Positions 1 to 64,000 of a DNA stretch of 64,000 nucleotides are shown here, one piece after another. Source of the DNA: Moniliella sp. 'wahieum'. Lineage: Eukaryota. The notes under the pieces are model-generated. The model did no database searches, was not told where the DNA came from, and saw only the letters and a list, made by a program, of their open reading frames with translations. Positions within the stretch are counted from its first letter, which is position 1. Each line of letters starts with the position of its first letter. Location of the stretch: NCBI GenBank assembly GCA_003971905.1, contig RSEE01000071.1, positions 62,001 to 126,000 of the forward strand. Reading direction: 5' to 3'. The translations under genes were made by a program, and so were the position numbers.

Positions 1-12
1 CGTGCTTCCCTG

Positions 13-1290
13 GTGCGTTGCCAACCCAATTCTCCCCTCCCCTCCCCTGCCCTCCCCTCCCCTCCCCTCCCCTCCTTGCCCTGTGCCTGTGTTTGTCCGG
101 CAGAACCACTCACCCCTGTGTTGCTGCAGCTGATCGGTGTCCCGCCGGAGGCAAGTCTACCCTGGAGTCCCACTTGCCCAGCACAGCGAGCGAGGCCTAA
201 CCCTTCCCTCCTCCCCCCGCCCTTGTATTCCCTGTCGCCTGCCCGCAGAGCAGCCACACACGCATGTCGTAGGGGGAGCAGCGGTGGGTGGAAGCATTGC
301 GATTACGTGGAACCACTCCTGAAGGATGTACTGGCGACTGTACTGGCGAACAGGCTGTGCAATGAACCTCATACTCCATCCCTCGCCCCTCTTCCCATGC
401 GCTGGCAGGGGGAGCACCTCTTGTGGCTGGGAGGATCTGAGGATCGCGGTTTCGGGTACCGTTCGTACCGTTTGCTTGATCGTTTTAACCAACGCGCACG
501 TAGAATAACACCCGAGTGGTTCGCAGCGTTACTGGCACAGGCAGCTGGTAGCTGGTCTTGCTTGTCGCTTGCCCGGTTCTACTCCCGCGGCTGTTACCAT
601 AAAGCGATGTAGCGGCGCACTCAAACTATAGGCTCAATTCAATGTGTTAGTCCACTCGCTCAGGACGGTAGAGGGGGACCCGAACGCATCCAGCCTATCC
701 TCGCATATCCTCCAACGACGACCTGCCCTTTAAATCACACCTTTCGACGTGTGGTAACCACAGCAGGGCCCCATCACGTTTCCTTTTCACTCACGAGGGT
801 TCCGGGCAGAGAGCATCTCATACCGTTCAGCACTGGCATGGCCTTTACCGTTCCTCCTGGTACTACTACTCTGCCTACCGCTTAAAACCGCATTCTCTGC
901 CAGTACTTGTATGTGGGACGCCTGTGTAGTGGTCAGTCAGAAGGGAGATGGAACTCAGTGCACTGTCCTTTCACGCGCCACAACAGATGGGAACGGACAT
1001 AGGTGCATGCATGGCAAGGGAGTCCCGTACGATCCGTCGGTTGATCTAGTTGTCATCCACGCTCAATATGTGGATGGTGCCTCCCGGCACGGGCGGGGCA
1101 AAACGCACGGCGATTTGAACGTAGTAACCTGGCCAAACGAAAGTCAGTTTCTGCGCCATTTGTCTTGTGCCCTCCTCCCTCCACATTGGAGCAACCTGTT
1201 GAGCTTTAAGCATCGTCGGCGCTTCGTTCCGACCAAATATAGTCGCATCAGTACCTTTCGTGTCGCCTCGGCTACGGGAGTGGGGATCTG
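13..1290 (+). pseudogene. Possible degenerate non-LTR (L1/Tx1-like) retrotransposon fragment
   Basis: Weak resemblance to LINE ORF2 motifs (LIGVPP; GGWKHCD..VLATVLANRL; a C..DG..H stretch near 950-1010). No intact domain. Confidence 0.2.
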
Positions 1291-1425
1291 AGCGCCGACC
1301 ACCTACCTAACCACACCACCCACCAACTACGTTCCGCCCTCAACCCTGACAATCTAACCGTAGACCACACGCCCTGTGCCATGTGGCACCGCATCGCATT
1401 GCCACTGCCTCCATTCTGGGGCACC

Positions 1426-2332
1426 TCACAGCCGTGCTGCGGGCCAGCATCCGCCTGGACGGGGTTGACGAGCGTGCCGAGGCCATGCGAGCCTGCGATC
1501 GCCACCAGGTCGCCGTCGTGGAGAAACAGCGGCGGGAGACGTTTGAAACCCGCCCGGCGGGGTTGCCCATCGAGATGACGCTACCTGCCTCGAGCGTGGT
1601 GCCTGCGCTAAGCTGGGCGATCGTCTCTGCCCACGCCCCATAGATGGTCGGCCGTCGAGCCGGCCTGGACCTGGGTGCCATTGAGCACCGTGCTGAGCTG
1701 CACCGCCTCGGGATCCGGGATCTGGGTGCGAGCGACGATGCACGGGCCAAAGAGGCAGAACCCATCAAAGCTCTTGCCCAATCCCCACTGCGGCACGGCA
1801 AACATGCGCTTGCGCGCCGACACGTCGTTGGCCAAGGAGTAGCCTAGCACGTACTCCAGTGCCTCCTCTGCTCGAACGTCCTTGGCCGTCTTGCCCAGCA
1901 CCACCAGCAGCTCCACCTCGTAGTCCGACTCGTCCTTGGCGACCGGTGGGAGGGGAATGGGGTCCCCTGGCCCAGCGAGCGTAGTGAGCGGCTTGTAAAA
2001 CAGAATCGGGATCGGTGGGCGTTGCTCTTGGCCTCTGCTGCCTCCTGGCCAGGCTGGACATAGTTGGCTCCCAACGCACGCACCGTACCAACTTGTCCAC
2101 GCGTCAACGGCGCCAACAGCTTGCCCACCGTCTTGATCTGCGTGCGGTCTGGTACGCCGGCCTGCAACTGCGCGATGCTCGCTTCGGGCTCGGACGTGCT
2201 CAGCACGGCGGCGCGAATGGGCTGGCCTTGGGCATATGCCAGCCCCACGTCTTGCCCCGCCTCCACAGGCTCGCCAAAGTAAATTTGGTCGTCTTCCTTG
2301 GCACGGAAGCGGATCAAACGGGTCCAGGACAT
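1426..2332 (-). CDS. Fumarylacetoacetate hydrolase (FAH)-family protein, frameshifted in the assembly
   Basis: Starts MSWTRLIRFRAKEDDQIYFGEP. Carries PILFYKP, DYEVELLVVLGK, ANDVSARK, WGLGKSFDGFC, GTTLEAGSVISMG and LGTLVNPV. One downstream frame ends ARL* at 1426, a PTS1-like tripeptide. Confidence 0.9.
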
Positions 2333-3577
2333 GGTGGGGAAAAGGAGGATAAAACGCCAAGGCCTAGGCGGGTCGAAGGAGCTGCCGACAAGTACCAAGT
2401 GAGGAGACGAGGGTGACCGGTGATGACGTGATGACACTGTATTGTAGCAGCACCGTGCCATCGCTCGTGACATGTGACAGGGACTGTCTGGCTACGCTAT
2501 CTACCTGTCGCTCGCCCTCCGCGTCATCGGCCACCGGCCATCGCTCAGCTCATGTAAATGTGAGCCTCATCGGTCCACCCACCACTCACCCCCATCTCCA
2601 ACAAGCGGCCGAAGCGGATGCGGCCCCAAGCGGAACAAGCAGACGAAATGTTTCAGGTTTTGGTGCCCAGCAGCTCCGATTTTTCACAAGCGCGGTTGCT
2701 ATAGATCCTGCTGATGCAGGCTGATGCAGCTGATGCTGGCTGATATATGATAGCTGATACCCACCAAGTGCCACTTGCTCTTCCTTGCCCTCCGCCACAC
2801 AGCCCACCCCACCCATCTAACACAGCTCGGGCCCGGGCAGGCAGACAGCGCAAAGGTGCACTTTCTTCGATTGGTACGCGCTGCCACTGCCTCCTCTCCC
2901 CGATCCTCGACGCAGTTCGGAGCGCAAAGGAACTAGGGCTACAAACACATCGGATCCTGCTGATGCGCTGTGATGCATGATGGCTACGTGTGTGGATCGG
3001 TTTGAGCATTGGAGACGCAGGGTGATTCGCTGAAATCGGAATACTACTAAGAGTAGACGTCTCAACGACCGCACTGGCGTTGATGCCATTGATGGTCCAG
3101 GCCAGAATACTCTCCGCCAGCGTATTCCAGATCAGCCCCCCCAATCTCCTGTTTGGGGGCAAGGAGAGCAGGACGACGGCGTGGCCATTCGGAAGAGGAA
3201 AGAAGAACCAGGTGAAGATTGGTGGGCAAGTGTGTATCTGCTGTCTTGGGACTCGACTCCCTGTCTCGTGCAATTATTTGTAGTCTGAGGCTGAAAGTTG
3301 ACGTTCGACACGGTCAACGGTGGTCAACCACCAACAGAGACGAGGCATTATATTGATTGCCCTTCTTCCAGAACTTGTACCCCAATCCCTCGGGTTCCTT
3401 CGGTTTGGCTCGGCCTGTACAACTACATGGGCAACGAGTACACACGATGCCCACACACACCCATAGCAGGTTGCGCCCACTTGGGCGCCTAGGCAGGCCA
3501 CTGCGGCGCCCAGGCCAACAAAGAACACCGGGCGAACCGATCCCCGTGTCCAGGTTAGGTATAAACTACCTGAGTTC

Positions 3578-4917
3578 TCACCGTCGGCACGCACTGTGTC
3601 TGCGGTGCAACCGGCAGTGCAATGGGGGGAGCAGAAACACACTTCGTCGATCATTCAGCCTACAACACACACAAGTACCACGGCGCAAAGTCTGGGCAAC
3701 ACTACGCAGTCGGGGGACTGGCACCCCGTCGGCCGTTAAGCCAGCTGCCGAGGACGAGGGAGCTGCCGGGGGCAGGGGCGCCGGGCTGGGCGGTGCCTGG
3801 GCCGGGGGGTCAGGGAGGTGAGCGGGCCCCGGGGCGTACGGGTGGGTCGAGGAGAACATGGACAGTAGTTGATCTGCCGGGGGCGGGGGCACGCCGGAGC
3901 GCCATTGTACTGGTACGAATAGTGCTGGGCAGGTTGGACTGACGGCGGCGAATGCACGGCGGTGCGGGGTGTAGGCGATTCGAGTAGCACGATGCCGTGG
4001 GTACGGAACAGCTTGACCAATTCCCGGTACAGCCACGGTTGCGCTTGCGCCTGTTCCACCAAGTTGAGCATCTCGATCGACAGTGAGGGGTCTGGCACAA
4101 CTGGCTGTCCGGCTGCCGCTGCCGCTGCCGAGACGGCAGCAGCAGCAGCCTCCATTGCCGAGCGGGACGAGCGAGGCCGACGACCATCGCCATCGCTCGC
4201 GTCCGAGCCAGAGCGGAAGCGGCGCTTGCGCCCGCCACGCGGAAAGCTCTGACGGGTGGCAAAGATGCGGAGAACATGGGAAATATTGGCGGCAGTGGGT
4301 TCCAATGCAAAGAAATGCTGGAATGACGGCGCGATCTGCAATTCGTCGGGATTCTTCTGGCTCAGAAGCTCCTCCCATCGCTTGTGATGCGCCACCGCCG
4401 TGTTGTGCGTGACGATGCGAAAGTGGCCCGCGGCAACCTCGGCCTCTTCGAGCTTGGAGAGACATTTGGGGCACGGGCACAGTTTCTTGTGCATATCCGT
4501 CCGACCGTCATTCTGCACCATGTCGCGCTTCATTGCCGCCAAGCGCATTTCGCGCAACACGCGTCCCGTCGCGTCCGTGTCGCTGGTGGGGATGGGGATG
4601 GGGACGGAAAACGGGACGCTGGGGTCGGCGAACGCGTCGGCGGGCAGAAGGGACATATCGGCAGGCAAGGCAGACGTGTCGGCGGGCAAGATGGACGTGT
4701 CGGCGGAAGGCGGGACGACGGAGCTGGACTCGGGCTTGACAGCGGACACATGGCCGGGGGCAGGGGAGCGGCGTCGGGAGGCGGGGCAGCGGCCTGGGAG
4801 ACAGGTGCCGGGGGCGGCAGGGCCTGGACGGAGGCGGGGTGGGGATGGCGGGGTGGGGCGACGACGTCCATCGGGGGCAGCAGCAGCAACGCGTACAAGC
4901 GGCAAGAGCACGGGCAC
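3578..4917 (-). CDS. Hypothetical Pro-rich protein with a CPCPKC..H..HH motif, possibly the N-terminal part of a decayed CACTA/EnSpm-type transposase
   Basis: Overlapping long ORFs 3736-4917 and 3578-4480. Contains HKKLCPCPKCLSK..HNTAVAHH. Downstream 2940-3270 has only faint Tnp2-like residues (SLPPNRR, ANHPA). Confidence 0.3.
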
Positions 4918-5434
4918 GCGTCGGGGGAGAGGAGGGCGGTGGGGGCGGGAATGAGGGATTGGGCGTTGTGCGTTTCAATTGGGGAGCGCGTTTTATCAAA
5001 CTTTCCCAGGGCGTGTTTGAACGGCGAGGCTGAGGCGCGCCGAGTTCCACGTCAGGCCAGCCGCCATGTTGAACGTTCAACTCACGTCAGTCGCCGCGGC
5101 ACTGGCCCAGTCGTGTGCGCGCGCTCGAGCCAAGTGGCGCCAAGCCACAGCAGGTGCTCGCCTCTTACGTCAGGCAAGCGGGACTGCGGCGTACGATTTT
5201 CACATGTCAATTGCATGTCACATGTCAATGCTCTCCCATTCTTCTTCGCTTGACGCTTCCCAACAACAGACGAAGACAACAGGGGGTCCCATCCCTCACT
5301 TTCGCACTGGCTCAAGCCAGCGTAAGAGGGGAAAACGGAAAAGGGGACATTGTGATGCATCCCCATTCTTCCCCATAGAGGGCTCAATGAAATGGGCACT
5401 ATGGCAAGGGGAGGGGCAAGGAAGGGGTTCGATA

Positions 5435-8400
5435 CATAGCTAATCGAAATTTCTAACCCACAACCTTGCCGGCCTCGCCACATCTTGTCTTTAGATTTGA
5501 GGGGCACACCCTGTCACAGCCTCGCCAACACAGCTAGCCCCAACCTCTTGGACCACATCGCGGCAACGCCGCCCAGCGAGGTTGTCCCTAGATTGCTGCC
5601 TATAAAGCTCGTGGCAACCTTGCCCACCATTCTAGTAACAAACCTTGTCCGCCATTCTAGTCGCAATCTTGCCCGCCACCCTATTTCGCGACACTGTGGA
5701 TAGCGGGCAGCCTCGACCCATGTTAAAAAGGAAGGTGTGTCCAGGAATCGAACTTGTGGTTTCCCCCCTGAAAGTAGACATAGACCGTTGCACCATAAAA
5801 GCACTAACTACTTTGCGGCGATCACTGGACCCAATATTCGTATGTCCGTTTTCACACGAAGAGTCGTCAAAAACATTTGTAGACTGGTGGTGAAGAGTAT
5901 ACATCAGTGGTGGGTACAACTTCTCATAGTATCATTCGTAGCCCATATGGAACCGTCTACACATTCATTGCTGTAATTGTACTGCCCGCACAATGTCCTC
6001 GTCCGTCGATGGAACATTATCGTCCTCGACCGCCCAGTCCTAGGCAAAGGCCAAGTCAACAAGTCGCAGGATGTCGATGTGGGGAGAGACAGAGTGTGAC
6101 AAAGTGGTTAAGCACTAACGTATAGCAGCGCTGCACCGCCGATGTCCGAGCCCGTCTTGCTTAAACTCATCCAGCAGCTCCAGGACCCCGAGACGAAATC
6201 GGGGAGTGGCTTCTTACGTTTCTTGCTATTACTTGCCCCTGCCGAGTCATCCAGACTCTTTCGGTACTTAAACAGGAGAAAGGAGGCGTCCTTCAAATAC
6301 TTGTCGTTCACCCCCGTCTGGTTTGCTCGGTCGTCGACCCGACCGTCGTTCTGGACGACCATATCGAGCTGGTGATCGACTTCGCGCCTATAGTAGCTTC
6401 GACGCTTGAACGTAGATTCCTTTCCGTCTTAATGTGTTCGCCAGTTAGTCAGTCGCCTTGGTGCACACTCAGCACAGCACTAGAGCCTCGTGTACGCACC
6501 AGACAGTCAGTCACGTTCTCCGCCAATGTATTTGTACCCGTTGCCATCCGCAGTCGCACAAACGACAGCACACGTGAGCAGTCATGCACATCACTGAAGC
6601 CATCTCGTTATCGCCCTTCATTATCGGCAACACGGGCTGTACAACCCATCCCTCGGTATTCGAATCCCAGACAGGGATGAGCTCCTCGTGATACTGCCTG
6701 TGTAGTTCGAAAAAGGCATTAGCAAGCTTTCTTTCCTTGCAGGAATCACGGCGGCTTCACACTGCAAGCAACTTGGTAGGTAGTGATACTCACACTTAAG
6801 CTGTTTGACCAGCTGCTCGCACAACGGGAGGAGAGACTTTGCTGTTTCTGCTGCAAACAAAAAAGGTTCTTTGCCCTTCTAGACTCGGCCCGTGGTACGT
6901 CCATGTTGCCCAGAAGCAGCTGTTAAGAGAGCTTGGCCAATTGGACACATTGTCTCCAAAACCATTGGCCCATCCCACCAGCTGGAGACGGACTAGTTGT
7001 TTCGGTCACAGGCCGTGGCACTGAGGGTGCTGATGCCCTTCTTTTTCCTCCCCGTCCCACCACGTGCCTATGTCGTACCAGGATGGAAGTCAGTAAGCCA
7101 AGAGTTTCCGCTGCGCGGTGGAGTGCAAGGCAGTTTACTGATGGCCGTCGTTGAGGTGCAGCTTTTTGTCATGTTCACCTAGGCAAGAAAGGCGGTACGT
7201 GTCGTTTTGCATGTGAACTTCAGCAGTTTGGTCGTCTCGTCCTGGGCCGAGTTGGCCCCGATGTTGTACCACAAGTCACTGTCGGCGTCGTGTTGCCACA
7301 AGACGAGAAAGATAGGCGCGGTAATACCGAGCAGGTGAACAGGTTCGCCAAGGTACATGTGAATATCCAGATCGCGTGGACGCTTATTGACCATCGGCTC
7401 AGTCACTTGTGCCGATCAGATCCCATCGTCCCTTGTGTGGTTCTTCCATGAACCGTCCCTGTGAGGACCTGGACCATAGCCCTGGGCGACCAGGGCTTGG
7501 TTTACTGTGGCATCTTGGAGCGGATGGAAGGGTTCGAGGACATGTATGAGCTGGAAAATGCCGTCGACCGAAGAACACAATGTACATCGTCTCCTGATAC
7601 GAACTGGATGCTCCGATGCACACGAGAGGCTGCTGCACCTTCTCAATTGCCTTATTTTGTTGAGCGAGTAAAGAGACAATTTCCCTTCGGTCTTGCCCGC
7701 GACTTGTGCGAATGTGGTCTTCTCTCGCAACGAGATAGTTGGACTGGAGTATTCGTGCTGTATATAGCTGCTGTCACGACTATCTCAAGTGCACAACGTA
7801 AAAGAATCTATATATGAAACGCCCAGGCTGCAGGGGGGCGCCGTGGGCTAGCGGTGGCGGGGGGGGACAACACTGGCGCCATGCGGGTGGACCACCGGTG
7901 GACCACCGGTGGTTGCGTCTATAACCGTATGCAGCTGCGCCGATGCTCTTGCCTCTCGACTACCACCACCATCACCACCACCTCTCTCTCGCTGGCCACA
8001 CACTGTGCTACCAGAGCTGCGCCATGTGCCCGGCTCGTTGCGCTGCCATTATATACACCCCCGCCGACGTGCTTGCTGTGCAAGGGCCCGGCCTCGGTAT
8101 GTCCACGCCCCCCGGGCGGATGCTTGTCGTACTGACTCGTCTGTGCGCAGCTGACGGAAACGAGTCGACCACGCCTGGTGGCATGGTCTTGCCTGGTATC
8201 CTTCACGTCAAGATATCGGTCATGCCTCCCAACAGCGATTGAACATCAACGACAAGGGCGCTTCGAGCGGACGGTCGACGGCGACGGTTTCCACGGCCAG
8301 GGCTCGACGGTCAGTACCTGCGCTTTGTCCTTATCCGCCCATACACTGACAACGCCTTTAAGCAGGATGATTGAAGAAGGCGCTCAAGTGCTGCGGCAAC

Positions 8401-9048
8401 GACCACGGAACATGTGCAGGCTTGCACACAGATCATCGTTCGCCGTATGGTTGCGGGACTCATTCTCCCTCTCGAACGCGATGACGCTTCGCCCCCACGC
8501 CGCAAGTTGTATGGCCCGTGTCTTTGCCCTTCGGTCCCTATCATCTCGGCGTCCCCATGACGTTTTTGGTCCGCGATTAGACGACGAAGGCAAAGCTTCT
8601 GGTTGCCGCCGTCCTGAGGCTCCTCGAACAACCTGCCGTTGCCTTGGCGCTCCTCTACTTCTCTGTGTCTAAACAACCATGGCAATGCATGCTTTTAAAG
8701 ATAATCCACTGCCTGATCTGATAGCATCGTGGTACCCTAGCCACCACCCTAGCCGCCAGCCTGGTGGAAATCTGTGGCTAGTCTTGCCACCAGCCTGGTG
8801 GCAATCTGTGGCTAGCCTTGCCATCAGCCTGCCAGCAAGGCTGCGGACTGTCCGGGGATAGGTGGGGGATAGCTGGGGCAACCTGGCGCCAAGCTGTCGG
8901 GCAGATTGTCTCGACCTTGAGACCATCTTGCCGCCAGCTTTTCTTGTACAAGGTTGTGGCAATTCTAATCATAGTCTAACGGTATCAAGTTACTACCCTG
9001 TGGCGAGATCGGCGGCAACGTTGTGACGAGAAATTTCGATTAGCTATG
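5435..9048. mobile_element. TIR DNA transposon (3.6 kb, no intact transposase) inserted into copia copy B
   Basis: Perfect 20-bp TIRs CATAGCTAATCGAAATTTCT (5435-5454 and 9029-9048), imperfect to about 50 bp. TA is duplicated on both sides. The empty site ttcgaTAaacattttgt is present, reverse-complemented, in copy A near 50912-50928. Confidence 0.85.
8740..8835. repeat. Subterminal ~34-bp tandem repeats of the TIR element
   Basis: ccagcctggtgg(a/c)aatctgtggctag occurs twice plus a partial copy. Degenerate repeats (aaccttg..cc..cattctagt) also lie at 5610-5670. Confidence 0.7.
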
Positions 9049-9050
9049 TA

Positions 9051-9429
9051 AACATTTTGTAGCTAGCGTCTGTAACAAGGCGGGGAATGTCACCCGTTCG
9101 GCACAGATAGATGCCTTGGCCCCACGCCGCGACCAAACTCTGGATTCCGGCCATCGAGAGCTGATACGCACTGAATAAGGAAAAGAAAAAGCACAATAGA
9201 AAGAGTCGGGGAGTTGAACATATACAGGGGAGGACCGGTACATGTATATGGATATGAATGAAACAGTGTCAATGCCATCGGCTTGCACGACCCGGCCCTC
9301 TGCAAGGACTATAGAAGCACGACTGGGGTAAAGTGAAGTAAATGAGTTCTTATCCTTGAAGACAGACGGGCGCGCGCCTGAATCATGTTGCGTAGGAAGG
9401 GTGGCTGGCGGAAGGCTCCCCGCGCAGTC
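9051..9429 (-). pseudogene. Copia aspartic protease fragment (copy B)
   Basis: QHDSGARPSVFKDKNSFTSL..IVLAEGRVVQADGIDTV, in frame after the TAG at 9432-9430 and cut at 9050 by the TIR element. Confidence 0.8.
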
Positions 9430-11074
9430 CTATTTAGGAGGGTGAGAAGGAGAAAGTCTGAATGCAACGGAGCCCTCGGGACCAGGAGGAGGCAAAAAGA
9501 CAGACCCGCCGGAAGTCGCCGTACGCGGATACGCTGTCACAGAAGACCCCGGAACTGGGACCAGGTCCAGTTGGCAGCACCCTGGAGCCCGTAAGATGAA
9601 GTTCTATATCCCCGCGTGGACCGGACCCGGACCCAGGTGCAAATCCCCCGCCCCGACGCGCCCAACTCCACTGGGATGAGCCGCTGCTCCGGTACGACCT
9701 GCCACCGCGAGAGGAAGGGTTTCGAGAAGAAGGATGACCACGTGAACTGCGTCCAGGTACGTCCGGAAGAGACAATTGTGGACGGGTCGCGGCCGGCCGA
9801 CTCGCAATCAACAGCAAGAGTTGGTCATAGTCTGCCTCATGATTGCACGCCACGAAAGAAGGATCTTGGAGACCATTGAGCAAAATAGATCGTAGGATAG
9901 GGTCCGGGACTGGTGCCAATCGCACCTCTATTTTGTAAGCGAGATTGCGGTGCCGTTCAACGTAAGCAGCGCCGTTGAATTCCCAATACGAAAGCAATAA
10001 GTTGGTGTAGGATGTCAACGTGTTCTGCGGGGGATGATTGACCGTAACGTTGAAGCAGGATGTGAAATAATATGGAGGCCATGCCGCTAGTCTGAGAAGA
10101 AGGAATGATGAACTGACGTTGCGGTGAAGATGGGCCATGAGGGGAGCATGGAGTTTGCGGTCCAGGAGGCTGTTGTAATAAGGACCACTTTCGCCATTTT
10201 GAAGCAGCGCATGTGCACCACTCGCTGCGTTGTCGAGGCGGTCCAGAATTAAGTCGGCCCACGCCCAAAAGTCTTGTCCGATATTGTACTTGTCCGCAGT
10301 GTTGACACCGCGTGTAAGTTTTGCCAGAAATGGGAAGGGCTCCTCATTCGCGGGTACAACAGGCACGGATGAGGAAGTGTTGGACAATTGCTTCGCAGAT
10401 ACGGTCTTGTCAAGAACCGCCATGGCAGCCGACACGCCCACTTCGGTACCCCACCTATTCTGGGCCAAGTCAACCAGACACTCCGCAGACATAATGGAGC
10501 TGAGCCTTGTCAACATAGACATGATCTCATCGTCGATTGGTGGAGAAATGGACGCAGTGACAGCAGGAATGTGTTCCACGTCAGGCAAAGATGGGACGGT
10601 TGCCCTTGGGGTTGGGACAGGATCCATAGGCTCTGATGTTTCGGAGGATTGCTTGGAGGAAGAGGAGAAGAACCAAGATGAATCGCAACAGCCCAGCATA
10701 ACATGGTGAAAGACGCCACGCAAGTCGTTGAATTTGTGGGCGACAGGCGTTTGGGAAGACGGATCGCTGGAGACCCCTTTTGTAGGATCCCCGATCATTG
10801 TCACGATCTTCTTTTCAAGAGAAGAAATCGGGTCCGACATAGTGCTCAAATGGTTCTGAAAATCAGATGCATAACCGTCCCCTTTGGTGGCTATCAGGGA
10901 CGTCTGTCCCTCGAGAACATGGTAAAGGGTTTTGTACTGGTCAAGCTGATACTTGGCCAGTTGAGAAGCGCGTTCGAAAGAAATTCGGGTCGTAGGAAAA
11001 GGAGATGGAAGATGGTTGTCGACCCATTCGGGGTTTGGGAGGCCAAGAGGAGTAGGGTGTGGAGTGGCGCTCAT
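9430..11074 (-). CDS. Gag of copia copy B
   Basis: 553-aa ORF downstream of the LTR, colinear with copy A gag (YNSLLDRKLHAPL, YVERHR, LLNGLQD). C-terminus is R/G/S-rich. The homologous frame ends SPSHPPK* at the TAG. Confidence 0.8.
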
Positions 11075-11204
11075 CGTGGATGCGATATGCGCCAAGATGG
11101 TCGGAGGGTTGTTGAAGACGTGGGAGGAAACGTGTATGGGGACAGGGAATGCTTAGGTGATCACCGCGTTGCTCACTGGGTGCGCGAAGAGTAGGAACTC
11201 GATC

Positions 11205-11435
11205 TGATGAGATCTGTAGTCCGGACGGTCCTCAAGAGTGATGAAATCGCACTGATGGTGGTGGTGTGGCAACCAGCAATGCCTACAGTAGATGAATATC
11301 AAGCAGCGAGTCGCCATCAGGGGCTAAGCTGCCGGGCAAGGAAAAAACAGGAGAGAGAAAACAGCAGAACTCCTAGGCCTGAGGAGGAACTGAAGGGACA
11401 TTGGACAAAGCACGAGCCACCCGGCACATTGAGCA
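11205..11435 (-). repeat. 5' LTR of copia copy B
   Basis: TG...CA termini on the minus strand and clear similarity to the LTRs at 48567 and 54122. Confidence 0.85.
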
Positions 11436-12499
11436 GAGAGTGTATCATTGGACGAAAATAGACATGGCCCACATGCCAAGGGTAAGTCCAAAACAAACCA
11501 AAACGGATGAATGTGTGTACTCGGACTACCACAGGATCCGAAAATGGGGTGGACAAACATTCTCACACATGTGATGAATGTATTGGTGTAGAAACGTAGG
11601 GGAGGATGGGTTCCAGAAAGGGCAGGCGAATGGTGGGTGACAAAAGAACCTCAGATGATTCATCCATTTCCCTTTCGCTTCAACTGCTGCGCTCTCACAA
11701 GAAAACACTGGGCACTGGGCCTCCAGCCCAGTTTGCGTGCCGTTTATGTGGGAGGCTGGTTTACAGTCGGTTTGCATTGTATGTCTGCTTTATCGTCCCA
11801 GCCCTGTTCCATATGTAAAAACAGAGCGACCATTCAGGTCCACTTCGTCGTAGCCCTCACAGTTCACCGTTCCAGCAAAAATCACTACGCATTGCATGAC
11901 ATTCACCTTTGCGTACTACTACACCTGCTCAATACGGCGAAGAGAATGATGATCAATGGATGGGACATGTGAATGTGGTCCAACCTATACAAGAATGACT
12001 TCGAATGTTCCGAAGCAGACGGAGGAGGAGGGTGTTACAGGGGAGAGCTATAGGTGGGAAATACTACAGGATATCTCCGTGTCAGAAAACGCAGGGCAAA
12101 CACTGACATTTTTGGGTGCATGCTTGATATACTCTGCGTTCTTGCAATCAGCCTCTGCCCGGTCTGAGCAGGCAAGGCAACATTTGTCATAGAGTGAGCT
12201 CCGAGGTCGGGCCCACCCCTGTAATTTAGGGGAATAAACCTTTGGACGGTCAATCACTCGGAGCCACGTACGGTATTTCAGCCTCAGATCCTGGTCGACC
12301 TCACCAGGTGTGGAGGCGAGGAGAGACTCTTTGCTTAAGGGGGCTGCCTTCGGTACTCCTAGGCAACGTGGGTTACTGTTCATTACCACCCTCGACGTCA
12401 TGATAAGGGAAATCATCCGAAGTCCTACCTGAAGATAACAAGCGCTATCCTTGGAGTGACCGCGGCTTTCAGGGTAACCGACGTGAGTCGTAAATTCGT

Positions 12500-12880
12500 A
12501 AGCGTAAGGGTGAAGGAGTCAAGTGGGAACTTCGCACTTGCGTCTCCTTCTCACCCATGTCTGTGGTCCTACAGAGTATGAGGAGCTGCGCACTGCCCAA
12601 TATTTGGACCACCTGGGAAGAACCAAAGTGTACCCTACCTTCATTGTCGAAGCCACGCGCGCCTACCATTTGCTCCATGACGATCGTGTGATGTACCTCT
12701 TCGTCAAAGATTCTCTTGGCCAGTACAGAGGCCCTATAACCGTCCGCACCGCCATTGTCGCTCTCATCACCAACGGCCTCATCATCACCGAGGAGTTACT
12801 CACCTCGGTCTGGAAGAAGTTTTCAAACTAAAACAGCTGTCGCTGAGGACTTCTTTTTTCAGCTGAGACACCAATTCTCA
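12500..12880 (+). mobile_element. Helitron Rep/Helicase relic (may extend ~11440-13400)
   Basis: LRLLLTHVCGPTEYEELRT..VYPTF..HLLHDD..WKKF..AEDFFFQLR matches the RepHel linker pattern YLRLLL.HV.GPTSFEDLRT...YPTF..A.GLL.DD...LW.KF...EDF. Confidence 0.75.
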
Positions 12881-13825
12881 GATGAAGATGAGGACGAAGA
12901 GCCTCAGGTGGAGGAGGGTGAAGAGGATCCTTTCCTCAGCAGACGCCACCTTCTCGCCTATTCAAAGGCACTCTAGTAGAAAGGCGACCAGAGTGAAAAT
13001 CAGTGTGGGGAGAGGTTGACCGATAAGCAAAATAACAGGGGGTAAGCAACAGGTTGACCGATAATAAGGATCACAACAGAGAGCTAATAGCAAGCCGTAG
13101 TTGTAGACCGTCGGGCTGATTATATACATAAGAGTCTGATCGCCCCATAACAACATTTCCAAAGTGTTCACTTGCACATCAACTTCCCGAACACTTCCTT
13201 GGCCTCTCTCGTTCCCGAAAAGTCTCTCAAAATGTGGAGGTTCATTATATCCATCTCGGGTCCGTCGAAGCCCCTGCATGGTTCCATGTCCCGGGGAAGT
13301 CCTTATGCCTGTGGCCGTCTGGCCTCACCGCGTTTCCTTCTCCTTTCCCCAACAAAATTAGGCCGGGTTTCATTTAGAACACGTGGGTTTCCAGAATGAC
13401 GAAGAGGGGATAAAGCTTGAGGCCTGAAGATCGACTCGCGCACTGTGCCTCACGGTCACAATTTCGTAAATTTTTATAGAAGAGCTCTCGAGATGTCGTT
13501 GGCAGTAGACAGAGAGAGAGAATGAAAAACGCGCCGCATACGCACTGTTAAACGTATAGCTGTATGCTCACTGGCGTTTACGGCGGATCTTACTGTTCGT
13601 CGTTCCTGCATCCTGAGAGCACAAAGCCGACATTAGTAGGCAAACCAAAACCAAAAACAGCTCACACACCGAAGTGGAAATGGAAAAATATCATGACAGT
13701 TCTTCTCATCGTACTACCTCTCGGTCGTCTCTCTGTGTGCCCACGGCCGTCCCAGACACTGCTCCCCCAAACGCAGAGAGAATCACAGCGCATGATGCAT
13801 GATGCATGATGCACCATGCTGGCAT

Positions 13826-13900
13826 TGGACGTGGGGCGTTGGACGTGGGACGTTGGACACGGGACGTTGGACACGGGACGTTGGAAGGGGTTTTGGACGT
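13826..13900. repeat. 14-bp tandem repeat (TTGGACRYGGGRCG)
   Basis: Four or five adjacent units are visible. Confidence 0.8.
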
Positions 13901-16900
13901 TGCGTTTTCGTGTGGACGTAGTTGAATAGTACGTTGAATGTTATTGAGAACGTAGTGGCATGTCGGAACGTGGGTATGTGACACCATCATATCTTGGTGG
14001 AAATTATGTTTGGGAGTGTGCAGACAGAGAGAGAAAGGCGTCTACAATACCGCGAATGATAATCGACAGTGTCGATAACGCAAATGATGTGCTCGCGTAT
14101 GTGATGGTTGCCATGGCAGTAGAGTGTTGTGGCCACTTGAGTTACTATACTAGTGAAGCGAGTGACTAATGACATGTGACAGTAATAAGTAGCAGTCCCT
14201 GTGGTCACGCGGTCACGAGGGTCACCTCCGGCGGTCATCCCGGTCACAGATTGTATAATTGCAAGCCTCTCCTTTTGTCCTTTTGTCATTATGCTTATGC
14301 GGAGGCTATCACTTACAGGAAGTAAGTAGTTGCCTTCACTCTGTCTCTCAGCAAACTCGCTCATCGCTCACACTACTCTCAGTGCCTCAGGCCTCAGAGA
14401 GAAGCGCATGAGCCGTTGAACCTCTCAATTTATAACCACTTTTTGCTTTTGATACAGTCGATCAGACGCAGGTAAAGGCGGTTTGCCCAAGCTGTACCTG
14501 GATCATTAAGATCATTCTCGTATAGAGGTAATCATTCCACAACAGCAAAACCTTTTCGTCAAAAAAGAATATATTCCTTTCCTGCTTCTGACTCCCGTGC
14601 TTTCCTGCTATTCACAATAACGGAACGGCGTAGTGCTACGCCGCACTGCATATGATGGAATGTTAATCTCTGAGATGTTGCACGCTGGAGCGGAGGTCTC
14701 TGTTGACGATGAAACGGTGGACGGCGTGGACGACCGGGGAAAGAGACCTACTGTTGTGGAACGATGGACCAAGGGGGTAAGGGGCATATGGATGAACTGT
14801 GGCCGTGTTGGGGAAAACATGGCCGTAGGGGGTCGCCACCAACAAGGGGGAAGGCCGTGGGTCGAAGCCCCAGACCTTCAATACAGACGCACGATAAACA
14901 TCAGGTACGCAGATCGGGCCGTAGTAGGCCCAGCGGTCCTCTCGTTACGCGTTACGCGTGTTAGGTTACTAATAGCCTTTGAGATGCATCCTCACAAAAA
15001 GTACATATATAATGAAACCTGTGAAGCTTGGCGTCGCTATGCGCTTATGCATTGCAACGCTCAGAGAGACTCGTCGAGTGTAGCCCCCAAATATATAGGT
15101 ACACGGCTGCCAAGCCTGCGAAGCGCATGGACATATGGGATCCTCCTCCTTGCCAAGGCGATTACGTTCCTTCTCGCCATTCCGTTCCTCTTCCGCGCGC
15201 CATCATTTTTATTGCATCATCGATATATCATCTCAAGGATGATCGACCACCTCGATCATCGATCATTGATCATTGATCATCTCTCTTGACCATATGGCTT
15301 TTGCGTTCTCTCTCTCGTAGATCTTAGTACACTTCGTATACTTCTTGTCCTCAAGTGCCTGATACTTCCCATGGTCGTGATTAAGAAAAAACCGCTTGTG
15401 GGGTAATATATACGACGGTGCCGGCGACCCGCATGACCACGGTTGACATATGAGACAGAAGAGGTGTTAGTACATGTTATACTACAGGTGTGCCACAACT
15501 TGATACGGCCCCAGAGTGCCCCAGAGCTCTCAATCGCGGCCTCGAAAGCTGCACTGTGTCGTTCATCTCCATTCTGCATATATTTTCCGGCACACCCCAC
15601 AGTGTAGCGGCGTTGTCCAAGGAGAGTGTTTTCCACAGAGAATGGCTGCCTCTCTTCTGTGAGTGGCATTTTTGCCAGCGAGAGATGTTGCAGTACAGTA
15701 CATGTGTGTACTATCACAGCAATAATTTCATCTGTGTGCGATATAGTTTTCGTGCCTGAGCCATTAAGCTAGCCGCATGCCCCATCAATACAGTTTCCAT
15801 GCATTAAAATGCTTGAATAGCTTGAGCTTGAGATGTGTGGCAACATCAACAGTAATGGCGTGTAACATGTGACAGTTAGTACAGAGAACTCAGAGGTGGA
15901 GAGCCTATGGGGTGGTCGACTGTGTTTCCATCGTCTCGGCATATCTTTTTTCTGGCAAATAAACACAGGTTTTATGTGTATGACGGGTTTTACTCCTGGA
16001 GCACTCTTATTAGTATTGAGACGGAAGCATTCTTAATCGGGAGGGAGATTGCTGTGGTAAAAGGGACGGCGCATGGATGATAGATGTGATAGATGTCGAT
16101 GATGAGAGATATGGTGCTGTCACATAGGCCACACATCACTGATATCAGTCGAACGCGGTTTCTCACTACAAACATCCCATCCTTACTCGTTAATGAGATC
16201 TGCCAGATAAAAAGATAAGCCACCATACCACGTGAAGACAGCGAGCAGGTTTCTCTATGCACAGTACTGTTGATGGTGTTGTAATTGAGTCCAAATATGT
16301 ATAGCACTCACACCTTGCCTCGCTCCCCCCTCCCCCCGTTGAACGTGCTACGTGCCTCAGGCCCCGTCAGGCGTCAGGGCCTCAGGCGTCAAACCACCTC
16401 AACATTCATCATCGATAATCGGCTGTCCTTAATGCCCAAATCCAACCCTGCCGAAATCGTGTTGCAGCGCCCAGTCCCACCCCGTAAACTATATACGCTA
16501 TCGCGTTAAACCCACGCGTATAGTTGACGTGTTGGGATTTCCCAACATGCTGGCCGCGTTGACGGAGCGCTGACCCGAGAGAGAGAGTACAGAGACTCCA
16601 CCGGGAAACGCCACCTTTTTCGATCTCGATCCATAGTATTAAACGGGTGCATGGAATCTTCATACACCCTCAAACAGTGTTTTTTGGGGCACATCGTTTC
16701 TGTCTGCCGTTTTGTGTGGGCGCCACGCACGAGCTCGCTATAGTCGCGTGTAGTGTGGTCATCATATCCAGCTAGGAGCGTAGCCTCTCCGCGCTGATAT
16801 GTATAATCGCTCATAGGGTAGCATGTAACATGAACACAGAAGAGACGCGCTGACGCCACTGACCGTGCTGACGGTTTTTTTTGGGGTTGAATGATTTCTT

Positions 16901-18195
16901 ACGGGGTGAGGGTTGCAGGATAACACTGACTAGTACGAGTATAGACAGTGCAGACCGTTGTGCTGTTGGTACATAGTATTTGTTCGGCTGTTGAACGTTG
17001 ACCATCATGAGTTAACCACAACAGCATGCGGGGTCGTTTTATCATCTAAAAGGCCAAGCCGGCTTGAACGGCTGTCGACAGCCGCCTCTGCCTACCCCCT
17101 CAGGTCAGAGACATTATGCACGTGTATACAGAAGGTGGCAACATTAGGGGTTAAATACCATGGCCGTGGTGCCGGTTGATCACGCTGATCGGTACGTTGA
17201 TCCTAATGACTAACGTGCTCATTAACGCGTAACACGTCAATAAACTTCTTTCTTCGGCTCATCGCGTTCTTTGAGGGTTGTCGAGTTATCTAGTTATCGA
17301 AGTTATCTCGATCCCGTATCGATGATGTATCATTGGTCCTCGACTGGACCATTAATCGGTATCTAGTAACCGGCAACACTTGATTACCGTCTCTGCACAA
17401 CGCGCTGAGGCTGAGCTCAGCGCTCAGCACTCAGCCGATCGATGATCGGTGGTCGGCATCTCGTCTGTAAAATCGCCGAGAACACGGCGGAACGAAACAG
17501 ATTGTTCCTAGCTGGGTGAGTGAGACACGTACTCGGCTGGGCCAGCGCTCACCCATCCTGGCTCCGCTCGATAGGGTGACAGCGAGTATCCGTGTGGTCT
17601 CCATATGATATGCTGATGGGGCGTCTGGCCCACCATGGACCAGCCCGGGTAAATGTACGTTGCACGTATACTTCCACCCTAGATCTTACATATCATATGT
17701 CACAATGGATGCTACAGGGAGAGAGCTTTCGATTCCCACACAGGTGTCTACAGACACCGAAGCACGGTATGCTATCGAGTGCTCGCGCAACTCATCAACA
17801 GTAGTGCATGTGGAGAGAAGTGACAGTAACTCTGCACATGCACTAGTAACTTAGTAAATAGTAACCGCCGGGTCTAGATTGTGGACTCGGCGAGCCCATG
17901 TTCGCACATGGTCCACATGAACGTCACGTTGAGAGCGTGATGGGAGCTTGAAGGAGGAATATACAGTACCGCATCAGTCTTTTTCTGATCCAATACAGAC
18001 AATCACCAGCCTCTTGTGGAGCTTGTGGTGTATACTATGTTGAGTACCATTGAAGCTGGACACGATTCTGCATTTGCCGGGGCAAAGCGTGAATATCCAA
18101 TTGTATATAATTCAACCGTATCTGCGTCGTTGGGCCTCGGCTAGGTAACAACAGCAACCGCTTCGCTCTCCCGCACCTTCCCTTTCTTTCCTACC

Positions 18196-20899
18196 ATGGC
18201 CTCGCCCTACGAGAAGGACGATGCCAAGGACGCCATTGACGGCCCGGCGGTGCCTGACCTCGCCTCGCAGCCTCAATACGTGCTTGATCATGAGGCTGCG
18301 TTTGGCAACATTGAGGACAACATTCGCCACGAGATTACCGACCATCGTATCAACGACCCCAATCTCGACCCCGACCGCTTTGCTACGCGAGGCAGACCAA
18401 GCCTTGACAAAGGGCGATGAGAAAGCTGAGCTTCGCCTTGAGGATGTAATTGAGGATGACTCGATCTATCCTGAGGTCCGCGCAGCTGTCAGCAACATCG
18501 ATGACCCCAACATGAGGGCCAATACTTTCCGCGCCTGGTCCATGGGTATGGTTGCCTGCACCGTTCTCAGTGGTATCAACATGTACTTTGCCCTCAGGTA
18601 TGTCTTTTTCGCCCAACGATGCTAAAGCAGCAACTGACTTCCGTGGTAATGGTCAGTGGCCTACAGTTACCTTCCCTTCGATTGCGGTCCAGCTGTTCGC
18701 ATACCCGATTGGTGTCGCGATGTCTAAGATCCCTTACCCTCGCCACTGGCCTCTCGCGGAATGGATGAACCCGGGACCGTTCAATATCAAGGAACACTCT
18801 ATGATCTCCATCATGTCCACCGTTGGTGTCGGGTCTGCCTACTCGACGGACATTTTCATCACGCAGCACGCGTACTATCGCCAGCACCTTACCGCTGGCT
18901 ACATGATCCTTCTCACACTCTCGACACAACTCATTGGGTTCTCCTTTGCCGGTTTCTGTCGCCAAATTCTGGTCTGGCCCGCCTCAATGATCTGGCCTAG
19001 CAACCTGACCCAGACGGCTTTCCTGTATTCCATGCACGACGGCAAGAGCCAGGCTCGAAGCTTCCGTGGTTGGTCGCGTTTCAAGATGTTCTCGGTTGTG
19101 GCCTGTGTCATGTTTGTGTGGGAAGTCATCCCCAACTACCTGTTCACTGGCCTGGCCACTTTCTCTTGGCCAGCATGGTGTGCACCCAAGAACAAGGGTG
19201 TCAACCTCGTGTTTGGCGGCACTGGCGGCATTGGCTTCAACTTCATCTCGCTGGATTGGCTCACCATCACCTCAGGGTTGGGCTCGCCGATTTATCAACC
19301 GTGGTTCGCTATCGTAAACACCTTCTGTGGCTACCTGATCATCATTTGCTTTGTGGCACCAATCATGTGGGCGACCAACACCAAGTACACGGGTTACTTC
19401 ACTTTCAGCAGTTCGGGCTTGTACGACCGCTTTGGCCAGCCCTATCAGGTCAGCTACGTGGTGAACGATCGCTTTGAGTTGGACCAGGCCATGTACGACT
19501 CTTACTCGAAAGAGTATCTGTCGGCCACCTTTATTATCAGTTACTGTGTTGGCTTTGGTGCCATTACTAGGTACGTGCTATACGTCCTTTCGTTCCTGGT
19601 TGCGCTACGAAAATTGCCACTGACCTTTATTCTTGTTCTTGTGGCGCACATCAGCACGCTTGTCCACTGTGGTTTGTACTACTGGAAGGACATTCTGCAG
19701 CAAGTCAAGCGTTCGCTCAACGAGGAACCTGACATTCACGCTCGTCTCATGTCGCGTTACGCCGAGGTTCCGTACTACTGGTACGGCCTCACTTTCCTCA
19801 TCTCGTTCGCCCTGGCTGTCCCATCCGTTTACGTGTACCATACCGACCTCCCCATCTGGCTACTGATCATTGCCATCTTGATGAGCGCCGTCTACACCAT
19901 CCCCATTGGAATCATTACTGCTGTGACCTCCAACGAAGTGGGTCTCAACGTGATCGCTGAAATGATTGTGGGTTATGCTCTGCCAGGCAAGCCCGTGGCC
20001 ATGATGATCTTCAAGACCTTTGGCTACATCTCCATGGCCCAGGCCGTCTCCTTTGTCAGTGATCTGAAGTTGGGTCATTACATGAAAGTGCCTCCCCGTG
20101 ACATGTTCTGGGCTCAGATGGTCTCCACCTTCTGGGCATGTCTCGTGCAAGTCGCCGTCACTGCCTTCCTCTTTGGCTCGACCCGCAACTTGTGCAAGGC
20201 CAACCCGGATGAGAAAGTCAGCCCTGCGCACTTTACCTGCGCTACTCACACACCTTCTACTCTGGTACGTTTCTCTCTCTTTTTCAAACTACCACATCTA
20301 AGAAAGTTGTTTCGCTGACCTTGACGAATCTTTTTGTTGTTCACAGCGAGTATCATGGGGTCTCATTGGCCCTGCCCGCACGTTTGCCGTGGGTGAGACA
20401 TACGGTGCGTTGAACATCATGTTCTTGATTGGTGCTTTGATCCCAATCCCCATGGCTACTGGCCAAGAAGTACCCCAACTCTTGGGTGCGCCTTATCAAC
20501 TGGCCCGTCTTCTTCTCCGCGACGGGTATGATGCCGCCTGCGACGGGGATCAACTTCACCTCCTGGTTTGTTGTTGGCTGGTTCTTCCAGTACTACCTCC
20601 GTCGTCACTACTTTGACTTCTGGACCGACTACAACTACATTATCTCTTCCGGTCTCGATGCTAGTAGCGCCATCATTTCCTTCCTTATCTCGCTCTGCCT
20701 GGAGGTGCCCAACACGAACAAGCTTGCTGTGGACAATGTGTTCAACGGCGAAAACCTCTGGTGGGGCAACAACGTTGAGAACACCAACTTGCAGGGCGCG
20801 TTGAGCTTGACCATGAAGGATGTGCCTGTCAATGGCTTTGCACCCGCGCCCAACGGCCAGTGGCTGCCCAACCCCTTTGCCTCGTCTTCGTCGAGTTAA
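18196..20899 (+). CDS. OPT-family oligopeptide/glutathione transporter, about 3 introns
   Basis: Motifs SIYPEVRAAV, NPGPFNIKEH, WPASMIWP, DIHARLMSRY, KLGHYMKVPPR and WWGNNV. Introns at about 18598-18656, 19571-19653 and 20266-20346. Confidence 0.95.
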
Positions 20900-21667
20900 T
20901 TCCCTTCTGTTTCCCTGGCCCTTTTGGACCGTAGAGATCAGTATGCCACGTGGTCGTGCGCTACGAGTCCTGTCTTCCTCTCTTTTTACATCTGTTGATG
21001 AACCACGTGTTTTTGTTGCCCTTTCTTACATCCAGTGCTATAGCGAGACGCGATAAAAAGGAGGACTACTACTCAGTATGAGGGGGATGGCTGGTCTGTT
21101 TCACTGAACATCTGAATAACATTCCTACAGCAGACTTGAGTGGTATGATAGGCCCGTGACGGTTCATTCGCAGTCAAGGCCCAGATTCTGTTGACAGGAA
21201 ACATGAGGCGCACACATGGTGGACACCACTGCACCGCGGCAATATATTTGGTGTGTGGGAGATATTTGCCTCTTTTGGCTCGGTGATGGAAGTGCAGGTC
21301 ACTCTCGACGGTACGAACGCTGGAAATAGGGTGCGGGCAGTTCATCGTGATGGCCGGTCCTCCTGCATTCGACGTCCATGTGGCATAGTGATCGACATGG
21401 ATGTAGGGAATGACCCCCTCTGAACCATATCTGTGATCCGCGTGAGCTACTACGAACCCCACCCTCCCGCGCACACTTCCTCTCCGCATCTCAATCCGAA
21501 CGCAGCATCACCTCGTTCCCTGCTCAGCATGGACTTGGTTTTTTCCTAAAGAGAGGGAAGGTTGATCTCTTGTCTGCATGTCTTCCGCCGCCGAACCACA
21601 TGTTCTTTCCAGTATGAACTCAACTTCCTCTTCCATTGTAGACAGAGCAAATATACATGCGAATTGT

Positions 21668-22412
21668 TTAGTCCACCTCGTTGACCTTGGCTGCCGCGGG
21701 GGTCTCCTTGGCAGGCTCCTCCTCGTCCGAGTCTTCGGCGCCATCACCCAGGTCAGGCATGCCCTCGGCTCCACCCATGTTCTTGAGCAGCTCTTGGATG
21801 TCCATCCCGCCAAGACCTTGGTCGCCACCGCCCATGGCCACCCAAGCCACCCATGCCGCCCTGCCGCCCATGCCGCCCATGCCACCCATGCCGCCCATAC
21901 CACCCATGCCACCCATCATGGAGGCCATGTCCACTATCAAGTCGAGTCAGTATATTATCCATAGCAAAATAAGGGGGCGAGTAACGTACTGCCAGGGGCA
22001 TGCCCGCAGTCGGGTCCTCCTGCTCCTCGTCCTGCTCATCTTCGTCGACCCACTTGTCAAAGTCGGTCTTGACGTTGTGCAAACGGACCTTGTCCTTGGT
22101 CAGGCGCGGCCAGAATTCTTCCTTGGCCTCCTTCTTGCGGAGCACAACAAACAAGCTCTTGGCACTGAGGTGCACCTTGCTCGCCTCCACGTCGACAGGG
22201 GCAAAGAAGGAGAGGGAGAAGGCGTAGTGCTTCTCCTACACCTTGTCCCGCAGCACGTCGGCCTTGAACTCAAATCCTTCGGGAGTCAGGGCGAAGGTGG
22301 CCTGCCTGGAGGGGTGGCAGGTTGGGTGCGTTGATCGTCAGGTACACCGTTCTTCTCCGCCTCATCGGCCGACGAGCGCTGGCCCACAGAATCTCAGGAG
22401 CACGGTGGCCAT
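21668..22412 (-). CDS. SBA1: Hsp90 co-chaperone p23 (Sba1/Wos2)
   Basis: PEILWAQRS, FWPRLTKDK..VKTDFDKWVDEDEQD and a GGM-repeat acidic tail. One intron at about 21935-21990. Confidence 0.93.
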
Positions 22413-23230
22413 TGTCGGGGATGCGGTATGGATAGGGGGAGGAAAGGTGGTGGCAAGATGCTGTGAACAAGCGGGTGGCGGCAGGGGGGGTAGAAGTACG
22501 CAGCGCACTAGAAGAACACGTTGGCCGGGGCCGGGCGTCGCAGCAGTAACACTGCCCCTGTGCCGAAGGAAGCACCCAGAACCCCGTCGTTTTGAAACGA
22601 ACAGGCCCGCACGTGGCCGAGGGCGGGGGAACCTATTCGGTGAGTCCTAGGGTTGGGCGCGTCGAGTGTATTCTACTGGCTGCTACTTGCTTCATGCCCC
22701 GTATCCCCCGAAGATTAGTTCCCATCCCTACCATCATTGGGCCGATGCCGAGAGCGCATGCTCGTAGACATGCAGCCTGAAGGCTCACCTGAGGCGTGAG
22801 GTATCCATGGCGGGCAGAGCCAGGCGTGTGGGTTGAACACTGGGCAGAGAATCCGAAACGCACCGAAAATGGGACTACGTATTTTTAAACACAAAAATGG
22901 GGTTCCACGCTGTTGGTAAGGCAGCAAACCAGCGCGAAGTACACATGAACACTGTTATCCACTTTCAAGTCGCAAAGAGTGAACAAGAAGCGCTGATAGT
23001 TGCGTACGACATCAATGCGTACATCAGTGGCTCTTGCAGCATAGTAATTGGCGGCTTCCTCTCCAATGCACCCATCGGGCCTATTACGAGCGTACAGTAT
23101 CTGGACCTCTCAGAAGTCTCAAGAAACAAGAGATCAGCGGAAAGAATTGGCTGATTCTAGTGCCTAGGTCCCATAGCGCCCAGTCAGTGGCCATTCATCT
23201 ACTACTTGGCAAGACGCAAAGGGTATGTGT

Positions 23231-23795
23231 TCATTTCTGGATCTCGTGGTCTGCCAGCAACTGGAAAAAACAAAAAAAGTCAGCACGCCCGCCTCTGTCT
23301 CGAGCAAGCATACACGTACCATATTGGGGATTCCATTCATGACGCGGAACACGTGCCCACAATTGGCGCATACCATCTCACCCTCGATGATCTGCATCTC
23401 CATCAGTACATGATGGAGTGCCTTGAGAGTGGGGGCGCCCTCGATCCGAGACGCATCCATCGCCTCAGCCCATAGTTCGTCCTCCTCGGCATCGGGGCTG
23501 GAAGCAACAAGCTGCTCGTGGATTTGTTTCTGCAGTGCTGCAACCGTGTCGGCCTCCTTTTCCAGCTCCTCGTCGCCAGGGGACTGAGCTGGCAGACTCT
23601 CATCACCAAGGGCGCGGGCGGCGCCAACGAGGGCAGGCCAGTCGAGTTTGGGCACGAGCCGCGGAGGAAAGCAGCGTTGAGCGGGGCCTCCTGCACCTCG
23701 AGCTTGATGTTCTGCAGGCCGAGGGGGAAGTTGGCGGAGGTGTTGACGCAGCCACGTGCCTGGCAGGCCAGGAGGTTGTGTGTGAGCAGCCGCAT
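23231..23795 (-). CDS. TRM112: Trm112 methyltransferase activator
   Basis: MRLLTHNLLAC..FPL, LHHVLMEMQIIEGEMVCANCGHVF..GIPNM, then an intron and LLADHEIQK*. Confidence 0.93.
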
Positions 23796-24674
23796 GGCTC
23801 CAGGTGGTAGGGGGGTGGCGAGTGCGAGTGCGGTGGGAGGGAGGCTGGGGAAAAGAAAAATGCAGACAGAGCGGAATGCAGGAGGGATGGGTAGTGATTA
23901 TGATTCCGCCTGCATGTGGCGACTCAAATTTCCAACACGAGGCCCCGGCGCGTCTTGCGGTTGGGAGGCAGCTTGCGGCGGGGCAGCCCGCCTCCATTGC
24001 GTCGGTTGGACTGCGGCCGTGGGCACACTCCAGCACCGCCAGCCGCGCGTGGGGAGTGCTGTCCTGCAGAGCACCGCCTGCTGGACACGACAGAAGTGCC
24101 GCCTCGGCAGAAAAACAATTTGCCATCATGACAACGAAGAGGGCGCACCCGTCCGATACATGTCATCCACAGCAGGCCCTCTCCTGGCGAATGCGGAAGG
24201 AGGCATGGGGGCTGGAGGCCATAGCGTGGGGCAGAGTAGACTGCTGCCGTGCCGGTGGTTCCGGCCTTGCTTTCTTGCCTTGCCTTCGTGCTAGCACTTA
24301 GCCCACGCGCGCTGAGCGAGAGGGATGGCTTGCACGCAAGAACGCGCTTCGAGGGAGGGCGGCTCGCCACCGCATCACGTGATGGTTGGAACGCCGCCAC
24401 TCGGGCGGGTGGTCGTGGTGGAGGCGCGTGCTAGGGTTGGCGTCCTGGCTCAGGGACAGTGCAGCGCATTTGCCCGTGCCCGTCGGGGCTCGCCTGGGCT
24501 CAGGCCGCAGTCACGAACCAGGCGTGCTGTTGGGTGGGTCGTTGCCGCCACCACCACCACCACCTCCTCCTCCTCCACCGCCGCCTCCACCGCCGCCACC
24601 ACTACCACCGCCACCACCGCCTTCCCTCCCCCCTCCCCCCGCCTCCGCCTCCACAGCCCTTCTCCCGCGCCACG

Positions 24675-27600
24675 ATGGATACGCTCCTCGACTTTAGTCG
24701 GGAGCTCGACGTCGGCGCCCTCGACCAGGTTGCCGCCGTCATGTACACCGGCACGGGTGCCGACCAGAAACAGGCGCAGGATCTGCTGCGCCAGTTCCAA
24801 GAACACCCCGACGCCTGGCAACGCGTCCCCACCATCATCACCACCAGCTCCCGCAACGAGAGCAAGTACCTTGCCCTCCAGATTCTCGACAAACTCATCA
24901 GCACCCGCTGGAAGACCGTTCCGCCCGAGCAGCAGCAGGGCATTCGCAACTTTGTCGTCCAGACCACCATTGAGCAGTCGTCGGACGAAGCCAACCTCCG
25001 CCACCAGCGCGTCTACATCAACAAGCTCAACTCCACCCTGGTTGAGGTACGTTGCGGCTTTTGTGGCCTCTGTACCCCCCCCCACTTACTAATGCTCCTT
25101 TCCCCTTGTCCCCACCCACAGATCCTGAAGCAGGAGTGGCCCCACGGCTGGCCCAACTTTATTCCTGAAATCGTCGCTTCCAGCAAGACGTCACTGCCCA
25201 TCTGCGAGAACAACATGCACATTCTGCGTCTTCTCTCGGAGGAGATCTTTGACTTTAGCGCAGGGTCGATGACCTCGGCCAAGGCGCAGGCTCTGAAGGA
25301 GCAGATGGTGTCGGAATTCTCCGAAGTCTTCCGTCTCTGCTCGGAGGTGCTGGAGAAGGCACAGAAGCCTTCGTTGATCAAGGCCACGCTTGACACCACT
25401 CTGCGTTTCATCACCTGGGTCCCGCTCGGCTTCATTTTTGAGACGACATTCATGGACACGCTTCTGAGCCGCGTACGTTTGTCTCTGTGTGACGCTTGTA
25501 TCGTATATTAACCTGTATGCAGTTCCTTGAGCACCCCGACTACCGCAACGTGACGCTCAAGTGTCTATCGGAAATTACGCTGGTCAGCCTGCCGGACTAT
25601 GATCAGCAGCTGCTGATTCTCTTCCAGCTGTCCATGTCCGCAATCAACCGGATGCTGCCGCCGTCCGTCGATATTGCCAAGGGCTATGAAGACGGCTCGG
25701 ACGAGGACCAGGAACTGATCAACAACCTTGCCATTTTCATCTCCACTTTCCTTACCCATCACCTCAAGCTTATCGAGACGGAAGACCACCGCGCCTTGCT
25801 CGAGAATGCGCACATGTACCTCATCAAATTGCCATGGTGCCCGAGAAGGAGATCTTTAAGATCTGTCTCGAGTACTTTAGCAAGTTGACCCAAGAGTTTT
25901 ACGAGGAGATGCAAAAGATGCCAGTGTCCAACCCAATCTTGGGCCTCAACTTGGGCGGTGCATTTGGTGGGAACCAGTCCGAGGCGGCGGCGCTGGTGGC
26001 GATGCGCAAGACGATGTATGCCGACATTCTGTCCAACCTGCGGATGGTGATGATTGAGCGCATGGTGAAGCCAGAGGAGTGCTGATCGTGGAGAACGACG
26101 AGGGTGAGATTGTTCGTGAAGTATTGAAGGAGTCGGACGCGATGGTCATGTATAAGAGCATGCGCAGCGTGCTTGTGTACCTCACGCACCTCGACCCCGT
26201 CGACACGGAAAATATCATGACCGACAAACTCTCGCGCCAGGTCGATGGTTCCGAGTGGGGGTGGAACCCGCTTAATACGCTTTGTTGGGCGATCGGATCG
26301 ATCTCGGGAGCCATGTCGGAAGACTCGGAACGTCGATTCCTCGTGACAGTGATCCGGGATTTGCTGACGCTGTGCGAGGCCAAGAAGGGCAAGGACAACA
26401 AGGCGGTGGTTGCGTCAAACATCATGTACATTGTTGGGCAATACCCACGTTTCTTGCGGGCGCATTGGAAGTTCCTCAAGACGGTGGTCAACAAGAACTT
26501 TGAGTTTATGCACGAGACCCATGAGGGTGTGCAAGATATGGCGTGTGACGTTCCTCAAGATTGCGCAGAAATGCCGGAGGCACTTTATCATCCAGCAGGC
26601 CGGCGAGGCCGAGCCGTTTGTTGATGAGATCCTCCATTCGCTCCACTTTACCACCAATGACTTGAGCCCCTCCCAGGTGCACACCTTTTATGAGGCGGTC
26701 GGCTTTATGATCTCAGCACAGACGGACCAAGATCAGCAAGAGCGGTTGATTGCCAAGTTGATGGAGCTACCCAATTCGGCGTGGAATAACGTGTTGGAAC
26801 AAGCACGAGCCAACGTCGATGTCTTCAGCTCCCCGGAGAACATCAAAGTTTTGGCCAATGTGCTCAAGACCAATGTGGCCGCCTGCACCTCCATTGGGGC
26901 GGCTTTCCTTCCGCAATTAGGCCAGATCTACCTCGACATGCTCGAACTGTACAAGAGCGTTAGCACCATCATCTCCACCAAGGTCGAGGCCGAAGGGTTG
27001 ATTGCGACCAAGACACCCATCGTACGTGGCTTGCGGACATCAAGAAGGAGATCCTGCGCTTGGTGGAGACCTATGTAGCGCGCGCGACCGACTTGCAGTA
27101 CATTTCCACCTCGATGATCCCCACCTTACTTGAAGCGGTTCTGGGCGACTATGCCAACAATGTGCCCGACGCACGGGATGCCGAGGTGCTCAACGTGATG
27201 GCTGCCATCACCAACAAGCTGGGTGCCCTTCTCCTGCCCCAGATCCAACCGACGATCGATGCAGTGTTTGAGCCTACGCTGGCTATGATCTCGCTCGACT
27301 TTAGCGAGTTCCCCGAGCACCGCGTTGGATTTCTTCCGTTTGCTGCGTGCCATCACAGAGAACTGCTTTGAGGCACTCCTCACCCTCCCGCCCGAGAAGT
27401 TCCGACTGACGATGGACAGCATCATCTGGGCCATCAAGCACACGATGCGCGATATTGCCGACCAAGGCTTGGTCATCATGCTCGAGCTGTGGACAAGATG
27501 CGGTTGGCAGATGCCTCGGTAGCCCAAGCGTTTTACCAGACGTACTTGCTTGCCGTCTTGCGCGACGTGTTTGCCGTACTGACCGACGCGGACCACAAAT

Positions 27601-28011
27601 CGGGCTTTGGGGGACAGTCGATGTTGCTGGCGAAACTGTTTGAACTGGTAGGCAGGTGCTGTGCTGGTACCGCTCGGTCCGGAAGTGGAGGCGGGACAGG
27701 CGGACAACAAGCTGTATGTGGAGCAGTACACGGCCACTATGCTGCACAATGCGTTCCCCAATATGGATCCGGCCTATGTGGAGCGGTTTGTGGTGGAGCT
27801 ATTTTTGCGCGCGGGCCAGGCCGCCGCATACAAACAAGTCCTTCGCGACTTTCTCATCCTCTCGCGCGAACAGAGTGGGGTGCGGTCGGACCATGCCGAC
27901 TTGTACGTTGACGACAAGGAGGCTCAGGTGGCAGCCGAGATGGCCAAGGCGGGCGAAGTGCCGGGCATGCTCAAGCCGTCGCAGATGAAGGACGAGGACG
28001 AGGAACTGTGA
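24675..28011 (+). CDS. CRM1: Exportin-1 (Crm1/Xpo1), 2 introns
   Basis: [65 protein letters not shown] and C-terminal [17 protein letters not shown]. Confidence 0.97.
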
Positions 28012-28121
28012 GCATTCTTGGTTTTTGTTTTGTTTGGGTCGCGCCCCCTCGCCCCCTCGTCGCATGTGTGGGTTCGTGTACGAAACGAAAAACAGAAAAG
28101 TATACTACAGGTTGGACTACT

Positions 28122-30532
28122 TCAAGCGACCAAGGGCAGGATGTAAATAGAGCAAGTAGGATAGGACAAGTAGGCGTTTGGAGTTTGGAATCGGCTACGG
28201 TGTGGGGGCAGGGCAGGGGCAGGGGCAGGGTGCGCGGACGAGGGCGGAGAAGACGGGGCGGTGCGCGCCAAGGCCGCTTGGTCTTGCGCGTGGGCGGCAC
28301 GTCGACGAGCAGCGTACCAGTCGGGGAGGAAGCCCGGCGCATCGAGTGTGCCTTGCTCAATCGCATCCAGCTGCTTCATCAGGTCGTAGTTGGTCTCGGC
28401 CGGCACTTGGCTGTCCTGCCGATAGGCGGGGCGCCTGAATAAAGTCGCGGATAAACGTCGCGGCCGTCTTGAGCTTGCCGCTGGCGCGATCCGAAACTAG
28501 TGCGAGGTACCGCTCCAACTCACACCGCGTCTCCACGTCCATCCGTAGACGGTCGAGGTACGAGCGGACGAGCGGCACCAAGCCGGCAAACTCGCCCTGC
28601 GCCGCCGTGGGTGTCAGCACGACTTGAAGGAAAGTGAAAAGGAAGGGTTAGGGGGGGGGGGGGGGGACGGGACGTACGGTGCCATTGATCAATTCGTCAA
28701 GGGTGAACTCAGCGTCTTCATCTTGCGGCGCAGGCTCTGGGTCAGGCGAGATGGAGCGCGAGTCTGGGCAAGAAGCAAAAGCGGAGCGAGCAAACGAAGG
28801 CGGGTCCGAGGGCAACTCCTTCTCCAAGCCCTGGGCGCGCGCATGCGAGTTGAGCAGCGCGTCTTTACGGAACCCAGGCTTGCTGTTGGAACTAGCACTA
28901 GCCGTCGTGGCTGGTGTGGGCGGCGTACTGCATCGTTCCTTCTCGGCCGTCAAAGCTTCGCTCAACGCGTCCGGGTTGGGACCGGTAGAGGTAGAGGCAG
29001 TGGCGGGACGAGCGGCGCGGTGGCGCGAAATGTCTTTGCGGAAAAAGAAGCGTTGGGTGTGAATCGCATCGCGTTGCTGGGCGCGCTGCATGTTGATGTC
29101 CACCTTGGACAGCGGCATGTAAAAGTTCAGTCCAAAACTCAGGATGGCACGGGTGAGAAGGACGACAAAGATGCTAAACGCAGCATTCTCAAAGTCGGTG
29201 ATTTGCACTTCCATCGACCGTACCTCCACCCGCCATCCAATCTTGCCACCCAGCGGCGGCGGCTTGAAACGCAGCGTCTGCCAGTTGGTGGACTGGATGT
29301 TCTCAAAGTGATCCAAGCTCTGTCGGTCGTCTAGGTCAACCATCTCAGAGAAGATGACGAGCGGGTCACGAATAAAGAGGTGTGCGAGGTGACGTGCCAA
29401 ACGATCGTCCAGGCCATGCTCCTTGAGCCGCGCCAGCACACCTTCGTCCACAGGGAGAGGGTTGTCATTGTAGTAGGCCTTGTTGGCGGCATCGGTAGAC
29501 AGGTAGGAATCGACAGAATCGTACCGGCTCTTGTTCATGTGCATCCGGCCTTTTCCCTCGGTCATGGCTTGAGCCCTTTCTCCTCGTCTGTCCGGTCGTC
29601 CACAGCAGCAGAGATGATGTTCCAACGCGCATCCACGTCGGCGAGCCAGCCACGGTACACAGGGCTGGCCGCCGACCAAGGAGAAGGGGAGCGACCGGGA
29701 TCAGCTGGTCATAGATCGTGCGCGCCTCCTTGACGGAGCATGCTTGAAACGTGGCCTGGAGACAGCAGCAGCCCATGCCAAAGCCCATGGCGTCCATGTA
29801 AATGTGATCGGGCAAAGCAGAGCCCTCAAACGCTTCGTTGTCTCCGGGGAAGAGAGAGCGATGGGGGATGGAAGGGTCGTGGAACGGCCGCGGGGTGTTC
29901 ACGTCGTGGAAGACAGGCACATTGATGGCCACCTTTTTGCCGCGCCGCTTGCGGATATTGGCCGTCAAGGTGGGGAAGCGGACGTGCTGGTTGATGACCT
30001 GGTCGGGCAGGAACAGACTCTGACTCGCAGGGCCGTCAGGGACATGGGCGGGCTCGATAAAGGGTTTGCCGGGACGCGGAGCGCCGAGCATCGGGTAGCT
30101 CGTCACAGTCAGCGGCACCTCGTTGGGCCGGAGATGGGCACGGACAATGAGCCGGCGCAGACGCATGTCGGGTTCGACCTGGCGCAGCGCATCGGGGCTC
30201 GCTTCAAACGGCTGCCCCGGTGTGGTTTCCAGCATGAAGCGGCCGTACTCGGGGTGGAAGAGAGGGTAGGAGGCGCTGCGTCCCTCGGCCGCGGCCTCGA
30301 GCTCTTGCAGGATCTCGCCCTGGCGGAGACTGAGCGGGGCATTGCGCGCCGCATCGTCAAAGGCGACCACCACGTACTCGAGCTCATCGCCCCAGAGCAT
30401 GTGGTCGCCCTGGCGGTCCTTGACGGCGTCCCAGAGATGGAGGAACTGGGTGATGCCATGCGTGCGCACATGGTCGGCGAGCTTCTGGGCGTCGGGCCAG
30501 TCGTACGGCGTGCCGAGGGAGAGGAGACCCAT
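28122..30532 (-). CDS. GSH1: Glutamate-cysteine ligase catalytic subunit (3' end uncertain)
   Basis: [59 protein letters not shown] and GWRVE. Intron at about 28540-28678. Confidence 0.97.
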
Positions 30533-30872
30533 GGGGAGGACGGGGCGGAGGCGAGTGCGGGCGGGAGGAGCGGTGGGAGGGAGCGGTGGAGAGGGGACGG
30601 GTGCGGGTGCTGTGGTGATAAAAAAAGAAACCCCGAAGAAAGACGGGCCGAACCGATCAGCGCTCAGGACGTTAAATCCGGCAGTAGCACGCTATCGACG
30701 ATCATCCACCGCGGGCGTCTGCGACGCGCACAGCCGGCCGGCGCCCGTCGCCGCCATCGCCCACTAACCCATCCGCACCGCCGATCGACGCATGGAGCCA
30801 TGTCGCCCTCCTGCCTGCGTCTGGGCGGCACGCCGGGGATTGGCGCGGCTGGTCTGTAGCGTCACTCATGCG

Positions 30873-30913
30873 TCCATCCATCCATCCATCCATCCATCCC
30901 ATCCATCCATCCA
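30873..30913. repeat. (ATCC)n microsatellite
   Basis: Seen directly. Confidence 0.9.
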
Positions 30914-31594
30914 TTCTCGACAGGGGGCAGGAGGCGTCGGCTAGGCGCGGGTAATTTGCCCCGTGGCAGTCCCGTGTGGGGAGCGCGTTGCCTGGCCAGC
31001 GTGCGCTGGGCGAGCAGGGGCGCAGCAGACTCTCTTTCCACACGGAACCTGCGGCTGCCCTCGCCGGCCGTCTCCTATCCGGGTAGGCCACGCCGTGGCT
31101 CGTTGCGTGGATCCACAGCGCACTCGAGGCACAGCAAAAGCTACCGAGCGCGCTTAACGCCATACGCCATACGCTCACCAGCCAACCTTATTGCGCGGCA
31201 TTTTTGGGTTCTAAGTTCAGTTGAACTTGAAGCTTGAACCTTGAACGCTGAACGAACAGGCCCTGCGCTCTCCTGCCCCGCCTGTGCCCGCTCACGCACT
31301 CCGTACTCATGGTTCTCCGCTGCCCAGCTGCTCCGCACGCCGCCCGCTCGCTAGCACGCCATTCCAGCCCACCCACCGCCCCTGTCCTGCGTCCACCCAC
31401 CCACCTAGCCTACCTCCGCACCCACCCCACACTAAAAGATACAAGATGCATTCATCAGGCCACACGCACACCGCCCATACACCAGCGCAAAAAAGCTAGC
31501 AGCTTTAAGCACGCTGGCTGCCCCCCACCGCCTCGTCCCTCGTCCCAACGTCCAACCCACGTCGTCGAGCCACTGGTGGCGCCCGGGGCGTACT

Positions 31595-33028
31595 TTACCC
31601 GGCAGCGACCTCAGCTACGGCTCCAGCTCCAGCTCCGTCCGCAACACCGAGGGCGAAGCGTGGGGGGAGTCGTGGGGGAAAGGCGAGTGGGCCGACGGGC
31701 CAGGCGAACGGGAAGGTTGTCGTCCGCCGCGTTGGAGCGCCCGGCGGCCGGCGTGGTGGGTCGCAATGCTTGTCCGGCCATGGCGAAGGAGACGGCTTCC
31801 TGGGCAGGAGGGGGCCAGGCGCAGGAACATGAGCATGAGCATGAACATGTGCAGGAGCAGCGGCAGTGGCAGGAGCAGGCGTGAGGACCGCCTGGCTCGG
31901 TCTTCGAGCTGGGACCGTGTCGATGGGAGAGTCCGAAACGCGCCGCGCCCACACATTGACAAAGAGCAGACGTTTGAGGCGGCGGTTGTAGAAGAAGGCA
32001 TAGGTCGTCCACAGTACTCCACCCCCGGACGAGTCGAGCGCACCGCGCGGGGGCGCATCGTCCCCCGCGTCCGAGGATGCTTCGGACGGCGGGGACTCGC
32101 CTCGAAACCCGCCTGCGTAATCTTCATCAAAGACCAGGTCGTCGTCCGAGGGTTTGCGCTGGTGGTGCTGGTGGACCGGGACAAAGGGCGCCGGGTGCGC
32201 CTCGTGCGCCCACTCGTCCGGTTCGGAACCGAGGTCGTCGTACTCGCTCCCCACGCCCATTGGTGCAGGCTCCATCTCGTCCGTATCAATCTCGCCTGTT
32301 GCATGCGGATCGGCCTCGAGCGAAGGATGGAACGTGAACACCTCACAATCGTTCACGTCCATAATGTCGTCCACGACCGAGGCCAACTGTGCGCCGGGGC
32401 CAAGCGGGGAGGAAAGGAGGAGCTGGTGGGGCTGGATGGGCTTCCGAGGAGCGAGGGCAGGGCACCAGGAAGGGCAGAGAAGGAGCGTGGCGTGCCCGAA
32501 ACGGCGGACAGGTGGCGCAGGGTGGTGCTGAGGCTCGACAGCACGCCGTGGGGACTGGCTTCGGCGCGGAAATCAGCGGGATTGACCGCGCTAAAGTCGT
32601 AGTCGGGGAAGGCGAGGTTGAGGGCGGTGATGAGGGTGAAGAGGACCTTGCGGGCCTGCGGGTCGTTGAGCGGGCCAAAGGCCGAGTCGAAGCTGCCTTG
32701 GTCGAGACCATCGGGAGGGAGAGGGAGAGGGAAACAAATTGGAATGGGAATGGGAGGGGGAGAGTGGCGGAGAGGTCTGGCTCTGGAGGGACGTGCTGAG
32801 CGGGGGCGCGTCTGCGGCGTCGACAGATCGGGAGAGGAGGAGGTGGGCGTCGCGCTGGGCGGCAGCACGGGCAGTGTAGTGCTGCTCGAGGGCGCGGAGC
32901 AGACGGCGTTCGCGCGACACGGCCTTGCACGAGTAGGCCTCGAGACGCGTAAAGATGCGCACGTCGGAGGACTCGAAGGTGAGCGCGCGCGAGAGGAGCT
33001 CGAGCTCGGGGTAGTCGAGATACTTCAT
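31595..33028 (-). CDS. MAF1: RNA polymerase III repressor Maf1 (3' end uncertain)
   Basis: MKYLDYPEL..RLEAYSCK, LITALNLAFPDYDFS and LWTTYAFFYNRRLKRLLF. Confidence 0.93.
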
Positions 33029-33059
33029 GGGGCGAAGGCGGGGGCAGGGGGAGCAGGAG

Positions 33060-33112
33060 GCAGAGCAGAGGCAGAGGCAGAGGCAGAGGCAGAGGCAGAG
33101 GCAGAGGCAGGA
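33060..33112. repeat. (GCAGAG)n microsatellite just upstream of the MAF1 start
   Basis: Seen directly. Confidence 0.9.
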
Positions 33113-36100
33113 GGGCAACAGCCAAGGCCTGGCCGCAGATGGTGGCTGCGGGCGACGCGGCGTCTGATTTCTGATTGCACTGACCGCGTCGGGCGGGGGA
33201 GGGAGAGGCAGTGCGCTGTGCTGCCTCGTGCCCAGCCCCCTCTCACATCTCACGTAAGCTGCAGCCAGACACGCGCACGTGCGCTGACACTGCCCCCCTG
33301 CTCCACGTGCGCTGTGCTGGCCCTTGTCCTCCCACGCCCCTATCTGCTTATCGCGTCTCCATTCCGCCCGGCGCGGGGCCTGCTGGCGGAACACCCCCCC
33401 TGACGTCACCTGACCCTGGCGCCGCCTCTGCCCACTGGAAAAAGCACAGGCCACCCCCACCTCACACTACTACGGCCCCCACTCTGGTACCAGTGATTCC
33501 AGCGTGTCCGACGACGTCGCTTGGGAGCCAGGGGATGTGGGGTATCAGCGATATCAGCATGTGCGCATGCGCATGCGCATCATGTCAAAGCGCCGCCCAT
33601 GGCCCCACTCACGTCTCGAGAGGTTCGGGCTGATGGGTCCGGGATGCGCACCTCCCTATGATGGAAGACTGGCTACTGACGACTGACGACTGACACCAAA
33701 CCTATTCTCGTCCTCATCACGCAATGCATGTCCATTGGATACTCGCATTAATCACTGTCACTGTCCGAAGAGTCGTCGCTTCCTCTGGGCCACGTCTTTG
33801 CTCAGCGCCTTGGCGCTCAGTTCGGGGGACTTTCAGCTGGTCCTCAAGTCCATATGTGCACGTGAGACGCCCCCGGGATGAAGTACTCTCTCGTTTCGTT
33901 CCTCCCCGTGACTGGGCCCTTCTCGTAGTTGCGCATCAGTACTTTCTGGTTGTCTTACTCTATCATGCACTTCTTGGTGCAGACGTGCTGAATACTGTAC
34001 CCATACCTTGACATAGTCCCCGAGCTCGTAACGGCCCAGATCCTTGTCGGTGAGAGATTGCTGTACCACGCCAATCTTGGTCCTTGGCTGATCAAACACT
34101 GCGGCAGGGACAGCGCCCGAGCGCATCAAAAGCTCTTCCTCCACAGATCGTCCGCCTCGAATTGGTTCAGCTCGAAGATCCCGGCCCTTGTCTTCGGTAG
34201 AGCAATTCCCCTCAGGGATGAGCGAGTGTGGAGGGGCGGCTTCTCATCATTCTTCTCGAACTTGTTCATGTCGGCGACACAAGAGCAGCACAGAGTTGTT
34301 GGACGTTGGAGTCCATAGCTCCCGTCGCGGTGCATTTTCACATCACCATCGCTGCTGCCTGCACCGCCTGCTGCCCGCCTTCCTCGTCCCGTCCCCATCG
34401 CTCGGTTCTCCTTGCCTGGTCTGCATTAATTGCTGCCGTGCGTCTCCATTCCCTCTCCCGCCACACACACCGTCCTCCTCGCCTCGTCAGTATCGCTGGT
34501 GGACGCCCCCTCCGCCTCTCGCCCCGTCCCCCTCTCAATGTCTGCATTGCTTCTGTCGTACATGCTCTCTTGCCCGCCAGCGCTCTGTTGCTGACCCCGC
34601 CTACACAGACTCCCCCTCGCGGGCAATCTTGCCCTCATTTCACCTGGTCCGCAGCGCCATCGTACGTGCCCGCTTCCTCCACATTCCCCTCGCTTCTTCT
34701 GACCTTGTGGGTCACATCCGTGATGCAATAAAAACCTTTTCGCTCGCCTTCGATCCCCCCTTTGACCGTCTGCTCACTTTGGCTGTCTCGCTTACATGGT
34801 TTGCCTTGCCTGTGGTCCTCTCACTTGGCTGGTCTGCCTTGCCATCGTACGTCCCCGTCCTTCGCGCTTGGAGTGGTCCTGCCACTGACACTGTCTGCCC
34901 AGCTGCGGCATGCACGGAATCCCACAGTTGGTTCGTCTCGCCTTGTTCGCCTCGACTCGTCTGACCTGTTTCGCCGCCGTCGTACGTCCCTTCTGTTATA
35001 TGCCGACGCTGTTCCTGACCTTGTTTGCCCTGCTCGTGTACATTCCGACTTCATCCCGCTTTCCCTCGCTCCTGGCCGACTTGATCGCCTGACCCGTGAG
35101 TCCGTCGCACATCTTCTGTCTCTCGCTAACCCTGTGCTGCTGCTGACTTGGTCAGCTTCTCCCTAGTGTGCGCTCCCCTCACACTAACCTGCCACTTTCT
35201 GTACCGCTTACTGCTCTACTACGTTGTGGTGCTTCCGTCCTACGTCACATGTCACACCTAACCGTGGTTGCCGTGTAATCGCTTTCCAGCGATCTTCGAA
35301 TGCATTCTATCTAAAAAACACCTACCCTGCCTGTAAATCTAGTAGTAGTTCTGTGCATCTAAAACGAGTCCAGTGAGTAGTGACTAGGCAAGTGACTTGG
35401 GACTAATAGTGATGCTAGCAGTGAAGGGGGACACACTGTCCCCTTTTGTCCATGTGGGTCATGCTTCCCATTTCTCTTTTCCCCGCCCAACAGGTCTCCC
35501 ATCGTCCACCCTGCTCCCAGCTTCCCCGTAGCCATCCAGGGCACTCTGTTCCCCGCTCCCAACTCTCCGCGCTCAAAGTCCAACATTCAACAGCCCTCTC
35601 CCTTTTCTCCTTTAAACTTATGCCCTCGATATGGGTTGGGGGCACATGGATATGAACTGCAATTTCTATGCGCTCATAGGAGGCACCTAGTCCCTAATAC
35701 CTCGTGCTGATGTCGATGATGTTCAAGGTAGAGGTTGAACGGGCAAGCGTGTCTTACGTGCCAGGATATGCGCCCCTACCCATGCTTCATGCCTCTCATG
35801 TCCCATCAGGTTGGATGGTCGATGAAGCTTGAAAAGCAAGAAGGCAGAACCATGCGGAGGATGGCGATGACCACATTTGGCATGGACCCCCCACCTTTCG
35901 CTTTCCCCCTGTTCGATTCGTGGCCGCCCCAGAACGCTTGTTGCCAGCGAAGCTCCAGTAGGAGGGTACATACGCGCGCAAGCAGCAGTTGCATGAGCTA
36001 GTGTTGGTTGGGTTTTGCGCCAATTAACGCTTTAGCGCTTAGCCAACATTGAACGTTGAGCCTTTCAAATCCGAGTTGCGGCGCAAGCGCACAGACCAGA

Positions 36101-36273
36101 TCATGCAGACGCATACACTGCCCCTTGCTTGATTGGATGCATGGATTGGTGTCGCCCGACACATGCGGCATTGTCACATGTCACATGTCACATGTCACGG
36201 AGGAAGGCTTCTCCCGTGCGTTGGTCGTTTTGCTGCTCCGCCTATAGGACGCATAAGCCTCTCCTCTACGGCC

Positions 36274-36280
36274 TATATAA
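36274..36280 (+). promoter_or_regulatory. TATA box of the metallothionein gene
   Basis: TATATAA about 70 bp upstream of the ATG, followed by a pyrimidine-rich leader. Confidence 0.65.
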
Positions 36281-36343
36281 CCCGCCCGCCGCACCACCTC
36301 TCTTGGCTCTCTTCCCTCACCCCCTTTTCCCCCGCCATTGATC

Positions 36344-36554
36344 ATGTCTGTACGTCCTCCACCTCCCTACTGCCTAGGCGACCCACCTCCCTTCCGGGCG
36401 GGCAACTGACGCTCTGTGGCCTTGGCTCTCGTACCCATGTGGACATGATGCATGACAGTGCCCCTGTGGACCCAACTCGTCGTGCTCGTGCAGCAGCGCC
36501 TCGACGGCCTGCTCGTGTGGCACGACATGCTCGTGCGAGGGCTGCAAGAAGTAA
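36344..36554 (+). CDS. Metallothionein, 33 aa: MSCPCGPNSSCSCSSASTACSCGTTCSCEGCKK
   Basis: Exon 1 ATGTCT (36344-36349), intron GTACGT..ACTGAC..CAG (36350-36458), exon 2 36459-36554 ending in TAA. Nine Cys in CxC/CxCxxC motifs and no aromatic residues, as in fungal Cu-thioneins. Confidence 0.92.
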
Positions 36555-37034
36555 CTCGCTCTTGTGCCATGGTCCCCCCTTGCACGTGCCCCCCCTGCCT
36601 CGTCTACTCGTGGAGTGCATGCCTGGTACCAGGGCGACCGACCATTTGGGTGTCCCCCGGGCTGGGCCACTCCGGCGTCGAGCGCCCTCTGCTTCCAGCG
36701 AACCTAGGTGCGACGCTCCGCAGCAGTATGCGTGGGCTTGACAATCAATGGCGTTGACGAGAGTGTGTGTTGGGTGGTGGCTATGGGATGGATGGATGGA
36801 TGGATGGATGGATGCTATGGTTGGTACCAGTACTTTGTGGCCAGTGGCTAATTGCTGTGGGGAGTGGCTAGTGGGGTTGGAACATTGAACGTTCAAGTTG
36901 ATTTGGAACACATGAGAGACCGACTGACGTAAGCCTGCTTGGGGGGTTAAATTTTACGGTCGGGAACGGACTTGTGCTGTGGGCCGGCTGGGCTGAGATG
37001 TATTTGATGTGAGAAGAGCCGAACCGCCCTCTGG

Positions 37035-37384
37035 TGCTAGAGTGCGACTTGAGAGCACTCGCGATCCTATGGATCAGCTGCAAAGCAGCCTTCAGACAAG
37101 GCGTGAAGGCAAAGTGGTGAGCCACAAGTCTTCAAGCAACGTCTCATTGTGAGGAGCAACAGGTCAAGAAAGGAAGCAGAGGCGTACCTTCAGACAAGGC
37201 GTGAAGGCAAATGGTGAGCCACAAGTCTTCAAGCAACGTCTGAAGGGAAGAGAAAGGAGAGAGAGAAGGAGATGGAGCGAGCAGGGCGTGCGCGGCCTGC
37301 GAGCGGAACGCTTCCGCTCGGCTAGGCGAGCGTCACCGATCCATTGAGGGCCGTGCAGGAGAACCCTAGCAGTACCCTCTAACA
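37035..37384 (-). repeat. 3' LTR, with an internal 56-bp duplication
   Basis: Direct repeat of 41247-41598. Internal copies at 37089-37144 and 37187-37241. Confidence 0.95.
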
Positions 37385-37393
37385 GCCCCCCTC
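37385..37393 (-). promoter_or_regulatory. Polypurine tract
   Basis: GAGGGGGGC immediately before the 3' LTR on the minus strand. Confidence 0.75.
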
Positions 37394-37529
37394 GGTGAGC
37401 TCGCCAGACCACAGGTGGTGGTGGTCCTCGGCCAAGGGCCAAGGCATGGATGAAAGAAGAAAGGATGTCTCCAACGCCTCTGGTCAAAAAGTGAAAGGAA
37501 AAACATAATTGGCAAGCGATGTTGCCAAG

Positions 37530-40500
37530 TCAAGGAAGAGAAACAGTATATTCAACGCATGGAGGTAAGGAGGAAGCGTAGAAAGTCACAGAGGTCAATT
37601 CAACTTGGAAGTATAAACAACATGTTCCAAGTCGAACAGGATGTTCAACGGATGAGGGAGGAAGCGTAAGAATCATAGAGGTCGATTCAACTGGAGGTAG
37701 AAACAACATGTTCCAAGCCGAAAGAGGATGTTGAACGTGTGCAGGTAAGGAAGCTGTGAAAGTCATAGAGATCGATGCAACTTGGAGATATAGACAACAT
37801 ATGCCAAGTCGAACCGAAGCCAAAGTCGAACAGTAAAAACGTAGAGTTGGAGGTCGAGTAGAACCATAGAAGGCAATTCAACTTGAAAAGAAACCAACAA
37901 GTCAAATTTGGCACAGCCATGAAAAGGAGAAAAGGACCAAATTCAGGACAGAAAAAGGATGACGACTGGTCCAAACCGTCACGAGGACCAGCGTCAACGA
38001 TGGTTCGAAAGTACCTTGTAGGTGATCAGTACACTTCGCAAGCAGCACCGCTGGCAAAGGAGCGACCAAAGTCTTCGGGCCCGGGTGGGATGAAAGTGCA
38101 ACGGCTGCCCATGTAGCGTACACTAGAGACAGTGCCTCCGTCTTGAGACAGCCAAAGAAACTCCCATTTGGGCCAGAAAGGAAACCATAGCCGCCCATGC
38201 AGCCCAATAGTAACAGCACCGCCAATCTTGGAACGGTCAAGGTACCCCGCGCCCGGTCAGGTAGGAAACGGCCACAACCATTAGTGTAGCCTAAACCGTC
38301 AACAGCACCACTGCTCTTGAGACGGTCAAAGTACCCCCGCGCCCGGGTCAGACAGGAAACGGCTACAACCATTAGCGTAACCTAAACCGTCAACCGCACC
38401 ACTGCTCTGAGACGGTCAAAGTACCCCCCCCCGGGTCAAGTAGGAAACTACCACATCGAGTAGTGTAACCGAAACTGTCAACAGCAGCACTTGTCTTGGG
38501 ACGATCAAGGACCCCCGCCCAGGTCAGATAGGGAAGTGCCACCGCTGCCCGTGTAGCCCAAAACATAAACGGTGTCCCCCATCATGGATCGGTCAAAGTA
38601 CCTGTCCGAGTCATGTAAGAAACTGCCACAGCCGCCCGTGTAGCCCCAATCGTAAACGGTGCCTGTGGTCTTGGAACGATCAAAATACCACCCCCGGGTC
38701 AGATAGGAAACCGTCAGAACCGCCCATCATGTTGGATGCAATGGGAGAGAGAGACGTTAAAGCAAAGCACACAAGAGGGCCAACGAGTCCGCACATACCT
38801 CCCGAGCTAACAAGTAAGAAGGGCAGCTAGGGTGGCTTGCGTCGGTGGGCCCCGGCCTTGGGACCTCAGGTCAGTATCGATATTCTCTCCCGACAGACAA
38901 TGTGTGCCTGAGGATCGGTACCGTGCCCATACGCAATTTGGAACAGGCAGGCCTGCCAACACATGGTGAGTATCGCTGAAAAGGGTGGGTGGGAGGGAAC
39001 AGTAAGGCAAGGTGGTCCGGCGCGCGTAAATGCATGTGCGGAAGGACGGGGGCAGCCCCCCTTTTTCCCATCCCGTCGATGGCCGCAAGCTCTGACAAGC
39101 GGCAATCGCCTTCCCTGCGTATGGTGCTAGGCGACCGTGCAAGCTTGTCCGCAAGCTCGGCGACCGTTAATCTCCATGTCCAGCGCCAGGTCGACACCGC
39201 CACACGCCATCGGCCCCCTTGATCGGACGCTCGGCCAATAGCAGCGCGCGACATCGGTCCCCCTTGGTCAGGCACCAGGCCGACACGTCCACGCCGCCAT
39301 CGGCCCCCCTTTGTCGGGCGCCTGGCCAAAGCACCACACGCTATCGGCCCCCCTTCGTCAGGCGCTGGCCAATGGCACCACACGCGGTCGGCCCCCCTTT
39401 GTCGGCGCCTGGCCAATAGCACCACACGCTATCGCCCCCCTTCGTCAGGCGCTTGGCCAATGGCACCACACACGCGGTCGGCCCCCTTTGTCGGGCGCCT
39501 GGCCAATAGTGCACACGCTATCGGCCCCCTTGGTCGGGTGCCTGATGGACGTCAATGGGAACCGGGCCACCAAGCGCCTGGTCGGACGCCATGCCATCCA
39601 CCGGCCCCCCTTTGTCAGACGCAGGCAACCACGACCCCCCTTTGATAGGTGCCAAGCCAACCACGGCCCCCCTTTGTCAGACGCTAGGCCAACCACCGGC
39701 CCCCCTTCATCGGGTACCGGGCCAGCCATCGTTTCCTCTTCATCGGGTGAAGAGGCCCAAGCGCCATCGGCCCCCCTTGGCCAGGCGCCTGGACTTTAAC
39801 AGGTACCAGGCCACCGAGCGCCTGATCAGGTGCCATGCCATCCACCGTCCCCACTGTATCAGGCGCCAGGCCAGCCACCGGCCCCCCTTGATCGGGTGCC
39901 AAGTCAGCCATTGTTTCCCCTTCATCGGTGCAAAGGCACCGAGCGTAATCAGCCCCCCTTACGAGGCGCCGGGACTGCAACGGGTACCGGGCCACCAAGC
40001 GCCTGATCGGTTGTCTGATCCTGAGCCACGATAGCAACTGACATGGACCTGGGGGAATGCACCTCCCGTGACGCATAGTCACCACCCGCTGGGGGTAAGC
40101 CCGGGCCGACAGATGCCATCGCAGCCACAGGATCCGGCTTGGCGATAGCAGCTGGCGTGGACCTGGGGGAATGCACCTCCCGTGACACATAGTCACCACC
40201 CGCTGGGGGTAAGCCCGGGCCGACAGATGCCATCGCAGCCACAGGATCCAGCTTGGCGATAGCAGCTGGCGTGGACCTGGGGGAATGCACCTCCCGTGAC
40301 ACATAGTCACCACCCGCTGGGGGTAAGTCCGGGCCGACAGATGCCATTGCTGCAACAGGGTCATACCCAACAGCAGCTAACTCAGCCCCGGACTTGGGAC
40401 TAGCGGAATGCATCGTCAGTAAATCAGGACCAACGCGTGGCATCTTGCCCAGAGGCTCATGGGCGACAGCAACTGGCTCACACGCGGGCGAAGCAAGGTG

Positions 40501-41242
40501 TTCCGCTGGCTCGCTGGCACCACGAGCCGGGAAAGGCTCGTCAACGAGTGGTGCTGCAACCAGAGGTTTACCCTCTCCACCAGTGCAATCACGAGAGCAA
40601 TCCACATCCTTGGGGCCAGACACGACCACACCTTGGGGCTCTCTGATACAGTCCGCTGGGTCGAGGAGCATGTCACGCATGGCACGACGCTTCAGATCGA
40701 CACGGTGTTTGGAAGCCTGATTGTCCTCGTACAGTTTCCAAGCATTACGCACTGCCTTGATATGGCGAAAGATTGCCTTCTGCAAGTCCTCAAAAGTGGA
40801 GAAGCGATGAGACTTGGTATAAAAGACGTAGGCAACATAGAAGTCGGTCGGGTGTGAGCAAGAAGTTTTCGCCACCATGGCCCTTATTGTAGTCGGTAAT
40901 GATATCAGCCACAATAGAGTCCTTGTCTGCCACTGCAGAACCAGGGAGCGGGGAGGCGATGCCACTCATCGGCATACCCCAGTGGCGAATGGTAGGAATG
41001 ACTTCCAGGATGAACTTGGCAGCGACGTCCTCGTCAACGTCCGAAAGAACGACGCTCAGTTGAGCCCAAGCATAAGTCGTGCCCTTGATGCGAAAAGCCG
41101 GCCACTTCGCTGTCGTGCCAGGGGCTATCTCGACTTGGGAGTTGGGGTCAAACTCGCCACGACGAACATACGCTTCCACAATGTCGCGAGGCGAGGAAAC
41201 CGGGTGCGCAGAATGCGCAGAGGCAGAAGATAAGGGCGACAT
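37530..41242 (-). CDS. Putative long repeat-domain protein of the pol-less LTR element (frameshifted; possibly more than one ORF)
   Basis: Starts at the ATG inside the PBS (MSPLSS..). ORF pieces 40790-41242, 39949-40965, 39684-40370, 37902-38372 and 37530-37823 chain across single-base shifts. Confidence 0.55.
37548..37815 (-). repeat. ~88-90-bp tandem array x3 (consensus VRLGTCCLYFQVESTSMTF..SLP..VEHP)
   Basis: Recurring acaacat(g/a)t..caag(t/c)cgaa, read on the plus strand. Confidence 0.85.
38050..38727 (-). repeat. ~90-bp tandem array x7-8 (consensus GYTGGCGSFLSDPGGGYFDRSKTSGAVDGL)
   Basis: Recurring cg(g/a)tcaaa(g/a)ta, ggaaac and gtgta(g/a)cc at about 90-bp spacing. Confidence 0.9.
39200..40015 (-). 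repeat. 33-45-bp degenerate tandem array (APD[QEK]GGP-type units)
   Basis: Many copies of cggccccc(c)tt..tc(a/g)ggcgc on the plus strand. Confidence 0.85.
40022..40365 (-). repeat. 114-bp tandem array x3 (DPVAAMASVGPGLPPAGGDYVSREVHSPRSTPAAIAKL)
   Basis: Near-identical in-frame units inside ORF 39949-40965. Confidence 0.95.
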
Positions 41243-41246
41243 AACC
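41234..41246 (-). promoter_or_regulatory. Putative primer-binding site (half-tRNAiMet type)
   Basis: GGTTATGTCGCCC directly abuts the 5' LTR and resembles the Ty5/copia PBS GGTTATGAGCCC. Confidence 0.6.
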
Positions 41247-41598
41247 TGCTAGAGTGCGACTTGAGAGCACTCGCGATCCTATGGATCAGCTGCAAAGCAG
41301 CCTTCAGACAAGGCGTGAAGGCAAAGTGGTGAGCCACAAGTCTTCAAGCAACGTCTCATTGTGAGGAGCAACAGGTCAAGAAAGGAAGCAGAGGCGTACC
41401 TTCAGACAAGGCGTGAAGGCAAAGTGGTGAGCCACAAGTCTTCAAGCAACGTCTGAAGGGAAGGAGAAAGGAGAGAGAGAAGGGAGATGGAGCGAGCAGG
41501 GCGTGCGCGGCTGCGAGCGGAACGCTTCCGCTCGGCTAGGCGAGCGTCACCGATCCATTGAGGGCCGTGCAGGAGAACCCTAGCAGTACCCTCTAACA
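41247..41598 (-). repeat. 5' LTR of the pol-less element
   Basis: Direct repeat of 37035-37384. The differences seen are single-base indels. Confidence 0.95.
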
Positions 41599-41677
41599 TC
41601 TGGGTCTCCGAGCGCACCGGCTCAGCCAGTCCATCCATCCTTCCTTCCTTTGCCCTTTGGCTCCCTTGGCACCCACC

Positions 41678-43527
41678 ATGGCCGAGCCCAGTACACAGCT
41701 CAGTGCGCCGCCCAGCGCACAACCCAGTGCGCAGCACATTGCGCCCAAGTTGAAGGGGCGCAAAACGCCGCTCTACCTCGAGTTCTTCCCGCCCAAAACC
41801 GCCACCGGCAAACAACATCTCTTCTCCCGCATCGCCCGTCTCGCCCATCCCGACCAAGCGCACAACGACCCCCACATCCACACCCAGCCTCCCGCTTGGA
41901 TCGACGTCACCTGGGGCGCCGGCGGCTCCACCGACAAGGACAGCCTTGAGATTGCTGCCCGCATCCAACGCGGCGACCTGACGGAGGAGCAGGACCGATT
42001 TTCCTCCTCCTCGGACGCGCCTGCGCACCCGCAACCGGTGGACGTGTTGCTGCACTTGACCTGTACCAACGTGACGCTCGCCGCGCTGCGTGCGACGCTG
42101 CAGGCGGCGCGGCAGGCGGGGATCCGCAACTTGCTCGCCCTTCGGGGTGATCCCCGCGCGGGCAAGAGTACTGGGTCGCGGCCGACGACCGGTTCCAACA
42201 TGCCGTCGACTTGGTCAAATTTGTTCGTGCGGAGCATGGCGATTGGTTCTGCATTGGGGTCGCGGCCTACCCCGAAGGACATCCGGACGACGAAGAGGGC
42301 GACAAAGTCGGTCGCGACTTGCAGCACCTCAAGGAAAAGCAAGCGGCCGGCGCCGACTTTGTGGTGACGCAATTGTTTTACGATGCGGAGGTATTTTTGC
42401 GCTGGGAGCGACGTGCGCGCGCCGAGGGCATCACCATTCCAATTGTGCCTGCGTTCATGCCGATTGTCAACTACAATGCTTTTCGGCGGATCAGCACGCT
42501 GTGCAAGATCAATGTGCCGAGCGAGGTGCAACGGGCGGTGGAGGAGGAACGAAAAGCACGACGATGTGCGGGTGCGCGAGTACGGGACGCAGTTGGCCCA
42601 AGACATGATGCAGCGGATCTGGGACGATGCAGACTGCTACGTTGGCTGTTTCCACATCTGCACCCTCAACCTTGAGCGCAGCACCGAGTGGATCGTAGCC
42701 CAGTCGCCTTGGTGGACCAGCTCTTCTTCGGTGGCCAAGACGGCGGCGCTGGCACCGGGCGAGTGGGACGAGTTCCCCAATGGTAGATGGGGCGACATTC
42801 GCTCCCCGGCCTATGGCGAGATTGACGGTTACGGCGCTAACATCAAACTGCCACCACAGGAAGCTCGTGCGACCTGGGGCGCGCCTAGTAGCGATGCTGA
42901 GATTAGCCAGATTTTCGTCCGCTACCTCGAGGGATCCTTGTCCATCATCCCCTGGTGGGACGGGCCGTTGATGGAGGAAACGGAAACGATTCGAGATGCG
43001 CTGCTGCAACTCAACTCGGCCCAGGGCCAAGGCTGGTGGACAGTGGGCTCCCAGCCGGCGGTGGATGGCGCGCCATCGTCAGATCGTATCTACGGCTTTG
43101 GCCCGCCGGGCGGGTACGTGTACCAAAAGGCCTATGTCGAGCTGTTTGTGTCGGACGCCGACAAGCAACGCCTGACACGCGCCATTGCCAGCTCGCCCTT
43201 GGCTGAGCAAGTGTCGTACTTTGCCTGGCGGCCAGGAAGCGGCAACGAAGTAGAAACGAATGTCGCTGCGGGAGGGGCCAACTGCGTGACGTGGGCCGTA
43301 TGGCCAGGAACCGAGGTGGTACAAGCAACCTTGATTGAGCCTGCCTCGTTCCGCGCCTGGGCCGAAGAGGCATTTGCCATCTGGACCCAGTGGGCCGCCC
43401 TCTTCCCCCCGCACTCGCCTGCCCACACTTTCCTCACCGCCACGTCGCAGCAGCGCTGGCTCTGACGCTGGTACACCACGACTATAAGCGTCCCGATGCG
43501 CTGTGGAAGTGGCTCGCCCACGTCTAA
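41678..43527 (+). CDS. MET12: Methylenetetrahydrofolate reductase, Met12-like paralog
   Basis: LEFFPPKT, DVTWGAGGST, LHLTCTN, NLLALRGDP, FCIGVAAYPEGH, TQLFYD, WDEFPNGRWGD..SPAYGEIDGYG and GYVYQKAYVE. MTHFR call is firm; the paralog assignment is less certain. Confidence 0.88.
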
Positions 43528-44144
43528 TGCACACATCCTCCCATCCCAGCAGCTGCTTCGAGAGAGGCGGTACATAGTATAGCATCCGCTCTGTCGGCTC
43601 ACGACATGTACACATTGCTTGCTCCTGCGCGCCTGCGGAGGCCTGCGGCCCACCTGCCCATGCGGCCCACAGCCTGATCGCGCCCAACACGTTGAAGCTG
43701 CAGGACCGGATGGAGTTGGAGTTGGAGATGGAGATGGAGATGGACCGCGTCGGGGTGGGAGTGGTGCGTCGGAAGGGGAGCCCCAGAGGAGGGCAGCGAT
43801 GGGCTTCTGCTTCTGGCCAGCGCAGTGGGCAACGATGGGCGCGGGGCTGGCCTGCGCTGGCAAGTTGAACATTGCAAGCACCCACGTCATCGATCATCGA
43901 TCATCGACTATCTCGATTGCGGTTATCATGGATCGATGATCACCGACCAACTGCCTCGGCCAGGGAAGAGCCTGTGTGGCAGTAGGGTTGCGCCCAGGCA
44001 GCCCGAGCGTACCAGGCAACAGCCCAGGCGCCTCAGCGCCTCAGCGCACCCCGACGCCCCCGCCTGAGCACCGACGGCCATCCCCCCTCCCCCTGCTCCC
44101 TCTCCCCTTCCCTCTTCCCTCTTCCCCTGCCCGCCCCCCATCCC

Positions 44145-45378
44145 ATGATCCTCCCCGCCCGAGAACACCATCATCCAGCATGTGCTGACGCAGCGCTTCG
44201 CCTCTCCCGGCGCGGTGGACCAGACGTTCAGCGACTTTGATGGCGTTGCGTACCACGTCGAAGCGCCCAAGGCCGGTCCGCTGACGTTGTCGATGGACAT
44301 GCGGTGCTGGCCCCAGCTGGTGGCCCAAGGCGCTGACCAGGTGCTAGCGCGCGAGTACGGTGCTTACCTCCTACCTGCGTCCGAGGTCGAGTCGGGGTAC
44401 TCGGTGTCGCTCCGGTTCGACTATGGTGCGTTGCCAGAGGGCGAGGCGCGCACGGCGCTCATCCAGTCTGTCGCCTTGCTCAAGCGCAACGCTATGGCCG
44501 CCCCGTTCGAAGCTGCGTTCGCGGTGCACAAGGCACTCGCAGAACAGACCAAGGTCGTTGAAGGCGCTCACTCGGCAAGCCACACTGGCGCAGCAGAGAA
44601 ACGCTCGTCATCCCCTACCGCGAAGACGAGGCAATTTACATCCTCCCCTCGGCCGACCGCGTGACCGTCGTGTTAGTACCGAGTTCAAGGACGAGACCGA
44701 CACAGTATTTGGCCGCCTGTTCCTCCAGGTTCGTCTTACCCCCCGCCCTTGTGCTTCAGAGGTAGAGAAGAGACTGAGCCCGAGCCCGAGACTGAGCCCG
44801 AGCCCACTGCCCGCTGCCTGCTGCCTGCTGCGGACTGCTGACCCATCCTCCCGCTGGACTAGGAATTTGTCGATGCCCGACGTCGGCCCCAGATCCAATC
44901 GGCGCCGCAGGTGCTGTATTCCAACAAGGAGCCTCCGCTGGAGATTCGCCACTTGCCCAACCTGGCCCAAGGAGAGAACCTTGGCTACGTCACCTTTGTT
45001 CTCTTCCCGCGCCATTTCCAAACGCCCGAAGTGGCATTTGCCACAGTCAGCACCATCCAGCTCTTCCGCGATTACCTCCACTACCACAGTACGTCTTCCT
45101 ACCCTCTTCCTACCCTCTTCCTACCCTCTTCCCTCCGGCGTGACACTCTCGTTTGCGCGATGGAACCCCCCCCTTGCGCTTCCCAAAGGGAGCACTCGGA
45201 CAGGACGAAAGCTAATTGTGCCCCCCCTTTCCACGTAGTCAAATGTTCCAAGGCGTACATGCAGTCGCGCATGCGGCACCGCGTGGCGGAGTTTACCAAG
45301 GTGCTTAACCGGGCCAAGCCCGAGCAGGCCGACAAGGAACGCAAAACCGCTTCGGGGCGGACGTTCAAGGCGCGCTAA
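44145..45378 (+). CDS. ARC35: Arp2/3 complex 34-kDa subunit (ARPC2), 2 introns
   Basis: [61 protein letters not shown] and [12 protein letters not shown]. Confidence 0.95.
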
Positions 45379-46517
45379 GTCGTCTGCGCTGCCCTGGCCT
45401 CCTGGCCACTTGGCCACGCGTGCCCATGCCCATGCCAGGGCTCAGTGCGCGGGCAAGGGAAAAGAACAATACGATGCATATGGATGCTATGCGCGAGCAG
45501 TAGGGAGAGGAGGAGGGGGTTGGGCGTTCGATGCACCAGGGAATGATAAATGGCAGTGCAGGATGGGATGGATCCGAGGCAGGGTGCCAAGTGGGAGGTA
45601 GGCAAGAAGGAAAGCAGAGACGAGGGCCACAACGCAAGGCAACCTGGCAAACGAGGGGAAAGGGATGGAGAGCTGAGCGTTTGTTTGGTCTCGGTGCTTG
45701 TCGCTGAGATCGACACTTGGTTGGTACGCTGTCCAAAAGCAAAAAATCGTTCGAGGGGGTGAAGCTCAGTGTGTGCGCTGCATGGATAGAGTACACTCTG
45801 TTTTCCTCGCCTCCAGGTTGACGCGGCTGGCCAAGCGCCATACTTTCCTGATGCTCTCAACGTTCAACACACTAGGGACAGAAGCGGAATGAAGATATAG
45901 TTGGATTGAGGTGTGGGGTACATGGACCTACTTTAGTAGGCATTGAGAGGGAAAGCGAGCGGATGCCACTGATTCGTTCCTGCATCTTGTACCAGCGTAC
46001 AGCAGAGCCTACACTACTTCCGGTACTGACCCGATGAGATCTGAGAGCAACCTCGCACTTGTGCTGCAGCGGGGGGGGGAAGCCAAGACAAGGAGTGCGG
46101 GTACATGCATTCGTGTCTATCGTGATGTGGGCGTGGCCAACACATGGTATCCGGTATGCCCCGCTTCTTGATGGGAGTAGCTTAGGAGGTCTGTATAGGG
46201 TCGTGTGGATGTATCTCGTCAGAAAGACCAAGTGTAGTGACATCGGAAGCTAGTACTCTCGTTACCAACCCTACTTGGCGGACAGGGACAGAAAGCCGAT
46301 TGAGCAAGGCAAGACACTGGCCAGTGGCGCTGATTGCGTAGTGAGTAGTGTGACTCAGTGGGTTGCGGCAAAGCTTCAAGCTTCAATATGCGCCCCAGTC
46401 CGCGAAGCCTAAGGCCTAAGCGCTAACCCCCGCCCAGTGCCCCACCGCCTGTGTCGGCGATTGTGCATCGTTCGTCCTAACGCATTAATCCCCAACCACC
46501 CCTGGCTTTCGCCACCC

Positions 46518-48170
46518 ATGCCCTCGGCCAACGCCAACCCCAACGCCATCGACCCACCCCGCCCTCGCCCGAAGGCAGCAGACCGACGCCCACCTTCTCC
46601 ACCACCACCGCCTCCGCCTCCTCTACCTCCTCCACGTCCCCACGCCCCCGAGCCATGCCCGCTCTCGCCGTCAGAGCAGCACGGCCGTGCCGCCCTCTGA
46701 CCCCAACACCCGCCCCGAGCAGCCGCCAGGGCCCGCTATGGCCCACACGGAGACGGACGAGCACGAGGGGCCCGTACAAGGGCGGCGTGAATGGCCACCA
46801 AACCCTGCGCCGGGCCCGTCGCTTGCCCCGCCCAGATCGGATGAGATTGTGATTACCAACGTGCGCCAGGCACCTGTTTGTACGTCTCCTCTCTCGCTTT
46901 CCCCTCTACTCCTCTGTGCCCAGAGGCGGGACATGACAAGTGGAAAGGGACGCTTGCTGTGGGACCAACGAGTCGGGTTCCTACGGAGAGTAGAGTAGAG
47001 ATGGGATGGGATGGGATGGGATGGGATGGGGATATGGGATGGGATGGGATGTGGGATATGGGATGTGGGATATGGGATGTGGGATATGGGATGGAATGGG
47101 ATTGACTAACACTGCCCTGCGCGCACAGCCAGTCGGTGGAACATCGGAACGCGCTGCTGAGCATCTCAACGAATTGCAGCGCTTGATCCCAGTGGCTCAT
47201 CCCTTGCCCTGCATTTGGCTGCGACCGCGAGGGAGTTACTAAGCCCAATGCCGCGCGTGGAGAACGAGCAAACCCACTTTTACCATGCGGTGATGAGCTT
47301 GGTGCGGACAGGCCAGTTGCCGCTGGGCGATCCGGCGGTGCGCAGGATGCTCAGGGACGTACGACGGGACTCGATGGGCGCACGACTGCGCGAGGTGGAC
47401 CGACGGATCCAAGCCTTGCCTCGAGGCAAGTATGTCCGCAAAACCTACAAACCGCATTACACCCATGGCAGTGCCGTCCGCGCGCCCTTCACAGCCTCTT
47501 GCCCCCACCGCCTGTGGAGGTAGATTTGGTCGAACCGCCACTCCGAGGGCGGAGCCCGACTTGCACTGTCCCGCCCAGCTAGCCCGGGAGCGGGAGCGGG
47601 AACGGGAGCGGGAACGGGAACGGGAACGGGAACGGGAACGGGAACGGGAACGGGAACGGGAACGGGAACGAGAACGAGAACGGGAGAGGGAGAGGGCGTC
47701 CCATCCAATGAGAGCGAATGTGCCCGTTGTGCTGGGTGCAACTGTGCGCTACGCACAGCGGGGAGGGAAGAGAGTTTTTCATCTACTTTTGCCGTGTGGG
47801 CATGTGATTGATGGGGCGTGTCGCGAGCGCTTGGGTGGCGTGCATGCCAAGGCCGCCCTTGCCACCGACGAGGGCGGGCGAGCGGCGTGGGTATGCGTAA
47901 CGGCGGATTCGATGTGTTGGTGTCGTGTCCGGTCACAGAGTGCGACGAAAAGTGGACGTTGTGCCGGGCAAACCCAGCTCGGCGACAGGTGTATGTCTGA
48001 AGGTGTGGGTTCGGTTGCGTGGCCTGGACTGGTCGTACTCGTACCCTCCTCTTGCCTTGGTCCATCGGGTGCGGGTTCCTTGGGCGTTGTGGCCCCTTTG
48101 GGTGTGCGGGAGAGGGAACATTTTGCATACTGCTACATCAGCTCCCGATTGTACCAAACATAGAGAGGGC
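46518..48170 (+). CDS. Hypothetical Pro-rich protein, possibly with a C-terminal RING-like finger
   Basis: Pro-rich first exon and an intron GTACGT(46880)..ACTAAC..CAG(47128). After an (RE)n tract come CPLC and LLPCGHVIDGAC in different frames. Confidence 0.4.
47000..47101. repeat. (GGGAT)n/(GGGATRT)n intronic microsatellite
   Basis: Seen directly. Confidence 0.9.
47586..47690. repeat. (GGGAAC)n hexamer microsatellite
   Basis: Seen directly. Confidence 0.9.
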
Positions 48171-48566
48171 AGCATTGCAATAGTCCTCTGATTTCAGAGG
48201 GGCAACGTAACGATCTCATCCTCTGTATACGTGTCCACCATGCTGGCGATGATCACTACACCGTACATCAATGTGGCTGCCACGCCTGATTGGATGAACC
48301 CTTTGCAGGGTCTAAATCGTGCATCATGCATCATGTGAAGAACCATACACCTGCATCATGAAGCGCAGGCGCGACCCGAAGGGTCTGTGCGGAGAGGCGA
48401 TTGACGTTTTTGGACCTCCAAAACGTAGAGGTCCAAATCATATGAGTAGTGCTGTTCCAACGGTAAAAATGCACATTCTGCCTACCTACTCGTGGCTCCT
48501 ACACATAGATTGTTGGTGCTAAACGCACCGCTGCAGAGGACATCCAGAAATGAATTGTGCAGGGCG

Positions 48567-48794
48567 TGTTGAGCCATCAGGTGGCTCGTGCTTTGGCCAA
48601 TGTCCCTTCAGTTCCTCCTCAGGCCTAGGAGTTCCGTTGTTTTTCTCTCCTGCTTTTCCTTGTTCCGCAGCTTAGCCCCTGGTGGCGACTCGCTGCTTGA
48701 TGTTCCTCTGTAGGCGTGCTGGTTGGCTTAGACCACCACCACCACTAGTGCGATTGCATCACCTCGAGGACCATCTGGACTCCAGATCTCATCA
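48567..48794 (+). repeat. 5' LTR of copia copy A
   Basis: Direct repeat of 54122-54355. Confidence 0.95.
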
Positions 48795-48906
48795 GAGTTA
48801 CAACTCTTCGCTCATCCAGTGAGCAACGGTGATCAACCCACAATTCCCTTTCCATTCCCTCACTCCCTCCGGATCCATCCCTTTCCATCGGCGTCTTTTA
48901 TCAACA

Positions 48907-50543
48907 ATGTGCCATTTCACTTCCTACCCCTCAGCTGTCGAACCCGGACTGGGCCGACCAGCACCTTCTGTCTCCCTTTCCTAAAGAAGGCATTACCTTC
49001 ACGCGTGCATCGCAATTGGCCAACGAACAACTGAGCCAATACCAAGCCCTTTACCATATTCTTGAGGATCACAGACTTTGGTGGCCAAAAACAATGCGTC
49101 TGATTTCAAACCCGTCTCACATTTATCTCAGGCAAACTATCAGCTCTGAGCAAAAGGTCGTGAAAATGGTCGGCGATCCTACTAAGCGACTTCCCAGCGA
49201 TCCGTCTGTCCAGCCGACTGTCGTGTGTCACTATGACGAGTTGCGTAGTGTGTTCCACCGCACTTTAATACATTTTTGCGAACCGTTTTGGTTCTCCGCT
49301 TCTTCTTCCCAACAATCTTCCGCAACATCGGAACCGGAGGATCCCGTTGCGACCCCACGGCCGGTCGCGTCACCTGGTCTCACGACGAATCCATTGTTCA
49401 TACTCATGTGGCAACAACGACACCGTCGATTACTCCTCCGATTGATGAAGCGATTTGTCATCTTTGAAGAAGGCTGCCTGTTCTGGAATATCTGCGGAAG
49501 CCCTCGCGCGTCTAGCCGAGCAGCGTTGGGGTCTTGACGCGAGCACTCCAGCGTTTTTGCAGTTCTAGAGGATTGGCCGTCCGGAGCACCCGCCGGCAAT
49601 GTTTCGTCCGTGACGCCGCCCCTGCCTTCTAACCCGGAGCCCTTCCCAGCCTTGGCCAAAATTACCCGAAGCGTCAACGTTGTGGACAAGTACAATGCGG
49701 GACAATATTTCTGGCCTTGGGCGGACTTGGTTCTGGGCAGACTTGACGATGCGGTGGACGGTGCTCGTGATTGATTCAAACTGGAGAAGCTGATCCCCAT
49801 TACAATCGCTTACTGGATCACAAACTACACGCTCCTCTTTTGGCTCACTTGCACCGCAATGTTAGCGCGTCTGTTCCATATTCTGTTACTACCGGCCTGG
49901 CTTCTGTACTTTTCCGTATCCTGTTACAACGTTTCGGTCAATCGTCACCGGCCGAACATTGTGATATTATCCGGCAGCTTCTTGACCTTCGTCTCGGGTC
50001 TTCGACAGGATCCACATACGTGGAGCGGCACCGCAGTCTGGTTTACAAACTGGAAGTGCGTTTGCGTCGTCCCTTTTCTGAGGACGTCCTCCGTTCTTTT
50101 TTACTTAATGGTCTCCAGGATCGAACGTTTGCGGCATTCACCCTCACACGAACTACGACCAGCTATTGATGTTGGTTTCGAGCCTTCCGGCAGCACCTTC
50201 GTCATCGTCTCTTCCGAACAAGCCTGTAACGCCGGGCTCAGGTGGTCGAAAGCCTTCTCATCCCAGTACATCTCAGGGTGGCGGGTCGTCTCGCAAGGGG
50301 GGCTCTTCCCAATGGAGTGGGGCACCTGGCTCAGGGTCTGGTCAACGTGGAGGTGGGACTGTAGCTTACGGATCTCAAGGTGCCGCCAATTGGACTGCTG
50401 CTAACACTGTGGCTCCTGTTTCGGGTCCTTCTGTGGCAGCATACCCAAACGCTACTTTTTCCAGTGGACCCCTACATTTCCCCCCTATTCCTACCAACGA
50501 TTCCAGTGCGTCCAGTATCTCTCCTTCTCATCAGTCTGAATAG
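48907..50543 (+). CDS. Gag of copia copy A (frameshifted in the assembly)
   Basis: Colinear with copy B gag and ends SPSHQSE-TAG. Confidence 0.8.
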
Positions 50544-53500
50544 GACGGCGCGGGGAGTACTTCGCCAGCCCCCCCTGCGCAACATGATTCGGGCGCGTGC
50601 CCGTCTGTCTTCAAGGATAGGAACGCATTTACTTCACTACATCCTAGTCATGCTTCTATAGTCCTTGCAGATGGACGGGTCGTGCAAGCCGATGGCATTG
50701 GCACTGTTTCTGTCTATATCCATACCTGTACCGGCCCTCCCCTGTTCGTTCAACTCCCTGATTCCTTCTATTGTGCTTCTTTTCCTTATAACTTGGTCAG
50801 TGCGTATCAACTCTCGATGACCGGAATCGAGAGTTTGGTCGCGGCGCGGGGCCAAGGCATCTATCTGTGCGCCGAACGGGTGACATCCCCCGCCTTGTTA
50901 CGGACGCTAGCTACAAAATGTTTATCGAACCATTTCTTCCTTCCCATTCTCCTTCCCCTTCCCCTTCCCACAATGTGCCCTTTCAATCGAACCATCTACT
51001 GTTTTGGACAAGATTCAACGAGTCCATGAACAATGGAACCATATCTCCCTTGACCAGCTCCCACACTTAACCGCCTCTATGCCCCTTCCTTATAGTGTTC
51101 TACCTCAAGATGTAGCGACTGTTCGTCCCCACTGGCATTGCCCTTCCTGTATTCTCTCGCATGCCACAGCCCCTCCTCATTCCCTTTCTCAAACTGCTAC
51201 CCGGAACACCCGACCTTTTTCCTTGATCCACATCGATGTGGTCGACATTCCTCGCCAAGGTGGCGGGGGACACGGGTGGGGTTTAGTTATCGTCGACGAC
51301 TTCACCCGGTACGTTTTCTTAATACTTCCTCTTTCTTCCAAAGGTGAAGCCACTGCATCTCTTCCCCACTTTATTACCCGTGAGCAGCGTCAGCACCCTG
51401 AAAGACCCCTCCAGGTGGTCCGCTCTCCGACAATGCTCCAGAATTGACCTCCGCTATGATCGATTTTTACGACGAACAAGGTACCGTGACAGGAACCACC
51501 AATCCAGGTGAAAGTGCTTCAAATGGTATCGCCGAAAGAGCGATCCGATCCATCATGGACCGTGCTCGCACTTTGCTCGCTTCTACTCGCCTGGTTCCCG
51601 AAGATTGGTGGCATCATGCTCTTCACGCTGCGGCGTACACACACAACCTTGTGCCTCCGAAGGGTTGGGGGGCAACAGCCGTTTTGCACGTTACCACGAT
51701 TTCCCTCCTTCCCTTCCTATGCATGGTTTCGGTACCCTAGCATACCTTCACCTCTTTCCCAACCAGCGTGACGGCGGTAAGTTGGGTCCGCGGGCCGTTC
51801 CTGCCATGCTCATCGGATACGACGAGCGCCATGGTAGTAAGGGTTGGCTTTTGCTCTGCATGGCGGCCCTGGCCTACTTTACTATCGCTGGAAGAAACCG
51901 TTCAAGTGGACCAACCTGTCATACACTGCAGAGCATCCCACACATTTCAACCTTATTCCTTCTAACATTGTTTCTCCTCACGGGACTGGGGGGGTTGAGG
52001 AGACACCGGACGCAAGTTCCCCAAACCTTGCGACTTTACCTGCTCCTCCTACTGTAGCCCATCCTACTCCTACTCCTGCCATTGTATCCCCACCTCCTGC
52101 TGATGCACCCTTGTTCCTAACCAAAACAATCTGCGCTGCGTCGTAATCCGGACGCCGTGCACGACTCCACGCCCCCCTCCCCTTGATCTCTCTCATCCTG
52201 CTCCGATAACCCCCAGAATCCATCTTTCATTCCCTTTCTCTTAAGGTCCCCACCCTCTTTCATCCTCCTGTCTCACTTTCCACTCTTGATTTACCCACTT
52301 TTGTCAACATCTTCTCGGTCCCATGCCCAATACTTCCATGATTCCCGACTCGGACCGCACTCAGCCTCCTCTTGCCCTTGCTCTCGACCACGCGCGAGAC
52401 GAGGACGCACTCCTTCTTACCACCGATGGTGTTCCATTGGCGCCCAAGTCCGTGCGGGCTCTCGTCGGCCACCCTGCATTTGATGATGTACTTGCTGCCA
52501 TGCGCGTTGAACTGACGCGTTTCGATTCTCGCAAGGTGAAGGAGGTGGTGCCCACACCTCCGGGGCACGTGTGTTACCCCGTATTTGGGTTCTCAGTACC
52601 AAGACGGATGCTGAGGGTCGCTTTGTCAAGTATCGTGCGCGTTATGTAGTGGGAGGATATCGCCAACTTCCCGGATCATGGACCAAGTCATTTGCTCCCG
52701 CGGTTCACACCTCCGCCGTCAATACTTTGATCTCAGAGGCGGAAGGGCTCCAGCTCTTTACAGCCGGCGTTGAGGCGGCGTACCTGTATGCGGACGTGAC
52801 CGAAGAGGTCTATGTTCGGCTGCCTCCCTTTTTCCTAGAAGGGAAAGGCAAGTGTTGGAAACTGAAGAAGAGTCTTTATGGTCTCCATTAAAGTGGAGCC
52901 AATTTTGGTGATTGGCTGCGTACTTTCCTTTGTGACCGTCTTGGCTTTACCAGTCTCAAGTCGGAGCCTTGCTCTTCATTCGTCGTACCCAATCCTTGGA
53001 TCTCATTCTATTGGCCATCCACAACTGGATTTTCTTGTTGCTTGCCGTTCGGGATCTCATTCTATTGGCCATCCACACTGACGATTTTCTTGTTGCTTGC
53101 CGTTCGGGGGTCATCTACGATTCCTTCCTTGTTGAGCTTCGCCGCCATATCGAAATTAAATCCAATGGCCCACCACTTATTCGTTTCCATCTCGGATGCC
53201 AGTACGACCGCATTGATGGGCACCTCTACGTGAGCCAACCCAAATTCATTACTGAAACGCTTGCCACCCACGACATGATTCACGACCATCCTCGACGTCT
53301 CCCGCTCAGTCACACTCTTCCTCCTCCCCTACGTCCCGAGCACGAACCACGATCCACAACACGCGACGAGAATCACGCCTACCGTTCTATGGTCGGGTCT
53401 GCCATGTGGTCGGCTCGCATGTCTCGTCCCGACACCTTGTTTGCCGCCACCTTCTTGGCTCGTTTCTTAGATGACCCTTCTCGTGCTCACCGTGACGCTG

Positions 53501-54074
53501 CCGTTGGGTTGTTGCGATACCTGAAGGGTACTGGACCATTCCCTCCGCTTAACACCTGTTGACCGCGCAAGACCCCTCCTTGAACTGCATACGGATGCTT
53601 CTTTTGCTTCGGACAGGCGTTGCTCACGGTCTGTTTCCGGGTACGTTGTGTTTGTGTATGGTGTGCCTGTCTCGTGGAATACCAAGACACAGAACCAAGG
53701 GATGAGCAACACACAGCCGCTTCCGAATACTTGGCCATGGGTGATGGTTTGCGCGATGCACTCTTTGTGCGCAACATTCTTGAGCTGTTGGGCACATTTG
53801 TTCTGCTGCACACCCAATTCAGCTCTTTGTGGACAACACTGCAGCAAAGGCTCTTGCCGAGAAGCTTGGCAGCCTGGGTAAGATCCGCGAGATCGATGTG
53901 TGGTACCATGAGGTGCGAGAACGCATCCATGGTGGCGAGCTTGTCGTTCATCATGTCCCGGGCGTGGATCATTTATCTGATTGGTTCACCAAACCTGTTG
54001 GTCTTCCCAAACTCCTTTCCACATCTCAACAATTCGATTTGGCTCCCCTTTCTTCTCGTTTGGTTTCTTCTTAA
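50544..54074 (+). CDS. Pol (PR-IN-RT-RNase H) of copia copy A (frameshifted in the assembly)
   Basis: PR HDSGAC. IN H..H/CPSC, IHIDVV, IVDDFTRY, SNGIAER and GKLGPRA. RT KYRARYVVGGYRQ, LKKSLYGL, HTDD and YRSMVGS. RH DNTAA, IDVWYH and SDWFTKP. Confidence 0.92.
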
Positions 54075-54121
54075 CTTGTTTTGGCCTACGAGTTTCCTTT
54101 GGTCCCTTGGCCCGGGGGGGG

Positions 54122-54355
54122 TGTTGAGCCATCAGGTGGCTCGTGCTTTGGCCAATGTCCCTTCAGTTCCTCCTCAGGCATAGGAGTTCCGTTGTTTTCT
54201 CCTGTTTTTCCTTGTTCCGCAGCTTAGCCCTGGTGGCGACTCGCTGCTTGATGTCCCTCTGTAGGCGTTGCTGGTTGGCTTAGACCACCACCACCACCAC
54301 CACTAGCGCGATTGCATCACCCTCGAGGACCAACTGGACTCCAGATCTCATATCA
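54122..54355 (+). repeat. 3' LTR of copia copy A
   Basis: Direct repeat of 48567-48794 with a few substitutions and indels. Confidence 0.95.
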
Positions 54356-57300
54356 GGGCGCCAGATCGATTACAAATATACAAACAAACCTTTCGCCACT
54401 CAGGGAATGAAATGAAGGTACTCGCTGACGGATTGTTCTCGGCTCGGTACTCAGTCTCTGTCGTACGGTACTACTACAATTGTGCGGCCCGTTCCGCCTC
54501 TCTCCCCCCCATTCTGTTGTGCCTCCGGGCTTCCTTTCCCTGATTGCATCATCACCACTTCTTCCCCTGCCTTGTTCGCCTCCCACAGGTCTCTAGATCT
54601 GATCCTCCGGGGCGGGGTTCAGACCCCACTCTCGTCTCGTCTCGTCTCGTCATCGATCATCATTATGTGTAGACGAGAGACTATGAAAGCAAAGGAAAAA
54701 TCAAGTTAAAGTGGTTTTCATGTTCTTGATGAGGTTCAACGTTCGTTCAGCTTGAAGCTTGACCCATCATGCTCCTCAAGCTTCAGAGCTTCAGCCCCAT
54801 ACCCCACACGCCGAGGGCTAGCCTTAGCGTTGCAAACGACCCGAGATGCTGGTGATATGAAAAGATGGAGAGTCGGTACTTGGTTGGCGTAGACGACGTT
54901 GAACGTTGAACGTGTTGAACGTTGGAACGTTGACGAATTATTGAGAAAACCTTTAAGGTTTTAAGGTTGAGGCGTTTTGGCGTTTTGGCGTTTTGGCGAG
55001 TTGACGCGTTGACGCATTATTCACGCGTCTCGGGCCAAAAAAGCTGATCGCTGATCCCTCGATCGTCTCGATCACTAGCGCACTAGCACTATTCAATATT
55101 CAATCCGATTCTCCGTCCGCGCGCAAACGTCCAACGCGCTGTGGCAGTGCTGTGGGCGTGCTGTGCCTCGAGAGCTTTTCTGTATCGGAGCAGGCGTGCG
55201 CAGAATACACAAACGTACACATCGCATCTATCTGGGTACTCAGTTGCCATAGGATGAGTCAGTGCTCGTAGCCAGATCATCACTCGCTCACTGGCTCACT
55301 CCGGCCGTCCAACGTCCAACGGCCACATGCCACTTGCTGTCTGGTTTTTTGGTTTGTGGAGTACTGCTTCTGCATCGGCCGGGTTGGTTCAGCCACCCAT
55401 GCGTAACGCCCCACGCGTCACGCGCCATACATCAGCATCATGCACATGGGAGCCCCTTCGTAGGTCTCATATCTGTTTGGATCGAGCTCACTGGCATGAT
55501 CGATGCGTGACTTATGACGCGTGGCGCGGTCTGTAGCATGCATGATGCGTGATGCATGATGCATGATGGGGGGCAGTGCGTCTGCTGTCTAACTTGGTAG
55601 GCCACAGAGCAGACAGCCGCAACCGAGGCCCTCGGCACCATCGCAAGGCCAACAGGGCTCGGATCTCGGATGGCAGTGCTAAGCGTGACTGCCTGCTACT
55701 GCCCTGGTGTGCCTTTCAACCGAGTGAAGCTGAAAGCTTAAAATGTGGACAAGGACTAGGCGCTACGGCGCAGGGAGAGAACATGGATATGGACCGAGGA
55801 CCAGAGCGAGGTGCGTGAAATCATAAATCAGGCCAATCAGGAATCACTTGCAAGACTCGCTTATGACATCACTAGCTTGAAGCTTGACTGGCTCACTGGC
55901 ACCCCCAGAAAGCACGGATATCACACTTACCTTGCAGCCACCCGCATCCCATGTCACATGCATCACATCGGTCCAACGTACAATTTCAATGGCTAGCTGG
56001 GGTGGATGCGATCGAATGGGCTTTCAAGCTTCCGGCTCTACCACTGCCACATCCATCCGATCCGAGCTGTCCGCTTGAAGCCGAATACTCATCATGCATC
56101 GCACACCATGCATCATGCATCATGCACTCCCGCTTGGGCCTGGTGTGCGTATAAAATTTGAGAAGGCACAATGGCTGCCTAGGACGGCCGGGCGGCTGCC
56201 CGCACCATGCACCAACGTCCAAACGTCCAAACGTCCAAACGTCCAATCCGCACCCACGGCGATCATCGATCGCCGATCATCCATTGTCTTTTCACATTTC
56301 AGCGCGTGCGTGAGTCACTCACTAGTCAAGCTAGTCAAGCTTCAAGCGCAGAGGCACATGCATGACGCGTGACGCATGGTGGATGATGCAAATGGGTGAT
56401 CGATGGTCGCTCTGTACCAAGTACGGAAAACCTTGCTTTTGCAGCGAGATTGGCACATCATGCATCATGCATCAGGACCAGGGCACATCTGAAAGAACGG
56501 CGTCAAACTGCGTCACGCCATCAAGCGTCGCATCGTGCATCATGCATCATTCATGCTATCGAGTCACGAGTCACATTCACGAGTCACATTTACATCACGT
56601 ATGATCGCCACAAGTGACGCGTTCGACATCCCAGGGGAGAATGTGCGCCGGCTAGTGCAGGCTAGTGCAGGCTAGCGCAGGCGAGCGCTAGCTAGACACG
56701 ACTGGTTGGAGTCTGCATTCCTAGCAAGGGGGTAAGCGCCTCACAGGTCGGCAGTGCGCTGCCACCGCTGGGCATGAGAGCAGTGTGCCACGGGTGGCGT
56801 TGGGCCAGAGCGGGGCTAGGAGGCACCAGGTTGTGTCGCAGCACGGGGGCGCTTTGGAGGGGACGTGGTCCAGCACCGCAGCACCCTGGGGGGCACGGAA
56901 GCACCCTTCGGTTCCCCCGTGCGCGCTGCTGCGCCGCACCCCTGCATCTACGCAGTCGCCCCAAGCACGTGCAGGCACACCGCCCCTGGGCACTGCGCGG
57001 CTGCGGTGCGACGCATGTGACATGTGACACCCACCGGCCGGAGGCTCCCTCGGCTTGTGCGCCCCTCTCCCCCACGCGTGCTGTGGGCTGGGAGGCTGGG
57101 AGGACATGCCTTCCGGGCGGACAATGTGGCTGGAGCCCGGTGTGCCTGCAGTACTCCGACGGTGTCTCTGGTGTGTCTGTCAAATTTCCACCTTGGGGAG
57201 TAGCCCGGTGACCGGTGACAAGTACCATGGATCCCTGCCGTGGCCCAGTGCCGCGTGGGCAGCCGAAAAACTTGAAGCTTGACTGCAGGCGCGCAGACGG

Positions 57301-57847
57301 TTCTGCAGAAGCCAGATCGAGTGATGCATGACGCATGATGCTAGTGATGGGGAGCGGGTGTGGCCACACAGCCCCCGTGGCAGGCGGTGCGCCTGCGAGC
57401 GTGTTGGTGATGGAGCACCACGCCACTCTCTGCCCCCCCAGGATCTTCCCAACGCAACGTGGGCACACCGCACGGCGCCAGCCTCGGGGTAGCGCGCGAT
57501 GCCCGTCACATGCAGCACAGGCCGTGGCACTGCTTGCGCGCGCCCAGGCCGGCCGACACTGGTGGGCTGCCTGCGGCCGCATGCTGTGCATGTGACGTCG
57601 GGGGCAGCCACACTGGCGCCGCGCCGGGCCCTGTGTGAATTCGGCATGCCCAACGTCTACGGGGTATCGGCCGGAGGCGCACAGCTGGTGTGCCTGCAGC
57701 CGGCTCGCGCTCCTGCCTTCCCCAGGGCACCCGCCTCACCTCTCTCATAGACCCCCCACCACCCTGCCGTCTTCTTCTTCTCCGGCCCCACCATTGCCTC
57801 TTCCTTTTCCCCCCACCACCTCCTCCTCCTCGGCTCGCATTGTAGAG

Positions 57848-60513
57848 ATGCGTGCCTCTCCCGCGTGTGCGCCTGCGCGCACGATGCGCCGCTCGCCCCT
57901 TCTCTATACCACCGCCGCCCTTGCCGCCCTCGCCGCCATGCCCGCCGCCAGCGCTGCCAGCACCACCTCCCAGTCCACTGCGACCGTCGTGTCGGCCATC
58001 ATTATGAACGGTGTCATTGTGGGAATCGAAGTCGTCGGCTTTCTTTTGCTCCGTCGCATTTTCCCCGTGGTGTATGCGCCCAAAACCTTCCTTGGCCCTG
58101 ACTCGGAACGCACCCCCGCACAGAGCCCTTCGCTCTTTGGCTGGCTCATCGACACGATCAAATGGGACAAGTACGACATTCTGCGCAAGCAAGGCCTCGA
58201 CGCATTCATGTACATCGAGTACCTCGAAATGATGGTCATCTGTTTCCTCCCCGTGTTCTTTTTGGGTTACGTTGTGCTCATGCCTGTCTATGGCACGGGC
58301 TTCAATGACACCAAAGACTTTGCTGGATTCGAAAAGTTCACCTTCAATCACCATGCCCCGACCTACCACGGCGAGCTGCGTCTCATCGCTCCGCTGCTGG
58401 TTCAGTGGATTTGTACTGTGGACCCTGTACTGGATCCGTCGCAAGACGTCCAACTTTGTCAAACTGCGCCAAGAGTTCCTCGTTTCCGAAAAGCATTCGT
58501 CTACGCCTCAGGCCCGCACCGTTCTCATCACCGGTATCCCCAACGAGATCCTCTCCGTCTCGCGCGCTGACCAAGATGTACAACCACCTCCCCGGTGGCG
58601 TCGCCAAGATTTGGATCAACCGTGGCGTGGACAAGCTTCCTGATCTGCAAGCGGAGCGCTCTGGTGTGCTTGACAAGTTGGAGGGCGCAACGGCCAAGGC
58701 AATTGCAAAGGTGATGAAGAAGATCAAGAAGGGTAAAGTGGAGGGCGTTGAGATGTCGGGCACCGATGCTGAAGGCACCAATGTACCCCTCGATGTTCTA
58801 GACCGCTACCTCGAGGAAAAGGAGCGCCCTCACCCAAGCTTGGCTGGCTTGGTCTCTTTGGGAAGAAGGTCGACACGCTCAAGTGGTGCCGTGACGAGCT
58901 GGTGCGCCTTAACGAAGCGATTGACGAAGCTCACGACAACTTCCACACCGACCGCAAGACCTACAAGCCTGAGAACAGCGCCTTCATTCTTTTCCACCAG
59001 CAGCTCGCCGCTCAGATTGCCGTTTCTCAGCAACCCTACCACCTTCCCTACCGCATGACCGGTCGCTATGCCGACATGGCTCCTGAGAATGTGATTTGGT
59101 CCAACCTGACGATGAACCCGTACGAGAAGAAGATTCGCACGGCCATCTTCTGGGCTGCCACGATCGCCCTGTGTCTCTTCTGGTGTATCCCTGTGGGCTT
59201 CACCGGTATTGTTTCCAATGTTAAGGGTCTGTCCCAGAAGGTGTCCTGGCTTCACTGGCTTAACCACATTGGCGTTGTGACCGGTATCATCCAGTCGATT
59301 GGCCCTACGATTGCCCTTGCTGTGCTCAACATGCTACTCCCTCCCATTGCGGATGTTTGCGCGCCACTCGGGTATTCCAACCGCTACCGGCATTGAACTT
59401 TCGCTCATGGACCGCTATCCTCTTCCAGTTCTTCCAGAACTTCCTCTTGATGACGATCGTGTCGGGTAGTGCATCTAGCATCACCCAGTTTGCCAAATCC
59501 ATTTCGAAGAACCCGGGCCAGTTCCCACTCTCATCGCCACTGCGATTCCCAAGGCTTCCAACTTCTTCCTCTCCTACCTGCTTCTCACGGGGTTGACTGG
59601 GTTTGGCAGTGGCATGTTGCAAATTGTGACTCTGGTCATGTACTACGTGAAGAAATTCCTGCTTGCCTCCACCGCGGAAAGTGTGGCACGTTGAGAACGA
59701 CATGGGCGCTCCCGGATTTGGCACTCTCTTCCCGGCCACCTCGCTGATCACGATCATTGGCATTGGCTATTGTGTCATTGCTCCGATCTCGTCTGGCTTT
59801 GTGTGGGTGACGTTCTGCCTCTACTGGTTGCTGTACAAGTACAACGCGATTTACGTGTGGGACTGCAAGCCCACGTCGGAGACTAGCGGCCTGTTTCCCC
59901 AAGGCGATCAACCACGTGTTTGCCGCGCTGTACCTTGAGCACATTCTCTTGGCTGCTCTCTTCTTCTTGTCGCAATATACCCACACTGACGCCAACGGCA
60001 ACACGTCCCAGAAGCAAGGTGCTATTCCTGAGGGCGCATTTACCGTTGTGCTGGGTGTGATTGTGATTTGCTTCCACATCTTTATGCAAGACTCGTTCAA
60101 GCCGCTGTACACTTCGCTTGCCATCGCTTGTCAAGGACGAGCCTACGGCGTTGGCCAAGGGATCGAGCGCGACAACGGCCACGGAGGAAGCCAAGCCACT
60201 CTTGACGCCCGGAAGCAACCTGTCGCCGAACGAAAAGTACGAACGTTCGGCCGTGGCAGAGGAACCGACGTCTTCCTCGGCTCCTGCCGACCCGGAGGCA
60301 GACCTCAACACGTTTGACCACCCGGCCGTCACGACGCCGATGCGGGAACTGTGGTTGCCCAACGACGCCTATGCCATTGGCTCGTCCGAGGTGAGCAATG
60401 CGCGCGCGCGCGACTTGGAAGCCACAAACGAAGGTACCGCCTACACTGTCTGGAAGAAGAAGACCATCATCTCGGTCTTTGCGCATGAACCGCCTGGTGA
60501 GGCATTGGTCTAA
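57848..60513 (+). CDS. OSCA/TMEM63 (DUF221, Rsn1/Phm7-like) channel
   Basis: VYAPKTF, GLDAFMYIEYL, ARTVLITGIP, NSAFILF, APENVIWSNL, YCVIAP, SGLFP.AI..VF and a C-terminal FDHPAV..LWLPND. Start is 57848 or 57884. Confidence 0.93.
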
Positions 60514-62416
60514 GCCAGGCGCTTTTGCACTTTTCCACTCCTGCACTCCTGCCACTACTGCACTACTGCACTTACCCTCGGGCAGTTTTGCCTGGTGGGT
60601 TGGACCTGGACCTTTGGTTTTAGGGCCTGGGGCGGTGGTGCGCCTCGGACCTTGGTTCGCGTTGCTGTTGTGATGGCAACTATATATCCCCCCCCTTCCG
60701 TTTCTCCCTACACCCCCTTTTCCTTTTTTTTTTCTTTGCCTGTTCGCCTCGTTTCCCCCTTTCTCCCCTCTTCTCCTTTCTCCACCTTTCCTGTCCTTTC
60801 CCTTTCCCTTCCTTGTGCCTGTCGTACTTGTCTCTAATCCTTTTCGTACAACTAGCTTCGCCCGATCCCCTTCTCGTCTGCGTGCAGCGTAGTCCCCCTT
60901 TGCCCCTTCGTCCCCCCTCCGCCTCCCTCCCTCTTTATCCCTTGTCTGTCCTTTCGCCGCGTATGCATGTTAATGCTGCTCCCCTGTACTTTCTGTCCGT
61001 CAGACATCAGACCTCAGACTCAGACTTCAGACTTCGAACCTCGAACCTCAGACCACGCAGGCTCCGACGCCGTAATGTGTCTGGGTTGCGTTGCGTTGTG
61101 TTGAGCATGGCGGGGATGGCGGTGGCCCACACTCCGTCCTATACTGCCCAGTACTCAGTGTTCGTTGCGGTGTGCGCGTGGAATTGGCTCTCGTGGTATG
61201 CTTGGCCAGCCCCATCGAACGGTTGGTTCCTCCCTGCAATGGTTCCCCTCTCCCCTCGGGCGCACCTCGCACCTCGGTTCGCGCTGGCCACTCCACCTTC
61301 CATCCTATCTTCCACGCTACCTTCCACGCTATCTTCCGCGCTACCTTCCCCTCTCCCCCCGGCCGCGCATGCGAAAGTGGTCTAGTTCTGTGTTCCTCTC
61401 CCTCTTCCTCTTTCCGTTCCTTTAATGTGTTTCACGTCCCGAGATGCCCTGTTTGTGTTGGTTCCTCCTTTTCTCGTCTTTATTTCCTCGTTTTCTCTTC
61501 CTTCGCACTGCACTGACTGCTACGGCTACGGCTACGGCTATGGTTACTGCTGCCGGGGTAGTACAGCCTGAGAGTAGTGCACCTCCTTCATCCATCGTAT
61601 CCGTATCCCATCTTTCCTCCTTCTCAGACAGAGCACTCAGGCAGAGCACTCAGACGGAGCGCTGTGTGCTGATGGGCGCAGAGGCCGCCTGCGACTCTCG
61701 AGCAGCTAGCACAGCTGCCACCCAGCGTGAACGCAGGACGGGCTCCGTTCGTAGGTTTGATGTACGTTGTCAGGTGGCAGTCGAAGTCCTGCCTCGACCT
61801 TGGAACGAGAGATGGGAAAGAACGAAGCCAAACACGACTGGAATGACGAGCCGCCGAGATGAAGTGATGGCCGTGATGAACAGCGGGGGAGGCGGAGCAA
61901 GTACCGAGACAAGTATCACCGGCCTGTTGTGCCTTCAATTGGACTATACGGCTCGTGCCGGTCCCACCTCGCTGCGATACCCTTTCCGTCTTCGCGTTCT
62001 TGCTCAGGCTTTCATCAGGTTTCAGGCCCTCACGCGGGGCCCATCTATTCTCTCTAGACTTGCCACTGGCTTGCTTTGAACCCATCTGGCAGACCTTCAT
62101 GCTCCAAGTCCCGCGGCTGCTGTACGTACTAGCTGTACCTGTAGCTGTACTTGTAGCTGCACCTGCAGCTGTGACTGTCGGTGTAACTGTAGCTGGTGCT
62201 CAGCGCATCCTTTGGTTGACCCATTGCCTCGGGCCTGCGTCCCCCGACGTTGGCAACCAAGCCAAAGGCGCTTGGGTAGGGTACTTGCCTCCCTCTCTGG
62301 CTTGTGAACGATGGGATCCTAACGCTCCTTCTTTCAGTCCCCACGTGCCTCTCCCACCCCGCGCCTCGTATCCCTCCCCCACATAACCATCAAACCATGC
62401 GGAAGCACACTGGAGC

Positions 62417-62417
62417 T

Positions 62418-62453
<36 letters not shown>
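62417..62453. repeat. (GCAC)n microsatellite
   Basis: Seen directly. Confidence 0.9.
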
Positions 62454-62634
62454 CCAACACAACAAGATGGGCGATGAGGTCGATAAGATGCAATGAAGAG
62501 TACGTACGGCCCGGACTTTGTTTGACGGGCGAAAAAGGAGCGGAAAGCAGAGTGTTAGAACTGGTACCGACAAGGCCAAGGGACGGCAAGGCAAGGGTGA
62601 GAGGGGAACTTCCACCCTGTTACACACACCCCTG

Positions 62635-63561
62635 TTACACCACCCCTGCTACACCACCCCTGTTACACACTGTTACACCATCCCTGTTACACCACCGAGC
62701 TGGGGTCCATCGTGTTCCCCCCTCGGCTTGTGGCTCGGCTTCCTCTTCGTCGTCCAGCCAGCTCTGCTCGACGTCGCCTGACCGCCTCACGTACTCCCGC
62801 ATGTTCTCACGGTAGAGCGAGGCAGCTTCCACGTTGGCCGGGCTGTGGGAAGGCAAGGGAAAAAGGAAGGGAAAGAAAGCGATGGGGTTAGTTGGTTCGT
62901 TTGTTCGTGGTTCGGATGCGGCTGCACTGTGCTTTGTTGCTACCTTTCATCCTCCTCTGGCCGCTCCCCGAGCCAAGCCGAGCGCAGCACAGGAAGGAAG
63001 GGAAGGGAAGGAAGGGAGGAAGGGAAGGGAAGGAAGGGTGAAGGGAAGGGAAGGGAAGGGAAGGGAAGGGAAGGGAAGGGAAAGGAAGGGAAGGGAGGGA
63101 AGGGAGGGAAGGGAGGGAAGGGGGAAGGGAAGGGAAGGGAAGGGAAGGGAAGGGGAGAGGGGAGGCAAGGCCAAGGCCAAGGCCAAACAGTCCGTACGCA
63201 CCTATTGGGATTGGGATCATGCAACAGCGACTGAATCGAAGTCAAGATGGCCGTCACGTCGTACGTGGGGCTCCAGCGGTTCTGCAAGATGTCGAGGCAC
63301 AGTTCGCCATTGGCATACACGTTGGGATGGAACATCTTGGTGAGAAACTTGACGTGCGGCGGACGCGCAGGGTACGTCTCATCAAACGTCAACACCAACT
63401 TGAACGTGCCATCTTCAAACGGCGTTGCCGACGGACCAAAGATGACTGCATTCCATACCATCAGGTTGTCCCCAACGGGCGCACCGGAAATTCCCCCGGC
63501 GGATCGGCCGAGAGAGACGCTTAAAGTCCCGGATGAGACGCTTGCGCGAGGGTGTGGCCAT
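62635..63561 (-). CDS. RAD6: Ubiquitin-conjugating enzyme Rad6/Ubc2 (3' end uncertain)
   Basis: [32 protein letters not shown] and [26 protein letters not shown]. Intron 63201-62843, then SPANVEAA. Confidence 0.97.
62992..63152. repeat. (GGAAG)n purine tract in the RAD6 intron
   Basis: Seen directly. Confidence 0.9.
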
Positions 63562-64000
63562 AGGAAAGGGGAGGCAGGTGGATGTGGATGTGGAGGCGGA
63601 GGTGGAGACGGAGGCGAACGCAAAGACAAAGCCAAAGGCGAGATGGAGGTGGAGGTGCGGGACACACCGTAGCGGCTGTGAGTGGCAAATGGGGTGCACG
63701 AGGCTGGACCAGGCTGGGATGGCATGCTTGCTGCGTCGCTATCACGCTCGCCCTGTGTGCATGTGACGGGTGACGGGTGATGGCCATGCGTGGGAGCCAG
63801 CAGAGAGCACGAGGAGGCACGGGGTCTCTCTTGCCGCCTGCGGTCACCTGACCAGAGCGGCGGTGCAACAAGAGCCTGGCCGCAGGGGGGCCGCCTGTGC
63901 TTGCAGTGGCGCTTGCTTTGCCGTCGCTGCTGCCGCGGCGACGCACAGACAGCCCGGTGCGGTGGTCCTACATTAATTGGTACACGAGTATCACGATCGC

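What the first reader, a model, noticed from the sequence alone, without database searches (positions are those of the whole stretch)
37035..41598. Young pol-less LTR retroelement that seems to encode a four-module tandem-repeat protein
Seen: all cis signals (LTRs differing only by 1-bp indels, 5-bp TSD, PBS-like site, PPT) but no PR, IN, RT or recognisable Gag motif. The interior is a reading frame starting at the ATG in the PBS. It has a unique N-terminal region followed by four unrelated repeat arrays: 38 aa x3, 11-15 aa APDxGGP units, 30 aa G/Y/F/D-rich x7-8, and 30 aa CC-containing x3. Known: LARD and TRIM elements are non-coding and TR-GAG elements carry only gag. Inference: a recently mobilised parasite of a copia helper carrying a novel repeat-protein cargo. 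Its LTRs are unrelated to the copia family in this window, so the helper lies elsewhere.
Basis: partly seen in the sequence, partly recalled or inferred. Interest (0 to 1): 0.85.

Follow-up and report, generated by a model that had tools for sequence, protein, structure and literature searches.

The report
Copia parasite with repeat-expanded Gag fusion
A young jumping gene in a fungus has lost its copying enzymes and apparently borrows them from a complete sister element, yet it keeps one long reading frame made of the front of the sister's coat gene plus tandem repeats that may be worn-down scraps of the lost enzyme gene.

Summary
The element is real and young. It belongs to a non-autonomous LTR family: 9 full copies examined, 7 with exact 5-bp TSDs, plus solo LTRs. 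I found the likely helper, a complete Ty1/copia family sharing the PBS, PPT region and LTR ends. The 'unique' N-terminal 197 codons are the helper Gag's N-terminal extension, and patches of it have been swapped with the helper. The frameshifts behave like assembly errors: native ORFs of sister copies tile one frame of about 1,080 codons, from 41242 to a stop at 38028-38026. Only three arrays are coding; the fourth (91/89-nt units) lies after the stop. The frame avoids stops (P=0.007), but its codons show no excess of silent change, whereas the helper's Gag core does. There are no outside homologues. The start of array 3 aligns in frame with the helper's RT C-terminal region, and the cargo is roughly collinear with pol (moderate evidence). 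Best reading: a remodelled gag-pol kept open, not a captured conserved protein. Expression is untested. The scan noted this family before on a sister copy (e1-7649112), without helper or origin in what was shown.

The parts
41599..41603 (.). 5-bp target-site duplication, 5' side
41247..41598 (-). 5' LTR, 352 bp, TG..CA, with an internal direct repeat at 97-98 nt spacing; about 71% identical to the helper LTR
41234..41246 (-). PBS-like site, identical in the helper; holds the ATG (41242) that also starts helper Gag. Primer tRNA not identified
   Evidence: tRNA search failed
40651..41242 (-). Codons 1-197: N-terminal extension of the helper's Gag (upstream of the Gag core and zinc knuckle); mosaic, 3' half 97-100% identical to the helper, 5' half 77-96%
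40360..40650 (-). Linker 1, in frame; holds a 20/22-nt match to the helper IN-RT linker (weak)
40029..40359 (-). Array 1, 114-nt (38 aa) units, 3 here, 5 in the C24 copy; coding
39195..40028 (-). Array 2, 33- and 45-nt (11 and 15 aa) APDxGGP units with higher-order repeats; coding; weak likeness to the helper IN-RT linker
38734..39194 (-). Linker 2, in frame; its 3' end and the first array-3 unit (about 38800-38690) align in frame with the helper RT C-terminal region
38029..38733 (-). Array 3, six 90-nt (30 aa) G/Y/F/D-rich units plus a degenerate end; coding
38026..38028 (-). Stop codon that ends the long frame; same place in sister copies and in older relics (TAA in the C74 relic, TGA in the C39 relic)
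37569..37813 (-). Array 4, three units spaced 91 and 89 nt in the cleaner copies, after the stop: non-coding 3' repeat
37385..37420 (-). PPT and about 35 nt upstream, shared with the helper
37035..37384 (-). 3' LTR, 350 bp
37030..37034 (.). 5-bp target-site duplication, 3' side

Best explanation
A non-autonomous derivative of a Ty1/copia family, copied in trans by the complete helper family in the same genome. SHOWN: it carries the helper's PBS, PPT region, LTR ends and the first 197 gag codons, lacks capsid core, zinc knuckle, PR, IN and RT, inserted recently many times, and has exchanged blocks of the 5' gag region with the helper. INFERRED: its RNA is packaged with helper RNA in helper particles (block exchange is what template switching in co-packaged RNAs gives), the 5' gag stretch being kept partly because packaging signals lie there, as in Ty1. 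SHOWN: one frame of about 1,080 codons is kept open while its residues drift about neutrally. INFERRED (about 0.6): the cargo is the old pol region of this lineage, with the catalytic cores deleted and scraps (IN-RT linker, RT C-terminal region) tandemly amplified during reverse transcription. INFERRED (about 0.5): selection acts on being translated end to end (RNA stability, or co-translational delivery of the RNA to particle assembly sites) more than on a folded product; the product would be a Gag N-terminal domain with a long low-complexity tail.
For: Helper: LTR-gag(zf-CCHC)-PR-GAG-pre-integrase-rve-RVT_2-LTR, 6.3-6.6 kb, six places. Shared 5' 948 nt at 82% and PPT region. Mosaic: window/C36/C15/C62 match the helper 97-100% over nt 300-525 but 77-92% over nt 75-300; C24/C49/C18 64-94% throughout; C145 93-100% up to nt 525. 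Youth: 7 of 9 full copies with exact TSD, 6 of 9 with 0 LTR substitutions; 16 of 20 LTR-only loci examined have an exact TSD and none has a PBS or PPT beside it. Errors: window against C36 copy 47 indels (44 of 1-2 nt, 37 of these in base runs) but 18 substitutions; helper copies show 25-96 indels per pair; host MTHFR is split between frames; contigs of an independent run have a one-base gap at two of the window's breaks, agreeing with sister copies (low depth). Frame: native 797-codon ORF from the ATG; the junction to the last part is in frame in 7 of 9 copies; in-ORF length differences between subfamilies are 3, 9, 45, 90, 135, 228, 249 nt, after the stop 1, 2, 5 nt; 0 stops among repeat units against 4.6 expected, P=0.007; 0 stops in 107 shared variant codons. 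Neutral residues: shared cargo variants 21 silent of 50, 16.3 expected, P=0.10; control, helper Gag 281-580 against the C4 copy 23 silent of 39, 9.8 expected, P<0.001. Pol origin: best DNA match of cargo to helper scores 53, null maximum 41 of 60; top hit of the profile in 153 kb, E=0.006; hhalign E=0.0013, 42 columns, 36% identity, other pairings without that region E>=0.16; sense strand and pol frame; collinear chain 391/385/362 against null 328+-11. Ty1 packaging signals lie in the 5' 380-580 nt (PMC4974528, passages); Ty1 RNA reaches assembly sites while being translated (PMC3945221, abstract).
Against: The pol origin rests mainly on one 100-nt match: 1 of 16 segments reached E=0.006, and one other segment hit host DNA at E=0.03. 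With blind 50-aa tiles the chain is 648-679 against null 612+-19 (maximum 664 of 200), other copia loci 584-648, so only 2 of 5 helper copies beat the null maximum, and an off-frame reading of the cargo reached 667 once. A profile of 22 RT C-terminal pieces from this genome did not find the cargo; hhalign probability is only 19%. Stop avoidance between copies alone is not significant (0 against 1.3 expected, P=0.25). The RNA-stability idea is weakened by the helper itself, whose gag stop leaves about 4 kb downstream. Direction of exchange between helper and element is not shown. Raw pN/pS of 0.5-0.7 in arrays 2 and 3 may hide mild constraint.
Confidence: 0.68

Rival explanations
1. The fusion protein is functional and fast-evolving: the Gag N-terminal domain docks it on helper Gag or assembly sites, and the G/Y/F-rich repeats act as a low-complexity module that draws the element's own RNA into helper particles or competes with the helper. 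Loose compositional constraint would look nearly neutral.
For: Frame kept open to a conserved stop 25% divergence deep; repeated uptake of helper N-terminal blocks; N-terminal alleles have a deficit of silent change in one pair (6 against 13.3, P=0.013, 1 of 4 pairs); array 3 is 22% Gly, 15% Phe+Tyr; linker 2 has 6 silent of 7, P=0.014 uncorrected.
Against: No overall excess of silent change in the cargo; unit numbers vary freely among young copies; no homologue, no confident fold; no expression data.
Confidence: 0.2
2. The interior is non-coding filler of a LARD-like element; the repeats arise by template slippage and the open frame is an accident of GC-rich sequence.
For: Residues evolve about neutrally; tandem arrays are common inside LTR elements (PMC11963269, passages); array 2 holds PPT-like G runs.
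Against: All four unit lengths inside the frame are multiples of 3 while those after the stop are not; larger indels inside are multiples of 3; P=0.007 for no stop in the units; the frame is the Gag frame from the Gag ATG.
Confidence: 0.07
3. Bs1-like transduction: the cargo is a captured host or foreign gene fused to 5' gag.
For: Architecture 5' gag plus in-frame cargo between LTRs; LTR elements capture mRNAs by template switching (PMC5131818, PMC13317346, passages).
Against: Protein searches of the own genome with three cargo parts found only copies and relics of this element (33 matches from 34 of 34 candidates, 32 from 38 of 38, 29 from 33 of 33); no outside homologue; the best match is the helper's pol.
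Confidence: 0.05

Closest known systems
Non-autonomous Ty1/copia derivatives moved by an autonomous partner (BARE-2/BARE-1 as named in PMC4350172; mini-Ty1 donor-helper system, PMC4974528; sugar-beet families with gag or degraded pol remnants, PMC13570524; passages read)
   Same: LTRs, PBS, PPT and 5' internal region kept, enzymes lost, recombination with partner; this is how it works.
   Different: Keeps one open frame of about 1,080 codons with three in-frame tandem arrays; the passages read describe fragments or loss of domains, not such a frame.
TR-GAG elements of plants (PMC4350172, passages read)
   Same: Pol-less LTR element with a single ORF that begins as gag.
   Different: TR-GAG is under 4 kb and encodes the Gag capsid; this is 4.0-4.7 kb and keeps only the N-terminal extension, without Gag core or zinc knuckle.
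Maize Bs1 (described in PMC13317346 and PMC5131818, passages read; primary papers not read); gag-fusion defective retroviruses (recalled)
   Same: LTR element carrying a chimeric ORF that is amplified by further retrotransposition.
   Different: Bs1 carries pieces of three host genes; here no host donor was found and the best match of the cargo is the helper's own pol.
LTR elements with additional ORFs and internal tandem arrays (Retand, PMC11963269 passages; PMC7264820 first third read)
   Same: Family-specific tandem arrays before the 3' LTR (array 4 is of this kind); ORFs of unknown origin.
   Different: Those ORFs lie beside gag-pol, often antisense; here the ORF replaces gag-pol in the Gag frame.

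Membership tests
Non-autonomous Ty1/copia derivative | TG..CA LTRs, TSD, PBS, PPT | tested here: met
Non-autonomous Ty1/copia derivative | No intact PR, IN, RT | tested here: met
   No Pfam hit; RT C-terminal profile negative
Non-autonomous Ty1/copia derivative | Autonomous partner with PR-IN-RT order sharing the cis signals | tested here: met
Non-autonomous Ty1/copia derivative | Mobilisation in trans by that partner | not testable with these tools
   Indirect only: mosaic 5' gag blocks
Non-autonomous Ty1/copia derivative | PBS complementary to a host tRNA | tested here: inconclusive
   A recalled tRNA-iMet anticodon-arm motif gave 9 matches (reversed control 5); none of the 6 loci returned held a tRNA gene
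TR-GAG | Single ORF encoding the Gag capsid | tested here: not met
   Shared region ends at residue 197; the Gag core shared with another family lies at 327-596 and the zinc knuckle at 557-572. That 327-520 is the capsid is inference; the fold model was unusable
TR-GAG | Length under 4 kb | tested here: not met
   4,564 bp; 8 of 9 copies over 4 kb
LARD (definition recalled) | Long interior without coding capacity | tested here: not met
Bs1-type transducing element | Cargo derived from host genes | tested here: not met
Bs1-type transducing element | Chimeric ORF transcribed and translated | not testable with these tools
   No RNA run available for the test

The most novel reading that the evidence does not exclude
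A retrotransposon parasite has built a new protein out of its own dead pol gene: the helper Gag's fast-evolving N-terminal domain, renewed by recombination to keep matching the current helper, fused to amplified linker and RT scraps that now act as a low-complexity tether pulling the parasite RNA into helper particles. That would be a protein-level hijacking device and a visible case of gene birth from polymerase debris in a helper-parasite arms race.
Probability: 0.2. Interest if true: 0.8.

Novelty: new variant of a known kind. Interest (0 to 1): 0.48.

Why it matters
Non-autonomous LTR elements are normally read as non-coding or gag-only. This family keeps a kilocodon frame open while letting its residues drift, which makes a clean test case for whether translation itself (not the protein) is what a parasitic retroelement RNA needs, and for how tandem-repeat proteins can arise from eroded pol. 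Helper and parasite are both young and in one genome, so the question is testable by sequencing. If the protein proves to be only a frame-keeper, it is a modest addition to TE classification.

Tried and rejected
Outside homologues: none for helper Gag, the N-terminal alignment among longer proteins (weak test), residues 198-797, array 3 in 1.84 billion representatives, the Atlas, PDB sequences, Pfam. AlphaFold models had mean pLDDT 33; the Foldseek search on one was meaningless, so 'capsid fold?' was not settled by structure. An eyeballed likeness between this N-terminal domain and that of the C54 family was rejected (BLAST E=2.9, hhalign 0.5%). No likeness of helper Gag to the gag-like ORF at window 9437-11152. 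Read-through of the stop at 38028: the frame behind it is open for 112 codons only in the window copy and closes early in the other 7 read. Array 2 as a multi-PPT array: considered, units also use GGT GGC for the same Gly-Gly, not pursued. General RT profile against cargo: negative. Host tRNA for the PBS not found. Public runs: no RNA holder listed; parts of the element without contig cover in run X1 say nothing. The bacterial promoter scan is irrelevant to this host. Literature searches listed no paper whose title or abstract start describes such an element; the library lacks most subscription journals and Repbase was not searched. No supplements were read.
Full report
1. Observation. The element spans 41598-37035 on the minus strand. 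Its LTRs (352 and 350 bp, TG..CA) differ by four 1-bp gaps and no substitution, and CCAGA flanks both ends. A PBS-like site follows the 5' LTR and holds an ATG at 41242; a PPT precedes the 3' LTR. Four tandem arrays are present. Pfam finds no retroelement domain in 9 element ORFs of the window. The host looks fungal from its flanking genes (my inference; earlier notes say smut-related, not tested); the genome is 69.5 Mb in 223 contigs.

2. A young family. A DNA search scored 40 of 429 candidates and gave 65 matches, so counts are lower bounds. Nine full copies of 3,959-4,700 bp were examined: 7 have exact 5-bp TSDs, 6 have no LTR substitution, the others 1, 4 and 7. Of 21 LTR-only places listed I fetched 20: 16 have an exact TSD, none has a PBS or PPT beside it, so they are solo LTRs. 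Truncated relics at 72-83% identity lie on C39, C74, C78 and C135.

3. The helper. Loci sharing only the first 948 nt (82%) are complete copia elements of 6.3-6.6 kb: a 644-aa Gag with zf-CCHC, then Pol_BBD/protease, GAG-pre-integrase, rve, SH3 and RVT_2, at six places. They share the PBS, the Gag start, about 35 nt before the PPT and the LTR ends; the LTRs are about 71% alike. The first 197 codons of the element are the first 197 of helper Gag. The part of Gag shared with another family (C54) is 327-596 (E=2e-10), so the element keeps an N-terminal extension and drops the Gag core and zinc knuckle. Identity to the helper changes in blocks: the window, C36, C15 and C62 copies are 97-100% identical over nt 300-525 and 77-92% over nt 75-300; C24, C49 and C18 copies are 64-94% throughout; C145 is 93-100% up to nt 525. 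Such blocks are what template switching between co-packaged RNAs would leave (inference; template switching among non-autonomous families is reported in PMC13570524, passages).

4. The frame. The window copy differs from the C36 copy by 18 substitutions but 47 indels, 44 of 1-2 nt and 37 of those in base runs. Helper copies show the same excess (25-96 indels per pair), and the host MTHFR gene next door is split between frames. Contigs of an independent run have one-base gaps at 40850 and 38339, agreeing with sister copies, at depth under 3. The C36 copy has a native ORF of 797 codons from the ATG and a second native ORF to the end; the junction between them is in frame in 7 of 9 copies. The frame is about 1,080 codons and ends at 38028-38026; the stop stands at the same motif in all 9 copies and in the C39 and C74 relics, once as TAA. 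Unit lengths inside the frame are 114, 33, 45 and 90 nt; array 4, behind the stop, has 91 and 89. Length differences between subfamilies inside the frame are 3, 9, 45, 90, 135, 228 and 249 nt (some off by one, as errors would give), behind it 1, 2 and 5 nt. Among repeat units there is no stop where 4.6 are expected (P=0.007); among 107 shared variant codons none where 1.3 are expected (P=0.25); 2 private stops occur in the two oldest copies (array 1 was left out of the between-copy test because its register is ambiguous).

5. Selection. Silent changes are not in excess: shared cargo variants 21 of 50 against 16.3 expected (P=0.10), arrays on a spanning tree P=0.19-0.80, cargo against relics P=0.19-0.86. 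The N-terminal alleles have pN/pS near 1 in the diverged pairs, one of four pairs with a deficit of silent change (P=0.013). The control works: helper Gag 281-580 against the C4 copy has 23 silent of 39 changed codons against 9.8 expected. So the frame is protected, the residues hardly are.

6. Origin of the cargo. No outside homologue was found, and own-genome protein searches with three cargo parts returned only this family. A translated comparison with the helper gave a lead. The end of linker 2 and the start of array 3 align with the helper's RT C-terminal region on the sense strand and in the pol frame: DNA score 53 against a null maximum of 41 in 60, top hit at E=0.006 in 153 kb, hhalign E=0.0013 over 42 columns at 36% identity but probability 19%. 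The array-3 unit core (RFLSDPGGGYFD) faces the helper's RFMANPGPDHFN. Array 2 and linker 2 show weaker likeness to the IN-RT linker (hhalign E=0.16). A collinear chain of ten chosen segments scores 391, 385, 362 on three helper copies against 328+-11 (maximum 362) for nulls and 317-344 for helper antisense and five other copia loci. With 19 blind tiles the gap shrinks: 648-679 against 612+-19 (maximum 664 of 200), other loci 584-648. Only 1 of 16 DNA segments reached E<0.01, and a profile of 22 RT pieces missed the cargo. These tests largely re-measure one match. I put the pol origin at about 0.6.

7. Mechanism. Shown: cis signals and 5' gag from the helper, recent insertion, block exchange, open frame, near-neutral residues. 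Inferred: helper Gag and Pol package and copy the RNA; the 5' 600 nt carry packaging signals as in Ty1 (5' 380-580 nt; PMC4974528, passages); the frame is kept because a translated RNA is stable or is delivered to assembly sites, as Ty1 RNA is (PMC3945221, abstract). Against the stability idea, the helper's own gag stop leaves about 4 kb downstream. The rival, a loosely constrained tether protein, stays at about 0.2.

8. Comparison and verdict. It works like a non-autonomous copia derivative and meets those criteria. It fails TR-GAG (no capsid core, over 4 kb; PMC4350172, passages), LARD (it is coding; definition recalled) and Bs1-type capture (no host donor; PMC13317346 and PMC5131818, passages). 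Searches listed nothing describing this layout, within a library that lacks most subscription journals. Verdict: new variant of a known kind, interest 0.48.

Noticed in passing
window 41598-41678: The element sits head to head with the host MTHFR gene, 80 bp from its likely ATG (41678), so the 5' LTR lies in the gene's promoter region; an effect on expression is untested.
   Followed up: partly
L031:2786-2788 and five other helper copies: Helper gag ends in TAG with pol continuing in the same frame in L031; the TAG is present in all 6 loci read. Earlier notes report this Tca2-like layout for copia families of this genome.
   Followed up: partly
L031:854-1450: The helper Gag's N-terminal 197 residues and the linker to residue 280 evolve without silent excess, unlike the Gag core; one allele pair has a deficit of silent change. 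No homologue found.
   Followed up: partly
L032/L033 (G000:C14 about 943600-956450): Two helper copies lie in tandem and share a middle LTR.
   Followed up: no
L097:757-6049 (G000:C4): A second derivative of the helper: gag only, diverged N-terminal allele, with a duplicated 1.4-kb unrelated insertion just after the N-terminal domain.
   Followed up: partly
L138:4843-8589 (G000:C54): A 3.7-kb element with 500-bp LTRs, a Gag related to the helper's core and a protease-like start, apparently without IN or RT: a TR-GAG-like candidate (not scanned with Pfam).
   Followed up: no
L098 and L100 (G000:C74, C78): The two oldest relics lie in a duplicated segment of about 10 kb, 91-95% identical.
   Followed up: no
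window 41301-41454 and sister copies: LTRs come in about 352-bp and about 250-bp forms by gain or loss of an internal 98-nt repeat, in both the element and the helper; two copies have one LTR of each form.
   Followed up: partly
window 41597-43465, 24435-27078, 28648-30691: Host genes are split between frames: MTHFR (Pfam), and by eye an exportin-like and a glutamate-cysteine-ligase-like gene (names recalled), showing the assembly's indel load.
   Followed up: partly

Follow-up and report, generated by a model that had tools for sequence, protein, structure and literature searches.

The window, a stretch of 64,000 nucleotides of contig RSEE01000071.1 from Moniliella sp. 'wahieum', contains two broken copies (A and B) of one Ty1/copia family that belongs to an isolated basidiomycete clade (Table 1). 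The TG...CA long terminal repeats (LTRs), the target-site duplication and the polypurine tract are those of Ty1/copia elements (Pseudoviridae), and the domain order protease-integrase-reverse transcriptase-RNase H was read from the window fragments together with relatives. A motif like that next to the 5' LTR, GAG(T/C)TACA, was present in five of the six other copies compared (five families), the sixth, L092, deviating after GAGTTA. The copy A frame downstream of the TAG matched the copia protease (Pfam PF22936, E 9.6e-9); rve and RVT_2 scored below the Pfam cut-offs on the window pol fragments, and neither the copy B gag frame nor a 209-codon stretch of copy A gag matched a Pfam family.

Comparison with the relative L089 reveals frame-breaking indels in copy A, 10 of them in gag and 25 in pol. 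The assembly itself is indel-prone, with actin and tubulin genes also frameshifted. As stated in an earlier note on this DNA, SPSHQSE, the stop and DGAGSTSPAPPAQHDSGAC follow one another in a single frame. The note's further statement that the protease lies in the gag frame rests on relatives, because both gag and pol of copy A are broken by indels: only 144 codons are open before the TAG in copy A, whereas its homologs in relatives are open frames of 494 and 586 codons that end at the TAG. The same stop and stem had also been claimed for copy B. The TAG is indeed there, but the 572-codon gag frame ends at a TAA that sits in another frame than the TAG, and the stem is imperfect. Owing to indels in the gag tail, this long frame stops one base short of the TAG. 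The candidate suggested by copy B, that gag truly ends at a TGA or TAA one base before the TAG, was dropped, as the long frames of other copies reach the TAG.

Table 1. Features of copies A and B, in window coordinates
Feature	Position	Strand	Remark
Copy A, left target-site duplication GGGCG	48562..48566	+	same letters as 54356-54360
Copy A, 5' LTR, TG...CA	48567..48794	+	5 mismatches in 224 aligned bases and 6 gap blocks against 3' LTR
Copy A, primer-binding-site-like motif GAGTTACAA	48795..48803	+	putative; directly 3' of 5' LTR
Copy A, gag, broken	48907..50540	+	last, open part in TAG frame
Copy A, TAG closing gag	50541..50543	+	in frame
Copy A, pol, broken	50544..54074	+	protease, integrase, reverse transcriptase, RNase H order
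Copy A, block after stop conserved at nucleotide level	50544..50585	+	14 codons here, 15 in most relatives
Copy A, stem 5' arm GCGCGGGG	50548..50555	+	8 pairs here, 10-11 in several relatives
Copy A, stem 3' arm CCCTGCGC	50573..50580	+	
Copy A, protease catalytic motif DSG	50586..50594	+	no in-frame ATG from stop to its Asp
Copy A, polypurine tract G8	54114..54121	+	adjoins 3' LTR
Copy A, 3' LTR	54122..54355	+	compared with 5' LTR
Copy A, right target-site duplication GGGCG	54356..54360	+	
Copy B, gag frame from likely ATG	9434..11074	-	closes at TAA one base before TAG
Copy B, TAG in protease frame	9430..9432	-	
Copy B, stem-loop	9389..9426	-	10 of 11 pairs, one C-A mismatch, 16-nt loop
Copy B, protease region	9045..9429	-	copy truncated after this region

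The in-frame TAG is shared among families

TAG occupied the gag-pol junction in all 24 junction-bearing loci of the window family, a count that omits L025 and L026 (duplicates of L014 and L018), L027 (internal deletion, no junction), L020, L021, L028 and L030 (no junction match) and three matches without loci. It was likewise present in 74 of 74 junctions of F4 and F5, two distant young families, and was common to all 17 lineages compared; a pattern count of this kind would miss a deletion that removes the whole junction motif. The base directly after the TAG was G in 23 of the 24 window-family junctions (A in L006) and in all 74 of F4 and F5. In the window family, its sister family F2, F4, F5 and F6, open gag frames of 434-594 codons reach the TAG, so that gag and pol share one frame with a single inherited stop between them, and the Pol of the families that keep this stop is alike to only about 45-60%. 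The breaks in both window copies, and the frameshifts of the assembly even in actin and tubulin, are what would be expected if the stop were decay or an assembly error. However, the same codon stands at the same place in every window-family, F4 and F5 junction, from which we conclude that it is inherited, and the Gag of an independent Logan record ends at the same point. The recurrence of the stop greatly exceeds what chance would give. We therefore give almost no credence to decay or error, in agreement with the earlier note. There is good support for a basidiomycete copia lineage in which an inherited in-frame UAG separates gag from pol.

The Logan Gag ends exactly at the F2 gag end, its Pol is called from just past that point, and both are listed with a 5549-nt contig. 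The proteins P0001 and P0011 come from this independent contig; P0001, a 93% relative, carries PF22936, PF00665 and PF07727, and the other best database matches to this Pol were at 25-32% identity. A profile search of cluster representatives returned one close match, starting in the integrase region, the rest being distant proteins. No confirmed relative was found among 104 pattern matches in a metagenome scan, and a gapped junction pattern, either too strict or mis-spaced, matched nothing in the genome.

The pol region behind the stop is conserved as protein. F5 and F4 share 673 of 1087 Pol residues while their synonymous sites are saturated (127 of 427), so pol is expressed; 608 of 994 residues are identical between the relatives L089 and L088. 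This substitution pattern shows purifying selection on pol behind the stop.

Stage-specific A-to-I editing, by which UAG would become a Trp codon in some transcripts, might account for the stop being always UAG. In fungi, editing of this type favours U at -1 and, in filamentous ascomycetes, restores reading through premature UAG stops; ascomycetes are the only fungi described in the available part of the source (PMC11156358). Edited genomic RNA would be expected to leave TGG copies, but TGG was found in none of the 74 F4/F5 and none of the 24 window-family junctions (not all of them independent copies), nor in F2 relatives. Moreover, in the window family the UAG does not lie in a predicted hairpin loop. 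Editing thus appears highly improbable.

Conservation is raised 3' of the stop

In copy A, the block that follows the stop consists of a G at +1, a 4-nt spacer, a G-rich run from +7 to +12 and the stem-loop; the G-rich run recurs in nearly all families. When F2 was compared with three window-family copies, 11-12 of the 14 third positions directly after the stop were identical, compared with only 3-4 of 14 in each of the next two blocks. Identical residues with four- or six-fold degenerate codons used the same codon in 5-6 of 6-7 cases after the stop, versus about 31% in the rest of pol. In the four comparisons for which the background was long, Fisher p values for this excess were 0.004-0.02, for a test that covers few codons and one pair of families (window family and F2) in a region picked after the data had been viewed. 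Given that third positions are conserved here while synonymous sites of Pol are saturated, a signal at the RNA level lies 3' of the stop. Codon positions 1 and 2 were not raised in the block, which argues against a patch of recombination. In addition, F4, F5 and F6 share third bases in the first four codons after the stop, where the background expected for three families is 10-12% for four- and six-fold codons and 40% for two-fold codons. Raised synonymous conservation is a signature that has been used to find readthrough elements (PMC3159437), and between the window family and F2 it was found just 3' of the stop.

The position of this conservation also bears on regulated splicing, in which Gag would come from unspliced RNA and Gag-Pol from the inefficient removal of an in-frame intron with the TAG at its end, and the block would tune the acceptor. 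TAG followed by G, which can be read as a 3' splice site (TAG|G), occurs in the 17 lineages compared; the pyrimidine fraction upstream of the TAG is 0.59-0.91 in the window family, and this tract, like the branch-point-like words of several families, resembles host introns read from the actin and tubulin genes. However, conservation increases 3' of the TAG rather than 5', with column values in the window family of 0.55-0.60 upstream and a rise after the TAG. Branch-point-like words (CTCAC, CTCAT, CTGAC) lie 8-14 nt upstream in several families, but in only 7 of 17 lineages against a background of 25%. Good phase-0 donors are present in single copies (48 and 132 nt in L092, 324 nt in F2, 489 nt in L089). 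Among the canonical donors scored, by contrast, none was common to different families, gag of F4 and F6 had none in phase 0, and F5 had none closer than 1218 nt; a conserved phase-0 GT donor with a branch point was thus not found. Furthermore, no clean deletion ending at the TAG was seen among the copies fetched or counted, although stop-less copies amplify. In copia elements of plants and Drosophila, the Gag:Pol ratio is indeed set by splicing, which there yields Gag rather than Pol (PMC5580714). On this evidence, we regard splicing as unlikely here.

A stem-loop is conserved in part of the clade

The two arms in copy A pair as the earlier note had proposed, through seven Watson-Crick pairs and one G-U pair. 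Folding energy was no better than that of shuffled sequences, with z of -0.40 for copy A and +0.15 for copy B over 80-83 nt, and -1.23 and -0.75 for the two copies over 45 nt, likewise not significant (L084, anchored on a wrong TAG, was left out of the energy comparison). In copy B, the stem-loop is not the lowest-energy fold over 83 nt, another hairpin being preferred by prediction. Because both window copies fold like shuffles, support for the stem comes from conservation among relatives, where column conservation is 0.91 in the 3' arm and 0.75 in the loop. No two-sided compensatory change was found in the stem among the copies compared, and several copies break pairs. The stem begins 3-4 nt past the stop in the window family and F2, compared with at least 8 nt for validated stimulators, and its start falls inside the 11-12 nt covered by the ribosome. 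No strong local stem was found in F4, F5 or F6 (z of +1.05, +0.22 and +0.23), where the UAG is nevertheless kept, and the stem persists in a TCG lineage without the stop. By eye, just 3-4 loop-to-downstream pairs that might form a pseudoknot were possible in the aligned window-family rows. A role for this particular stem is therefore doubtful; that the stimulator is this stem, and not the primary sequence or some structure farther away, is a tentative proposal to which we would give somewhat less than even odds.

Stop-less derivatives arose in the sister family F2

The earlier note had set absence of the stop from other intact copies against readthrough. Stop-less relatives were observed in F2, but as derivatives with shortened gag 5' ends, of which three lineages stem from this family. 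Beside 6 F2 copies with the TAG, there were 18 without stop and without gag start, 3 with TCG and 2 with AGG. Among the copies seen, the stop was lost through a deletion without GT-AG borders or through TCG or AGG, and never through clean intron loss or TGG. That an 81-nt deletion in a stop-less lineage might be a spliced-out intron was tested and rejected, since it lacks GT-AG borders and extends to 18 nt beyond the stop. The protease-region tree, which resolves the F2 group poorly and contains truncated rows, was not used for the order of events.

The coexistence of these F2 forms would fit a division of labour, in which TAG elements contribute Gag alone and Pol is provided in trans by stop-less derivatives. 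However, the young and abundant families F4 and F5 have TAG at every junction counted and pol frames that span 1147-1202 codons, and no stop-less copy of either was among those fetched. Purifying selection also acts on pol behind the stop. We consider such a division very improbable.

Readthrough of the UAG is the preferred reading

Together, the sequence comparisons favour programmed UAG readthrough as the way in which Gag-Pol is made in the clade of the window family, to which we assign a probability of roughly 0.65. Most ribosomes would stop at the inherited UAG between the two in-frame genes and release Gag, and a minority would insert an amino acid there and proceed to Gag-Pol, thereby setting the Gag:Pol ratio. 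The candidate signal 3' of the stop would comprise UAG-G and the G-rich run at +7 to +12, joined in the window family and F2 by the 42-45 nt block able to form a stem-loop of 10-11 pairs. UAG-G is a type III readthrough context. About 22 codons before the stop, F4 (ARAHIA) and F5 (ANAHVA) have a motif that by eye resembles the Ty1 Gag/protease cleavage site, so Gag-Pol probably includes the sequence that immediately precedes the stop. A further point against readthrough is that every lineage uses TAG, which is also the only stop codon able to act as a splice acceptor. Stop-hopping was rejected by eye, since the codons before and after the stop are unlike in most lineages. Of the earlier note's basidiomycete lineage with UAG readthrough, the inherited in-frame UAG is thus confirmed, and readthrough itself is the best inference.

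Pol might instead have a separate start, from a junction promoter or by re-initiation, with the block acting as promoter or start signal. Tca2 has a weak junction promoter, and in F5 an ATG follows the stop in frame, ahead of the catalytic Asp. However, as regards AUG starts, there is no in-frame ATG before that Asp in the window family, F2, F4 or F6, and a separate start gives no reason for gag and pol to keep one frame across families with saturated synonymous sites. A start of this kind seems improbable.

A wider proposal, which as a whole is speculative and rather unlikely, is that UAG readthrough of a gammaretrovirus-like kind operates in a deep basidiomycete copia clade, with a signal nearer the stop than any validated viral stimulator considered here, namely a G-rich run in the ribosome entry channel and a stem 3-4 nt downstream. 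Parasitic derivatives would have discarded this control repeatedly: three lineages would have lost the stop and the gag 5' end, would make only a shortened Gag-Pol and would borrow full Gag from stop-bearing relatives, and one of them outnumbers its parent 18 to 6.

Comparison with known systems

The gag-stop-pol layout is rare but already known, and the question on which the clade bears is how stop-bearing copia elements make Pol. The only tested case, Tca2 (pCal) of Candida albicans, showed no local readthrough: 300 nt around its stop gave only background levels (0.3%) in Saccharomyces cerevisiae (PMC2194720), so that the earlier note overstated Tca2 as a precedent, and a 2020 review describes the mechanism of Tca2-type Pol production as undetermined (PMC7175516). 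The present clade offers what Tca2 lacked, several saturated families that pinpoint a constrained block of 42-45 nt, and its natural stop-less derivatives serve as controls that were absent for Tca2. If true, readthrough here would place a type III-like recoding signal based on UAG in a fungal host and a copia element, and would provide a short portable sequence for testing how structure so near the stop acts. For annotators, such stops should not be taken as marks of pseudogenes.

Database searches revealed no close named relative. Tca2, also Ty1/copia, shares the one-frame gag and pol, the single stop and a predicted downstream structure (PMC2194720, PMC7175516), but it belongs to an ascomycete yeast rather than a basidiomycete and has UGA, an 8-nt purine-rich spacer and a predicted pseudoknot, in contrast to the UAG, 3-4 nt spacer and simple stem of the window family. 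VdLTRE5 of the filamentous fungus Verticillium dahliae, another Ty1/copia element, shares the gag-stop-pol layout and the lack of a CARYYA motif; it has UGA and two copies, and the available part of its description identifies no signal (PMC3441728). Tj1, Tosmo1-3 and Tcry1 of fission yeasts have an in-frame gag/pol stop whose context is conserved across families (bioRxiv 10.1101/2022.12.06.519325), and several copies here have GAA or AAA before the stop, like the Tj1 group; that group differs in being Ty3/gypsy, with GAA-UGA-CU and a sequence-only signal. The UGA of the fungal precedents Tca2, VdLTRE5 and Tj1 was thus found in none of the 17 lineages. Ty1 of Saccharomyces shares the copia domain order and, by eye, a comparable cleavage site (TARAH/NVSTS, against ARAHIA and ANAHVA here; PMC6952103), but uses a +1 frameshift. 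The type III cassettes of Moloney MuLV gag-pol, WDSV and tombusviruses share UAG-G with a 3' element (PMC3159437, PMC13517186), and the MuLV stop, like that of the window family, lies within the protease N-terminus. The listed type III hexamers (UAGGGV, UAGGUA, UAGGAU) occur in L005, L009, L016, L022, L023 and L080; most copies here have UAGGAC or UAGGAA, outside that list, and some UAGGGA or UAGGAU. The 8-nt purine-rich spacer of the MuLV type is replaced by 3-4 nt in the window family and F2, and the elements described here differ further from the viral cassettes in having no convincing pseudoknot and in being copia retrotransposons of a fungal host.

Copies A and B at the gag/pol junction

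The in-frame stop described in the earlier note was confirmed in copy A, where SPSHQSE lies upstream and DGAGSTSPAPPAQHDSGAC downstream of the TAG in one frame, and the two arms of the downstream stem pair as claimed. The frame 3' of the TAG encodes a copia-type protease (PF22936, E 9.6e-9). In this assembly copy A is broken: an alignment to the related locus L089 shows 57 indels, of which 42 shift the frame (10 in gag, 25 in pol), and the open frame leading into the TAG spans just 144 codons. Copy B, which is truncated past the protease, also bears the TAG, but indels in the tail of gag have put its 572-codon gag frame into a different frame, where it ends at a TAA one base ahead of the TAG. 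The genome's actin and tubulin genes exist in several diverged copies that differ in their introns, some with single-base frameshifts (L116-L137), which points to a duplicated or mixed, indel-prone assembly; some of the breaks in the window copies may therefore be assembly errors.

Copies A and B are about 70% alike by eye in gag (48900-50540) and 89-92% alike in the protease region (50541-50950), the change falling at the junction. Several gag types accompany a single type of protease; either recombination or a relaxation of selection on gag may be behind this. No CCHC zinc knuckle was visible in the gag frames of six copies (L089, L095, L071, L112, L067, and L113), which have a long Gly/Ser/Arg-rich C-terminal tail, and a Pfam search with the copy B gag frame matched no family. 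Five families have in common a GAG(T/C)TACA motif unlike TGG-type primer sites; its possible partner is a fragment from the anticodon arm of a Thr or Tyr tRNA. The closest named matches (42-47%) of the OPT transporter near the element come from basidiomycetes, among them Tilletiaria, Tilletia, and Calocera. The host is itself a basidiomycete, without a close named relative among these matches. Elsewhere in the window, direct repeats flanking tandem arrays may belong to a further LTR-like element whose minus strand carries a repeat-rich ORF.

Features of the window and of the F2 deletion derivative
Feature	Position or loci	Remarks
Copy A, full-length element	48567-54355 (plus strand)	TG...CA LTRs, GGGCG target-site duplication, G8 tract
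TAG of copy A	50541-50543	
Stem arms of copy A	50548-50555; 50573-50580	
TAG of copy B	9432-9430 (minus strand)	
GAG(T/C)TACA motif	48795-48803	3' of 5' LTR; also L089, L093, L111, L112, L113
Tandem duplication, copy A reverse transcriptase region	52960-53110	short, internal; LDLILLAIH-coding stretch present twice
GCGTCC-like word	about 50507-50513	predicted outer helix
GGGCGC at catalytic motif	50592-50597	predicted outer helix
OPT oligopeptide transporter gene	18516-20318	nearest named matches at most 47%
Direct repeats	37035-37384; 41247-41598	about 4.2 kb apart
Arrays between direct repeats	38247-38687; 39546-40370	units of 87-91 nt and 114 nt
18-copy deletion derivative	L044-L059, L072, L078, L088	versus parent L038-L042, L071, L093

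Inheritance of the stop codon

A DNA search yielded 33 matches, 30 with loci; with L076 added, 24 distinct loci bore the junction. Alignment placed the TAG at one position in all 24, followed by G in 23. Open gag frames of 494 codons in L089 and 586 codons in L095 run into the TAG, and the gag frame is therefore the TAG frame. A protease search (130 matches) identified younger families with the identical layout, namely the sister family F2, families F4, F5, and F6, and four single copies (L080, L084, L087, and L097). Six F2 junction copies with TAG are identical. The 19-nt post-stop pattern of F4 and F5 occurs at 74 places, and the same 74 (20 F4, 54 F5) were recovered when TAG was prefixed. 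F5 and F4 Pol share 673 of 1087 residues, with the same codon at only 127 of 427 identical four- or six-fold residues; judged from such comparisons, pol 3' of the stop is under purifying selection. Moreover, a Logan record outside this assembly contains a Gag that is 67% identical to F2 Gag and has the same terminal residues, together with a Pol (93% identity) called from just past the junction; both are known as proteins alone, are listed with a 5549-nt contig, and probably belong to one element. Given the TAG shared across families (24/24 and 74/74), the selection on pol, and the independent Gag end, decay or sequencing error, which the earlier note had considered unlikely, is excluded. A related, decayed family (L098 and L099) retains the protease motif with no TAG at the usual place, and in L027 an internal deletion fuses early gag straight to the protease motif.

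Constraint downstream of the stop

When F2 was compared with three window-family copies, third codon positions in the 14 codons that follow the TAG matched at 12, 11, and 12 sites, versus 3-4 of 14 in both subsequent blocks, catalytic motif included; positions 1 and 2 were not raised (19-22 of 28, versus 24 of 28 in the second block). Of the 6-7 identical four- or six-fold residues in the first block, 5-6 have the same codon (5/5 in copy A); elsewhere in pol the figure is about 31%. In this post hoc test, whose comparisons are not independent, Fisher p was 0.004-0.02 for four copies and 0.05-0.06 for two copies whose truncation leaves little background. In an alignment of 28 junctions, the columns upstream of the stop were conserved at 0.55-0.60, those of the spacer at 0.74, of the two arms at 0.87 and 0.91, and of the loop at 0.75; the value was 0.87 over the next 21 nt and 0.77-0.79 thereafter. 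GAA CTC GSG RGC directly after the stop is common to F4, F5, F6, and L084, against a three-way codon-identity background for F4/F5/F6 of 28/228 four-fold, 13/132 six-fold, and 67/167 two-fold residues. Most families have in common a G-rich run at +7 to +12. By these substitution patterns, the signal is located 3' of the stop.

The stem-loop of the earlier note fared less uniformly. Pairing is conserved among relatives: counted in related sequences with no control set, a same-register stem of at least 7 pairs is present in 20 of 24 loci (10-11 pairs in several), and in F2 too, usually with a 3-4-nt spacer and a 14-22-nt loop. Folds of 45 nt were best in L034 (z -2.4), L043 (-3.9), and F2 (-2.9), but poor in copy A (-1.2), copy B (-0.75), and L035 (-0.9), and neither window copy had a better folding energy than shuffles (z -0.40 and +0.15, respectively). 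F4, F5, and F6 showed no strong local stem over the same length (z +1.05, +0.22, and +0.23). One-sided arm changes preserve pairing in L007, L017, L019, and L076, others disrupt pairs in L008, L012, L014, and L018, and no two-sided compensatory change was seen among the window-family loci compared. According to one paper (PMC13517186), validated viral readthrough stimulators begin at least 8 nt past the stop, and a ribosome with the stop in its A site covers 11-12 nt downstream; the 5' arm may therefore act as primary sequence. A stem close to the 3' side of the stop is reported for Drosophila headcase (PMC3159437). Folding of -40 to +57 also predicted an outer helix enclosing the stop, in L004, L009, and L015 as well as in the window.

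Probable bypass of the stop

We consider UAG readthrough the probable bypass mechanism (about 0.65), because of the constraint 3' of the stop, the UAG-G type III context, and a one-frame layout kept through deep divergence. Moreover, some 22 codons before the stop, F4 and F5 contain a motif that by eye resembles the Ty1 Gag/PR cleavage site TARAH/NVSTS (PMC6952103), and in four of five families no in-frame ATG precedes the catalytic Asp. A separate Pol start fits poorly and is improbable. The main rival is splicing, since TAG alone among stops doubles as a splice acceptor and could end an intron. In host introns, as read by eye in actin and tubulin genes, the donor is GTACGT or GTCCGT and the branch point CTGAC or CTCAC. 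However, the families share no canonical phase-0 donor (none occurs in F4 or F6 gag), branch-point-like words are found in 7 of 17 lineages versus a 25% background, and a clean intron-loss copy was not seen, leaving splicing unlikely. RNA editing of the UAG predicts TGG copies, none of which was seen among 24 window-family and 74 F4/F5 junctions, and a review describes editing in ascomycetes (PMC11156358); we regard editing of this stop as very improbable.

F2 relatives without the stop

The stop is absent from some F2 relatives. In 18 copies, versus six of the TAG-bearing parent, the stop and the 5' arm are lost through an in-frame 81-nt deletion; a further stretch of about 240 nt, with the start of gag, is also missing from this derivative, which otherwise is near-identical to F2 (in one comparison, 4 mismatches over 1632 bases). 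The 81-nt deletion was considered as a spliced-out intron and rejected, its borders not being GT-AG. Three copies (L060, L079, and L096) have TCG instead of TAG, with differing gag-start deletions, and two with more diverged gag (L069 and L070) have AGG, the L069 5' region being about 340 nt shorter. Because every outgroup family has TAG, we infer that the stop was lost three separate times, always together with a shortening of gag at its 5' end; the protease-region tree did not resolve their order. Such derivatives would make only a shortened Gag-Pol and would borrow full Gag from relatives. That stop-less copies instead supply Pol in trans is a poor fit and very improbable. The stem is kept in the TCG lineage, and loss of its 5' arm with the 81-nt deletion shows that, in one lineage, it is dispensable after stop loss.

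Comparison with known systems

The feature is real and family-wide, and belongs to a copia element with an already known gag-stop-pol layout. This layout has been reported, with UGA, in Tca2 (PMC2194720; PMC7175516), in VdLTRE5 (PMC3441728), and, among gypsy elements, in Tj1, Tosmo1-3, and Tcry1 (bioRxiv 10.1101/2022.12.06.519325). The earlier note overstated Tca2 readthrough as documented: its junction gave 0.3%, equal to the control (PMC2194720), although one paper presents suppression as fact (PMC5580714). Our literature search, mainly of open papers (supplementary tables may list such elements), found no report of a basidiomycete copia element that bypasses a UAG, or of stop-less derivatives with truncated gag. 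The junction most likely works like a MuLV-type readthrough site, but its spacer does not agree with that of MuLV and it is not classed as such a site. Compared with the UGA of the fungal precedents, what differs here is a UAG in a type III-like context, followed by a demonstrably constrained block.
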